Below are positions 1 through 52,172 of a stretch of 52,172 bases of DNA, in pieces. The DNA is from Burkholderiales bacterium (GTDB taxonomy: Bacteria > Pseudomonadota > Gammaproteobacteria > Burkholderiales > SG8-41): contig JBIOVQ010000229.1 in NCBI GenBank assembly GCA_044867805.1, positions 1 to 52,172 of the forward strand, read 5' to 3'. The notes beneath the pieces are model-generated. The model searched no databases, was not told the DNA's origin, and was given only the letters and a program-made list of their open reading frames with translations. The first letter of the stretch is position 1. Every line of letters begins with the position of its first letter. Position numbers and translations under genes: made by a program.

Positions 1-504
1 CCCTCCATCTTCCTTAGCAGCAATCACGGATTCCACGAATTCAAATCCACTGCCTCTTTCCGTTCGCGAGATGGGCCCGTCAGACCATGCAAGTCTAGAA
101 GCCGCTAGCTCTGCTCGCCGGTTCCAAGGTGTTGCGTCACTGTACGGATCCCCATACCAGAACTGATCGAACAAGTCCTTCTCCGTCGCCGGGGGTAGTG
201 GCTTGACCACCAGCACGCTTTTCACACCGGTGAACGTCTTGTAAATCTTCTCCCCGGCTTCGGTGTCGCACTTCTTCTTGAAATACGCCCACGACTCGCG
301 CGCATAGGCTTCGCGCTGCGCCTGCTCGATCAGCCGCTTCGCTGGCAGAAATCCGAACACGGCAATCGCGACAGCGGTCCATATCGCCTTGCCCCGCTGG
401 CCCTTACCCTTCCAGAGCGCCAGGGCGACCGCACCAATGGCGAACAGCCAATAGAGGACACCGAGTCCTCGCAGCACGCTACCTATTCCGGTCAGTTCAA
501 GCAT
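1..504 (-). CDS. Membrane-anchored hypothetical protein, 3' end outside window; possible immunity-type protein
   Basis: Not in ORF track. Manual translation from ATG 504 (AAGGAG upstream) is open to base 1: MLELTGIGSVLRGLGVLYWLFAIGAVALALWKGKGQRGKAIWTAVAIAVFGFLP...YFKKKCDTEAGEKIYKT...; two N-terminal hydrophobic segments. Confidence 0.8.
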   Translation of the reverse strand, partial: MLELTGIGSVLRGLGVLYWLFAIGAVALALWKGKGQRGKAIWTAVAIAVFGFLPAKRLIEQAQREAYARESWAYFKKKCDTEAGEKIYKTFTGVKSVLVVKPLPPATEKDLFDQFWYGDPYSDATPWNRRAELAASRLAWSDGPISRTERGSGFEFVESVIAAKEDGG

Positions 505-569
505 TTCTCATTTCTCCTTCCAAGGCCTGCAAGCGGCAACAATATGCAATTAGCGTTAATAATCGTTAA

Positions 570-730
570 TTGGGGTCGGACCACGCTATGCCTCGGTACT
601 TTCAAGACTTTCCTCCCAATAAAGGGTGTTTTCCGGCCTTAGAGCCCCATTGTCGGCCCCCAAAAGGACCGTATAAGGTTGCCTGGATTCTTGCAGCGCA
701 AAGAGCCCGTCCGACGTGGCGATTTCGCGT
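570..730. repeat. Imperfect ~160-bp direct repeat, copy 1
   Basis: TTGGGGTCGGACCACGCTATGCCTC...AAAGAGCCCGTCCGACG aligns with 1644-1811. Confidence 0.95.
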
Positions 731-775
731 CCCTTTGCCCTCACGCCAAGCTCACGTTTCACCGCTTCTAACGAA
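586..775 (-). pseudogene. Probable 3' remnant of a second Y1/RAYT-type transposase
   Basis: Reads EAVKRELGVRAKGREIATSDGLFALQESRQPYTVLLGADNGALRPENTLYWEESLESTEA*, which I recall as resembling C-termini of longer Y1 transposases; followed by GGTCCGACCCCA; cut off near the 781 repeat. Confidence 0.55.
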
Positions 776-780
776 AAATG

Positions 781-803
781 AAAAATGGGGTCGGAGTCAT
801 TTT
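781..803. repeat. REP-like 23-bp inverted repeat, left of RAYT gene
   Basis: AAAAATGGGGTCGGAGTCATTTT is the exact reverse complement of 1617-1639 and contains the transposase TGA stop (797-799). Confidence 0.95.
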
Positions 804-1534
804 TGCAATGCGGGACGGAAGCGGTAACGGGTAAGACGCTCGCGAGCAACAAATTTTCTGGGACGACCGCGCACTGGCACGTGTACACGGCGTCCCAGTG
901 CCCCTTCCAGTTTTTGCCTAAAGCCTTCCGTGCCGAGTACCAGTTCGTAATTGAGTGCTTCGCGTATTTCCTTGAGCTCCGGCAAATCGACCTGATGACG
1001 AAACAGGGTCTGATAAGCGTGCCTGCGCTCGTCCGCTGTGCGCCCCAGTGCTATGTATAGCGGGTGGTCTCGAATCAGCGGGTTGCTCTCGCCTAAGGCG
1101 TGATAGGCGAAGCTCGACCACCGGTATTGATCGGGACGGTCTACCATCTTCGCCCGCACGGGATTTAGCTCAATATAGCGATAGCACCTCAACAAATAGG
1201 GCTCATCTTCCACTAAGCTCGCTTTGAAGCGCCCCTCCCATAGCGTTCCAGTGCGCCGGTAGGTGTAATTCACGTATTGAACGTAACGACGCCCCACCGA
1301 CTGCATCAAGCGTGAGACCGCACGGCTGACATACGGCGTAACCAGTAGGTGAACGTGGTTCGTTATCAGCACGTAGGCATGGATATCGCAAGAGTGCTGC
1401 TCGGCCGCCTCCCGCAAACACTGAAGATAGAACAAACGATCCGCATCGGCGAAGAAAGTGCCCTGACGATTATTCCCACGCTGCACAACGTGCAGTGGCA
1501 CTCCTGGCAAGTCCAATCTCATTCGTCGCGGCAT
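797..1534 (-). mobile_element. REP-associated tyrosine transposase (RAYT; Y1/HUH, IS200-like fold), 245 aa
   Basis: HVVQRGNNRQ, HUH motif NHVHLL, LWEGRFKA, catalytic-Tyr region RYIELNPVRA, YRWSS; flanked by inverted repeats. Confidence 0.92.
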
Positions 1535-1616
1535 GAATTAGCCTCAGCGGTCCGTCCCATTGCCCATCGCCCAAGAAATCCGCTCAAAGCGACGCGGGGT
1601 TGCATTTCGTCAGACG

Positions 1617-1654
1617 AAAATGACTCCGACCCCATTTTTGCCGTTGGGGTCGGA
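1617..1654. repeat. REP-like inverted repeat right of RAYT gene, forming a REP-doublet hairpin
   Basis: AAAATGACTCCGACCCCATTTTT (1617-1639); TCCGACCCCA (1625-1634) pairs with TGGGGTCGGA (1645-1654). Confidence 0.9.
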
Positions 1655-1811
1655 CCACGCTATGCCTCTGTGCTTTCAAGACTTTCCTCCCAATAAAGAA
1701 TAAAGGGTGTTTCCCGGCCTTAGAGCCCCACTTTCGGCCCCAAAAAGGGCCGTATAAGACTGCGTGGGTTCCTGCAGGGCAAAGAGCCCGTCCGACGCAG
1801 CGATCTCGCGT
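1644..1811. repeat. Imperfect direct repeat, copy 2 (frameshifted transposase 3' remnant)
   Basis: Minus strand reads REIAASDGLFALQEPTQSYTALFGAESGALRPGNTLY, then a 7-nt AATAAAG duplication shifts the frame before WEESLESTEA*. Confidence 0.9.
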
Positions 1812-1842
1812 GTGCTTCACGATCGTCTCCGGGTGCTTAGTC

Positions 1843-4800
1843 CTAAAGTTGACGGAAGCCTTCGTCCAGCCCCTGCAAAGTTTCGAAGTTTCCGACAGGG
1901 CGCGCTGCGCCGGTCGATCCTGCGTAGCCAAAGCGCTCCGCCAACACTCCCGCCCCGAGCAGACCCTCGCTGAGAAAGCGCCACGCACCCGCGCCGTGCT
2001 GCATATCTTCGCCGTGTTCGCTCGAAAGCGCGCTCAGATAGCGGCTTACGCGCTGCCAGCGGAGCGCGATTTCGGCTGGACCGAGTGCTTCTTCGGTGCT
2101 GCCGTCGCTCGCGAACCACTCGAGCAGGATCGCGAAGTCGTAATCTGGCTGCTGCGCAAGTTGCGCTGCCACAGGGTCGTACCCGCCGCCGGGGTCGGCA
2201 CCCGGCGTCGCGCTCGAAGATTCAGCCTGCGGGCCTTCCGGTTGCAAATCATGGGCCTCAACGTCGAGACCAGGCGCGTCATCGACTGTTGCGGATTGCA
2301 CGGGAGACAACTCCGTAGCGATGCGGCCAGGCGCAGCCTGCGGCGCCTGATCCACTGCGAGGCTGCGCACCGCGGCCGCCGAGTGCACCTGGTGTCTTTG
2401 CGGAGGGTCCGGCAGGACCCGCGGCGCCGGCACGAATTGAAGGTGACCGAGGCCATGCCCGCCCTTTGCGCCCGGATTCCCCGGACTGGTGCCCGCCCCG
2501 TCGTTAAAATTGAAGTCGTGGCCCGGGGGCGGCGGGTCTTCGCCGTTGCCAACGCCTTCGTTGCCATGAACGCCGCCGCCACCGCCGCCTCCTCCATCCT
2601 CAAAGCTCAGGCGGAACTCGTCGGACGTGAAGAGACCGGAACTTTCGCCGCCGAGATCGCCGTCGGCCGCAGTGACTTCGATGTCGAGGAAGCCGGTCGC
2701 GTCGCCCGGCGCGCTGCCGGAGAAAGTCTGCGTCTGCGCATCGAAAGCGAGCCACGCCGGCAGCTCGGAGCCATCGGCCAACACCGCGCTATAGATCAGC
2801 TCGTCGCCCTGGTCGACGTCGGTGAAGCTACCCGCGGGGACCGCGTACGTGAAGCTGCGGCCCGGGCGCACGCTCTGATCCACCAGCGGGATGGCGACGA
2901 CGGGCGCATCGTTTTGCCCTTCGACGAACACGTCCAGCGTGGAGGAGCTCGCCGCAATGCCGTCGGTCACGCCGTAACTGAAGGTGTCTGGGAAGGCCTC
3001 GAAGCGAGGCAAGGACTGGACCGCCAGCGAGTCGTTATCGAGGCTGTAGCTATAGTTTCCGTCAACACCCAAACTCAGGGTGCCGTAGATCCCGGTGTAA
3101 ATTCCCGGATTCCCCACCAGCAGCGTCGTTCCTGCGTCCACGTCCCGGTCGTTCTCGAGGACGTCGCCAGTTGCAAAGAGAACGGCGTCCTCCACGGCGA
3201 AGTTGCTGTCGGGAAACGCCATCGGCGCGTCGTTGCGTCCCGAGATCGTGACGACAATCTGCGACGAGGCGCTCGCCGCCCCGGTCGGATCGTCGTCCGT
3301 CGCCGTATAGGAGAAGCTGTTGGTCGCCGCCTGGTTGGCACCGAGGCTCTGCACCGCGAGCGAAGCGTTGTTCAGTGTGTAGGTGAACGCACCCGTGCTT
3401 GCGAGCGACAGCGAGCCGTGCGCGCCGATAAAAGTCCCCGGATTCGTTACGCGCAGAGCGCGCCCTTCGGGATCCACGTCGTTCGCAAGCGCGTCTCCGC
3501 TTGCGGTGAGGATGCCGTCCTCAGTAACGTCGGCCGAATCAGGTGCGAGCAGCGGTGGCTGATTTTGCACCAGGCGCGCCTGCACTCCCGCACGATCGAG
3601 CACCGTACCGTCCCCGAGCCCGAGCTGGTTCCATGCGGCGGGATTGCTGAACCAGTCGCGCGCCGTGAACCGATCCGCCGTACCGGTCACGAGAATGACG
3701 AGATCGTTTCCGGCACGTTGCAGCGTCACCTGGCTATCGAGCAGGCCGCCCACGAGTTGCACGCCGTTGACACCTTGCGCGTCGATGGCGACGTCCTGCC
3801 CATAGCCCGAGCCGAAGAGATAAGTATCGTTCCCCGCGCCGCCATCCAGCGGCTGATCGTTGCCGGCGCCGCCGCCCAGCCGATCGTCACCTAGGCCGCC
3901 TGTCAGCAGGTCGATGCCCGCGCCCCCTTCGAGAAGGTCGTGGCCATCCCCGCCAAGCAGGCTGTCGTTGCCGTCGCCGCCATCGGCGTAGTCGTCCCCT
4001 GCTCCAAGATCAATGGAGTCGTTCCCGCCACGGCCCATGACAGCATCGCTGCCGCCGAACGCCTGGATCGGGTCGTTAAGCGCCGTGCCCGACAGCGCAT
4101 CGTCGCCGGGTGTTCCCCGGATCTGAAAGCCTAGCGCCTGGATCACCTGTTGCCGGCTCAAAACAGACGAGTCCGCGAACTGGAAGAACTCGATCGATCC
4201 CGCAAGAGGGTTGTCGGGGTCGAAATCGTCGAGATGAACCTCGCCGCCATCGGGCAGAACGATCTTCAACGACCCCACGTCGAGGCGCAGATTACCCAGG
4301 ACGAAATTGTTGAACACCAGGAAGTCCGTGCCGCCGCTATCGGCAATGCGGTCGTTACCGTCGCCGAGGGAATAGAAATAGACGTCGTCGCCGTCGCCGC
4401 CGTTGACGGCATCGTCTCCCAGGCCGCCGATCAATTGATCGTTGCCGCCACCGCCGACGAGCGTGTCGTTTCCCGATTCGCCGAACAGCACATCATCCTC
4501 GCTGCCGCCGTCGAGCACGTCGTCGCCCTCACCGCCGTGCAACTGATCCATGCCCGCGTCGCCGGAGATGGAGTCGTTGCCGGCGCCGCCGAGCAGCGAG
4601 CCGCCGAAGAACGAATGGTCGTCTCCGGCGCCGCCGGCGATGATATCGTCGCCGCCCTGACCATCGACGAAGTCGCTGCCCTCGCCGCCGTCGATGAAGT
4701 CCGCATCACCAGAGGGATCGGTGCCGCCTTCGTCGCCAACAATCTGGTCGTTGCCGGCGTCACCGAGAAGGACGTCCATGCCGGCATTGCCGACCAGGAT

Positions 4801-7770
4801 ATCGGCGTCCGCGCCGCCGTGGAGCTCGTCGTCGCCCCCTTCGCCGATCAGGATGTCGTCGCCCGCTTCGCCCGAGATGAAATCGTTACCATCACCGACC
4901 CCGCTGCCCGAGTCCCCCTGGAGGAAATCAGCGCCGTCGCCGCCGAAGATCGTGTCGCTATTGCCGGCGCCAAGAATTGTGTCGTCGCCGCCTTCGCCGT
5001 CGAGATAGTCGGTGCCGCCGATGTCAGTCGAATCGCCGAACATGCGGTCGTTGCCCTCGCCGCCGAAGAGCGCGTCGTCGCCGCCGTCGCCGTTCATCTC
5101 GTCGTTGCCGTCCTCGCCGTCGATAAAGTCGTCGCCGTGCTGGGCTATCGGGACGCTTGACGAGTCTCCGAACAGCTTGTCGTTGCCGCCGCCGCCGAAG
5201 ATCTCGTCGGCGCCGGCCTCGCCGAATACCACGTCCTCGCCAGCGCCGCCGTCGACCCAGTCGTTTCCCTCGTCCGTGAAGAGCCAATCCGCTCCGGCGC
5301 CCCCGTGGACCACGTCATCGCCGCCAGGCGACGGAGGAAGGAACCCCACCCCGTTGTAGATCCTGTTGTACAGCGTCGTGCCGCCGCCCAGATCGATGAC
5401 CTCGCGCGTCACGCTCCATCCCAGGGATACGATCGAGGTTTCGAGGTCGCCATCCACGTCGTCGTCGCCTGCGCCGGTGATGATGAGATCGGCGCCCGAG
5501 CCACCATTCAGCGCGTCGTTGCTCGCGCCGGAGACGAGGATGTCGTCTTCAGATCCACCGTCGATGAAGTCCCCGCGCAACCCGGTGCCCGCCGCGTCCT
5601 GCGCGGCAAGCGCGGCCTCGAGCGTGACCTCATCATCGCCGAAGACCTTGTCCTTGCCCGCATCGCCGCGCAGCAGGTCGCCGTCGGTCCCGCCGATGAC
5701 GATGTCGTCGCCCGCCCGGCCGGAAACGATATCTCGCCCTTCGCCGCCGTCGAGCTTGTCGTTCCCGCCGCGGGATGCTTCGATCACGTCCGCGCCTGCA
5801 AAAGCCCGGATGTCATCGTTCCCGGCGCTGTCGAACAGCAGGTCCGCGCGTCCGGGCTCCGGCTGGCCCGGATCGGTGATGATGTTGCCCAGATCGTCCA
5901 CTCGCGTCTGGATCCCGGGCGTGCCGGGATCGAAGTCCACCGGTGCCAGATCGCCGACGATGGTGCGGTCGGTGACGATGGGCTGCGGCGCGTTGCCAAG
6001 GTAGATGCCGAAATCGCCGTTCTGGATGTCGGCCCCGAGATCGAGTGTGCTGCCGTCCGCCAGCGTCAGTATCCAGTTGGCGCCGTGCGTGAGCGTCATG
6101 CCGCCTTCCGCTGCATTCCAGACCTGGGAAGTACCTTGCTGCAGGAACAGACCCGCCACCGGCGTGTCCCCCGCGTCCGACTCCAGGACTATGCGCCCGC
6201 CCAGGAGGCCGCCGCCTTCGCGCTCTTCGATGATCTGGTCGTTCCCGTCGCCCGCGCGGCGGTAGTAATGGTCCAGGCCCGTGCCGCCCTTGAGAACGTC
6301 ATCGCCGGGACCGCCAACAAGGATGTCGTTGCCGCCTCCGGCATCCAGCGTGTCGGTGCCCTCCAGGCCGAACAGTCTGTCTCTTCCGTCCCCGGAACTG
6401 AGCTGGTCCGCGCCCGATCCGCCGAGCATGAGGTCGAACTTCGCATCGGCGCTGGCGGTAGCGACGAGATTTCCTTCGGATTGCAGACTGTACCGTTCAG
6501 AGCTGACAATAAAGCGATCGAGATTCGGGTACAGATTGCCCAGGGCGTCGTGCAGCTCTCTTAGTCCTTCGCTTGTAAATTGCGAGTGCTCCGGCCGCGG
6601 CGAAAATTGAATGCCCCCGCCTAATGATTCAAATACCGGCTGATACAGTCCGCTCGCCACTTCGGTCGCTCGATCGATTCCTTGCCCGTAGTGCATCCCC
6701 ATCCCAAGGGAAACCAGCGCGGCCTTGATCTTGCCTGCGCTGAGCCCGCCGTTTAGCCGCTGAACGTCCTGCGCAAAGGTATCCGACGCGCCGTTAAGGT
6801 TCTGCCGCACCATGAGGTTGATGAAGTTGCGATCCGCCGTCTCTTGCTTGAAGTTCAGCCTGGAAGTGAAGAACTTCTGCAGCAGTTCCGGATGCGCGCT
6901 GCTCGCGTCGAGCAATTGCTGCGACTGCAGGAAGGACACGAGCAACGGCATGTAGTGCATGTCGATCGGGTCACCAGTGAACAAAGGCCAGCCCCAACCG
7001 TTGCCGTTTACGGCCCGTGGATCACGGCTGTCTTCGGAGCCTGCAATGTTGGCTACGTTCAGCGCCATGAACAACAAAGAGGGATGCGTAAGACCGACTG
7101 CCGTGAGCAGCAACCTTCCGGAAAGCCCGCGGAGATACTCAAGCGCCTCGCCTTTCAGATACAAATGGCTCACATTGCTCTCTCGAGCCACCCGGGTAGG
7201 ACTCGGAATGAGAGATCCAAAAACAGGATCGAACGCGCGATAGTCTGCAAACGAAGACGGCAGTGAATAACCCGCTCCGACGAGCTCGGACCTGAGCCTG
7301 CTTACGACAAAGAAAGAGTCGGCGGATTTTTCAAATGGTGCGGAGTCAAATGTCGCTGCTGTCCGGTCGAAAAACACCGCCATCAGGGAGGCAAGACCGC
7401 CCCCGAGGGAATGTCCCGTAAAGCTGATGTTTGCCCCCGGGTTTGCAGCAAGCACGTCCAGATAGAACCTTGCGGCATCAACCACCTGGCGCGCCAGAGT
7501 CACCCCGGCGGCGGCAGGCACATTGCCTTTAAGCCAGTCGCGGAGCTGGTCTGCGGTGCCGCCCTCGAACGTAGTCCCGCCGAACGAAATGACGATCTCG
7601 CCGGTGCTGTTTCGATATGCCCGAGCCAGAAATCCGCTGTTGGCTAGATCCCGACCGTCGAACCGTGTCCACCCCGCTGAGGCTGGAATTTCGTTGTTGG
7701 GATCAACCACGTTCTCCGATTCGGCGTACGAATTTGCCGCCATCAAGGCATATTCGAGAGTTGTCGGCAT
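1843..7770 (-). CDS. T1SS-secreted RTX protein: N-terminal lipase (alpha/beta hydrolase) domain, Ca-binding nonapeptide repeats, VCBS/cadherin-like domains; 1975 aa
   Basis: FTGHSLGGGLA nucleophile elbow; dozens of GGxGxD repeats; NQPP/NDAP-initiated Ig-like domains with YTLNN/YSLDN; CADG-like LADGSELPAWLAFD; GGAG RBS; no Sec signal. Confidence 0.93.
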   Translation of the reverse strand: MPTTLEYALMAANSYAESENVVDPNNEIPASAGWTRFDGRDLANSGFLARAYRNSTGEIVISFGGTTFEGGTADQLRDWLKGNVPAAAGVTLARQVVDAARFYLDVLAANPGANISFTGHSLGGGLASLMAVFFDRTAATFDSAPFEKSADSFFVVSRLRSELVGAGYSLPSSFADYRAFDPVFGSLIPSPTRVARESNVSHLYLKGEALEYLRGLSGRLLLTAVGLTHPSLLFMALNVANIAGSEDSRDPRAVNGNGWGWPLFTGDPIDMHYMPLLVSFLQSQQLLDASSAHPELLQKFFTSRLNFKQETADRNFINLMVRQNLNGASDTFAQDVQRLNGGLSAGKIKAALVSLGMGMHYGQGIDRATEVASGLYQPVFESLGGGIQFSPRPEHSQFTSEGLRELHDALGNLYPNLDRFIVSSERYSLQSEGNLVATASADAKFDLMLGGSGADQLSSGDGRDRLFGLEGTDTLDAGGGNDILVGGPGDDVLKGGTGLDHYYRRAGDGNDQIIEEREGGGLLGGRIVLESDAGDTPVAGLFLQQGTSQVWNAAEGGMTLTHGANWILTLADGSTLDLGADIQNGDFGIYLGNAPQPIVTDRTIVGDLAPVDFDPGTPGIQTRVDDLGNIITDPGQPEPGRADLLFDSAGNDDIRAFAGADVIEASRGGNDKLDGGEGRDIVSGRAGDDIVIGGTDGDLLRGDAGKDKVFGDDEVTLEAALAAQDAAGTGLRGDFIDGGSEDDILVSGASNDALNGGSGADLIITGAGDDDVDGDLETSIVSLGWSVTREVIDLGGGTTLYNRIYNGVGFLPPSPGGDDVVHGGAGADWLFTDEGNDWVDGGAGEDVVFGEAGADEIFGGGGNDKLFGDSSSVPIAQHGDDFIDGEDGNDEMNGDGGDDALFGGEGNDRMFGDSTDIGGTDYLDGEGGDDTILGAGNSDTIFGGDGADFLQGDSGSGVGDGNDFISGEAGDDILIGEGGDDELHGGADADILVGNAGMDVLLGDAGNDQIVGDEGGTDPSGDADFIDGGEGSDFVDGQGGDDIIAGGAGDDHSFFGGSLLGGAGNDSISGDAGMDQLHGGEGDDVLDGGSEDDVLFGESGNDTLVGGGGNDQLIGGLGDDAVNGGDGDDVYFYSLGDGNDRIADSGGTDFLVFNNFVLGNLRLDVGSLKIVLPDGGEVHLDDFDPDNPLAGSIEFFQFADSSVLSRQQVIQALGFQIRGTPGDDALSGTALNDPIQAFGGSDAVMGRGGNDSIDLGAGDDYADGGDGNDSLLGGDGHDLLEGGAGIDLLTGGLGDDRLGGGAGNDQPLDGGAGNDTYLFGSGYGQDVAIDAQGVNGVQLVGGLLDSQVTLQRAGNDLVILVTGTADRFTARDWFSNPAAWNQLGLGDGTVLDRAGVQARLVQNQPPLLAPDSADVTEDGILTASGDALANDVDPEGRALRVTNPGTFIGAHGSLSLASTGAFTYTLNNASLAVQSLGANQAATNSFSYTATDDDPTGAASASSQIVVTISGRNDAPMAFPDSNFAVEDAVLFATGDVLENDRDVDAGTTLLVGNPGIYTGIYGTLSLGVDGNYSYSLDNDSLAVQSLPRFEAFPDTFSYGVTDGIAASSSTLDVFVEGQNDAPVVAIPLVDQSVRPGRSFTYAVPAGSFTDVDQGDELIYSAVLADGSELPAWLAFDAQTQTFSGSAPGDATGFLDIEVTAADGDLGGESSGLFTSDEFRLSFEDGGGGGGGGVHGNEGVGNGEDPPPPGHDFNFNDGAGTSPGNPGAKGGHGLGHLQFVPAPRVLPDPPQRHQVHSAAAVRSLAVDQAPQAAPGRIATELSPVQSATVDDAPGLDVEAHDLQPEGPQAESSSATPGADPGGGYDPVAAQLAQQPDYDFAILLEWFASDGSTEEALGPAEIALRWQRVSRYLSALSSEHGEDMQHGAGAWRFLSEGLLGAGVLAERFGYAGSTGAARPVGNFETLQGLDEGFRQL

Positions 7771-7795
7771 GTCATCTCCCCTTCAGAGAAAAGGA

Positions 7796-8455
7796 TCACC
7801 AATCACAACGCGCGGCTTTCGACGACAAAAACACATCCGGAGTTCGATCAGTCTGAGACTTGACGGTCTTGCATTTGGTGCACATACCCTTGTAGTTAGG
7901 CAATTCATTCAGCCACTTTGCGCCCCGAGCCTTGAGTTCATAGTTGAGGCTGATATCGAAATTCTCCTTGGCGGCGAGCGTAACCAGGCCGCGAGCATCA
8001 TCCTTCTCGTTGGCCTGTACTGGGCTCAGGATGAGGTTAATCCGGAGTTGCGCCGGGAACTTGCTGCTCTCGATCCTCTGCCATGTCCCGGCAACCCATA
8101 CGAAATACAGCGCGCTTGTATCCGGATAGCCGTGGAGCATGCAAGTTGAACAACCACGCAATGACACCTTGACGTAAGCCTTGCCGTCCACGACGTCAAA
8201 ATTCTCCGGATTGTATTCAGGCTTGGATTTCCAATGGATTCCCATCGGCGGATAGCACAGCTCGTGGTACATGGCTCGGCCTCGTTTCTGTACCGGGAAA
8301 CCGCTTGCCGTGAGCTCGGTGCGGCGCTTGACCTGAATGACTCTGCCGTCATGCTGCCTGACTTCTTCCGTCCACTTGATTTCCGTCGGGCCGCAGCCTG
8401 CGATCCCGGGGAAAAGCGATAACAACATGGCGCCAGCCGCGAGTGAGTGCTTCAT
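7796..8455 (-). CDS. Cys-rich lipoprotein, candidate immunity protein for the lipase-RTX
   Basis: ATG 8455 with GAGGA RBS; signal MKHSLAAGAMLLSLFPGIAG-C (lipobox-like); two CxxC pairs; 25 nt upstream of the RTX gene. Confidence 0.75.
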   Translation of the reverse strand: MKHSLAAGAMLLSLFPGIAGCGPTEIKWTEEVRQHDGRVIQVKRRTELTASGFPVQKRGRAMYHELCYPPMGIHWKSKPEYNPENFDVVDGKAYVKVSLRGCSTCMLHGYPDTSALYFVWVAGTWQRIESSKFPAQLRINLILSPVQANEKDDARGLVTLAAKENFDISLNYELKARGAKWLNELPNYKGMCTKCKTVKSQTDRTPDVFLSSKAARCDW

Positions 8456-8506
8456 CGAACATTCCTCAAGACCGAATCGAAAATGGGGCCGCATAATGAA
8501 TATTTA

Positions 8507-10654
8507 TCAAGCATCTTTCCGCTCCTCCCCCACCACTCCCATCTTGGTCCCCCGCTGCCCCAGTGTGACCACGCTGTCCACCTGCAAGCCCTTGGGAAGC
8601 TGGTGGGTGATGAATAGCATCGTTACGCGGCCTCGGAACTGATTGACGGTGCGGGCGAACTGCTCGGCCGTGGCGGGATCCAGGCCGCTCGTCGCCTCGT
8701 CGAAGATCAGGATGCGCGGCCGCTTCAAGAGCGCGCGGGCGATGGCGATGCGCTGCTTCTGCCCGCCCGAGAGCCCTGCTCCGTGCTCGCCGATCTCGGT
8801 CTGGTAGCCCTGTGGCAACTGCTCGATCGTGTCGTGGATTTCGGCCAGCTTGCAGGCCTGGATCACCTGCTCGAAAGTGGCGTGCGGGTTGGCGAGGACC
8901 AGGTTGTCGTAGAGGGTGCCGCTGAAGAGCACCGTCTCCTGCGGCACGACGCCAAAATGGCTCCGCAGCTCGTTCGCGCTCAGATGGCGCACATCCCGCG
9001 CGTCAACGGCGATGCTCCCCTCCTCCGGCTGAAAGAAGCCCTGGAGGAGCTTCGCCAGCGTGCTCTTGCCGCTGCCGGACGGGCCCATGATGCCCACGCA
9101 CTTGCCCGGCTCGATCGTCAGGCTGAACGCCTTGTACAGGTACGGCAGGTTGGGTGCGTAGCGGAAGCTGAGCCCTTTCACCTCGATCCACCCCTCGCCC
9201 TTCGTTTCCCGCGCGGGCAGCAGCGAGTACGGCTCGGCGGGCGCGTTCATCACGTCACCCAGCCGCCGCACTGCGATATCGGCCTGCTGGAACTGCTGCC
9301 AGAGGCCGACCAGGTGCAGCATGGGTTGCGAAAGCCGGCCCGCGAACATCTGGAACGCGACCAGCATGCCGATGGTGAACTCCTGGCTCGTCATGACCAT
9401 CCAGGCGCCGACGCACAGGATGGCGAGCATCAGAAGCTGCTCCAGCATGTGAGCGGCAACGCTGTAGGTATTGCCGAGCTGCCGGGTGCTGAAGCCCGCC
9501 TGCAGATAGGAAGCGAGGTAGTCCCCGAAGCGCCGCTTGAGCTGCGGCTCCATCTGCAGCGATTTCACGGTCTCCATTCCGGAGACGTACTCCGTGAGGA
9601 AGGCCTGGTTGCGGGCGCCGAGCAGGAACTGCTGGTTCAGGCGCCGCCGCAGGGCCGGAGTCACGGCCAGGCTCAACCCCACGATCAGCAGCAGGATGGC
9701 GACCGCAATGAGCGTCAACGTGACGCTGTAATAGAACATGACCGCGAGGAAGATGAACAGGAACGGCACGTCCAGCACCAGCGTCACCGCAGCGCTGCTC
9801 AGAAACTCCCGAATCGTCTCGACCCCTTGCACTCGCGCCACCAGCACGCCGGTCGGCCGATGCTCGAAATAGCGCGGCGGCAGCCTGAAGAGATGCTCGA
9901 AGACCTGCGAGCCGAGCACCGCGTCTATGCGATTGCCGGTGTGGAGCACAAGGTACTGCCGCACCCAGCTCATGATCGCGGTGAAAACGATGAACACTCC
10001 AAGCGCGATGCCGATGACGGCGAGCGTGCTGAGCGTCTGATGAACGATGACCTTGTCTATCACGACCTGGGTGAAGACCGGCGTTGCCAGCGCCATCAAC
10101 TGGATCGCCAGCGACGCGAGCAGCACATCGCGCCAGATTGCCCGGTGCCGGACCAGCTCGGGGATGAACCAGCGGAATCCGAATTCACGAGGCGTCCCCG
10201 AAGCCGCGTCTTCCCCTTTCAGCTCGGGGGCCGCCGGGGCACATAGCAGGACCTTTCCGGAATATTGCCCGGCAAATGCCTCGAGCGTGGAAGTCATCGG
10301 CTGCTGCCGGCCTTCCTCGAAATACACCACATTGTCCCCGTCGCATTTCACGACGACGGCCAGGCGCTGAGGCCGGGGAAGCTCCTGCATATCCGGCGCG
10401 CTTTCCGATGCTGCATTCGGATTCAGCGTCGCGACAAACGGCGCGGGCAGCCGCGATAGCTCGCGTGCCGCCACATCGCGCAAGCCGCTCTTGAGGCCAA
10501 GGGCGGCCGCCGCCTGCTGCAAGGAGAGCAGGCTATAAGGAGGGGGAAACTGCTGAAGAACCAGTTTCGGAGAAACAGGGACACGGTGGATCCGGCAGAT
10601 TCCCTGCAGGGCCCACGTATAAGTTTCAGCAGCCAGCAGCAGTCCGGTAGCCAG
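8507..10654 (-). CDS. Type I secretion ABC transporter with C39-like N-terminal domain (HlyB family); start uncertain
   Basis: Walker A GPSGSGKST, LSGGQKQRIAIARA, IFDEATS; FGFRWFIPEL and QVVIDKVIVH typical of HlyB; frame stays open upstream of the track's TTG 10522; CTG 10654 has GGGGAG 7 nt upstream. Confidence 0.92.
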   Translation of the reverse strand: MATGLLLAAETYTWALQGICRIHRVPVSPKLVLQQFPPPYSLLSLQQAAAALGLKSGLRDVAARELSRLPAPFVATLNPNAASESAPDMQELPRPQRLAVVVKCDGDNVVYFEEGRQQPMTSTLEAFAGQYSGKVLLCAPAAPELKGEDAASGTPREFGFRWFIPELVRHRAIWRDVLLASLAIQLMALATPVFTQVVIDKVIVHQTLSTLAVIGIALGVFIVFTAIMSWVRQYLVLHTGNRIDAVLGSQVFEHLFRLPPRYFEHRPTGVLVARVQGVETIREFLSSAAVTLVLDVPFLFIFLAVMFYYSVTLTLIAVAILLLIVGLSLAVTPALRRRLNQQFLLGARNQAFLTEYVSGMETVKSLQMEPQLKRRFGDYLASYLQAGFSTRQLGNTYSVAAHMLEQLLMLAILCVGAWMVMTSQEFTIGMLVAFQMFAGRLSQPMLHLVGLWQQFQQADIAVRRLGDVMNAPAEPYSLLPARETKGEGWIEVKGLSFRYAPNLPYLYKAFSLTIEPGKCVGIMGPSGSGKSTLAKLLQGFFQPEEGSIAVDARDVRHLSANELRSHFGVVPQETVLFSGTLYDNLVLANPHATFEQVIQACKLAEIHDTIEQLPQGYQTEIGEHGAGLSGGQKQRIAIARALLKRPRILIFDEATSGLDPATAEQFARTVNQFRGRVTMLFITHQLPKGLQVDSVVTLGQRGTKMGVVGEERKDA

Positions 10655-11073
10655 AGACCTGCTCCCCTGCGTTGCGTCAGCGCGTATCTCTTCGCGCCCT
10701 AACGGGCGTTTGCCAGCCCGGTTAGGGCCGGTCGCTTTGCTCCTATCGCCCTCTCTTCGTCCCCGGACGAGAGCCTCGCAAATCGCCGAACCGGACCAGC
10801 TATCGCCCCCACGGCTACGGGGTGAACTGGCTTCTCATTGGGGAAGAGTTAACGGCTTGCTGTACCAAAAATCAAATCTATCAAAATGTTAGGTTTAGGT
10901 TCGGCCCCAAACCGCTTGAAACAGAAAGCGAATCTCCCGTTTGTCTCTCTCAGCCGCCGTACCGTCGCCTCGCGTGCCGTCGTTACTTGCTCTTCCCAAT
11001 GTGCGATCCCGTACCAACGGGCCAGGCACGCCGCCGGCCGCACTACACGATGCCGCGAAAGGTTGATCTACGC

Positions 11074-11115
11074 TGTCAGGAAATCCCGACAATTCATGTC
11101 AGGATTTTCCTTACA
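11074..11115. promoter_or_regulatory. Tandem imperfect palindromes, putative operator upstream of the T1SS operon
   Basis: TGTCAGGAAATCCCGACA (11074-11091) and TGTCAGGATTTTCCTTACA (11097-11115), 23-bp period. Confidence 0.45.
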
Positions 11116-11182
11116 GGCAGCGGACAGGTGCCCCGCAAAAACAACAGGGCCAGCTCTCCGCTGGCCCTGTTCTCGTCCGTCG

Positions 11183-11201
11183 GAGGGGAGTATCCCCTCA
11201 T
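11183..11201 (+). repeat. Partial copy of GTAG-type REP-like palindrome
   Basis: GAGGGGAGTATCCCCTCAT, identical to the core at 31780-31797. Confidence 0.75.
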
Positions 11202-11213
11202 TTCGTTCGGTGC

Positions 11214-11678
11214 CTAGGGCTTCAGCTGCCCCCTGATTTCACCGCCCTTGTTCTTGGCGCTGTGCACGTTGACGTAGAGACCGCTCTTTTTGTAGGCCGC
11301 GTATTGCGCGTCGGTCAGCCTGGCGCCGGCGGGAACGGACCACGTGTTGCCGTCGCTGCTCTTGGTGAGCGGGATGATCACCGGGCCGTTGCGTCCGGCC
11401 GGGGCCATGTGGATGTGCGCCGCGGTGCCGACGACTCCCGTGGTCTTGACGCTGCCGCTCACCGTCTTGTCGTCCTTGATGGTGATCGTGCCGCTTCCCG
11501 AAGCCTCGGTCGTGACCGGGGGATTTTGCTCGGAGCCGCTGAGCTTCACGTTGTCGCCCGCGAAGAATCCCTTGGTCGAATCCCACGCCCCACTCATCGT
11601 CTCGCAGCCGGAAAGCGCCAGCGCTGCCGCCGCAACCAGCATGGGAATCACCGCGCGAACCTTGCTTGATATTGTCAT
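11214..11678 (-). CDS. CHRD-domain lipoprotein
   Basis: LALSGC lipobox; LSGSEQNPPV, AAHIH, GPVI, LYVNVHS, GGEIRGQL; GGAGGAG RBS. Confidence 0.9.
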   Translation of the reverse strand: MTISSKVRAVIPMLVAAAALALSGCETMSGAWDSTKGFFAGDNVKLSGSEQNPPVTTEASGSGTITIKDDKTVSGSVKTTGVVGTAAHIHMAPAGRNGPVIIPLTKSSDGNTWSVPAGARLTDAQYAAYKKSGLYVNVHSAKNKGGEIRGQLKP

Positions 11679-11852
11679 ACGCTCCTCCTATGAGCTGTAT
11701 AGTCGTGGAAACTGCACGGCACGGCATGCTGCGCGATTCTAGCGAAAAGCCCTGCCTCCCTAGCAGTCCCGCGGATCAACCATACTACAGGACCGGCGCG
11801 CCGGGCCAGCGCCGCAAATCCGGGCTTAAGTCACGCCGTCACGCCGGAAGGC

Positions 11853-11990
11853 TCAGAACCGATCTCAAAAATAGCCACAGAATCACACGGAATTACACGG
11901 ACGAGAACCCCGCCTGTTGATGGCCGGCGGCTCTTTGGGAATTCTGTGTGTTTCCGTGTGTTTCCGTGGCTGAAGTGGTTCTTGAGGTAG
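11853..11990 (+). repeat. ~140-bp MITE-like element, copy 1 (degenerate ends)
   Basis: AGAACCGATCTCAAAAATAGCCACAGAATCACACGGAATTACACGG...TTCCGTGTGTTTCCGTGGCTGAAGTGG; matches 12454-12599 and, reversed, 37334-37480. Confidence 0.9.
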
Positions 11991-12006
11991 CGCGCCCTTC
12001 GGGCGC

Positions 12007-12450
12007 TCAGCGCACTACCAGGACAGGCACCTTGGAATGGGTCAGGACCTTGGCGGTCTCGCTGCCCAGCAGGAGGCTCGACAGCCCGCGCCGCCCGTGG
12101 GACGCCATCATGACGAGATCGCATTTCTTGCGCCGTGTGGTCGCGACGATTTCCTGGTGGGGCTGGTCGCTGGAGACGCACAGGGTCGCACAGCGCACGC
12201 CACGCGACCGCGCCTGCTTCGCCACGGCTTCGAGCATGGCTTTAGCCCGCGCCAGGCCCTCGTCCTGGAAGCGCTTCTTCAACGCCGGGCTGAGGGGCAC
12301 GATGCCTTCGTCCGCCATGAACTTGAATTCAGGCACGACATGCAGGGCCGTCACGCGTGCCCTGATCTTCTTCGCGAACTCGATGCCGCGCTTCACCGCC
12401 TTGTCGGAGACGGGAGACCCGTCGGTCGGCAGCAGTATGTGCTTGAACAT
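12007..12450 (-). CDS. Universal stress protein (UspA family)
   Basis: MFKHILLPTDGS; DLVMMASHGRRG; LLGSETAKVLTHSKVPVLVVR. Confidence 0.95.
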   Translation of the reverse strand: MFKHILLPTDGSPVSDKAVKRGIEFAKKIRARVTALHVVPEFKFMADEGIVPLSPALKKRFQDEGLARAKAMLEAVAKQARSRGVRCATLCVSSDQPHQEIVATTRRKKCDLVMMASHGRRGLSSLLLGSETAKVLTHSKVPVLVVR

Positions 12451-12453
12451 GGC

Positions 12454-12599
12454 CTAGAACCGATCTAAAAAATAGCCACAGAATCACACGGAATTACACG
12501 GACGAGAACCTAACCTGTTGACGGTCCGTAGTAGTTTGGGAGTTTCTGTGTGGTTCCGTGTGTTTCCGTGGCTGAAGTGGGTCTTGAGACAGCTTCTAG
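12454..12599 (+). mobile_element. 146-bp MITE-like element, copy 2, bounded by CTAG
   Basis: CTAGAACCGATCT...GAGACAGCTTCTAG imperfect terminal inverted repeats; internal inverted 10-nt-period arrays. Confidence 0.8.
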
Positions 12600-13045
12600 T
12601 GAGTCTTGCCCAGCCGGTGCGCAGGAATAGCGAGCGCCACGACTTCGATGCCTTCGTCCTTGAGGGAATCGACCTCTTCGCGGGACGCCGTGCCCCGTAT
12701 GCGGCGCTCGGCGGTCTCGTGGTAGTGGATCTTGCGCGCCTCCTCGGGAAACGCGGGGCCCACGTCTTCGGTGTTCTCGAGGATCTGCTCGACCATCCTG
12801 GCGAGGATGTCTTTGCCGACGTTCGCGTACTGCTGCTGCGGCTGGACGGGCGTTGCCTTGGGCGCCGGCCGCTCCTTGCCAGCGGTCCCGATGTGGGGCG
12901 CGTGCGGCAGCCGTGCCACGTTCGCATTGCCGCACAGCGGGCACGTGACCAGCCTGCTCCCGGACTGGCGCTCGAAGTCCTCGTTCGAGGCAAACCAGCC
13001 CTCGAAGCGATGATTGTTCTCGCAGCCCAGATTAAAGACGATCAC
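12596..13045 (-). CDS. DUF1178 family protein
   Basis: IVFNLGCENNHRFEGWFAS, CPLCG, EDVGPAFPEEARKIHY, IRGTAS. Confidence 0.9.
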   Translation of the reverse strand: MIVFNLGCENNHRFEGWFASNEDFERQSGSRLVTCPLCGNANVARLPHAPHIGTAGKERPAPKATPVQPQQQYANVGKDILARMVEQILENTEDVGPAFPEEARKIHYHETAERRIRGTASREEVDSLKDEGIEVVALAIPAHRLGKTH

Positions 13046-13196
13046 GTTGTCCCTCGCTTCGTCCGACTCCAGCCTCGATCATCTTGCTCTAACTAAGTGC
13101 GTTGCCGAACGTAATAATGCCACAAACAGCCCACGCATGATTTGGGGTACCGAATCGGCTTCACACCCCATATGTTGGGGTCAGGTGGTGCTGCGG

Positions 13197-13284
13197 TGGT
13201 GCCCAGGGCCGGACTCGAACCGGCACGGCCTTGCGGCCAAGGCATTTTAAGTGCCTAGCGTCTACCAAGTTTCGCCACCCGGGC
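13197..13284 (-). tRNA. tRNA-Leu (TAA)
   Basis: GCCCGGGTGGCGAAACTTGGTAGACGC...CTTAAAA...long variable arm...GGTTCGAGTCC...CACCA. Confidence 0.97.
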
Positions 13285-13299
13285 GGCGGCGCTGCGAGT

Positions 13300-13373
13300 T
13301 GGAGGCGGGGGTCGGAATCGAACCGGCGTCCACGGCTTTGCAGGCCGCTGCATGACCACTCTGCCACCCCGCC
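13300..13373 (-). tRNA. tRNA-Cys (GCA)
   Basis: GGCGGGGTGGCAGAGTGGTCATGC...CTGCAAA...GGTTCGATTCC...CTCCA, 74 nt. Confidence 0.97.
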
Positions 13374-13439
13374 GCTGCAAACTAAAAGGGATAACGAAGC
13401 TTCACGCCGCCCATGCGGCCTTCGTTATCCCCGGGAATC

Positions 13440-13515
13440 TGGAGCGGGAAAGGAGTCTCGAACTCCCGACCTCAACCTTGGCAAGGTTGCGCTCTACCAA
13501 CTGAGCTATTCCCGC
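13440..13515 (-). tRNA. tRNA-Gly (GCC)
   Basis: GCGGGAATAGCTCAGTTGGTAGAGC...TTGCCAA...GTTCGAG...CTCCA, 76 nt; classic pgsA-Gly-Cys-Leu order. Confidence 0.97.
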
Positions 13516-13558
13516 GATTCGTAAGGAAAATTATAGTTACCTGGCCCCCCGCTGGCAA

Positions 13559-14128
13559 CTACGGCCGGCGCCACGCCTGCGGCAGCGCAAGCTTCAGATA
13601 GTACGCCATTGAAATCAGCGTCAAGGCCGCGGCGATCCAGATAAGCCATGTGCCGACCCGCTGCGGATCGAAGGCGCCGAGCCGGTCGTGGTAGAGCAGG
13701 AGCGGGATCGCGAGCATCTGCGAGGCGGTCTTGATCTTGCCGATGAACGCCACCGCCAGGCCCTTCTCCGTGCTGGTGCCGGCCATCCATTCGCGCAGGG
13801 CCGAGATCGCGATCTCGCGCCCGATGATGATCAGCGCGATGATCGCGTCGACGCGCTCGAGCTGGACCAGGGTGATCAGCGCCGCCGCCACCATCAGCTT
13901 GTCCGCCACCGGATCGAGAAACGCCCCGAACGCGGAGGTCTGGTTGAGCTTGCGGGCGAGCCAGCCGTCGAGCCAGTCGGTGACGGCGGCGGCCGTGAAA
14001 ATGATGGTCGCCACCAGGTTCTGGTTGGGGACCGATACCCAGCTCTTCTCGAAGTAGAAAATGCCGACGAACAGCGGAATCAGGACGATCCGCAGCCAGG
14101 TCAATAGATTGGGCAGGTTGAGCGGCAT
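13559..14128 (-). CDS. pgsA: CDP-diacylglycerol--glycerol-3-phosphate 3-phosphatidyltransferase
   Basis: NLPNLLTWLRI; DWLDGWLAR...GAFLDPVADK; overlaps uvrC stop. Confidence 0.96.
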   Translation of the reverse strand: MPLNLPNLLTWLRIVLIPLFVGIFYFEKSWVSVPNQNLVATIIFTAAAVTDWLDGWLARKLNQTSAFGAFLDPVADKLMVAAALITLVQLERVDAIIALIIIGREIAISALREWMAGTSTEKGLAVAFIGKIKTASQMLAIPLLLYHDRLGAFDPQRVGTWLIWIAAALTLISMAYYLKLALPQAWRRP

Positions 14129-16017
14129 CAGTGCAATTCGCCGTGGATCTTCTCCGCCAGTGTACGGCCTATTCCCTCTATCTGGGCAAGTTCGTCTATG
14201 CTGGCGGCGAGCAGGCCGCGCAGGCCGCCGAAGCGCGCGAGCAGCTTCTGGCGGCGCCGCGCGCCTATGCCCGCAATGCTTTCCAGCGGAGAGCTGCTGC
14301 GCGCCTTGGCGCGGCGCGCGCGATGCCCCTGGATCGCGAAGCGGTGAGCTTCGTCTCGTATCTGCTGGATGAGGTGCAGCGCCGGATGATCCGGCGCCAG
14401 CACGATGGCATCCTGCCGGCCCGCCCGGAACAGCTGCTCCAGCCCCGGGCGGCGCTCCTCGCCCTTGGCGACCGCGACCAGGGCGACATCGTGCAGGCCG
14501 TAATCCTCAAGCACTTCGGTCGCCACGGCGAGCTGCCCCTTGCCGCCGTCGATCAGGACGAGGTCGGGAACTCTGCCCTCGCCCGCCACGACTTTGCGGT
14601 AGCGGCGCGACAGGACATCACGCAGTGCCGCGTAGTCGTCTCCAGGCGTGATTGCGGCGCGATGAGCGGCGCCCGGCGTCCGCCCGATCGCGCCGGCGTC
14701 AATCGGCGACTCGACGTCAGTATTGACGCGAATGTTGAAGCGCCGGTACTCGCCCTTCTGCATTGCCGACCGCTCGTAGACCACGCACGAGGCGACCGTC
14801 GCCTCGCCCATGGTATGGCTGATATCGAAGCACTCGATGCGTTGGGCGGTTTCCGGCAGATCGAGCGCCTGCTGCAGGGCGCCGAGGCGGCTCTCCTGGG
14901 TTGCCTGCATGCCCAGCGCCTGTGCCGCGGCCAGGCGCGCGTTCTTCTCCGCCATCTCCAGCCATGCCTTGCGGGGGCCGGCGGGCATCGTCAACAGCTT
15001 CACTTTGTGCGCTGCCCGGGCCGCCAGCAGCTGCTCGACCGGCTCCGCGGCTATCTTCGCCCCGACCACGATCGCCGGCGGCGGGCTGTGCTGGACGTAA
15101 TGCTGCGCAACGAACGCATCCAGTACCTGCTCGGGACTGGATTCGGCTGCGTTGCGCGGAAAGAAGTTCCGGTCGCCCACGTGGCGGCCGCCGCGGATCA
15201 TCGCGAGGTTGACGCACACGACGCCGGCGTCCCGCGCGAAGGCGATGACATCCGTGTCATCGCCCTGCCCGCTCACGAACTGCTTCTGCAGGACCTTGCG
15301 CAGGGCCGCGACCTGGTCGCGCAGCACGGCTGCGTCCTCGTAGCGCGTTTGCGCGGCGGCTTCGTCCATGCGCGCCACAAGGCGATCCACTACTTCATCC
15401 TGCTTACCCGACAGGAACAAGACGGCATTCGCGACGTCTTCGGCGTAGCGAGCCTCGTCGATGAGCCGTACGCACGGCGCGCTGCAGCGCCTGATCTGGT
15501 GCAGCAGGCACGGGCGCGAGCGGTTGCTGAACACGGAGTCCTGGCAGGTGCGGATGCGAAACGCCTTTTGCATGAGCTGTATGCTTTCGCGCACCGCGCC
15601 CGCGTTCGGAAAAGGCCCGAAGTAGCGGTTGCGGTCGTCGAGTACGCCGCGATGGAATCCCAGCCGCGGATAGCGATGCCCCGACAGCATCAGGAACGGA
15701 TAGGTCTTGTCGTCCCGGAAGACGATGTTGTAGCGGGGAGCCAGGCTCTTGATGAGATTGCTTTCGAGCAGCAGCGCCTCTCCTTCGGAATGGGTCACGG
15801 TCGTTTCCACTGCAGCTACCTGGCCGAGCATCAGCTGGATGCGGGGACTCAGGCCGCCGGGCTTCTGGAAATACGACGCGACGCGCTTCTTGAGGTCAAG
15901 GGCTTTGCCGACGTAGAGCGCCTCGCCCGCCTGGTTCAGCATGCGATACACCCCCGGCAGGTGCGGCAGACCGGCAACGACGGTTGCGGGATCGAATACG
16001 GCGCTGTTGCGGACCAT
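14128..16017 (-). CDS. uvrC: Excinuclease ABC subunit C
   Basis: PGVYRM/LYVGKA GIY-YIG, IECFDISH, LIDGGKGQ, IRDEAHRFAI, HhH; start chosen at ATG 16017. Confidence 0.96.
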   Translation of the reverse strand: MVRNSAVFDPATVVAGLPHLPGVYRMLNQAGEALYVGKALDLKKRVASYFQKPGGLSPRIQLMLGQVAAVETTVTHSEGEALLLESNLIKSLAPRYNIVFRDDKTYPFLMLSGHRYPRLGFHRGVLDDRNRYFGPFPNAGAVRESIQLMQKAFRIRTCQDSVFSNRSRPCLLHQIRRCSAPCVRLIDEARYAEDVANAVLFLSGKQDEVVDRLVARMDEAAAQTRYEDAAVLRDQVAALRKVLQKQFVSGQGDDTDVIAFARDAGVVCVNLAMIRGGRHVGDRNFFPRNAAESSPEQVLDAFVAQHYVQHSPPPAIVVGAKIAAEPVEQLLAARAAHKVKLLTMPAGPRKAWLEMAEKNARLAAAQALGMQATQESRLGALQQALDLPETAQRIECFDISHTMGEATVASCVVYERSAMQKGEYRRFNIRVNTDVESPIDAGAIGRTPGAAHRAAITPGDDYAALRDVLSRRYRKVVAGEGRVPDLVLIDGGKGQLAVATEVLEDYGLHDVALVAVAKGEERRPGLEQLFRAGRQDAIVLAPDHPALHLIQQIRDEAHRFAIQGHRARRAKARSSSPLESIAGIGARRRQKLLARFGGLRGLLAASIDELAQIEGIGRTLAEKIHGELH

Positions 16018-16034
16018 GGCGGGGCCGGGTGGCA

Positions 16035-16679
16035 CTAGCGGAAACCGGCGGCGCAAAGATGCTGGCGGATGGCGTCGAAGACGCCCCTGAACATCGCCGG
16101 GGTGAGCCGCCGCGTCTGCGTATTATAGCGGCTGCAGTGATAGCTATCGAACAGCACGATCCCGCGCGCGAGCGCGTGCCGGGCGCCGTGCGTGAACGGG
16201 AGCAGCGCGTTTCTTGAGCCCGCCGCGGTCACCACCGCGCCATGCGCGATGACGCCCAGCGCCAGTATCGCCGCGCCATCCGGCAACGCGTTCATCTCCT
16301 CACGCAAATAGCCATTGCAACGCCGTACTTCGTCCGGCTGTGGATGGTTCGCGGGTGGCAGGCACTTGACCGCATTGGTGATGCGGCAATGGCTGAGCCG
16401 CAAGCCGTCGCGTGCGTGCTCCGAGACGGGACGGCTGGCGAATCCGTGGCGATGCAGCGTCTCGTAGAGCAGGATGCCGGCATGGTCCCCGGTAAAGGGG
16501 CGGCCGGTGCGGTTCGCGCCGTGCATCCCGGGAGCGAGCCCCACCACCAGCAGCCACGCCCGTTGCGGGCCGAAGGGCGCAACGGGCCGCGCGTGGTACT
16601 CGGGGTGCGTCTCGCGCACGCGGTCCAGGTGGCGCGCCAGCCGGGGACAGCGGCGGCAGGCGGTCGAGAACGGGAGCAT
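16035..16679 (-). CDS. Uracil-DNA glycosylase, Fe-S type (family 5-like)
   Basis: CRRCPRL, GLAPGMHGANRTGRPFTGD, NAVKCLPPAN, SYHCSRYNTQT. Confidence 0.92.
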   Translation of the reverse strand: MLPFSTACRRCPRLARHLDRVRETHPEYHARPVAPFGPQRAWLLVVGLAPGMHGANRTGRPFTGDHAGILLYETLHRHGFASRPVSEHARDGLRLSHCRITNAVKCLPPANHPQPDEVRRCNGYLREEMNALPDGAAILALGVIAHGAVVTAAGSRNALLPFTHGARHALARGIVLFDSYHCSRYNTQTRRLTPAMFRGVFDAIRQHLCAAGFR

Positions 16680-16700
16680 TTAGCGCAGCCCCTTGGACAT

Positions 16701-16737
16701 GAATGAGGGGATACTCCGCTCATGCTCCCCTACATCA
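16701..16737 (-). repeat. GTAG-type REP-like element
   Basis: Reverse complement TGATGTAGGGGAGCATGAGCGGAGTATCCCCTCATTC; one mismatch to the copy near 31763. Confidence 0.9.
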
Positions 16738-16809
16738 CGGGCCGTTTCATTCATTTCGAAACGGCCTACTAGTGTAGAATGACGCCCTTTTTGCAGGCAG
16801 AGCGGCGCA

Positions 16810-17376
16810 ATGGCGAAAGTTCTGGCAACCGAAATCCGCCCCGGCAACCTCATCGAATGGGACAAGCGGGTCTGGCGCGTGCTCAAGTCGTATCACGTCC
16901 ATGTCGGCGGCCGCGGCGGCGCGTTCATGCAGGTCGAGATGAAGGACATCGAGTCCGGCACCAAGCGCAACGAGCGCATCCGCACCGAGGACAAGATCGA
17001 GCGGGCGCAGGTCGACCAGCGCGGGATGCAGTTCCTCTACAGCGACGGCAGCGGCTACATCTTCATGGACCAGGAAAGCTTCGAGCAGCTCACCCTCCCC
17101 GCGGAATTCCTCGAGGGCCAGGTGGGCTTTCTCGTCCCCAACACCGAGGTGCAGGTCAATTTTCACAACGACCGGCCGATCGGCGTGCAGCTGCCGCCGA
17201 CGGTGGTGCTTGCCGTCACCCGGACCGAGCCCAACCTCAAGAGCGCGACGGCGACCGCCTCGTTCAAGCCGGCGACGACCGAGACCGGGCTCACCGTGCA
17301 GGTGCCGCAGTTCGTGATGGAAGGCGAGCGGATCAAGGTCAAGACCGACACCGGCGAATACATCGAGCGCGCATGA
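16810..17376 (+). CDS. efp: Elongation factor P with atypical Arg-tipped loop
   Basis: MQFLYSDG, FMDQESFEQ, KPATTETG, IKVKTDTGEYIERA; loop HVHVGGRGGAF. Confidence 0.92.
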   Translation: MAKVLATEIRPGNLIEWDKRVWRVLKSYHVHVGGRGGAFMQVEMKDIESGTKRNERIRTEDKIERAQVDQRGMQFLYSDGSGYIFMDQESFEQLTLPAEFLEGQVGFLVPNTEVQVNFHNDRPIGVQLPPTVVLAVTRTEPNLKSATATASFKPATTETGLTVQVPQFVMEGERIKVKTDTGEYIERA

Positions 17377-17407
17377 CAGCCTGTTGCTGGCGCAGTCAGG
17401 CTGTCAT
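17373..17407. terminator. Hairpin overlapping efp stop
   Basis: ATGACAGCCTG...CAGGCTGTCAT 11-bp stem; no U-tract. Confidence 0.45.
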
Positions 17408-17489
17408 GAAGGAACCGGACAAGGTCAAACCGCCCGAGAGAAGTTCCATTCATCGATGGTGGAATCCGTAATCCCGAATTGAGATTCGG

Positions 17490-18434
17490 TCAGGAAATTC
17501 CGGACTCCGAGCCGGAATTTCCTCCCGGTCCGGAATTTCCTCGCCACAAGCGGATGATCGAGGTGCGCTCCCGCTGCGGCGGCTCCGGTTGCAGCGTCGC
17601 GTGGCTGATCCCGTAGTCGTCGCGCAGCATTCCGGCGGCTTCGGCAAGTATCCCCGGCCAGGTCCGCAGGTCCGCGATCTCCAGGTGCGCGGACAACGCA
17701 ACGCTGCCCTGGGCGATGCTCCACACGTGCAGGTCGTGCACCGCGACGACGCCCTTTACGGAAGCCAGCGAGCGGCCGATGGCGGCGAGCTCGATCGCGG
17801 GCGGCACGCCCTCCATCAGCACGTGCAGCGCATCGCGCAGCACCTGCTGCGTGCTTACCAGGATCAGCGCGGCGATGGCGAGCGACAGTATCGCGTCGAT
17901 GGGCGACCACCCGGTGAAGTGGATCACCACCCCCGCGAGCAGCGCCGTGAACGAGCTGGCCAGGTCCCCGACGACGTGGAGCAGCGCCGCGCGCGCGTTG
18001 AGATCGTGCCCGGCCCGGCCGAGCAGCAGGAGGCAGGCCCCGTTCACCAGCATGCCGAGCGCCGCGATGACGATCACCGCGCCGGCCGCGATATCACGCG
18101 GAGCGAGCAGCCGCGTGACCGCTTCGACGACCAGCATCACGACGATGGCGAGCATGAACAGGCTGTTCAGCAGCGCCCCGATCACCTCCGCCCGCTGCCA
18201 GCCATAGGAATGCGATCGTCCCGGCGGCCGCCGCGCGAGGGTCGCCGCCGCCGCGGCCACTCCGAGCGCTACAGCGTCGGAGAACATGTGCCCCGCGTCT
18301 CCCAGCAGCGCCAGCGAGCCCGACCACAGTCCCCCGGCCAGCTCCACGACCGCGTACGCCAGTGTCAGTCCCAGGGGCAGCAGATAGCGTGGCCCGGCAG
18401 GGCCGCGCGCATGGGTATGGGTGTGAGCGGCCAT
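17490..18434 (-). CDS. Cation diffusion facilitator (CzcD/ZitB-like)
   Basis: His-rich N-terminus, SLALLGDAGHMFSD, ALLHVVGD, HDLHVW, HATLQPE. Confidence 0.93.
   Translation of the reverse strand: MAAHTHTHARGPAGPRYLLPLGLTLAYAVVELAGGLWSGSLALLGDAGHMFSDAVALGVAAAAATLARRPPGRSHSYGWQRAEVIGALLNSLFMLAIVVMLVVEAVTRLLAPRDIAAGAVIVIAALGMLVNGACLLLLGRAGHDLNARAALLHVVGDLASSFTALLAGVVIHFTGWSPIDAILSLAIAALILVSTQQVLRDALHVLMEGVPPAIELAAIGRSLASVKGVVAVHDLHVWSIAQGSVALSAHLEIADLRTWPGILAEAAGMLRDDYGISHATLQPEPPQRERTSIIRLWRGNSGPGGNSGSESGIS
17492..17542. repeat. Inverted plus direct CCGGAATTTCCT repeat inside the CDF 3' end
   Basis: AGGAAATTCCGG (17492-17503) pairs with CCGGAATTTCCT (17512-17523); another copy at 17530-17541. 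Confidence 0.7.
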
Positions 18435-19498
18435 TACGCCAACGGCAGCTCGCCGTCCCGCCGACTGATGGCGGCGACCGAATCCAGCGCGCGCGCATAG
18501 CGGGCATCTTCGCGCAGCGCGTCCATGGACTGGGGCCGCTGCCGGCCATGCATGCGGGCAAGCCGCGCCAGGCTCACCGCCGGCATGGGGTGCCTGAGAC
18601 CCTCGAGCAGCTCGTCCGTCCCCTGCGGATTGTTGCAGATCAGCGCCATGTCGCAGCCGGCATCGAGCGCGGCCGTGGCGCGCTCGATTACGCCACCGGC
18701 CACCCCGGCGCCTTCCATGCTCAGATCGTCGCTGAATATCACGCCGCCAAAACCCAGCCTCTCCCGCAGCACCGTCTTCAGCCAGACCGGCGAGTACCCG
18801 GCGGGCCGCTCGTCGACCCTGGGAAAGACGACGTGGGCCGGCATGATGCCGCCGAGGCCCGCCTCGATCAACCGCCGGTACGGCGCGAGGTCGACCGCCT
18901 CGATCTCCTCGTAGCTGCGCTCGTCGACCGGGGACGCGTGGTGCGAATCGGCCAGCACGTGTCCGTGTCCGGGGAAATGCTTGCCCACGCCGGACATGCC
19001 GGCCTGCTTGAAGCCCTGCAGCAGCGCGCGCGCGAGATCCGCAATCGCCCGCGGATCGGAATGGAAGGCACGGTCCCCGATCACTTCGCTCATGCCGTGA
19101 TCCACGTCCAGTACCGGCGCCAGCGCGAGATCCACGCCGTGGGCGCGCAGCTCCGCCGCCAGCACGAACCCCAGGTCCCGCGCCAGGCGCAGCGCCTGCC
19201 GGGGGCTTTCATCCCACGACCTTCCGAGTTCGGCCATCGCGGGCAGCACCGTGAATCCGTCGCGAAAGCGCTGCACCCGTCCGCCCTCGTGGTCTACGGC
19301 GATAAGCAACGGAGGATTGCGGAGCGCGTGTACTTCGGCGGTCAGCGCCCGCAGCTGGCCCGGGTCGGCAAAATTGCGCGAAAACAGCACTACCCCGCCG
19401 GTGAGCGGATGCAGGAGGCGCCGGCGGTCGTCCGCGCCGAGCGCAGTGCCTGCCAGGTCGAGCATGACCGGGCCGAGGGAAAGCGCTTTCGCGCTCAT
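18434..19498 (-). CDS. nagZ: Beta-N-acetylhexosaminidase
   Basis: VDHEGGRVQRF, KHFPGHG, DSH, SDDLSM. Confidence 0.95.
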   Translation of the reverse strand: MSAKALSLGPVMLDLAGTALGADDRRRLLHPLTGGVVLFSRNFADPGQLRALTAEVHALRNPPLLIAVDHEGGRVQRFRDGFTVLPAMAELGRSWDESPRQALRLARDLGFVLAAELRAHGVDLALAPVLDVDHGMSEVIGDRAFHSDPRAIADLARALLQGFKQAGMSGVGKHFPGHGHVLADSHHASPVDERSYEEIEAVDLAPYRRLIEAGLGGIMPAHVVFPRVDERPAGYSPVWLKTVLRERLGFGGVIFSDDLSMEGAGVAGGVIERATAALDAGCDMALICNNPQGTDELLEGLRHPMPAVSLARLARMHGRQRPQSMDALREDARYARALDSVAAISRRDGELPLA

Positions 19499-19505
19499 TC
19501 CGGCC

Positions 19506-19886
19506 TCATTCCACCTCGAGAACGACGCAGGCGCAGGCCAGCGCGCGCTCGTCGCTGATGGTCAGGTGGTGCCTGACGATTCCGCGGCTCAGCAGGAGCT
19601 TTTCGAGGTTCGGATGAAAAGCGAACCCGGGCTTCCCCGCCTGGTTCTGGACCACGCTGATGCATTGCAGCGTCACCGGGTAGCGGAACCCGGTCCCCAT
19701 AGCCTTGGAAAAGGCCTCCTTGGAGGCAAAGCGGTTGGCCAGGTACAGCACCGGGCGAACGGTACGCTGGTATCCAGGCCACTCGATCGACGTCAGCACA
19801 CGCCGCGCGAAGCGCTCACCATATTTTTCCACCAGCCGCGCGATCCGCGACGGCTCCACCACGTCGATGCCGATGCCGTAGATCAT
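19506..19886 (-). CDS. acpS: Holo-ACP synthase
   Basis: [28 protein letters not shown]; ATGA overlap with pdxJ. Confidence 0.94.
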
Positions 19887-20605
19887 GCCGGCCGTCCCAG
19901 CAGCTCCTTCATCTCGCGCACCGCCTGGGCGATACCGACGAAAACCGACCGCGCGATGATCGCGTGGCCGATGTTGAGCTCGCGCACATGGGCCAGCGCG
20001 GCGATGGGCCCGACGTTGCGGTAATTGAGCCCGTGCCCGGCATTGACGTGCAGGCCGTTTCCTGCCGCGCGCTCGGCGGCGGCGCGAAGCTTGTCGAGCT
20101 CCCGGTGCTGCCCCCTGGCGTCGCGCGCGTCGGCGTAGCTTCCGGTATGCAGCTCCACCACCGGCGCCCCGGCTTTCACGGCGGCGTCGACCTGGCGGGA
20201 ATCGGGATCGATGAAAAGCGATACGCGGATGCCCGCCTTGCGCAATTCCTGGCAGGCCTTTTCGACGCGCTTCAGATTGCGGGAGACGTCCAGCCCGCCT
20301 TCGGTGGTGAGCTCGGCGCGCCGCTCGGGAACCAGGCACACGTCGTGGGGCCGCACGCGCCGCGCGAATGCCAGCATCTCCGCGGTCACCGCGGACTCGA
20401 GGTTCATGCGTGTCTTGAGCGCCCTGCGGAGGGTCTCGACGTCCTTGTCCTGGATGTGCCGCCGGTCCTCGCGCAGGTGCAGCGTGATGTAGTCGGCCCC
20501 GGCCTCTTCCGCCGCCAGCGCTGCTTCCAGCGGGCTCGGGTAGTCGGTGCCGCGCGCCTGCCGCAGCGTCGCGACATGGTCGATGTTGACGCCGAGGAGG
20601 GTCAT
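19883..20605 (-). CDS. pdxJ: Pyridoxine 5'-phosphate synthase
   Basis: [44 protein letters not shown]. Confidence 0.96.
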
Positions 20606-21345
20606 AGCTCTTGCAGGTCGCGCAGCAGCTGCCGGGTGTGCAGGACCTGGTCGCCGAGACAGTGGTTGATCAGCGTGCGCATGAGCAGCTTGCTCTGCTG
20701 CTGCGTGGCCGCATTCGCGAAATTGCCGGACTGCATGTCGAGCAGCGTCTGGCCGGACAATTCTACCCCGTTTGCGCGCGCGCCGGCCGCATGCACCGGG
20801 CCGCGCTCGACGACATAGACGTAGCTGCGCTCGCGCGCGACGGGCTCGCCCCGTTCCACGTCGCGGTCGAGTATCACGGCATAGCCCAGCTCGCGCAGCA
20901 GGCACATCTCGAAGCGCCGCAGGACCGCCGCCTGCCCGCCGTCCCGGGCCAGGGCGGCCAGCGTCTCCTCGTAGATCGCGAACAGACCCTCGTGCGGATC
21001 GTCGCGCGCCAGCAGCTTCAGCAGCAGCTCGTTGAGATAGAAGCCGCAGATCAATGCCTGCCCTTTGAGCGGACTGTAGGGGCCGCGCCACTCCGCACGG
21101 ATGAGGGTACGCAGTTCTCCGCGCCCGGCCCACGACAGGACGAGCGGCTGGAACGGAAGCAGCATTCCCCGCAGCGCCGATCTCGGCCTCCGGGCGCCGC
21201 GCGCCATCAGCGCGATCCTGCCGTGATCGCGGCTGTAGGCCTCGACGAGCAGGCTGGTCTCGCGATAGGGGTACGTATGCAGGACGAATGCGGATTGCCC
21301 GTCCTGCCGCGCCTTTCCCGGCGCTACGCTCGGCCGGTCTTTCAT
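20602..21345 (-). CDS. recO: DNA repair protein RecO
   Basis: [31 protein letters not shown]; position after era. Confidence 0.94.
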
Positions 21346-22256
21346 TGCTCCTCGCCCAGACGCTTCAGCACCGCCGCGCTGTCCGCCCATCCCTTCCTGA
21401 CCTTGACCCACACCTCGAGAAATACCTTGCCGCCGAACAGGGACTCCATGTCCCGGCGCGCACGGCTGGCGATGGATTTGAGGGTCTTGCCTCCCTTGCC
21501 GATCACGATCGGCTTCTGCCCTTCCTTGTCCACCACGATGGACGCATGGATCCGGCGCAGCGCGCCTTCCTGCTTGAACCGGTCGATCTCGATCATCGTG
21601 GCGTATGGCAGCTCGTCGCCGAGCGAACGAATGACCTTTTCCCTGAGCAGCTCGCCCGCGAGCACCCGCTCATGGACCGTGGTGATGTCGTCCACGCCGT
21701 GCTGGGGATGGCCCTCCGGCAGCAGGGCCGCCAAGGCGTCGAGCAGCTCGCCGGTCTGCCAACCCTTGGTCGCCGACACCGGCACGATCGCCGCGAACTC
21801 GCGCGTTTCGGACAGCCGGGCAATGAACGGAAGAAGGCGTTTGCGGTCCTTGATCGCGTCAGTCTTGTTGATGGCCAGGACTACCGGGATTCCCGGCGGC
21901 AGCAGCCCGCCTACGGCCCCGTCGCGGCCGTCAAAGCGCAGCGCCTCCACGACCCATACTGCGGCATCCACCCCTTCCAGGCTCGCGGCAACGCTGCGGT
22001 TCATCGCGCGGTTCAGGGCGGACGGGTGCTCGGTCTGGTAGCCCGGCGTATCGACGAACACGATCTGCGCCGCCCGGTGCGTCACGATGCCGGTCATGCG
22101 CCGGCGCGTGGTCTGGGGCTTGCTGGAGGTGATGCTGACCTTGGCTCCGACCAGGCGGTTGAGGAGCGTGGACTTGCCGACGTTGGGGCGCCCGACGATC
22201 GCGACGCGGCCGGCGCGGTGCGCGGGGGCCGCGTCAGGCGCGCGTTGCGAGCTCAT
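21342..22256 (-). CDS. era: GTPase Era
   Basis: [27 protein letters not shown] domain VIGKGG. Confidence 0.96.
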
Positions 22257-22908
22257 ACGCCTGGCGCGCCGCCTCCTGCTCGGCGCTGCGGCGGCTTGCG
22301 CCCTCCCCCCGCGATCGTATGTTGAGCTCCGGAATCACGCATTCGACCTGGAAATGCTGCTCGTGCGCCTCGCCCCGCGTCGCGACGACGGCATAGTGCG
22401 GCAGCGCGAGCCGCCGCGCCTGCAAGTACTCCTGCAGCATCGTCTTCGGGTCCTTGCCTGAGACCGCCGGGTCGATGGAGCCGAGCGCCTCTCCCAGCAG
22501 CGTGCGCACTACGCGGCGCGCCGCGTCGAAGCCGCCATCCAGGAAAGCGGCGCCCACCACCGCTTCCACCGCGTCGGCCAGCATGGACGGCCGCCGCGCC
22601 CCGCCGCTCTTCTGCTCGCCCTCTCCCAGCAGCAGCCGCTCTCCCAGGGCAAACAGCTGGGCGCTGGCGGCGAGCGATTGCTGGTTGACGAGGTGCGCCC
22701 GGAGCCGCGACAGCTCGCCCTCCGGAAGCCGGGGAAACTTATGGTAGAGCTCGAGCGCGACCACGCAGTTGAGGACGCTGTCGCCGAGGTACTCGAGGCG
22801 CTCGTTATGGGACGCGCCGTGGCTGCGGTGGGTCAGCGCGCGACGCAGCAGGTCCGGGTCGGCAAACCGATGACCGATGCTGAGGCCGAAATCCGCTGGC
22901 TCCATCAA
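22234..22908 (-). CDS. rnc: Ribonuclease III
   Basis: [25 protein letters not shown], ds[11 protein letters not shown]. Confidence 0.96.
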
Positions 22909-22932
22909 CCGGCCGGTCGCCGCAGCCCGGGC

Positions 22933-23292
22933 CTACCTCGCGGCGGAAGTCGGGGTGAAGTCCATGCAGACCCGGATATTGAGGACCAGCGGAACGCAGA
23001 CGCTGTACTCGGCGCTGAGCACCACCCGGTCGCCTTCCTTGGCGATCTGGATGTCTTTTCCGCTGATCGAGCTGATGTTCTCGATAGCCGAGCGCCGGCT
23101 GAACAAGTCCTCGATGACGCGCCGCACCCCCTGGCGTCCCTCCGGGTCATTGGCAATGGCCTTGAACTGCGCCTGGATCGTCAGAAACTCCATGTAAGGC
23201 GGCAAGAGCTTGAAAGCGACCAGGGCGACGATGACGGCAACGACTGCCCATACCAGGAACCCTGACAAGGTGATGCCCCGCTGTTTTCGCAT
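22933..23292 (-). CDS. DUF4845 family protein
   Basis: KQRGITL pilin-like N-terminus plus TM; conserved lepB-DUF4845-rnc position. Confidence 0.85.
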   Translation of the reverse strand: MRKQRGITLSGFLVWAVVAVIVALVAFKLLPPYMEFLTIQAQFKAIANDPEGRQGVRRVIEDLFSRRSAIENISSISGKDIQIAKEGDRVVLSAEYSVCVPLVLNIRVCMDFTPTSAAR

Positions 23293-23304
23293 GACCCGCC
23301 CCTC

Positions 23305-24108
23305 TCAGTTGATGAACTGCCCTATGCGTCTCAGGTTGTCGAAGTTCCACCAGATGAGAAACGCCTTACCCACGATGTTGGCATCGGGCACGAATCCCCA
23401 GTAGCGGCTGTCGCTGCTGCTGTCCCTGTTGTCTCCCATCAGGAAATAGTGGCCGGCCGGAACAGTGCAGTGGAAGCCCGCATCATTGTAGGCACAATTG
23501 TCGCGGAAGGGAAACGATCGCACGCCGGACAAATGCACGCTGGGCACTCCCGACTGGACCAGAATGGCGTGCCGGTGCTCTCCCAGCACCTCGGTCAATC
23601 GCTCCGCTGAAACATAGTTCATGCCGGACTCGACGTAGCCGAAGGGGCCGTTCGACGTGGCCTTGATCTCCTCGTCATTGATCCACAGCCGCTTGTTGCG
23701 GTACGCAACCCGGTCGCCGGGCAGACCCACGACACGCTTGATGTAATCGAGGGACGGGTTCTCGGGGTAGCGGAACACCATCACTTCACCGCGCTGCGGA
23801 TGCCCCACGTCGGCGATCTTGAGATTCAAGATAGGCAGGCGTACGCCGTAGGTGAACTTGTTCACCAGTATGAAATCGCCCACCAGCAGCGTGGGGAGCA
23901 TCGATCCCGACGGGATCTTGAACGGCTCGACCAGGAACGAGCGCAGCAGGAATACGACCAGGATGACCGGGAAAAAGCTCTTGGGATACTCCACCCACCA
24001 TGGCTCGGGCTGGTCCTCGCGGCGCCTGTGGCGCAGCCAGAAGTGATCCACCAGCCAAACCGCGCCGGTCGCGGTCAGCAGCAGGAAGAGAATCAGGGCG
24101 AAGTTCAT
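23305..24108 (-). CDS. lepB: Signal peptidase I
   Basis: EPFKIPSGSMLPTL, YIKRVVGLPGD, GDNRDSSSDSRYWG. Confidence 0.96.
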   Translation of the reverse strand: MNFALILFLLLTATGAVWLVDHFWLRHRRREDQPEPWWVEYPKSFFPVILVVFLLRSFLVEPFKIPSGSMLPTLLVGDFILVNKFTYGVRLPILNLKIADVGHPQRGEVMVFRYPENPSLDYIKRVVGLPGDRVAYRNKRLWINDEEIKATSNGPFGYVESGMNYVSAERLTEVLGEHRHAILVQSGVPSVHLSGVRSFPFRDNCAYNDAGFHCTVPAGHYFLMGDNRDSSSDSRYWGFVPDANIVGKAFLIWWNFDNLRRIGQFIN

Positions 24109-24117
24109 GCGATAGCC

Positions 24118-24195
24118 GTGAGCGGTGAGCGGTGAGCGGTGAGCGGAACAAGCCGTAATGGCCGACCGCTTGCTGCTGACCGCTTACTGCTGACC
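24118..24195. repeat. Heptamer tandem repeats in inverted arrangement
   Basis: (GTGAGCG)x4 at 24118-24145, then complementary-type CCGACCG-CTTGCTG-CTGACCG-CTTACTG-CTGACC at 24162-24195. Confidence 0.85.
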
Positions 24196-24196
24196 A

Positions 24197-25987
24197 TTAT
24201 TTCTCCACTTGCAGGATGGCGCGAAACGCTTCCTGGGGAATTTCCACGCTCCCCACCTGCTTCATCCGCTTCTTGCCGGCTTTCTGCTTTTCCAGGAGCT
24301 TGCGCTTGCGCGTGATGTCCCCGCCGTAGCACTTGGCCAGCACGTTCTTACGCATCGCTTTCACCGTCTCGCGCGCAATGATGTGCGAGCCGATGGCTGC
24401 CTGCACTGCCACGTCGAACATCTGCCGCGGGATGATTTCCCGCATCTTGACCGCCAGCTCGCGGCCCCGGTGCTGGGAATTTTCGCGGTGAATGATAAGC
24501 GACAGCGCGTCCACCCGCTCGCCGTTGATCAGGACGTCGAGGCGGACGAGGTCCCCCGCGCGATATTCCAGGAATTCGTAGTCGAGCGACGCATAACCGC
24601 GCGAGACCGACTTCAGCTTGTCGAAGAAATCCATGACCACTTCGCTGAGCGGCAGCTCGTAAGTCAGCACCGCCTGCCGCCCCACGTATTGCAGGTCGCG
24701 TTGAGCGCCGCGTTTCTGGTTGCACAGGGTGATGACGGGGCCGACGTAGTCGTGCGGCACCAGGATCGAGGCGGTGATAATGGGCTCGCGTATCTCTTCG
24801 ATGCTGCCGGGGTCGGGCAACCGGGAGGGGTTCTCGATCTCGGAAATCTTGCCGTCCCGCGTCAGCACCTGGTAGACCACGGTGGGGGCGGTCGTGATCA
24901 GGTTCATCCCGTATTCGCGCTCGAGGCGCTCTTGCACGATATCGAGATGCAGCAGGCCGAGAAAGCCGCAGCGGAAGCCGAAGCCCAGCGCCTGCGATGA
25001 TTCCGGCTCGAAACGCAACGAGGAGTCGTTCAGGTGCAGCTTTTCCAGCGCCTCGCGCAACGCGCCGTACTCGCCCGGGTCCACCGGATAGAGCCCGGCG
25101 AAGACCTGCGGCTTGATTTCCTTGAACCCGGGCAGCGGCTGCGCGGCCGGGCGCGTCGCCAGGGTCAGGGTGTCGCCCACGCGCGCGGCCTGGATCTCCT
25201 TGATGCCGGCGGTGACGAAGCCGACTTCGCCGGCCGCGAGCTGGTCCTTGTTCCGCGCCTTGGGGGTGAACACGCCCACCTGCTCGCACAGGTAGGAGGC
25301 GCCGGTGGACATGAGCAGGATCTTGTCCTTGGGCTTGAGCTGCCCGTCCACCACCCGCAGCAGCATCACCACGCCGACATAGTTGTCGAACCACGAATCG
25401 ATGATCAGCGCCTTCAGCGGCCCGGCGGGATCGCCGGCCGGCGGCGGGATGCGCGCGATCACGGACTCGAGGATGTCGACGATGCCGTCGCCGGTCTTGG
25501 CGCTGACCCGCAGCGCATCCTTCGCCGGTATGCCGATGATGTCCTCGATCTCCCCGATCACGCGCTCCGGGTCGGCCTGGGGCAGGTCCATCTTGTTGAG
25601 GATCGGGATTACCTCCACCCCCTGCTCGGTGGCGGTATAGCAGTTGGCCACCGTCTGGGCCTCGACGCCCTGCGAGGCGTCCACGACCAGGAGCGCGCCC
25701 TCGCAGGCCGCCAGCGAGCGGGATACCTCGTAGGAAAAATCCACGTGGCCGGGCGTATCGATGAGATTCAGCAGGTACTGGGCGCCGTCCCGCGCCCGGT
25801 AAGCCAGCGCCGCGGTCTGCGCCTTGATAGTGATGCCGCGCTCGCGCTCGAGATCCATCGAATCGAGGACCTGCTCCTCCATCTCGCGCTCGGCCAGGCC
25901 CCCGCAAAGCTGTATGAAGCGGTCGGCGAGCGTGGACTTGCCGTGGTCGATATGGGCGATGATGGAGAAGTTGCGGATATGCTGCAT
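24197..25987 (-). CDS. lepA: Elongation factor 4 (LepA)
   Basis: [49 protein letters not shown]; alternative start 25999. Confidence 0.97.
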
Positions 25988-26046
25988 GGAAAAGGGCACC
26001 CGTCAGTGCCCTTCCCTTCACCTAAAGCCGCGCATTTTAACGGAAA

Positions 26047-26307
26047 TCAGGGCATCTTACCTAGAAATTCCGTCACAGCGGCGCGGTCAAGGAAATGGCA
26101 GCAGAGCTCGCGCTCCCGGTGCGTGAGCACCGGCACGCTCGCGCCGTAGCGCCGCGTCAGCTCAGGGTCGCCATCCACGTCCACTATCCTCAGCTCGAAA
26201 CGAAAGCGGGCTTGCAACTCTCGCAAGCCCGCGATCATTTCCTCACAAAGATGGCAATTATTGCGGCTATAGACGGTCAGCCTCTTCCGCCCGGGCTTAC
26301 CCGACAT
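26047..26307 (-). CDS. Glutaredoxin-like protein (DUF836 type)
   Basis: YSRNNCHLC, VDVDGDPEL, VPVL. Confidence 0.85.
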   Translation of the reverse strand: MSGKPGRKRLTVYSRNNCHLCEEMIAGLRELQARFRFELRIVDVDGDPELTRRYGASVPVLTHRERELCCHFLDRAAVTEFLGKMP

Positions 26308-27703
26308 CGACGCGGAACGGGATGTAGAGCGAGTTCGTGCCCCGCCGGACGAGCAGCGCCACGATGCGCCCCTTGTCGAACTGTCCCATCATCTGGTTGA
26401 ACTGCTCGATGGTCTTCACGTCCTGGTTGTTGACCGCCAGTATGACGTCGCCGCGGCGGATGCCCGCGCGCGCCGCCGCGCCCTGCGCCTGCACGTTCTC
26501 GACGAGCACGCCGCCGTTGATCTTGAGCTCGCTTCGCTGCGCCTCGGAGAGCTCCGACAGCGTCAGGCCATGCTGGCTGAATGCCGTCGCCGGCGGCTTG
26601 CCGCCGCCGCGTCGCGCCTGCCGCGCCGCCCTCTCGTCCGGCATCTCGGCGACCACTACCTGCACGTCGCGCGCGCCCTTGTTGCGCCAGATCTGCATGT
26701 TCACTTTCGCGCCTGGCCGCGTGCCGCCCACGATGCGCGGCAGGTCCTCGGACGCCCCCACCGGCTTGCCGTCGAAGCGCAGGATGACGTCACCGGGCTC
26801 GACGCCGGCCTTGTCCGCCGGCCCGCCTTTTTCCACCGAATTCACCAGCGCGCCCTGCGGTCGCGACAGCCCGAATCCGTCCGCGAGCTCCTTGGAGACC
26901 GGCTGGATCACGACGCCGATCCTGCCGCGCGTTACCCTGCCGACCGTGCGCAGCTGGTTGGCGATATCGTTGGCGACATCGATCGGTATCGCGAACGACA
27001 GCCCCATGAAGCCGCCGGTGCGGCTGTAGATCTGGGAATTGATGCCGACCACCTCTCCCTTCAGATTGAACAGCGGACCGCCGGAATTGCCGGGATTGAC
27101 AGCCACGTCGGTCTGGATGAAAGGAACGTAGTTCTCCTGCGGCAGGGACCGCCCCTTGGCGCTGACGATGCCCGCGGTCACGGTATTCTCGAAACCGAAG
27201 GGCGAGCCGATCGCCAGCACCCATTCCCCGACCCTGAGCTTGCTCGGGTCGCCGAATCTGACCACCGGCAGGCTGCCGGCCTCGATCTTGATGAGCGCGA
27301 TATCGGTGCGGCGGTCGGAGCCGATGACCTTGGCCTTGTACTCGCGCTTGTCGGTGAGCTTCACCGTGATCTCGTCGGCTGCCTCGACCACGTGTGCATT
27401 GGTCAATATGTAGCCGTCCTGGCTGATGATGAAGCCGGATCCCAGTGACTGGGACTGGAATTCGCGCGGCGCCCCGGGCCCGGGCTGGGGAATGAAGCGC
27501 CGGAAGAACTCGTAGAACGGGTCGTCTTCCTGCAGGTTCGGCATCTGCGGCAGCAGCGGATTGCGCACCGATTGCGTGGTGCTGATGTTGACGACCGCCG
27601 GCCCCTGCCTCTCCACCAGATCGGTGAAATCGGGCAGCTGGGCTGCGTCGGCCAGCGGTACGGCAAGCAGAAACAACAGGAGAATGCGCTTGAACATGAG
27701 CAT
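26297..27703 (-). CDS. DegP/DegQ (MucD-like) periplasmic serine protease with two PDZ domains
   Basis: Signal peptide, LPDFTDLVE, TNAHVV, DIAL, NPGNSGGPL. Confidence 0.95.
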   Translation of the reverse strand: MLMFKRILLLFLLAVPLADAAQLPDFTDLVERQGPAVVNISTTQSVRNPLLPQMPNLQEDDPFYEFFRRFIPQPGPGAPREFQSQSLGSGFIISQDGYILTNAHVVEAADEITVKLTDKREYKAKVIGSDRRTDIALIKIEAGSLPVVRFGDPSKLRVGEWVLAIGSPFGFENTVTAGIVSAKGRSLPQENYVPFIQTDVAVNPGNSGGPLFNLKGEVVGINSQIYSRTGGFMGLSFAIPIDVANDIANQLRTVGRVTRGRIGVVIQPVSKELADGFGLSRPQGALVNSVEKGGPADKAGVEPGDVILRFDGKPVGASEDLPRIVGGTRPGAKVNMQIWRNKGARDVQVVVAEMPDERAARQARRGGGKPPATAFSQHGLTLSELSEAQRSELKINGGVLVENVQAQGAAARAGIRRGDVILAVNNQDVKTIEQFNQMMGQFDKGRIVALLVRRGTNSLYIPFRVDVG

Positions 27704-27756
27704 ATTCGCGAAGAGACTGGTCGTTTGATATCGGTTGAGACCCACAGCGCCTGCCC

Positions 27757-28737
27757 TCACCGGCCCGGCGCCCCCTTGAATTCCAGCGAGTTGGCGATCT
27801 GCATCACCGTCGTCGCCGGCGTTTCGCCCAGCACGGTCACCATGTGATCGGAGATGCGCCGCACGTAGATGTTGACGGCGCCCTGGTGCAACAGGCTCTG
27901 CGGCGGCTGCGCCTTGGGCAGCGGCTCGATGAATACCGACACCGCCGCGAGCCCGTCCGAATACACGATCTGGGACACCATGGCCGCGCGCCCGGCAATG
28001 GAGCGCTTGAGCTCCGTCAGTTTCCTGAAACCGGCCGGCTGGCGGGACAGCACCCACCCGGTGTCGGCGGCGACATCCGACAGAACCAGCGAGGAAGTGT
28101 CGACCTTCCAGTCCCGGCTCTTCCCCGCGTACCGGGACTTGACCTGATCGCGGGAAAAAGCGCCGCCGATCTTGAGCTCGGTGAAGACGAACGATTCCAG
28201 CGGCTCGTTCTTCTCGCTCAAGGTGCGCGCGCGCAACAACAGCCCGCTCGCGGTCTCGGCGCAGAACTGGTGGCCGTAGCGCAGCTTGTCCTTCGGCTCG
28301 AGCGCGACCAGCTGGCAGTCGAATCCTGCCACCCGGTCCTGTCCCGTCATCCGCACGGTATAGCTGTCGGAAACTCCGCCCAGCCGCTCGGGCAACAGCG
28401 CCGGGAAGCGGCGCGCGCTGCGCTTTTCGATGATGACCGTCTTGGTGCCCGGCAGGTAGCAGGTCACCTGGTCGTTGGTGCGGATGACTTCGCGCCGCGG
28501 CCCGTCGATCGCTTCCAGGCGCTCGAATTCACCGCCGGCCGCGTTGACGAAGTGAACAATGCGGGACGTCTCGTTGCGTCCCGCGTGGTGATAGACGAAT
28601 GTTCCGTTGTAATTGAGCCGGCGCGCCGCGCTGGCCATCTTCTTGAGCCAGGCAACCCCGTCATCCGCCGGGGCGGGGGCGGCGGCGATCACCGGGGCGG
28701 CGAGCCCCAGCAAGACGGTGACCCAAACCGCCTTCAC
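27757..28737 (-). CDS. rseB: Sigma-E regulator RseB/MucB
   Basis: LNYNGTFVY, DGPRREVIR, YSDGLAAVSVFIEP; GTG start at 28737 inferred. Confidence 0.9.
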   Translation of the reverse strand: MKAVWVTVLLGLAAPVIAAAPAPADDGVAWLKKMASAARRLNYNGTFVYHHAGRNETSRIVHFVNAAGGEFERLEAIDGPRREVIRTNDQVTCYLPGTKTVIIEKRSARRFPALLPERLGGVSDSYTVRMTGQDRVAGFDCQLVALEPKDKLRYGHQFCAETASGLLLRARTLSEKNEPLESFVFTELKIGGAFSRDQVKSRYAGKSRDWKVDTSSLVLSDVAADTGWVLSRQPAGFRKLTELKRSIAGRAAMVSQIVYSDGLAAVSVFIEPLPKAQPPQSLLHQGAVNIYVRRISDHMVTVLGETPATTVMQIANSLEFKGAPGR

Positions 28738-28840
28738 CCTAATGCCGTTCCAGCTTGACGAGAATGACTGCCCCGTGCCCGAGGGCCCGTAACGTCTCTT
28801 GACCATACACACGCGGCAATGGCACCAAGCTGGAACGGCA

Positions 28841-29359
28841 CTAACGGCCCTTGGCTTGCTGCGTACCCGAAACGCTGCGGATGTAGGGAGCCAGTCCTTG
28901 TATCGCGGTGCTGGGCGAGAATTCCTGGTGAGCCATCAGGTACTCGTTCATCTGCCCCTCGCTGGGCACGTTCGCCAGCTCCGTGGGCGCGGGCGTCGTT
29001 GCCGGGGGGGCCTTCTTGGCGATGATTTCAGGCTGGGGGGCGAGAGGGTTGTTGAAGAAGCCGATCCAGACTACCAGGGCGACTGCGGAGAGGGAGGCAG
29101 CGACCGATACGGCATAGGTGGCGGTCCGCTTGGGGGCGTTAGACCGGGGCGCGAGGACGGTGGGTTCGCTGGCCAGTTGTGTCGCCACCCGGCTGCTGAT
29201 TTCCCGGGCCAGCGGGCGCTCGCCGCGCAGCGCGTCGCCGATCAGGTGAAACGTGCTCCAACAGTGCGCCAGTTCCTGGTCCTGCTTGATGCGCGCCAGC
29301 TGCCGCTGTGCCTCGCGCGCCTCCAGCTCGCCATCCATCAATTCCGAGATCCGTTCCAT
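28841..29359 (-). CDS. rseA: Anti-sigma-E factor RseA
   Basis: ISELMDGEL, WSTFHLIGDALR, TM, YLMAHQE. Confidence 0.92.
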   Translation of the reverse strand: MERISELMDGELEAREAQRQLARIKQDQELAHCWSTFHLIGDALRGERPLAREISSRVATQLASEPTVLAPRSNAPKRTATYAVSVAASLSAVALVVWIGFFNNPLAPQPEIIAKKAPPATTPAPTELANVPSEGQMNEYLMAHQEFSPSTAIQGLAPYIRSVSGTQQAKGR

Positions 29360-29360
29360 A

Positions 29361-29960
29361 TCACCATCTCCTGTCCCCCTGCGTCCCCAGTAGTGGCCGC
29401 AATCTTGCTGCAATCGCCTCGCGTGCCCGGAAGATCCGCGACCGGACGGTTCCGATCGGGCAGTTCATTATATTGGCTATGTCCTCGTAGCTCAGCCCTT
29501 CGATCTCCCGCAGCGTAATCGCCGTCCGCAGTTCGTCAGGCAATTCCGCCAGCGTTTGGTTCACCGTTTCCGCGATCTGCCGGCTGGCCAGCTCGTTTTC
29601 CGGCGTATTCAGGTCCCGCAGCTGGTCGCCGTCCTCGAAGCCCTCCGCTTCCTCGCTGTCTATGTCGGTCGTCGTGGGCGCCCGCCGCCCCATCGCCACC
29701 AGGTAGTTCTTGGCGGTGTTGATGCCGATCCGGTAGAGCCAAGTATAAAACGCGCTGTCACCCCGGAAAGTGGGGAGTGCCCGGTAGGCCTTGATGAAGG
29801 CTTCCTGAGTCACATCCTCGACCTCCGTCGAGTCCCGGATGAAGCGCGACAGCAACCGGGCAAGCTTGCGCTGGTACTTGCTGACCAGCAACTCGAACGC
29901 GTGCTTGTCACCGTGCTGCGCGCGCTCGACCAACTGCTGATCGACTTCGCGATCGCTCAT
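29361..29960 (-). CDS. rpoE: ECF sigma factor RpoE
   Basis: DQQLVERAQ, FRGDSAFYTWLYRI, CPIGTVRSRIFRARE. Confidence 0.97.
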   Translation of the reverse strand: MSDREVDQQLVERAQHGDKHAFELLVSKYQRKLARLLSRFIRDSTEVEDVTQEAFIKAYRALPTFRGDSAFYTWLYRIGINTAKNYLVAMGRRAPTTTDIDSEEAEGFEDGDQLRDLNTPENELASRQIAETVNQTLAELPDELRTAITLREIEGLSYEDIANIMNCPIGTVRSRIFRAREAIAARLRPLLGTQGDRRW

Positions 29961-30071
29961 CGCACCCGCCCCTGACCTTTGAACTTGTTATCCAGGTCGG
30001 ACGGCTCGAAAAAACCGACAGTATAGCCGCTCGACCGCTTTGCGCGGAACGCGAAGTCTGATCGATATTCC

Positions 30072-30098
30072 ACTGACAGGGCACACAAAAATTAGTTC
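30072..30098 (-). promoter_or_regulatory. Putative sigma-E autoregulatory promoter
   Basis: Minus strand GAACTA-N16-TCAGT, close to the sigma-E consensus GAACTT-N16-TCnRA, ~110 nt upstream of rpoE. Confidence 0.6.
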
Positions 30099-30170
30099 AG
30101 TCACCGGGGGGTCATCCCGCCCGGGCCCCGGCCCGAAGCCAGCCCCGGGAAGGCGTGCCGGGACCCGGGC

Positions 30171-31700
30171 CTAGCCCTCGCCGGAAGCCCGATCCCGCAA
30201 TCCGGGGGAGATGAGCAGCCGGTCCAGGGCATCGAACCCCCACTGCACTACCAGCGCCATGGCCGCGGCCGGCACCGCGCCCGCCAGCAGGAGGGCATGG
30301 TCGTTGACCGCCAGCCCGGCAACGATCCTTTCGCCATACCCCCCTGCCCCGATGAAGGCGGCGATGGTGGCGGTGCCGACATTGATCACGGCGGCGGTCT
30401 TGACGCCCGAAAGTATGGGCCTCGCCGCCAGCGGAAGCTCCACCAACCGCAGGCGCGCGCCCTCGCTCAACCCCAGCGCCGTGGCGGATTGCCGCATGGA
30501 ACGCGACACGCCGGCGAGCCCGGCCTCCGTATTGCGCACGATCGGCAGCAACGAATAGAGAAACAACGCGATGATCGCCGGCAGCGTCCCGATGCGGTCG
30601 AGCGCCGCGATGAGGAAGGCGAGGAGGGCCAGCGCGGGTACCGTCTGCAGCACTCCGGCTATGCCCAGTATCCAGGGCCGCGCCCGCGGCCCGCGGTCCG
30701 CCCACACCCCCAGGGGCACGCCGGCCGCAATTCCCAGCGCGAGCGAGGCCATGACCAGCAGCAGGTGCTGCAGCGTCAGGCGCCAGAGGTCGGGACCCAG
30801 CAGCGTCTTGAAAAAATCCCGGCGCGTAACCCCGCCCTCCTGCCAGGCGGGCGCTTGAGGGTCCGCGAGAAAGCGGGCGGCTACCGTGGAGAAGGGAATG
30901 GCCGCCAGTTCCGCCGCGGCGTTCATCCGCGCCATCTGCTGAACGCTGATGCTGCCCTCCAGCTTCTGTAGCGCGCTCCAGGAGCGCGGAAACCGCTGGG
31001 GAAAATCGCGGTGATACAGAATGACCGCTTCGTAGGCGGGAAAAAAGCCCCGATCGTCCTCCAGCAGGCGCAGCCGGTCGCGCACGACCTTCGCATCCGT
31101 CGCGTAGGCGTCCACCACATCCACCTGGCCCCGGGCGAGCGCCTCGTAGGCGAGACCGTGGTCCAGGCCGCGGACATACTTGAATGCGAGCGCGTACGCC
31201 TGCCGCAGCGCCGGCCAGCCGTCCCTGCGATTGAGGAACTCCTGGGACAGCGCCAGCCTGAGCCCGGGATGCCGTGCCAGGTCGGAGATGCGCTGGATGC
31301 CGAGCTGCGCTGCGCGCGAGTCGAGCATCGCGAGCGCATAGGTGTTGCCGAACCCCAGTCGCACTCCTGCGGCCGCGCCGTGCGCAGCCAGTGCGCGATT
31401 CAGCTCCGCGAGCGGCGGCACTTGCGCGAGTCCCAGGAGCTCGAGGGCGATGGTGCCGGTGTACTCGGGATAGGCGTGGATGGCGCCGCTTTTCAGCGCC
31501 GCGAACAGGATCGCGGTATTGCCGAGCCCCTGGTGATGCTGCGCGCGGGCTTCTCCCGCTGCCTCCGCCGTCTGCGCGACGATCTCGGCCAGGATGTAGG
31601 ACTCGGTGAAGCGCTTGGACCCGACATGGACCACCGGCTGGGCCAGGCTCAGCGCGGGCAGAAGCAGAAGCGCGACCAGGCGCAGCAGAAAGACGGTCAC
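30171..31700 (-). CDS. Osmoprotectant (glycine betaine-type) ABC transporter, fused binding protein and permease
   Basis: VGSKRFTESYILAE, YPEYTGT, FFPAY; permease LQTVPALALL, GGYGERIV; GTG start at 31700 inferred. Confidence 0.9.
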   Translation of the reverse strand: MTVFLLRLVALLLLPALSLAQPVVHVGSKRFTESYILAEIVAQTAEAAGEARAQHHQGLGNTAILFAALKSGAIHAYPEYTGTIALELLGLAQVPPLAELNRALAAHGAAAGVRLGFGNTYALAMLDSRAAQLGIQRISDLARHPGLRLALSQEFLNRRDGWPALRQAYALAFKYVRGLDHGLAYEALARGQVDVVDAYATDAKVVRDRLRLLEDDRGFFPAYEAVILYHRDFPQRFPRSWSALQKLEGSISVQQMARMNAAAELAAIPFSTVAARFLADPQAPAWQEGGVTRRDFFKTLLGPDLWRLTLQHLLLVMASLALGIAAGVPLGVWADRGPRARPWILGIAGVLQTVPALALLAFLIAALDRIGTLPAIIALFLYSLLPIVRNTEAGLAGVSRSMRQSATALGLSEGARLRLVELPLAARPILSGVKTAAVINVGTATIAAFIGAGGYGERIVAGLAVNDHALLLAGAVPAAAMALVVQWGFDALDRLLISPGLRDRASGEG

Positions 31701-31744
31701 GGGGTCGCAGTATGGCCGAACGCCGGTGGCGCTGGCAAAATACT

Positions 31745-31863
31745 TCCTGACGGGTCCCTGCCTGATGTAGGGGAGCATGAGGGGAGTATCCCCTCATTCC
31801 CTTTTACGTCCTGACGGGTCTCTACCTGATGTAGGGGAGCATGAGGGGAGTCCCCTCATTCCC
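31745..31863 (+). repeat. Tandem pair (64-bp period) of GTAG-type REP-like units
   Basis: TCCTGACGGGTC..CCTGATGTAGGGGAGCATGAGGGGAGT(AT)CCCCTCATTCCC at 31745-31801 and 31809-31863. Confidence 0.93.
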
Positions 31864-31894
31864 CTTTTTGCAACCCTGCCCAACGGACCGACTC

Positions 31895-33223
31895 ATGCCG
31901 CCGCGCGACTACCCTCTCGACCCGTACTGGATGCCGTTCACGGCGAACCGCGCATTCAAGGCGGCGCCGCGCCTCGTCGTCGGCGCGAAGGACATGCATT
32001 ACCTCACCGAGGACGGCCGCAAGCTGCTGGACGGCACCTCGGGCATGTGGTGCGTCAACGCCGGGCATTGCCGGCCGACCATCGTCGAAGCGATCCGCGC
32101 GCAGGCCGGCGCGATGGACTACAGCCCGGCGTTCCAGATGGGGCACCCCGGGGCGTTCCGGGTCGCCGAGCGGCTGAAGCGGCTCGCGCCGGGCGACCTC
32201 GACTATTCGTTCTTCACCAACTCAGGCTCGGAGGCGGTGGACAGCGCGCTCAAGATTGCCCTCGCCTACCATCGCGCGCGCGGCGAGGGGCAGCGCAACG
32301 TCCTGGTCGGCCGCGAGCGCGGCTACCACGGGGCCGGCTTCGGCGGCATGTCGGTCGGGGGCATGCCGGCAAACCGCAAGGCCTTCGGCAGCCTGCTGCC
32401 CCGCGTGGACCACCTCTGCCACACGCACGATCTCGAGCGCAACGCGTTCAGCCGCGGCCAGCCGGCCTGGGGCGCGCATCTCGCGGACGAATTGGAAAAC
32501 CGCATCATCCCGCTGCACGACGCATCCAACATCGCGGCGGTGATCGTCGAGCCGATGGCGGGATCGGCCGGCGTGCTGGTGCCACCCAAGGGCTATCTCG
32601 AGCGGCTGCGGCAGATTTGCGACAAGCACGGACTGCTGCTGATTTTCGACGAGGTCATCACGGGTTTCGGGCGTATCGGCCCCTGCTTCGCCGCGCAGGC
32701 GGTGGACGTCGTGCCCGACATGATCACGATTGCCAAGGGCCTGACCAACGGCACCGTGCCCATGGGCGCGGTCATCGTGCGCCACGGCATCTACGAGGCC
32801 ATCGTCAATGCGGCGGCGCCCGGCTCGATCGAGCTCGCCCACGGCTACACCTACTCGGGCCACCCTCTCGCCACCGCCGCCGCAGAGGCGAGCCTCGAGC
32901 TGTTCGAGCAGGAGAAGCTGTTCGAGCGCGGGCGGGAGCTCGCACCGTATTTCCAGGAAGCGGTGCACCAGCTGCGCGAGATGCCGCACGTCATCGATAT
33001 CCGCAACATGGGCATGGTCGCCGCCATCGAGCTCGCGCCCCGGCCGGGACGTCCCACGGAGCGCGCGTTCGGGGCTTACGTGAAGTGCTTCGAAAAAGGC
33101 GTGCTGATCCGCACTACCGGCGACATCATCGCCCTGTCCCCGCCGCTCATCATCAACAAGCAGCAGATCGACGAGCTGGTCGGAGCGCTGGGGTCCGTGC
33201 TGCGCGAGGGCGGCCGCGATTAG
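31895..33223 (+). CDS. Class III aminotransferase (omega-amino acid:pyruvate type)
   Basis: YWMPFTANR, NSGSEAVD, RERGYHG, IFDEVITGFGR, PLP lysine TIAKGLT; start 31895. Confidence 0.93.
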   Translation: MPPRDYPLDPYWMPFTANRAFKAAPRLVVGAKDMHYLTEDGRKLLDGTSGMWCVNAGHCRPTIVEAIRAQAGAMDYSPAFQMGHPGAFRVAERLKRLAPGDLDYSFFTNSGSEAVDSALKIALAYHRARGEGQRNVLVGRERGYHGAGFGGMSVGGMPANRKAFGSLLPRVDHLCHTHDLERNAFSRGQPAWGAHLADELENRIIPLHDASNIAAVIVEPMAGSAGVLVPPKGYLERLRQICDKHGLLLIFDEVITGFGRIGPCFAAQAVDVVPDMITIAKGLTNGTVPMGAVIVRHGIYEAIVNAAAPGSIELAHGYTYSGHPLATAAAEASLELFEQEKLFERGRELAPYFQEAVHQLREMPHVIDIRNMGMVAAIELAPRPGRPTERAFGAYVKCFEKGVLIRTTGDIIALSPPLIINKQQIDELVGALGSVLREGGRD

Positions 33224-33235
33224 AAGCTAAATCGG

Positions 33236-33475
33236 AACCGCAGATAAACGCAGATGAACGCAGATCAAGACCGGAAATTAGCCGCCAAGGCGCCAAGAAC
33301 GCCAAGGAATACGAAAATGGGCTCGCTCACAGCAGCGACATCGCAGGTTGCGACGCTACCAAGCGGTTCAGGGAACGGTTTGGTTCTCATTCTTGTATTG
33401 AATTTCTTGGCGGCCTTGGCGTCTTGGCGGCTATTTTTGAGTTTTATCGGCGTGTATCGGCGTTCGTCTGCGGTT
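33236..33475. repeat. Nested inverted-repeat element: outer CGCAGAT family, inner CGCCAAG family
   Basis: Outer 33236-33265 pairs with 33446-33475; inner 33279-33306 pairs with 33406-33433. Confidence 0.9.
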
Positions 33476-33494
33476 GCATTACTCACAGGACGTT

Positions 33495-36400
33495 CTACAC
33501 GCGCTGCATTTCGCGCGCGCCCAGGCGCACCAGGCAGTGGTCTATCCATTCCGCGGTGAGCTTTTCCTGCACCGAGTTCTGCCGCAGCCGGGCGTCGAGC
33601 GCCGGCCAGTCCACGTGATCGAGCGGCTGGTCCTGGTTGAAGCAGGAAAACACGTAGCTCACCTTGCCCGTCAGCGGATCGGCGTGCGGCTGCAGGCACT
33701 GCGCGCAGATCTCCTTCATCATGCACTGCATCGGCGAGTTGATCGAGCCGATGCCGCGGTGCTGCGGCTTGAGATACGGCTTCAGCATGCCGTGCCGCGC
33801 GACCGCGACCGCCCCCATCATGCGGTCCGAGCCGATCGCGATCAGGCGGTCGGCCGCGGAGAAGGGAATCGGCTGCTCGCCGAGATCGCCGCTCGCGTAC
33901 GCGTACATGCCCTGCACGATCGTGCCGACGAACGACTTGTCCTGCGGACGGCTCGGCGTGAATCCGGGTTCCTCGTCGCAGCACCACACTACCGCATCCG
34001 CCGCGGCTTCGATCTCCGCGATCTTGTAGCGGTCGTTCATGTGCTTGTAGCCCGCGAAGTAGAGCACCCGGCTTCCCGCCCGCCGCATCGCCTGCCCAAT
34101 CGAGAACAGCACGGCGTTGCCGAGCCCGCCGCCGGCGAGCACCACGGTCTCGCCGGCGGGGATCTCGGTCGGCGAGCCGGTGGGGCCCATGACGACGACC
34201 GGCTCTCCCGGGTTGAGCAGCACGCACAAGTCCGACGATCCGCCCATCTCGAGCGTGATCAGCGAGATCAGGCCGCGCCCGGCATCCACCCAGGCGCCGG
34301 TCAACGCGATGCCTTCCATCATGAGGCGCGTTCCGTCGGAGCGCGGGGCGAGCGCTTCGTAGTTCTGCAGGCGGTAGAACTGCCCGGGGCGGAAGCGGCG
34401 CGCGGCGAGAGGAGCCCGCACCACCACCTCCACGATCAGGGGCGTCAAGCGGTTGACCTCGTGCACCGTGGCGCGCAGTTGATCGTCGAGACGGGCGATG
34501 AATTCCGCGTCGTTTTCCGGCGCCGCCGGGCGCACCTTCCCCAGCACGCGGCTCACGGTCGGATAGCCCTGCTTCGCCCCGCCGATCGCCTTCACCACGT
34601 TGCCGAAGTACGACGGGTGGACGTCCCCGAAATAGCTGATGAAGCGGCCGTCGGCGCGCCGTGACATCAGCACTCGCACCTCGCTCGGCTTCGAGATCCC
34701 TTTCTCGGCAGGAACCGGGTTGCCCTCCTCGTCGCACGCCTGGAAATAGCGGGGGTCGAGCCGGAAATGGTCCGGATCCTCGCGCGCCAGCACGGTATTG
34801 GGCTGGGTGCCGGCGGCGATGAGTATCGTTCGCGCCGCGAGCTCGGCGCGCCGCACTTCGCTCCATTTCCCGTCCTCGCTCCGCTGCTGCACCGAAACCC
34901 GCAGGGCGCGGGCATGGCCGCGCTCGTCCACTTCCACGCTGAGCGGCGTCAATCCCTCGGCAAAGCGTATTCCCTCCTCCAGCGCCTTCTGGACCTCCTC
35001 GTGGTTGAGGGTGTACGAGGGACTGTCGACGAGCCGCCGGCGATAGGCGATGGTGACGCCGCCCCACGACTGCAGCAGCTCGAGGACCCGCGGCTCGCGC
35101 TCCTCGGCCACGGCCCGCATGCGCTCCGTGCGCAAGGCGCGCGCGTGCGCGAGGTATTCCGCGGCGATTTCCCGCTCCTCCTCGTTCCACGCGATCTGCG
35201 CCGCCGCCTCGCCGTGCTCGCGCGCGAGCAGCTCGTAGCGCCGCAGGAATTTCTCCACCTGGAGGGGGTAGTACGCGAGCGACTCGCTCGCGGTGTCGAT
35301 CGCCGTCAAGCCGCCGCCCACCACGACCACCGGCAGCCGCAACTGCATGTTGGCGACGGAGTCCGGCTTGGCCGCCCCCGTGAGCTGCAGGGCCATCAGA
35401 AAATCCGACGCGGCGCGCACCCCGCGCGCGAGCCCGTTCGGCAGCTCGAGCACGGTGGGCCGCCCCGCGCCGATGGCGAGCGCCACGTGATCGAAGCCCA
35501 TGGCGAAGGCGCCCTCCGCGGACACCGTGCCGCCGAAGCGCACGCCTCCGTACATGGCGAACTGGCGCCGGCGCTCGAGCAGCAGCCGCAGCACCTTGAG
35601 GAAGTTCTTGTCCCAGCGCACCGTGATCCCGTACTCCGCGACGCCGCCGAAGCCCGTCATCATCCGGCGGTCCAGGCTTTCGTAGAGCTCGCGCACGTCC
35701 CGCACCGGCCAGAACGGGACCCGCTTGCCCGTCGCGTCCACGCCGGACAGCCCCGGCGGCAGCGGCTCGATCTTCAGGCCGTCGATCCCGACGACCGTAT
35801 GGCCTTCGTTCATCAGGTAGTGGGCCAGGGCGACTCCCGCCGGGCCCATCCCGGCAATCAGCACGCGCTTGCCGGTCGCTGGCTTCGGATAGGGCGTGCA
35901 CAGGTTGAGCGGGTTCCAGCGGGTAAGCAGCGAATAGATCTCGAATCCCCACGGCAGCTCGAGCACGTCCCTGAGCGTGCGCGTCTCCGCCTGCGGAATA
36001 TTGACCGGCTCCTGCTTCTGGTAGATGCAGGACTTCATGCAATCGTTGCAGATGCGGTGGCCGGTCGCCGCCGCCAGGGGGTTGTCCACGGCGATGATGG
36101 CGAGCGCGCCGATGGCGACGCCTTCGCTCTTCGCCTTGTGGAACTCGGAAATCTTCTCCTCGAGCGGGCAGCCGGCGAGCGTCACGCCGTGCGCGCTCTT
36201 CTTGAATGCGGCGGCCCCCGCCGCGCCGGCGCCCTTCTCTTTCAGCCCCTTGGAGCAGGAATCCTTGCCCTGCTCGTGGCAGAAGATGCAGTAGTGCGCC
36301 TCGTCGAGCGCGCCGACGAGATCGGCGCCCGGGTCCGTCAGCTTGAATCCGTCGCGGCGGCGCAGCCGCGTCGCGTCCAGACGATGGCTCTTGTAGCCTG

Positions 36401-37025
36401 CCGCCTCTTCCGTGACGACCGGCACCAGCCGTTGCGGGTCGAGCTTGTGCGGCGCCTTGAACAGCACGCCGCCGCCGTGCTTCATGCGCCCTTCCGCGGT
36501 CAGCGACGCCCATGCCGCGTAGCGCAGAGCGACGCCGAGCTCGGCGGCATGCGCCGCTTCATCCTTCTGCCACTCGCTCACGTGGCGCGCGAACGCCAGC
36601 TCCGTGAGCCGTTCGCGGAATGCCCGCTCCAACTCGCGCGCCAGCGCCGCGCCGTCGAGCGCGGCGGCCTCCTGCGGCTTGAAGCCGTGCATCGCCTTGC
36701 GCTGCACGAACTGCCGCTTGATCCCGTAGAGCGGCACGAGCTCGAGGTGGCGCACCGAGAGCGTCTTGACCTCCGCCTCGATGGCGAACAGCCGCGCGAT
36801 GAACCGGTCGAGGTGCGGCGCCAGCGCCAGCAGCAGCTCGGACTCCTGCCTCGCCGGGAGCGTACCGGGATCGTCGCGCGCGCGCGCGAGCCGCTCATGC
36901 AGCGCGGCATCGTCCCGCGCCAGCTCGGCGAGAAAGCGCTGGTCGAGCTTGAGCAGGCCCTCGCGATCGTAGAGATCGTCGAAGCCGATGCCAAAAGCCA
37001 GGCCGGGAATGGTGGGCGCAGCCAA
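33495..37025 (-). CDS. 1176-aa Fe-S flavoprotein: GltD/NfnB-like region fused to PyrK/NfnA-like C-terminus
   Basis: YCIFCH..C..GCP, ICNDCMKSC, GMGPAG, VGGGLTAID, MGPTG, GGGLGNA, SPMQCMMKEICAQC; TTG start. Confidence 0.88.
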   Translation of the reverse strand: MAAPTIPGLAFGIGFDDLYDREGLLKLDQRFLAELARDDAALHERLARARDDPGTLPARQESELLLALAPHLDRFIARLFAIEAEVKTLSVRHLELVPLYGIKRQFVQRKAMHGFKPQEAAALDGAALARELERAFRERLTELAFARHVSEWQKDEAAHAAELGVALRYAAWASLTAEGRMKHGGGVLFKAPHKLDPQRLVPVVTEEAAGYKSHRLDATRLRRRDGFKLTDPGADLVGALDEAHYCIFCHEQGKDSCSKGLKEKGAGAAGAAAFKKSAHGVTLAGCPLEEKISEFHKAKSEGVAIGALAIIAVDNPLAAATGHRICNDCMKSCIYQKQEPVNIPQAETRTLRDVLELPWGFEIYSLLTRWNPLNLCTPYPKPATGKRVLIAGMGPAGVALAHYLMNEGHTVVGIDGLKIEPLPPGLSGVDATGKRVPFWPVRDVRELYESLDRRMMTGFGGVAEYGITVRWDKNFLKVLRLLLERRRQFAMYGGVRFGGTVSAEGAFAMGFDHVALAIGAGRPTVLELPNGLARGVRAASDFLMALQLTGAAKPDSVANMQLRLPVVVVGGGLTAIDTASESLAYYPLQVEKFLRRYELLAREHGEAAAQIAWNEEEREIAAEYLAHARALRTERMRAVAEEREPRVLELLQSWGGVTIAYRRRLVDSPSYTLNHEEVQKALEEGIRFAEGLTPLSVEVDERGHARALRVSVQQRSEDGKWSEVRRAELAARTILIAAGTQPNTVLAREDPDHFRLDPRYFQACDEEGNPVPAEKGISKPSEVRVLMSRRADGRFISYFGDVHPSYFGNVVKAIGGAKQGYPTVSRVLGKVRPAAPENDAEFIARLDDQLRATVHEVNRLTPLIVEVVVRAPLAARRFRPGQFYRLQNYEALAPRSDGTRLMMEGIALTGAWVDAGRGLISLITLEMGGSSDLCVLLNPGEPVVVMGPTGSPTEIPAGETVVLAGGGLGNAVLFSIGQAMRRAGSRVLYFAGYKHMNDRYKIAEIEAAADAVVWCCDEEPGFTPSRPQDKSFVGTIVQGMYAYASGDLGEQPIPFSAADRLIAIGSDRMMGAVAVARHGMLKPYLKPQHRGIGSINSPMQCMMKEICAQCLQPHADPLTGKVSYVFSCFNQDQPLDHVDWPALDARLRQNSVQEKLTAEWIDHCLVRLGAREMQRV

Positions 37026-37181
37026 GCGCGTAACCGTCGGATTAAAACGGAAAATTATATCAACCGCGGCGCGCCGGCCTCATAACACTGCGTTCTTTGA
37101 TTATGCGCGGTCAGGGTGTTTCGGTCGGCTGACGTACAATGACCGGCTCACGGATCCGGTGTGCTCATGCTCAACTCCCGC

Positions 37182-37313
37182 ATGACCCAAGCCCGGCGCA
37201 TCCTGGTATGGCTGATGCTGGTGGCGCTGGCAGCGTGGGTGACCTACCTGGGATTTCGCGGCTATCTCAGTGCCGAGCTGCTGTTCAATTTTTCGAACGC
37301 GTTTTCCTGCTAA
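37182..37313 (+). CDS. Small single-TM protein, 43 aa (48 aa from ATG 37167)
   Basis: Not in ORF track: MTQARRILVWLMLVALAAWVTYLGFRGYLSAELLFNFSNAFSC*. Confidence 0.65.
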   Translation: MTQARRILVWLMLVALAAWVTYLGFRGYLSAELLFNFSNAFSC

Positions 37314-37333
37314 GGTCACGCGCAGGATCGGCA

Positions 37334-37480
37334 CTAGAGGTCTCTCAAAAGCCCCTTCAGCCACGGAAACACACGGAACCACACAGAAATTTCCAAACTG
37401 CTAAGGGCCGTCAACAGGCTAGGTTCTCGTCCGTGTAATTCCGTGTGATTCTGTGGCTGTTCCTGGGGCCGGTGTTCTAG
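37334..37480 (-). mobile_element. 147-bp MITE-like element, copy 3, bounded by CTAG
   Basis: Reverse complement matches 12454-12599; right CTAG contains the folD stop. Confidence 0.8.
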
Positions 37481-38361
37481 GTAGCCAGTATCGCCGCGCC
37501 GCGCTCGGCCGCGCGTACCGTGTTCGCAATGACCATGGCTACGGTCATTGGACCCACGCCTCCCGGCACGGGTGTGATCCAGCCCGCGACGGCGCTGACC
37601 GACGCGAAATCCACGTCGCCGGCAAGCTTGCCGTCGCCGAGCCGGTTGACACCGACGTCCACCACGGCGGCGCCGGGCTTTACCATCCCGCCGGTAACGA
37701 GCCCCGCGCGGCCTGCCGCGACCACCAGGATATCGGCGCGGCGGGTATGCTCCGCAAGGTCGCGAGTGCGGGTATGGCAGACGGTGACCGTCGCCCCGCG
37801 CGCCATCAGCATGAGGGCCATGGGCTTGCCCACGATGGCGCTGCGCCCTATGACCACCGCGTGACGCCCTTCCAGCACGATACCCGCGCGTTCCAGCAGC
37901 ACGATGACGCCGCTCGGAGTGCAGGGCTCGAAGCCAGGGCACCCGCCCACCAGCGCGCCCAGGCTCGCCCAGGTGAGCCCGTCAACGTCTTTCGCCGGCG
38001 CGATGGTCTGCGTGACCTGCACGGTATCGAGTTGCTTGGGCAGCGGCAGCTGCAGCAGGATGCCGTGAACTCGCGGGTCGCGATTGAGCTGTCCCAGGAG
38101 GGTGAGCAGCGTATCGGGCGGGCAATCGGCCGCCAGGTGATGCACCTCGGAATCGACCCCGACCTCATCGCAGGCGCGCACCTTGTTGCGGAGGTAAGTC
38201 CGGGAAGCGGGGTTGTCGCCGACCTGGACGGCCGCAAGCCGGGGCCGGATCCGCATCCGGCCGAGCGCCGCGACGCGCTCCTTCAGCCGCGAGTAGATCT
38301 CGCGGGCTGCCGCGTTGCCATCCAGGACCTGCGCGCGCGCGGCTGCGCCGGCTGCGGTCAT
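37477..38361 (-). CDS. folD: Methylenetetrahydrofolate dehydrogenase/cyclohydrolase
   Basis: GILLQLPLP, KDVDG, PCTP, GRSAIVGKP, TPVPGGVGPMTVA. Confidence 0.96.
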   Translation of the reverse strand: MTAAGAAARAQVLDGNAAAREIYSRLKERVAALGRMRIRPRLAAVQVGDNPASRTYLRNKVRACDEVGVDSEVHHLAADCPPDTLLTLLGQLNRDPRVHGILLQLPLPKQLDTVQVTQTIAPAKDVDGLTWASLGALVGGCPGFEPCTPSGVIVLLERAGIVLEGRHAVVIGRSAIVGKPMALMLMARGATVTVCHTRTRDLAEHTRRADILVVAAGRAGLVTGGMVKPGAAVVDVGVNRLGDGKLAGDVDFASVSAVAGWITPVPGGVGPMTVAMVIANTVRAAERGAAILAT

Positions 38362-38362
38362 T

Positions 38363-39984
<1,622 letters not shown>

Positions 39985-40821
39985 CTACAGCAGGTTCTCC
40001 TGGAATCCCCGGCCCTTGACCGTGCCGTCGAGCGCCTTGAGCGTCTCCAGCAGCGGCCTCATCAGCTTGAGCGGCCACGCGTTGGGCCCGTCCGACAGCG
40101 CCTTTTCCGGGTCGGGATGGGTCTCCATGAACACGCCGGCGACGCCGCTCGCGACCGCGGCGCGGGCGAGCACCGGGACGTATTCGCGCTGCCCGCCGCT
40201 CGCGCTTCCCTGCCCGCCCGGCAACTGCACCGAATGAGTCGCATCGAACACCACGGGGCAGCCGGTGTCGCGCATGATCGCAAGCGAGCGCATGTCGGAA
40301 ACCAGGTTGTTGTAGCCGAACGACGCGCCGCGCTCGCACACCATGACGTTGTCTTTGCCGCTCGCCGCCTTCGCCTTCTCGACCACGTTCTTCATGTCGC
40401 CGGGAGCAAGAAACTGCCCTTTCTTGATGTTGACGGGCTTGCCCGTGGCGGCCACAGCGCAGATGAAATCGGTCTGGCGGCACAGGAAGGCGGGCGTCTG
40501 CAGCACGTCGACCGCGGCCGCCGCGGCATCGATCTCCTCCACTTCGTGCACGTCCGTCAGGACCGGTACGCCGAGCTTCCTCCTCACCTCATCCAGAATC
40601 TCAAGACCTTTGTCTATCCCAAGGCCACGAAAGGACTTTATGGATGTTCTATTGGCCTTGTCGTAGGACGACTTGTAAATGAACGGGATGCCCAGTCCGG
40701 CGCATAACTCCTTCAATGTCCCCGCCGTGTCGAGGGCCAGGTCCCGCGATTCGACAACGCAGGGGCCCGCTATTAGAAACAGCGGGTGCTCCAGGCCAGC
40801 CTTGAAACCGCAGAGGTCCAT
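39985..40821 (-). CDS. kdsA: KDO-8-phosphate synthase
   Basis: [51 protein letters not shown]. Confidence 0.96.
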
Positions 40822-40898
40822 TAGCTCCCCATTGCGGGATCCGCGGGCCCTGCAGCGCTGCCCGCCCCCGGCGCTCCGCGCCCGCCGAGTCCGCGCTG

Positions 40899-40955
40899 CC
40901 CCGCTATGAGAAACAAGGGTTGATCGAGTCCGGCTTTGAACCCGCACAAGTCGAT
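40899..40955 (-). pseudogene. Duplicated fragment of the kdsA 5' end
   Basis: [19 protein letters not shown] versus Kds[20 protein letters not shown]. Confidence 0.85.
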
Positions 40956-41020
40956 CGTGCCGCGGCCGTGAGGCGGCCCGGGTTGCGATCGCCGCGGACG
41001 GGAAGTCACTGCGCGGACCC

Positions 41021-42763
<1,743 letters not shown>

Positions 42764-42797
42764 TCAGTCCTTGTGAGGAGAGCTCCCTTTCGCTCGT

Positions 42798-43389
42798 GGC
42801 CTCTGGCAGGAAAGCGGCAAGTTTCCAGCCAAATCGCGTCGGCCACTTCGGCGCAGCCTCCGACGGCTTACAGCAATTGCAGCTCATGGGTGTCGGCTGC
42901 CCCGCGCTCCTCAGCGGTCGCACCCGCAAGCGCGGCGGCTGTCGAGGTGGAGCAGGGATCGGCGGACCAAGGAGCAGGGGCCCATTCATGGGATGCGACC
43001 GGGAAGCCGATCATGGCGCGTCGTCCAAAGCCGATCCCGCGCATCTCCGGGGTCAGATCCCCAACAGAAAACGTTAGGGCTCCTCTTCCGCCCGTCGACG
43101 CGCCCAAGATTTTTTGGGGATGCGACCCGAGATCAGTCGCATGAGGACCCGCTGCCCACGACCGCCTCCCCGACAGAAAACGTTGGGGCCCCTCTTCCGC
43201 TCTCCGGCGGTCCCTGCTCAACGCTTCGGAGCGCTCTCCTTGGTCGCATTCCCACTAGGCGGGGCAACTGCTGCAGGCTTCGACGGCGGCCTCTGACAGG
43301 AAGGCAGCAAGTTCTCAGCCGCATCACGTCGGCCGCTTCAGCGTCTCCGCGGTCGCATCCCCGCCGAGGAGCGGCGGGGCCCCTGCTCC
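42798..43389. repeat. Composite mosaic of direct and inverted repeats between ppsA and pyrG
   Basis: 56-nt direct pair 42798-42853/43288-43343; 33-nt direct pair 43059-43091/43168-43200; five GGGATGCGACC-type motifs in both orientations; 42971-42983 inverted to 43377-43389. Confidence 0.85.
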
Positions 43390-45774
43390 GCGCTTCGACG
43401 CTGCCTCCCTTGCCAGGTAGAGCCAGGTCTCCACCACGGTGTCGGGGTTGAGCGAGAGGCTGTCGATGCCCTCCTCCATCAGCCATTTCGCGAGATCGGG
43501 GTGGTCGGAGGGTCCCTGCCCGCAGATGCCGACGTACTTCCCGGCCCGGCGGCACGCCTGGATCGCAAGGCGCAGCATGCCCTTCACCGCCGGGTCGCGC
43601 TCGTCGAAATGGGCGGCGATGATGCCCGAATCGCGGTCGAGGCCGAGCGTGAGCTGCGTCATGTCGTTGGAGCCGATGGAGAACCCGTCGAAGTGCTCGA
43701 GGAACTCGTCGGCCAGGATCGCGTTCGCCGGCAACTCGCACATCATCACCACGCGCAGCCCGTTCTCGCCGCGCCGCAATCCGTTCTCGGCCAGGAGCTC
43801 CAGCACTTGCTTGGCCTCGTTCACCGTGCGCACGAACGGGACCATGATCTCGATGTTGGTGAGCCCCATGCCGTCGCGCGCCTTCTTCAGCGCCCGGCAC
43901 TCCAGCCGGAAACACTCGCGAAACGAGGGATCGATGTAGCGGCCCGCGCCGCGAAAGCCGAGCATCGGGTTCTCCTCCCGCGGCTCGTAGCGCGACCCGC
44001 CCGTGAGGCTCGAGTACTCGTTGGATTTGAAGTCCGACAGCCGCACGATCACCGGCTTGGGCCAGAATGCCGCTCCGAGCGTCGCGATGCCCTCGGCCAG
44101 CTTCTCCACGTAGAAGGTTACCGGGTCCGGATAGCCGGCGCTGTGCTCCTCGACCGCGGTCTTCAGGTCCGACCCGAGATCGGGGTAGGCGAGCACCGCG
44201 CGCGGATGCACCCCGATGCCGCGGGCGATGATGAATTCCAGCCGCGCGAGTCCCACGCCTTCGTTGGGCAACCGCTGGAATTCGAACGCCAGCTCCGGGT
44301 TGCCGACGTTCATGGTGATCTTCAACGGCGCGGCGGGCATGCTCTTCAGCGAGAGGTCGATTACCTCGGTCTCGAGCGTGCCGCGGTAGACAAAGCCGGT
44401 GTCCCCCTCGGCGCAGGACACGGTCACCGGGCGCCCATCCTTCAGGACCTGCGTGGCATCCCCGCACCCCACGACCGCGGGGATGCCGAGCTCACGGGCG
44501 ATGATCGCCGCGTGGCAGGTGCGCCCGCCGCGATTGGTGACGATCGCCGCCGCCCGCTTCATAACCGGCTCCCAGTCGGGGTCCGTCATGTCCGTCACCA
44601 GCACGTCGCCCTCGCGCACGCGCGACATCTCCGCCGCATCGCGGACCAAGCGCACCGGGCCCGCGCCGATCTTCTGCCCGATCGCGCGGCCGGTCGCGAG
44701 CACCTCGGAGCGCTGCTTCAGCCGGTAGCGCCGCAGCAAATCGACCTTTTCGGCCGCCTTGACCGTTTCGGGGCGCGCCTGCAGCACATAGAGCTTGCCG
44801 TCGATGCCGTCCCGGCCCCACTCGATGTCCATCGGGCGGCCGTAATGGTCCTCGATGATGAGCGCGTAGCGGGCGAGCTCCTCGGCCTCGGCATCGCTGA
44901 TCGAGAAGCGCCGCCGCTCGCGCTCCGGGACATCGACGGTTTTCACGGCATCCCCGGCCTGCCGCTCGTCCGCGTAGACCATCTTCACGGCCTTGGAGCC
45001 GAGCCCGCGCCGCAGGATCGCCTGCCTGCCTTCGCGCAGGGCCCGCTTGTAGACGTAGAACTCGTCAGGATTGACCTTGCCCTGCACCACGGTCTCGCCC
45101 AGCCCGTAGGCGGCGGTGATGAATACCACCTGGTCGAAGCCCGACTCGGTGTCGAGCGTGAACATGACGCCGCTCGCGCCGAGGTCGCTGCGCACCATGC
45201 GCTGGATGCCCGCGGACAGCGCGACGTCTGCGTGCGCGTAGCCCTTGTGCGCCCGGTAGGAAATGGCCCGGTCGGTGTACAGGGAGGCGTACACCCGCCT
45301 CAGCGCCAGGCACAACTGGTCCAGCCCGCGCACGTTCAGGAAGGTTTCCTGCTGGCCGGCAAAAGACGCGTCGGGCAGGTCCTCCGCCGTCGCCGACGAG
45401 CGCACCGCGAAGGATGCCTCGGCGCCCGCCCCGTCCGCCAGCTTGCGGTAGGCGTCGCCGATCTGTCCCTTGAGCCGTTGGGGCAGCTCCTGGGCCAGGA
45501 TCCACCCACGGATCTCCTGGCCCGCCTGCACCAGCGCGGCTATGTCGCCGGAATCCACCCGGCGCAGGCGGTCGGCGACGCGGCGGTCGAGGCCGCCCTG
45601 CGTCAGAAACTCGCGATAGCCTTGCGCGGTGGTGGCGAAACCGCCGGGGACCCGCACCCCCGCGCCGCCCAGCTGGCTGATCATCTCGCCGAGCGACGCG
45701 TTCTTCCCCCCGACCACTGCCACGTCCTTCATCCGCAATGCGGAAAGGTCGATAACGAGGTCCGCCTTGCTCAT
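43324..45774 (-). CDS. ppsA: Phosphoenolpyruvate synthase
   Basis: [50 protein letters not shown]. Confidence 0.97.
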
Positions 45775-45848
45775 GCCTTCACCACCGGATGAATTGTGCG
45801 CCGCGGAAAAAGAAGATATTTTAGCCGCAAAATGTAGGGGGGGCAGCG

Positions 45849-46673
45849 ATGACGCAACCGCGCAGCGCATTCTTCGTCTCGGACCGGACCGGCATCACCG
45901 CCGAGATGCTCGGCCACAGCCTGCTGACGCAGTTCGACGACATGCGCTTCAACGAAGTCACCCTGCCCTTCGTCGACACGGTCGAGAAAGCGCGCGAAGT
46001 GGTGGAGAAGATCAACCGCCAGGGCGCCGCGGACGGCGTCAGGCCGATCGTCATCAGCACGCTCGCCCGCACCGAGATCGCCCGGGTCATCGGGCAGGCG
46101 AACGCGCTGTTCCTCGATTGCTTCGAGATGTTCATCTCGCCGCTCGAGCGCGAAATCGGCGTCAGGGCTTCGCATGCCGTGGGGCGCTCGCACAGTGTCT
46201 CGGATTTCGTCAATTACCACCGCCGCATCGAGTCCGTTAACTACACGCTGTCGCACGACGACGGGCTCGCGACCCGCGATCTGTCCGAAGCCGACGTCGT
46301 CCTGGTCGGCGTCTCGCGCTGCGGCAAGACGCCGACCTGCCTCTACCTTTCCATGCAGTTCGGCATCCGCGCGGCCAACTACCCCCTCATCCCCGAGGAC
46401 TTCGCCGCGAAGCAGCTGCCGGTCCAGCTGCGTCCCTTGCGCGGCCGCCTGCACGGCCTGACCATCAGGCCGGAGCGGCTGCAGGAAATCCGCAACGAGC
46501 GCCGGCCGAACAGCCACTACGCGACGCTGGCCAATTGCGAGTTCGAGGTGCGCGAGGCCGAGGCGTTGATGCGGCAGGAGAAGATCCCCTTCCTGGACGC
46601 GACCAGCAAGTCGGTCGAAGAGCTCGCGACCACGATCCTGCAGGAGGCGAAGCTGGTGCGACGCATCTACTAG
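45849..46673 (+). CDS. ppsR: PEP synthase regulatory protein
   Basis: [29 protein letters not shown]; divergent from ppsA. Confidence 0.95.
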
Positions 46674-46705
46674 GAGTTTGTCGGGCTGTGCCCCGACAAA
46701 CTCCT
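46670..46705. repeat. Palindrome starting at the ppsR TAG stop; possible bidirectional terminator or collapsed MITE
   Basis: CTAGGAGTTTGTCGGG-CTGTGC-CCCGACAAACTCCT; same arms as 51835-51870. Confidence 0.85.
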
Positions 46706-46748
46706 GAAGTGAGGCTGCATTCAAGAAACAACCATAGGCCGTCGAAAT

Positions 46749-47594
46749 TCAGCTTTCAGCGCCCTCGCGTCTGGATTGACCGCGGTCACGGATCGCTGAA
46801 AGCTGGCGGACGCGCTCGAACAGGCAAACCGCGGCGGCCGCCGCGACATTGAGCGACTCCACCGGTCCCGGCATGGGCACCGCGACCACGACGTCCGCCA
46901 CACTGAGCAGCTCGCGGCTCAGGCCGGCGCCCTCGTTGCCGAAGAAGAATGCCACGTTACCCCTCAAATCGGCATTGAAAACCGATGCGGGAGCATCCTG
47001 CCGCGTGGCGACGCGCGTGCCGCGAAAGCCTCGTGCCGCCGCCGGCAGATCCGCCTGCTCGTAAACCGCAAGCGTAAAGTGCGCCCCCATTCCCGCGCGC
47101 AACACGCGCGGCGACCAGGCGTGCACCGAGCCGGTGGAGAGCAGCACGTGCCGGATGCCGGCCGCGGCACAACTGCGCAGCATCGAGCCGAGGTTGCCCG
47201 GATCCTGGATGTCCTCGAGCATGACGCACGCATCCATTCCCTGTGGGGGCGGCTGCAGCCGCGGCGTCTTTACCACCGCGAGGATGCCGGTCGGGGTCTC
47301 GACCGGCGAAACATGCCGGAACAGCGAGTCGGCCAGCAGGAGGGTGTCCACGCCGGCCAGGCCTTCCGCCAGGCCGCGAATCCGCGGATCCTCCATGCCT
47401 GACCGGCTCACTACCAGCTGTTGAGGCGCCCCGTGATGCTGCTGGTAGGCCGTGACCAGGTGCGCACCATCCAGCACCGAGAGCCCCGACTTCTTGCGCG
47501 CCTGCGCGGACTGCACCAGCCTGCGCAATTCCTTGTAGCGCGGGTTGTCGCCGGAGGTGACGGCCTTGAAGCCGGGCCGCGCTGGCGACGGCAT
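46749..47594 (-). CDS. TrmH/SpoU family RNA methyltransferase
   Basis: IQDPGNLGSMLRS, FGNEGAGLS, ESLNVAAAAAV. Confidence 0.93.
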   Translation of the reverse strand: MPSPARPGFKAVTSGDNPRYKELRRLVQSAQARKKSGLSVLDGAHLVTAYQQHHGAPQQLVVSRSGMEDPRIRGLAEGLAGVDTLLLADSLFRHVSPVETPTGILAVVKTPRLQPPPQGMDACVMLEDIQDPGNLGSMLRSCAAAGIRHVLLSTGSVHAWSPRVLRAGMGAHFTLAVYEQADLPAAARGFRGTRVATRQDAPASVFNADLRGNVAFFFGNEGAGLSRELLSVADVVVAVPMPGPVESLNVAAAAAVCLFERVRQLSAIRDRGQSRREGAES

Positions 47595-48214
47595 CAGGCG
47601 CGCTCCAGCGCGTTACCGCCGTCGAAGGCCAGCAAGACTTGCTCCCCGTCCAACCCCAGCACGGCGCGCACCGGTGCAAAGCTGCGGCGGTGCACGGAGC
47701 AGGCACCGTGGGCGCGTAAGGCCGCGAGGTGCTCGTCCGTGGTGTAGCCCTTGTGACGATCGAAGCCGTAGAGCGGAAACTCCTCGTGCAGCTTGAGCAT
47801 GCTCGCATCGCGCGCGACCTTGGCGAGTATGGAAGCCGCCGAAATCGCCGCCACCGTGGCATCACCCCCGACGATCGCGCGCATCGGGATGGCCAGTTCC
47901 GGCCGGTAGAGGCCGTCCACCAGCACCCGCTGCGGCTTGACGCTCAGGGCCTCGACGGCGCGGCGCATGGCGAGCAGGCTCGCGCGCAGGATGTTGAGAG
48001 CGTCTATCTCCTGCACGCTCGCGGCGGCCACGGCCCAGGCAACGGCGCGCGACCTTATCTCCCGCGCCAGTTCCTCGCGCCGGCGCGGCGTGAGAGTCTT
48101 CGAATCCGCCAGGCCTTCCACGCGCCGGCGCGGGTGGAGAATGACCGCCGCTGCGACCACCGGTCCGGCCAGCGGCCCCCTTCCCGCCTCGTCCACGCCG
48201 CACATGAGCCTCAT
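47594..48214 (-). CDS. rnhB: Ribonuclease HII
   Basis: [38 protein letters not shown]. Confidence 0.96.
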
Positions 48215-49368
48215 GACGCGGGCCTCAGCATCGGCACCAGCGCAGATGCGATGCGGCCGGGACTGTCCTGCCGTAACGCGTCGGCCATCGCAGCGAAGCG
48301 CGCCTCCAGCCGCGCGCGAACGGTATTGTCGAAGAGCAGGTTGAGTACGGCCTGCGACAGGTTCTCGGGCGTGGCCTCGTCCTGCAGAAACTCCGGGACG
48401 ATGAACTCTCCGGCGACGACGTTGGGCAGCCCGACGTACGGCTGATAGTGCCGGCGCTTCATGAGCCACCACGACAGGCGCGGCATGCGGTAAGCGATCA
48501 CCACCGGGCGCCCGATCAGCGCCGCCTCGAGCGTCGCGGTCCCGGACGCTGCGAGCACGACATCCGCCGCCGTCATCGCGTCGTGGGCGTGCCCGAACAG
48601 CACCGTCAGGTTCAGCTCCTCCGCCGGGCGGCTGTAGAGCGCCGCCTCGAACAGCTCCCGCGTCCGCCGGCTCACCAGGGGCACGAGGAAATGCGTTTCG
48701 GGCGCCGCCGCGGCGATCCGGCTGGCCGTCTCGATGAACAGCCCGGCCAGGTGCTCGACTTCGGCGTCGCGGCTTCCCGGCAGCATCGCGATGACCCTGG
48801 CCGCGGCGGGCAGCCGCAGCTGCTCGCGCATGGGCCTGCGGTCGGGAGTCGGCTGCAGGATCTCGGCAAGCGGATGCCCGACGTAGGTCACCGGGACCCC
48901 GGCCCGCTCGTACACATCCCGCTCGAACGGGAACACCACCAGCATCCGGTCCACCGCGCGCTTGATGCCGCGGATGCGGTGGCCGCGCCACGCCCAGATC
49001 TGGGGGCTCACGTAGTGGATAGTGGGTATGCCCGCTGCCTTGAGCCTGGCCTCGAGATCGAGATTGAAGTCGGGCGCATCAACCCCGACGAAGAGCGCGG
49101 GGCGATGCTTCAGGAAATGTGCAGTGAGCCGCCGGCGGATGCCGACGATCTCGAGGTAGTGGCGCAGCACCTCCACATAGCCGCGTACCGCCAGTTTCTC
49201 CAGGGGATAGAGCGATTCCATGCCCTCGGCCTGCATGCGCGGCCCGCCGATCCCGCTGAAACGCGCCTGCGGCAGCCGCAGCCGCAGCGCCTTGATGAGA
49301 TGGGCGCCGAGCTGGTCGCCGGATGCCTCGCCCGCAACCACGCCGATGGTGAGCGGTGCGGCGGCCAT
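48211..49368 (-). CDS. lpxB: Lipid A disaccharide synthase
   Basis: [35 protein letters not shown]. Confidence 0.96.
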
Positions 49369-49375
49369 TCGGCAG

Positions 49376-50149
49376 TTATCTCACGATGCCGCGCGTGGAA
49401 ACAGCCAGGAAGTCGAGCGTGGCCTGGATGTCAGGGCATTGCTTGGCCTGCCGTGCAAGCTCGCGCCGTGCCTGGTCCAGCGTGTGCCCCGACCGGTAGA
49501 GCGTCTTGTAGGCGCGCTTGAGCCCGGTGATCGTGCCCGCCGCGAAGCCGCGCCGCTTCAGCCCCTCGCCGTTGAGGCCGTAGGGCCTGGCCGGATTGCC
49601 GGAAACCATGATGTATGGCGGAACGTCCTGCAGCACGACGGTGCCGGCGCCGGTGATGCAGTGGGCTCCGATATGGCAGAACTGGTGCACGGCGGTGATC
49701 CCGCCCAGTATGGCGTAGTCGCCGATGTGCACGTGGCCTCCCAGCTGCGTCGAATTGGCGATCACCGTGTGGCTGCCGACCTGGCAGTCGTGCGCGAGGT
49801 GCACGTAGGCCATGATCCAGTTGTCGTTGCCCAGCCGCGTGACACCCGCGTCCTGGACGGTCGCGCAGTTGAGAGTGCAGAACTCGCGAATGGTGTTGCC
49901 GTCGCCGATCTCGAGCCGCGTGGGCTCGCCCTTGTATTTCTTGTCCTGGGGCGGCGCGCCCAGCGACACGTGCTGAAAGATGCGGTTGTTGGCGCCGATG
50001 CGGGTATGCCCCGTGACGACCGTGTGCGCGCCGACGGAGCTCCCGGCGCCGATCTCGACGTGCGGCCCGATGACGGCGTAGGGCCCTATTTCGACATCGG
50101 ACGCCAGGCGCGCCTTGGGATCGACTATGGCGGCGGGGTGAACTTTCAC
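49376..50149 (-). CDS. lpxA: UDP-N-acetylglucosamine acyltransferase
   Basis: Hexapeptide repeats, PQDKKY, HLAHDC, VHQFC. Confidence 0.96.
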   Translation of the reverse strand: MKVHPAAIVDPKARLASDVEIGPYAVIGPHVEIGAGSSVGAHTVVTGHTRIGANNRIFQHVSLGAPPQDKKYKGEPTRLEIGDGNTIREFCTLNCATVQDAGVTRLGNDNWIMAYVHLAHDCQVGSHTVIANSTQLGGHVHIGDYAILGGITAVHQFCHIGAHCITGAGTVVLQDVPPYIMVSGNPARPYGLNGEGLKRRGFAAGTITGLKRAYKTLYRSGHTLDQARRELARQAKQCPDIQATLDFLAVSTRGIVR

Positions 50150-50162
50150 GGCACGGGCGGCA

Positions 50163-50618
50163 TCAGGCGGACTCGTTCAGCGCGCGCACCGTGCACATGA
50201 TCTCCGCTTCCGCGACCCGGGCGTCGCCCACCACGGCCTGCGCGGTGAATTTCCATATGCCCCGAAGCTGCCGCTCGAGCGCGACATCCAGCCGCAGCGT
50301 GTCACCGGGCATGACCGGCTTCTTGAAGCGCGCGTTGTCGATGCCGACGAAGTAGTAGACCAGGCGCTCGTCCGGGCGGTGCTGCTCGCTGTGAAACGTC
50401 AGGATCGCGCACGCCTGCGCCATGGCCTCGATGATCAGCACGCCCGGCATCACCGGGTGGTGCGGGAAATGGCCCTGGAAGAACGGCTCGTTGATCGTCA
50501 CGTTCTTGAGGGCCGAGAGGCGCTTGCCCGGCTCGCATGACAGCACCCGGTCGATGAGGAGGAGCGGATACCGGTGCGGCAGGTACTGGAGAACCTTGCT
50601 GATGTCCATGCCGTTCAC
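50163..50618 (-). CDS. fabZ: 3-hydroxyacyl-ACP dehydratase
   Basis: [31 protein letters not shown]; start GTG 50618 or ATG 50609. Confidence 0.96.
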
Positions 50619-51667
50619 GGCTTTCTCCTTTTCGCTGGTGCGCGCTTCTTCTCGAGCGCTTGCACGCGGTCTGCCAGCTCGGCGAGATGCCGCAGCTGTA
50701 CTGCATTCTTGAGCCACTGCCGGTGCGGCTCGAACACGTATGCGCCGGTATAGGTGCCCGGCTGGTCGATCGATTTCGTCACCAGCGTGTAGGTCGAGAT
50801 CTCGACGTGATCCGCAATGGTGAGATGCCCGGCGATGCCCGCGGCGCCGCCGATCCTGCAATAGCGCCCGATGCGGGCGCTGCCGGCAATCCCGGCGCAC
50901 GCCGCGATCGCCGTATGGGCGCCGATGCGCACGTTGTGGCCCACCTGGATCTGGTTGTCGAGCTTCACTCCTTCCTCGATCACGGTATCGTCCAGCGCGC
51001 CGCGGTCCACTGTCGTATTGGCGCCGATTTCCACGTCGTTGCCGACCAGCACGCGCCCGATCTGCGGGACCTTCACCCATTGCTTCTGATCGAAGGCGAT
51101 GCCGAAACCATCCGCCCCGATCACGACGCCGGAATGCAGGATCACCCGGTCCCCGATCACGCACTCATCATAAACCGTGACGTTGGGATAGAGCCGCGTT
51201 GCCGCGCCGATCACCACCCCTTCGCCGATGCAGCAGCCGGCTCCCACGGTGCTGCCCGCGCCGATGATCGCGTTGCGCCCGATCACCGCGCACGGCCCGA
51301 TCTCCGCGTCGCGGGCGATCCGCGCGGAACCATCGACGACCGCGGAGGCGCTGATGCCCGCCCGTGCCGGGCGCGGAGGGTTGAACAGGGCCGACACGCG
51401 GGCGAAGTACGCGAGGGGATTGGCGCACACGATGCGCGGCAGCCGCGTGGCGCCGCGCGCTGCTTCACCGACGATCACGGCGCCGGCGCGCGTCGTCTTG
51501 AGCTGCGCCCGGTAGCGCGGGTTGGCCAGGAAAGCGATGGTTTCCGGCGCGGCCTTCTCGAGAGTCGCGACCTGCCGCACGCGGACGGCGGCGTCGCCGG
51601 CGACCTCGCCGCCGAAACGTTCCACGATCTCGCGCAGGCTGAAGGTTGTCGATGCGCCGGATTTCAT
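50615..51667 (-). CDS. lpxD: UDP-3-O-acylglucosamine N-acyltransferase
   Basis: [34 protein letters not shown]. Confidence 0.96.
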
Positions 51668-51670
51668 CGG

Positions 51671-51870
51671 CTAGCAGCCTGTCGGACTTGGCAGTCTGCA
51701 CAGGCTGCTAACCGCAAAACCGGCCGATCCTTCACCAAGAAGCCCCGCCGAATGAGTCGAATTCTCAGATAAGCAAGGGTGATTTTGCGTATTCATCATC
51801 TTTTCCTGCAATTATCTTCGCGCCGGTTTTGCATTAGGAGTTTGTCGGGGCTAAGTCCGACAAACTCCTA
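51671..51870. mobile_element. Three abutting palindromic/MITE-like elements joined at TA dinucleotides
   Basis: TAGCAGCCTGT..ACAGGCTGCTA (51672-51710); GCAAAACCGGC (51714-51724)..GCCGGTTTTGC (51822-51832); TAGGAGTTTGTCGG..CCGACAAACTCCTA (51835-51870). Confidence 0.75.
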
Positions 51871-51979
51871 GGGATGCCCGCTGCCGCCGCCCTTCGGCGC
51901 GGTGCCGGGAGGTCCGCTGCGCGGCCGGTCACCCTGCCGAGCCTCGTGCAGACGCGCGGCTGCGCAACTGCACCTGTAA

Positions 51980-52017
51980 CCTCCCGTCTCCGCTCGGGAG
52001 AGGGGCGGGGGTGAGGG
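51980..52017. repeat. CCTCCC..GGGAGAGGGGCGGGGGTGAGGG repeat arm
   Basis: Resembles a widespread CCCTCACCCC/GGGAGAGGG intergenic repeat I recall; single copy here. Confidence 0.5.
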
Positions 52018-52043
52018 ATGAGCGTCAGCCGATCTCGCGACGC

Positions 52044-52172
52044 TCACTTGCCTTCGGCGAGCGCCTTGAGCACCCGGTCCGTGATGTCGATGCGCGAGCT
52101 GCGGAATACGGCTTCCTGCACGATCAGGTCGAACTGGTCGGCTTCGGCGATCTTCTTGATGACGCCGTCGGC
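52044..52172 (-). CDS. skp: OmpH/Skp chaperone, 3' end only
   Basis: Manual translation ADGVIKKIAEADQFDLIVQEAVFRSSRIDITDRVLKALAEGK*; position upstream of lpxD. Confidence 0.9.
   Translation of the reverse strand, partial: ADGVIKKIAEADQFDLIVQEAVFRSSRIDITDRVLKALAEGK

What the first reader, a model, noticed from the sequence alone, without database searches (positions are those of the whole stretch)
1..10654. Candidate type I-secreted lipase toxin/immunity system built from modular cassettes
Seen: co-oriented HlyB -> lipoprotein -> RTX protein with an N-terminal GHSLGG lipase domain -> (RAYT block) -> a second, unrelated envelope-anchored small protein at the edge. Established: GxSxG phospholipase effectors of T6SS (Tle families) are paired with adjacent periplasmic/lipoprotein immunity genes (Tli), whereas RTX proteins use HlyB/HlyD/TolC. 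Inference: a Tle/Tli-like pair has been grafted on an RTX/cadherin chassis, giving an interbacterial membrane-attacking system exported by T1SS. The gene at 1-504 may begin another cassette or be an orphan immunity gene. HlyD and TolC are not in the window.
Basis: partly seen in the sequence, partly recalled or inferred. Interest (0 to 1): 0.75.

Follow-up and report, generated by a model that had tools for sequence, protein, structure and literature searches.

The report
Secreted RTX lipase with partner lipoprotein
An operon encodes an exporter, a giant secreted calcium-binding protein tipped with a lipid-cutting enzyme, and a small envelope protein that always accompanies that enzyme; the likeliest reading is an untested weapon-and-antidote pair used against rival bacteria.

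Summary
On the minus strand lie a HlyB-type ABC exporter (8507-10654), a lipoprotein of no known family (7796-8455), a 1975-aa RTX protein (1843-7770), a RAYT (797-1534) and a membrane-anchored small gene cut by the contig end (1-504).

RTX residues 1-440 form an alpha/beta-hydrolase. Its nearest solved relative is the E. cloacae T6SS lipase effector Tle (profile E 1.2e-11, Foldseek E 1e-6). The Ser121/Glu208/His272 triad aligns with Tle's.

The small-protein/lipase pair is strongly conserved: 7 of 9 genome loci, 25 of 32 assessable metagenome loci, 15 of 22 strong lipase matches in 401 order genomes. The two partners co-vary with each other and not with HlyB. Cassettes form arrays with truncated lipases.

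The edge gene's family sits upstream of RTX proteins with a second, distant hydrolase domain, so it does begin another cassette. One relative carries a lysozyme-tipped RTX cassette.

Best reading (about 0.5): a T1SS-exported lipase effector with periplasmic immunity. No binding, toxicity or neutralisation was shown, and the complex prediction never ran. The architecture is widespread rather than a one-off graft. An effector/immunity idea for FrpC/FrpD is already in print. I rate it a new variant of a known kind.

The parts
8507..10654 (-). HlyB-type T1SS ABC exporter with an N-terminal C39-like region. It probably starts at the CTG at 10654; the first canonical start is the TTG at 10522.
7796..8455 (-). 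Periplasm-facing lipoprotein of an uncharacterised family. It has a lipobox IAGC and seven further Cys. This is the proposed immunity or partner protein of the lipase domain.
6451..7770 (-). N-terminal alpha/beta-hydrolase (class-3 / Tle6-like lipase) domain, RTX residues 1-440. The aligned triad is Ser121 (GHSLGG), Glu208 and His272.
3601..6423 (-). RTX calcium-binding repeat region, roughly residues 450-1390. It holds 23 GGxGxD-type cores between residues 450 and 1310.
2656..3567 (-). Cadherin_4, Big_9 and He_PIG Ig-like domains, residues 1402-1705.
1843..2655 (-). Gly/Pro-rich linker and C-terminal region ending ...TLQGLDEGFRQL. A similar ending occurs in full-length RTX proteins of three related loci. 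This is the presumed T1SS secretion signal.
797..1534 (-). REP-associated tyrosine transposase (RAYT).
781..1639 (.). RAYT unit bounded by a perfect 23-nt inverted repeat (arms at 781-803 and 1617-1639).
570..730 (.). Copy B of a direct repeat of about 170 nt. Copy A is at 1644-1811 and is 86-96% identical. One copy lies upstream of the RAYT and one upstream of the edge gene.
1..504 (-). First 168 residues of a membrane-anchored small protein whose full length is about 300 aa. Its family sits upstream of RTX proteins with a GYSLGG-type hydrolase N-domain, so this is the start of a second cassette cut by the contig end.

Best explanation
This is a type I secretion operon for an enzymatic RTX effector and its cognate periplasmic partner.

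Proposed export: the CLD-type ABC exporter, with a HlyD that probably lies beyond the contig end and the genome's TolC, exports the 1975-aa protein C-terminus first. Outside the cell the RTX repeats fold on calcium. The cadherin/Ig-like domains bind a surface.

Proposed action: the N-terminal Ser-Glu-His lipase domain hydrolyses membrane lipids of neighbouring bacteria. The lipoprotein faces the producer's periplasm and neutralises lipase that arrives there from sister cells or from faulty export. On this reading it is an immunity protein.

Proposed modularity: small protein plus N-domain move as exchangeable cassettes on a common RTX/T1SS chassis. The gene at 1-504 opens a second cassette of another type.

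What is shown: the gene content, the homologies, the conserved pairing and the cassette arrays. What is inferred: export, lipase activity, binding, immunity, the bacterial target and the route into the target cell.
For: Operon structure. The three genes are 12-51 and 25 bases apart on one strand, and the starts at 8455 and 7770 have Shine-Dalgarno sites. A terminator-like hairpin follows the upstream CHRD gene.

Lipase domain.
- Profile A2 hits PDB 7ubz_B, 'T6SS lipase effector', at E 1.2e-11.
- The model has pLDDT 86.5 and pTM 0.89. Its best Foldseek match is 9cys_A, the E. cloacae Tle/Tli complex, at E 1e-6.
- Tle's triad Ser341/Glu393/His448 (PMC11470151, passages) aligns with S121/E208/H272. 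S121 and E208 are invariant in 20 of 20 sequences and H272 in at least 90%.

Pairing of the small protein with the lipase.
- The lipoprotein lies directly upstream of the lipase in 7 of 9 genome-contig loci. The other 2 contigs end there.
- It does so in 25 of 32 assessable metagenome loci out of 37.
- In 401 order genomes the lipoprotein family occurs in 25, the lipase in 49, and both in 15.
- Of the 22 lipase matches at E<=1e-40, 15 have a family match directly upstream. I fetched 6 of the 7 exceptions. Five of those carry a divergent small envelope ORF with the same W-x-E-E-V...DG motif.

Co-variation. In 18 non-redundant pairs, lipoprotein and lipase identities correlate at Spearman 0.69, and 0 of 2000 permutations reach this value. 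In the 6 loci that also hold HlyB, the correlations are 0.81 for the pair, 0.16 for lipoprotein with HlyB and -0.01 for lipase with HlyB.

Features typical of polymorphic toxin loci.
- G018 holds a tandem array of 4-5 cassettes in which truncated lipases precede the full-length gene.
- Ten of the 25 genomes with the lipoprotein have no lipase match.
- Cassette genes have lower GC and GC3 than HlyB.

Other cassette types at homologous loci.
- The edge-gene family lies upstream of GYSLGG-hydrolase RTX proteins in L020, L023, L079, L080, L081, L082 and L085.
- In L026 a signal-peptide protein precedes an RTX protein with a Phage_lysozyme N-domain, 31.1 bits against a cut-off of 22.3. Peptidoglycan is a target found only in bacteria.

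The small proteins carry lipoboxes, signal peptides or TM anchors. Only their periplasmic exposure is conserved.
Against: - There is no experimental or computed evidence of binding, toxicity or neutralisation. The complex job never ran.
- No mechanism is known by which a T1SS-released protein of about 200 kDa would reach a neighbour's periplasm.
- In the G018 array, cassettes c4 and c5 have lipases that are 90% identical but lipoproteins only 47% identical. This is not what strict cognate specificity predicts.
- Linked genes share history, so the co-variation can reflect co-transfer rather than co-evolution.
- The lipoprotein fold matches no known immunity protein.
- HlyB has no canonical start codon, and no cognate HlyD was found beside the locus. 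The system in this MAG may therefore be incomplete or inactive.
- Class-3 lipases and RTX lipases are also ordinary extracellular enzymes.
Confidence: 0.5

Rival explanations
1. FrpD/FrpC-type docking. The outer-membrane lipoprotein binds the N-terminal domain of the secreted RTX protein. This tethers the protein to the producer's surface as a surface-displayed lipase or adhesin. No role in interbacterial killing or immunity is involved.
For: The gene order is the same as frpDC: a lipoprotein gene lies immediately upstream of the RTX gene. FrpD binds the FrpC N-terminal domain with a Kd of about 0.2 nM (PMC5233953, abstract in the listing; PMC3034196, passages). The RTX protein carries cadherin/Ig-like domains typical of adhesins. 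The partners co-vary.
Against: Some family members are anchored by a TM segment or a plain signal peptide rather than a lipobox. This fits periplasmic exposure better than surface display. Arrays with truncated lipases and lipoprotein-only genomes are not expected for a docking factor. No FrpD-like fold was found, with best Z 3.9. No FrpC-type self-processing module was found for residues 500-720. FrpC/FrpD has itself been proposed to be an effector/immunity pair (PMC6759196, passages).
Confidence: 0.2
2. Activator or foldase. The small envelope protein is needed to fold, activate or load the lipase domain, in the manner of Lif foldases or of the cytosolic role of E. cloacae Tli. It may or may not also neutralise the lipase.
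For: E. cloacae Tli is required to produce active Tle as well as to neutralise it (bioRxiv 10.1101/2023.03.28.534661, passages; PMC11470151). The pairing is strict and the partners co-vary.
Against: T1SS substrates are thought to cross the envelope without a periplasmic stage (established knowledge, recalled), whereas the partner is exported. The RTX protein has no Cys. RTX lipases of family I.3 need no helper (PMC3034196, passages). Lipoprotein-only genomes argue for a protective role.
Confidence: 0.12
3. Ordinary secreted lipase. The RTX protein would serve nutrient scavenging or attack on eukaryotic grazers. The lipoprotein would be co-transcribed for an unrelated envelope function, or would only shield the producer's own outer membrane.
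For: The closest folds after Tle are fungal secreted lipases and feruloyl esterases. RTX lipases exported by T1SS are well known (PMC3034196). The source is an environmental MAG.
Against: An unrelated function does not explain the conserved pairing, the co-variation, the cassette arrays or the cassette-specific small-protein families. It also does not explain the lysozyme-type cassette at a homologous locus.
Confidence: 0.13

Closest known systems
Neisseria meningitidis FrpD/FrpC (frpDC operon)
   Same: A lipoprotein gene lies immediately upstream of a large T1SS-secreted RTX protein whose N-terminal region is non-RTX. In Neisseria the lipoprotein binds that N-terminal region very tightly. Bayer-Santos et al. 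2019 hypothesised that the pair is a T1SS antibacterial effector and its immunity protein (PMC6759196).
   Different: The FrpC N-domain has no known enzymatic fold, whereas here it is a lipase. No FrpD-like fold was detected for this lipoprotein. No FrpC-type Asp-Pro self-processing module was detected. Binding was not tested here.
Enterobacter cloacae Tle/Tli (T6SS phospholipase effector, group proposed as 'Tle6'; PDB 7UBZ, 9CYS)
   Same: This is the closest solved relative of the lipase domain by profile (E 1.2e-11) and by fold (E 1e-6). The Ser-Glu-His triad aligns. The immunity protein is a lipoprotein that acts in the periplasm.
   Different: Tle is exported by T6SS, whereas here the chassis is RTX/T1SS. 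No TssC was found in this genome, which is 91% complete. Tle6 immunity proteins are ankyrin-repeat proteins. Here the partner is a Cys-rich, beta-rich protein of no known fold.
Family I.3 RTX lipases (Pseudomonas, Serratia LipA/TliA)
   Same: An N-terminal lipase is followed by RTX repeats and exported by a dedicated T1SS.
   Different: Those are proteins of roughly 470-620 aa with no partner gene and no Ig-like domains. Structurally they are more distant: 2zj6 ranks 45th at E 6e-3.
Stenotrophomonas/Xanthomonas T4SS effector-immunity pairs (Smlt3024/Smlt3025)
   Same: The effector is homologous to N-terminal domains of RTX proteins. The upstream gene encodes a periplasmic immunity protein with a FrpD-like fold (PMC6759196).
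   Different: The effector family, secretion system and immunity family all differ.
RTX bacteriocins (Rhizobium rhizobiocins) and Caulobacter CdzCD
   Same: These are T1SS-exported antibacterial proteins (PMC3034196; PMC5380434, seen only in the listing).
   Different: Their mechanisms are unknown or rest on aggregation. None has a described N-terminal lipase with an upstream periplasmic partner.

Membership tests
T1SS RTX substrate | Tandem GGxGxD calcium-binding nonapeptide repeats | tested here: met
   HemolysinCabind scores 262 bits in 16 stretches. There are 23 repeat cores between residues 450 and 1310.
T1SS RTX substrate | Dedicated HlyB-type ABC exporter encoded beside the substrate | tested here: met
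   The best NCBIfam model is TIGR01846 at 622.9 bits, below the curated cut-off of 725.55. The exporter is 59-61% identical to the HlyB of related loci.
T1SS RTX substrate | Membrane-fusion protein (HlyD) and TolC available | tested here: inconclusive
   TolC is on C77 at 318.5 bits, above its cut-off. The only HlyD above its cut-off is on C155, beside another ABC exporter. In relatives HlyD lies downstream of the last RTX gene, which here would be beyond the contig end.
T1SS RTX substrate | Uncleaved C-terminal secretion signal | tested here: inconclusive
   No model matched the C-terminus. The ending ...LQGLDEGFRQL resembles the endings of full-length RTX proteins in L065, L082 and L085. Secretion was not tested.
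Tle6-type T6SS lipase effectors (E. cloacae Tle, Serratia Slp) | Homologous alpha/beta-hydrolase core with a Ser-Glu-His triad | tested here: met
   The profile hit has E 1.2e-11 and aligns S121, E208 and H272 with Tle's triad. The Foldseek top hit is 9cys_A at E 1e-6.
Tle6-type T6SS lipase effectors (E. cloacae Tle, Serratia Slp) | Ankyrin-repeat immunity protein encoded alongside | tested here: not met
   The partner has no Pfam match. Its model is mostly beta-strand. No ankyrin structure appears among the listed fold matches.
Tle6-type T6SS lipase effectors (E. cloacae Tle, Serratia Slp) | Delivery by T6SS (VgrG, PAAR or Rhs association) | tested here: not met
   All 17 long representatives scanned are RTX proteins with no T6SS domain. 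No TssC was found in the genome, which is 91% complete.
FrpD/FrpC-type lipoprotein-RTX pairs | Lipoprotein gene immediately upstream of the RTX gene | tested here: met
   The gap is 25 bases and the Cys of the lipobox is invariant.
FrpD/FrpC-type lipoprotein-RTX pairs | FrpD-like fold of the lipoprotein | tested here: inconclusive
   The best Foldseek E-value is 0.033. The best Z from VIA-align wide is 3.9, and no FrpD entry is in the listed rows.
FrpD/FrpC-type lipoprotein-RTX pairs | High-affinity binding of the lipoprotein to the RTX N-domain | not tested
   The complex-prediction job was never accepted. This needs a pull-down or ITC experiment.
FrpD/FrpC-type lipoprotein-RTX pairs | Ca-dependent Asp-Pro self-processing module after the N-domain | tested here: inconclusive
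   Searching residues 500-720 against PDB sequences gave only RTX-repeat hits and no FrpC entry.
Polymorphic toxin / immunity systems | Different toxin domains on a common delivery scaffold, each with its own adjacent small gene | tested here: met
   Three N-domain types occur on RTX proteins next to homologous HlyB genes: lipase, GYSLGG hydrolase and lysozyme-like. Their small-protein partners are unrelated to each other, with hhalign probability 0.27% for A1 against A3.
Polymorphic toxin / immunity systems | Orphan or truncated toxin-immunity cassettes and stand-alone immunity genes | tested here: met
   G018 holds a cassette array. Lipase fragments occur in L024, L094, L099, L114 and L118. 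Ten of 25 genomes have the lipoprotein without a lipase match.
Polymorphic toxin / immunity systems | Toxicity of the domain and specific neutralisation by the partner | not testable with these tools
   This needs expression and competition experiments.
RAYT / REP | Y1 (IS200-like) transposase domain flanked by inverted REP sequences | tested here: met
   Y1_Tnp scores 48.8 bits. A perfect 23-nt inverted repeat lies at 781-803 and 1617-1639. NF047646 scores 69.6 bits, below its cut-off of 80.

The most novel reading that the evidence does not exclude
These loci represent a widespread and undescribed class of polymorphic toxin systems built on T1SS and organised in reverse. The variable enzymatic warhead (lipase, a second hydrolase, or lysozyme) is N-terminal on a constant RTX/Ig scaffold. 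The cognate periplasmic immunity gene lies upstream. Spare, truncated warhead-immunity cassettes accumulate upstream of the full-length gene. Cassette exchange is promoted by the RAYT/REP elements that recur between cassettes.
Probability: 0.3. Interest if true: 0.85.

Novelty: new variant of a known kind. Interest (0 to 1): 0.65.

Why it matters
Interbacterial enzymatic effectors with cognate immunity are well established for T4SS, T5SS, T6SS and T7SS. For T1SS, only bacteriocin-like RTX proteins and Cdz are known, plus an untested suggestion for FrpC/FrpD.

If this system works as proposed, three things follow. The many large 'hemolysin-type calcium-binding' proteins of environmental Betaproteobacteria would gain a function. 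A new immunity-protein fold would be defined. And a new question would open: how does a T1SS-released lipase reach a neighbour's periplasm? The locus gives a directly testable pair for that work.

Tried and rejected
- Complex prediction for lipase residues 1-440 with the mature lipoprotein. The queue was reported full. The tool gave no usable answer. There is therefore no result either way.
- Fold of the lipoprotein. Foldseek against PDB gave a best E of 0.033. VIA-align wide gave a best Z of 3.9. The PDB profile search gave only a chance-level hit. The ESM Atlas returned only clusters named 'hypothetical protein'.
- FrpC-type self-processing module. None was found for residues 500-720.
- LapG-type protease, which would indicate an adhesin retention system. 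PF06035 was not found in the genome, which is 91% complete.
- Rest of the edge gene, or a GYSLGG-type RTX gene, elsewhere in the MAG. Neither was found.
- Structured RNA in 1-11300. There was no Rfam match at E<=0.1.
- Sigma-70-like promoters. None were found, against 1.8 expected from shuffles.
- Earlier notes of this scan. There were none for this place, for these words or for this sequence.
- Literature. Searches found no paper in the held library describing a T1SS RTX lipase with an upstream immunity protein. Subscription-only papers are not covered by that library.

Full report
WHAT IS THERE. The window is an entire 52,172-base contig of a 365-contig MAG that is 91% complete. Five co-oriented genes fill bases 1-10654 on the minus strand.

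The first gene is a HlyB-type ABC exporter. It matches ABC_membrane and ABC_tran, and its best NCBIfam model is TIGR01846 at 622.9 bits, below the curated cut-off of 725.55. Its frame has no ATG, GTG or TTG upstream of 10522. Homologues nevertheless align from about residue 6 of the frame that starts at 10654. At 10654 a CTG follows GGGGAG.

Fifty-one bases downstream of the exporter's stop codon begins a lipoprotein gene. Its ATG at 8455 follows GAGGAA, and it has a lipobox IAGC. Twenty-five bases further on begins a 1975-aa RTX protein with a GGGGAG site before its ATG.

The RTX protein has FTGHSLGG at residues 117-124 and a Lipase_3 match of 26.1 bits against a cut-off of 22. It has 16 RTX stretches, and Cadherin_4, Big_9 and He_PIG domains at residues 1402-1705. 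It contains no cysteine.

A RAYT follows at 797-1534, and then a membrane-anchored gene that runs off the contig at base 1. Upstream of the exporter lie housekeeping genes: CHRD, Usp, DUF1178, three tRNAs and then, by their translations, pgsA- and uvrC-like genes. The CHRD gene ends in a terminator-like hairpin.

THE LIPASE DOMAIN. Residues 1-440 have 1970 cluster representatives at E<=0.001 and 789 at E<=1e-10. The match almost always starts at residue 1, in proteins of up to 4260 aa. I scanned 17 long representatives, and all 17 are RTX proteins with no VgrG, PAAR or Rhs match.

A 20-sequence profile (A2) hits the E. cloacae T6SS lipase effector (PDB 7ubz_B) at E 1.2e-11. It hits fungal class-3 lipases at about 5e-4. 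The AlphaFold model has pLDDT 86.5 and pTM 0.89. Its best Foldseek match is the same effector, 9cys_A, at E 1e-6. Fungal feruloyl esterases and lipases come next, and the family I.3 RTX lipase 2zj6 ranks only 45th at E 6e-3.

The published Tle triad is Ser341/Glu393/His448 (PMC11470151, passages read). By my residue count in the alignment it corresponds to S121, E208 and H272. The first two are invariant in A2 and the third is nearly so. The authors propose the name 'Tle6' for this group and state that its members are always encoded with ankyrin-repeat immunity proteins.

THE LIPOPROTEIN. A search returned 114 proteins at E<=0.001, including the window's own. All are hypothetical, and the named ones come from Sulfuritalea, Gallionellales and Betaproteobacteria. 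The lipobox Cys and four further Cys are invariant in 20 of 20 aligned sequences. The model has pLDDT 86.4 and is mostly beta-strand. No convincing structural or sequence relative turned up.

THE PAIRING. In 9 genome-contig loci the lipase N-domain starts just downstream of the lipoprotein in 7. The other 2 contigs end at that point. In 37 metagenome loci, 25 of the 32 assessable ones show the pair. The unpaired ones are L100, L107, L110, L111, L117, L120 and L122. HlyB lies upstream on the same strand in 14 of the 26 loci with enough upstream sequence.

In 401 genomes of the order, the lipoprotein family occurs in 25, the lipase in 49 and both in 15. These genomes are related to one another, so no formal test is claimed. 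Of the 22 lipase matches at E<=1e-40, 15 have a family match directly upstream on the same strand. I fetched 6 of the 7 exceptions. Five of them carry a divergent small ORF with a signal, lipobox or TM anchor followed by the same W-x-E-E-V...DG motif. The sixth carries a possible remnant.

Pairwise identities of lipoprotein and lipase correlate across 18 non-redundant pairs. Spearman r is 0.69, and 0 of 2000 permutations reach that value. Three near-duplicate loci were dropped before this count. In the 6 loci that also hold HlyB, the pair correlates at 0.81, while lipoprotein with HlyB gives 0.16 and lipase with HlyB gives -0.01. Mean identities there are 48.9% for the lipoprotein, 49.9% for the lipase and 64.3% for HlyB. 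Linked genes share history, so this result shows that the two move as a unit apart from the exporter. It does not show that they co-evolve through contact.

CASSETTES. In G018, one HlyB gene is followed by 4-5 lipoprotein/lipase cassettes. The upstream lipases are truncated or fused and the last gene is full-length. Within that array the lipoprotein paralogues are 39-72% identical and the lipases 50-95%. One pair counts against strict specificity: cassettes c4 and c5 have lipases 90% identical but lipoproteins only 47% identical.

Lipase fragments next to lipoproteins occur in L024, L094, L099, L114 and L118. Ten of the 25 genomes with the lipoprotein show no lipase match.

The window's lipoprotein and lipase-domain DNA has GC of 0.56-0.58, against 0.63-0.66 for HlyB and 0.61-0.69 for the RTX body. 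In relatives the cassette genes likewise have lower GC3 than HlyB.

THE EDGE GENE. Its family has open frames of about 290-370 aa in most matches (a few shorter or longer) and occurs in 17 of 401 genomes. It is unrelated to the lipoprotein family, with hhalign probability 0.27%. In L020 and L023, and in 5 of the 7 loci I fetched (L079-L082 and L085; L083 and L084 did not show it), a member lies directly upstream of an RTX protein with a GYSLGG motif in its N-domain (read directly only in L023; the others match that domain by tblastn). That domain is a distant relative of the lipase around the nucleophile elbow (hhalign probability 90%, E 1.6e-6, 94 columns).

Neither the rest of the gene nor such an RTX gene was found elsewhere in the MAG.

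In L026 a third cassette type occurs. A signal-peptide protein precedes an RTX protein whose N-terminus matches Phage_lysozyme at 31.1 bits, against a cut-off of 22.3.

THE MISSING PARTS. In relatives HlyD lies downstream of the last RTX gene (G143, G018, G041) or directly after HlyB (G133). For the window that position would be beyond base 1. The genome has a TolC on C77. Its only HlyD above the cut-off lies beside a shorter ABC exporter on C155. No TssC and no LapG-type protease were found in this 91%-complete genome.

INTERPRETATION. The gene content, the homologies, the conserved and co-varying pair, and the cassette arrays are shown. Everything functional is inferred.

I favour, at about 0.5, a T1SS-exported lipase effector with a periplasm-facing immunity protein. 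Five observations point this way:
- The warhead's nearest relative is an interbacterial phospholipase whose immunity protein is also a periplasmic lipoprotein.
- Only periplasmic exposure of the partner is conserved, not its type of anchor.
- Arrays, orphan cassettes and lipoprotein-only genomes are hallmarks of toxin-immunity loci.
- Different warheads come with different partners.
- One warhead at a homologous locus is lysozyme-like, and its target exists only in bacteria.

Several things count against this reading. There are no binding or toxicity data. The route into a target cell is unknown. Cassettes c4 and c5 are discordant. The exporter has no canonical start codon and no adjacent HlyD. 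The rivals are FrpD/FrpC-type docking at 0.2, an activator or foldase role at 0.12, and an ordinary secreted lipase at 0.13.

WHAT IS KNOWN. The closest precedent in gene order is frpDC of N. meningitidis. There an outer-membrane lipoprotein binds the N-terminal part of a T1SS RTX protein (PMC3034196, passages; PMC5233953, abstract in the listing).

Bayer-Santos et al. showed that a T4SS effector is homologous to N-domains of RTX proteins. They also showed that its immunity protein has a FrpD-like fold, and they hypothesised that FrpC/FrpD is a T1SS effector/immunity pair (PMC6759196, passages). RTX bacteriocins and RTX lipases are both described.

In four full-text searches I found no description of three things: a Tle6-like lipase on an RTX scaffold, this partner family, or the cassette arrays. 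I read no supplements. Supplementary Table S2 and Fig. S4 of PMC6759196 list RTX homologues of a different N-domain and could bear on how general the pattern is.

VERDICT. I classify the finding as a new variant of a known kind, with interest 0.65.

Noticed in passing
window 10522-10840: The HlyB frame has no ATG, GTG or TTG upstream of 10522, although homologues align about 40 residues further upstream. A CTG at 10654 follows a GGGGAG site. The cause may be a non-canonical start, a start-codon mutation or an assembly error.
   Followed up: partly
window 570-1811: The RAYT is bracketed by a perfect 23-nt inverted repeat (781-803 and 1617-1639). It is also flanked by a direct repeat of about 170 nt (570-730 and 1644-1811, 86-96% identical). 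A further partial copy of that repeat is on C347:8653-8720.
   Followed up: partly
L023, L032, L053, L055, L080, L099, L101, L105, L106, L109, L114, L120: RAYT homologues (33-67% identical) or fragments recur inside these T1SS loci in other genomes, including 7 of the 37 metagenome loci. They usually lie between a truncated lipase or an orphan small gene and the next cassette. Six of them have flanking perfect inverted repeats of 14-24 nt, five of these with a GGGGTC core (L109 lacks it). This may link REP/RAYT elements to cassette turnover.
   Followed up: partly
L020:9828-9917, L023:17599-17688, L026:12953-13042: Truncated RTX ORFs end in W-R-x-A-A-stop. In L020 and L026 the stop overlaps the ATG of the next small gene (ATGA), and the Trp-Arg codons spell a GGAGG-like ribosome-binding site. 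This looks like a conserved translational-coupling junction and not a protein motif.
   Followed up: partly
L026:13024-20672: A Gallionellaceae locus carries, after its lipase cassette, a signal-peptide protein followed by an RTX protein of at least 2303 aa (the locus ends inside it). The RTX N-terminus matches Phage_lysozyme at 31.1 bits, against a cut-off of 22.3.
   Followed up: partly
window 1843-1900; L065, L082, L085 RTX 3' ends: Full-length RTX proteins of these loci share a C-terminal ending of the type (T/A/F)-(L/Q)-x-(G/T)-L-x-E-G-x-x-x-L. No secretion-signal model matches it.
   Followed up: no
window 6500-8500 versus 8500-10500: The lipoprotein gene and the lipase-domain DNA have GC of 0.56-0.58. 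HlyB has 0.63-0.66 and the RTX body 0.61-0.69. Relatives show the same drop in GC3.
   Followed up: partly
G000:C155:1648-4621: A second T1SS pair lies on a 5-kb contig: a 567-aa-frame ABC exporter matching only model positions 141-678 of TIGR01846 (so probably without the N-terminal C39-like region) plus a HlyD at 355.7 bits. It holds the only HlyD in the MAG that is above the cut-off.
   Followed up: no
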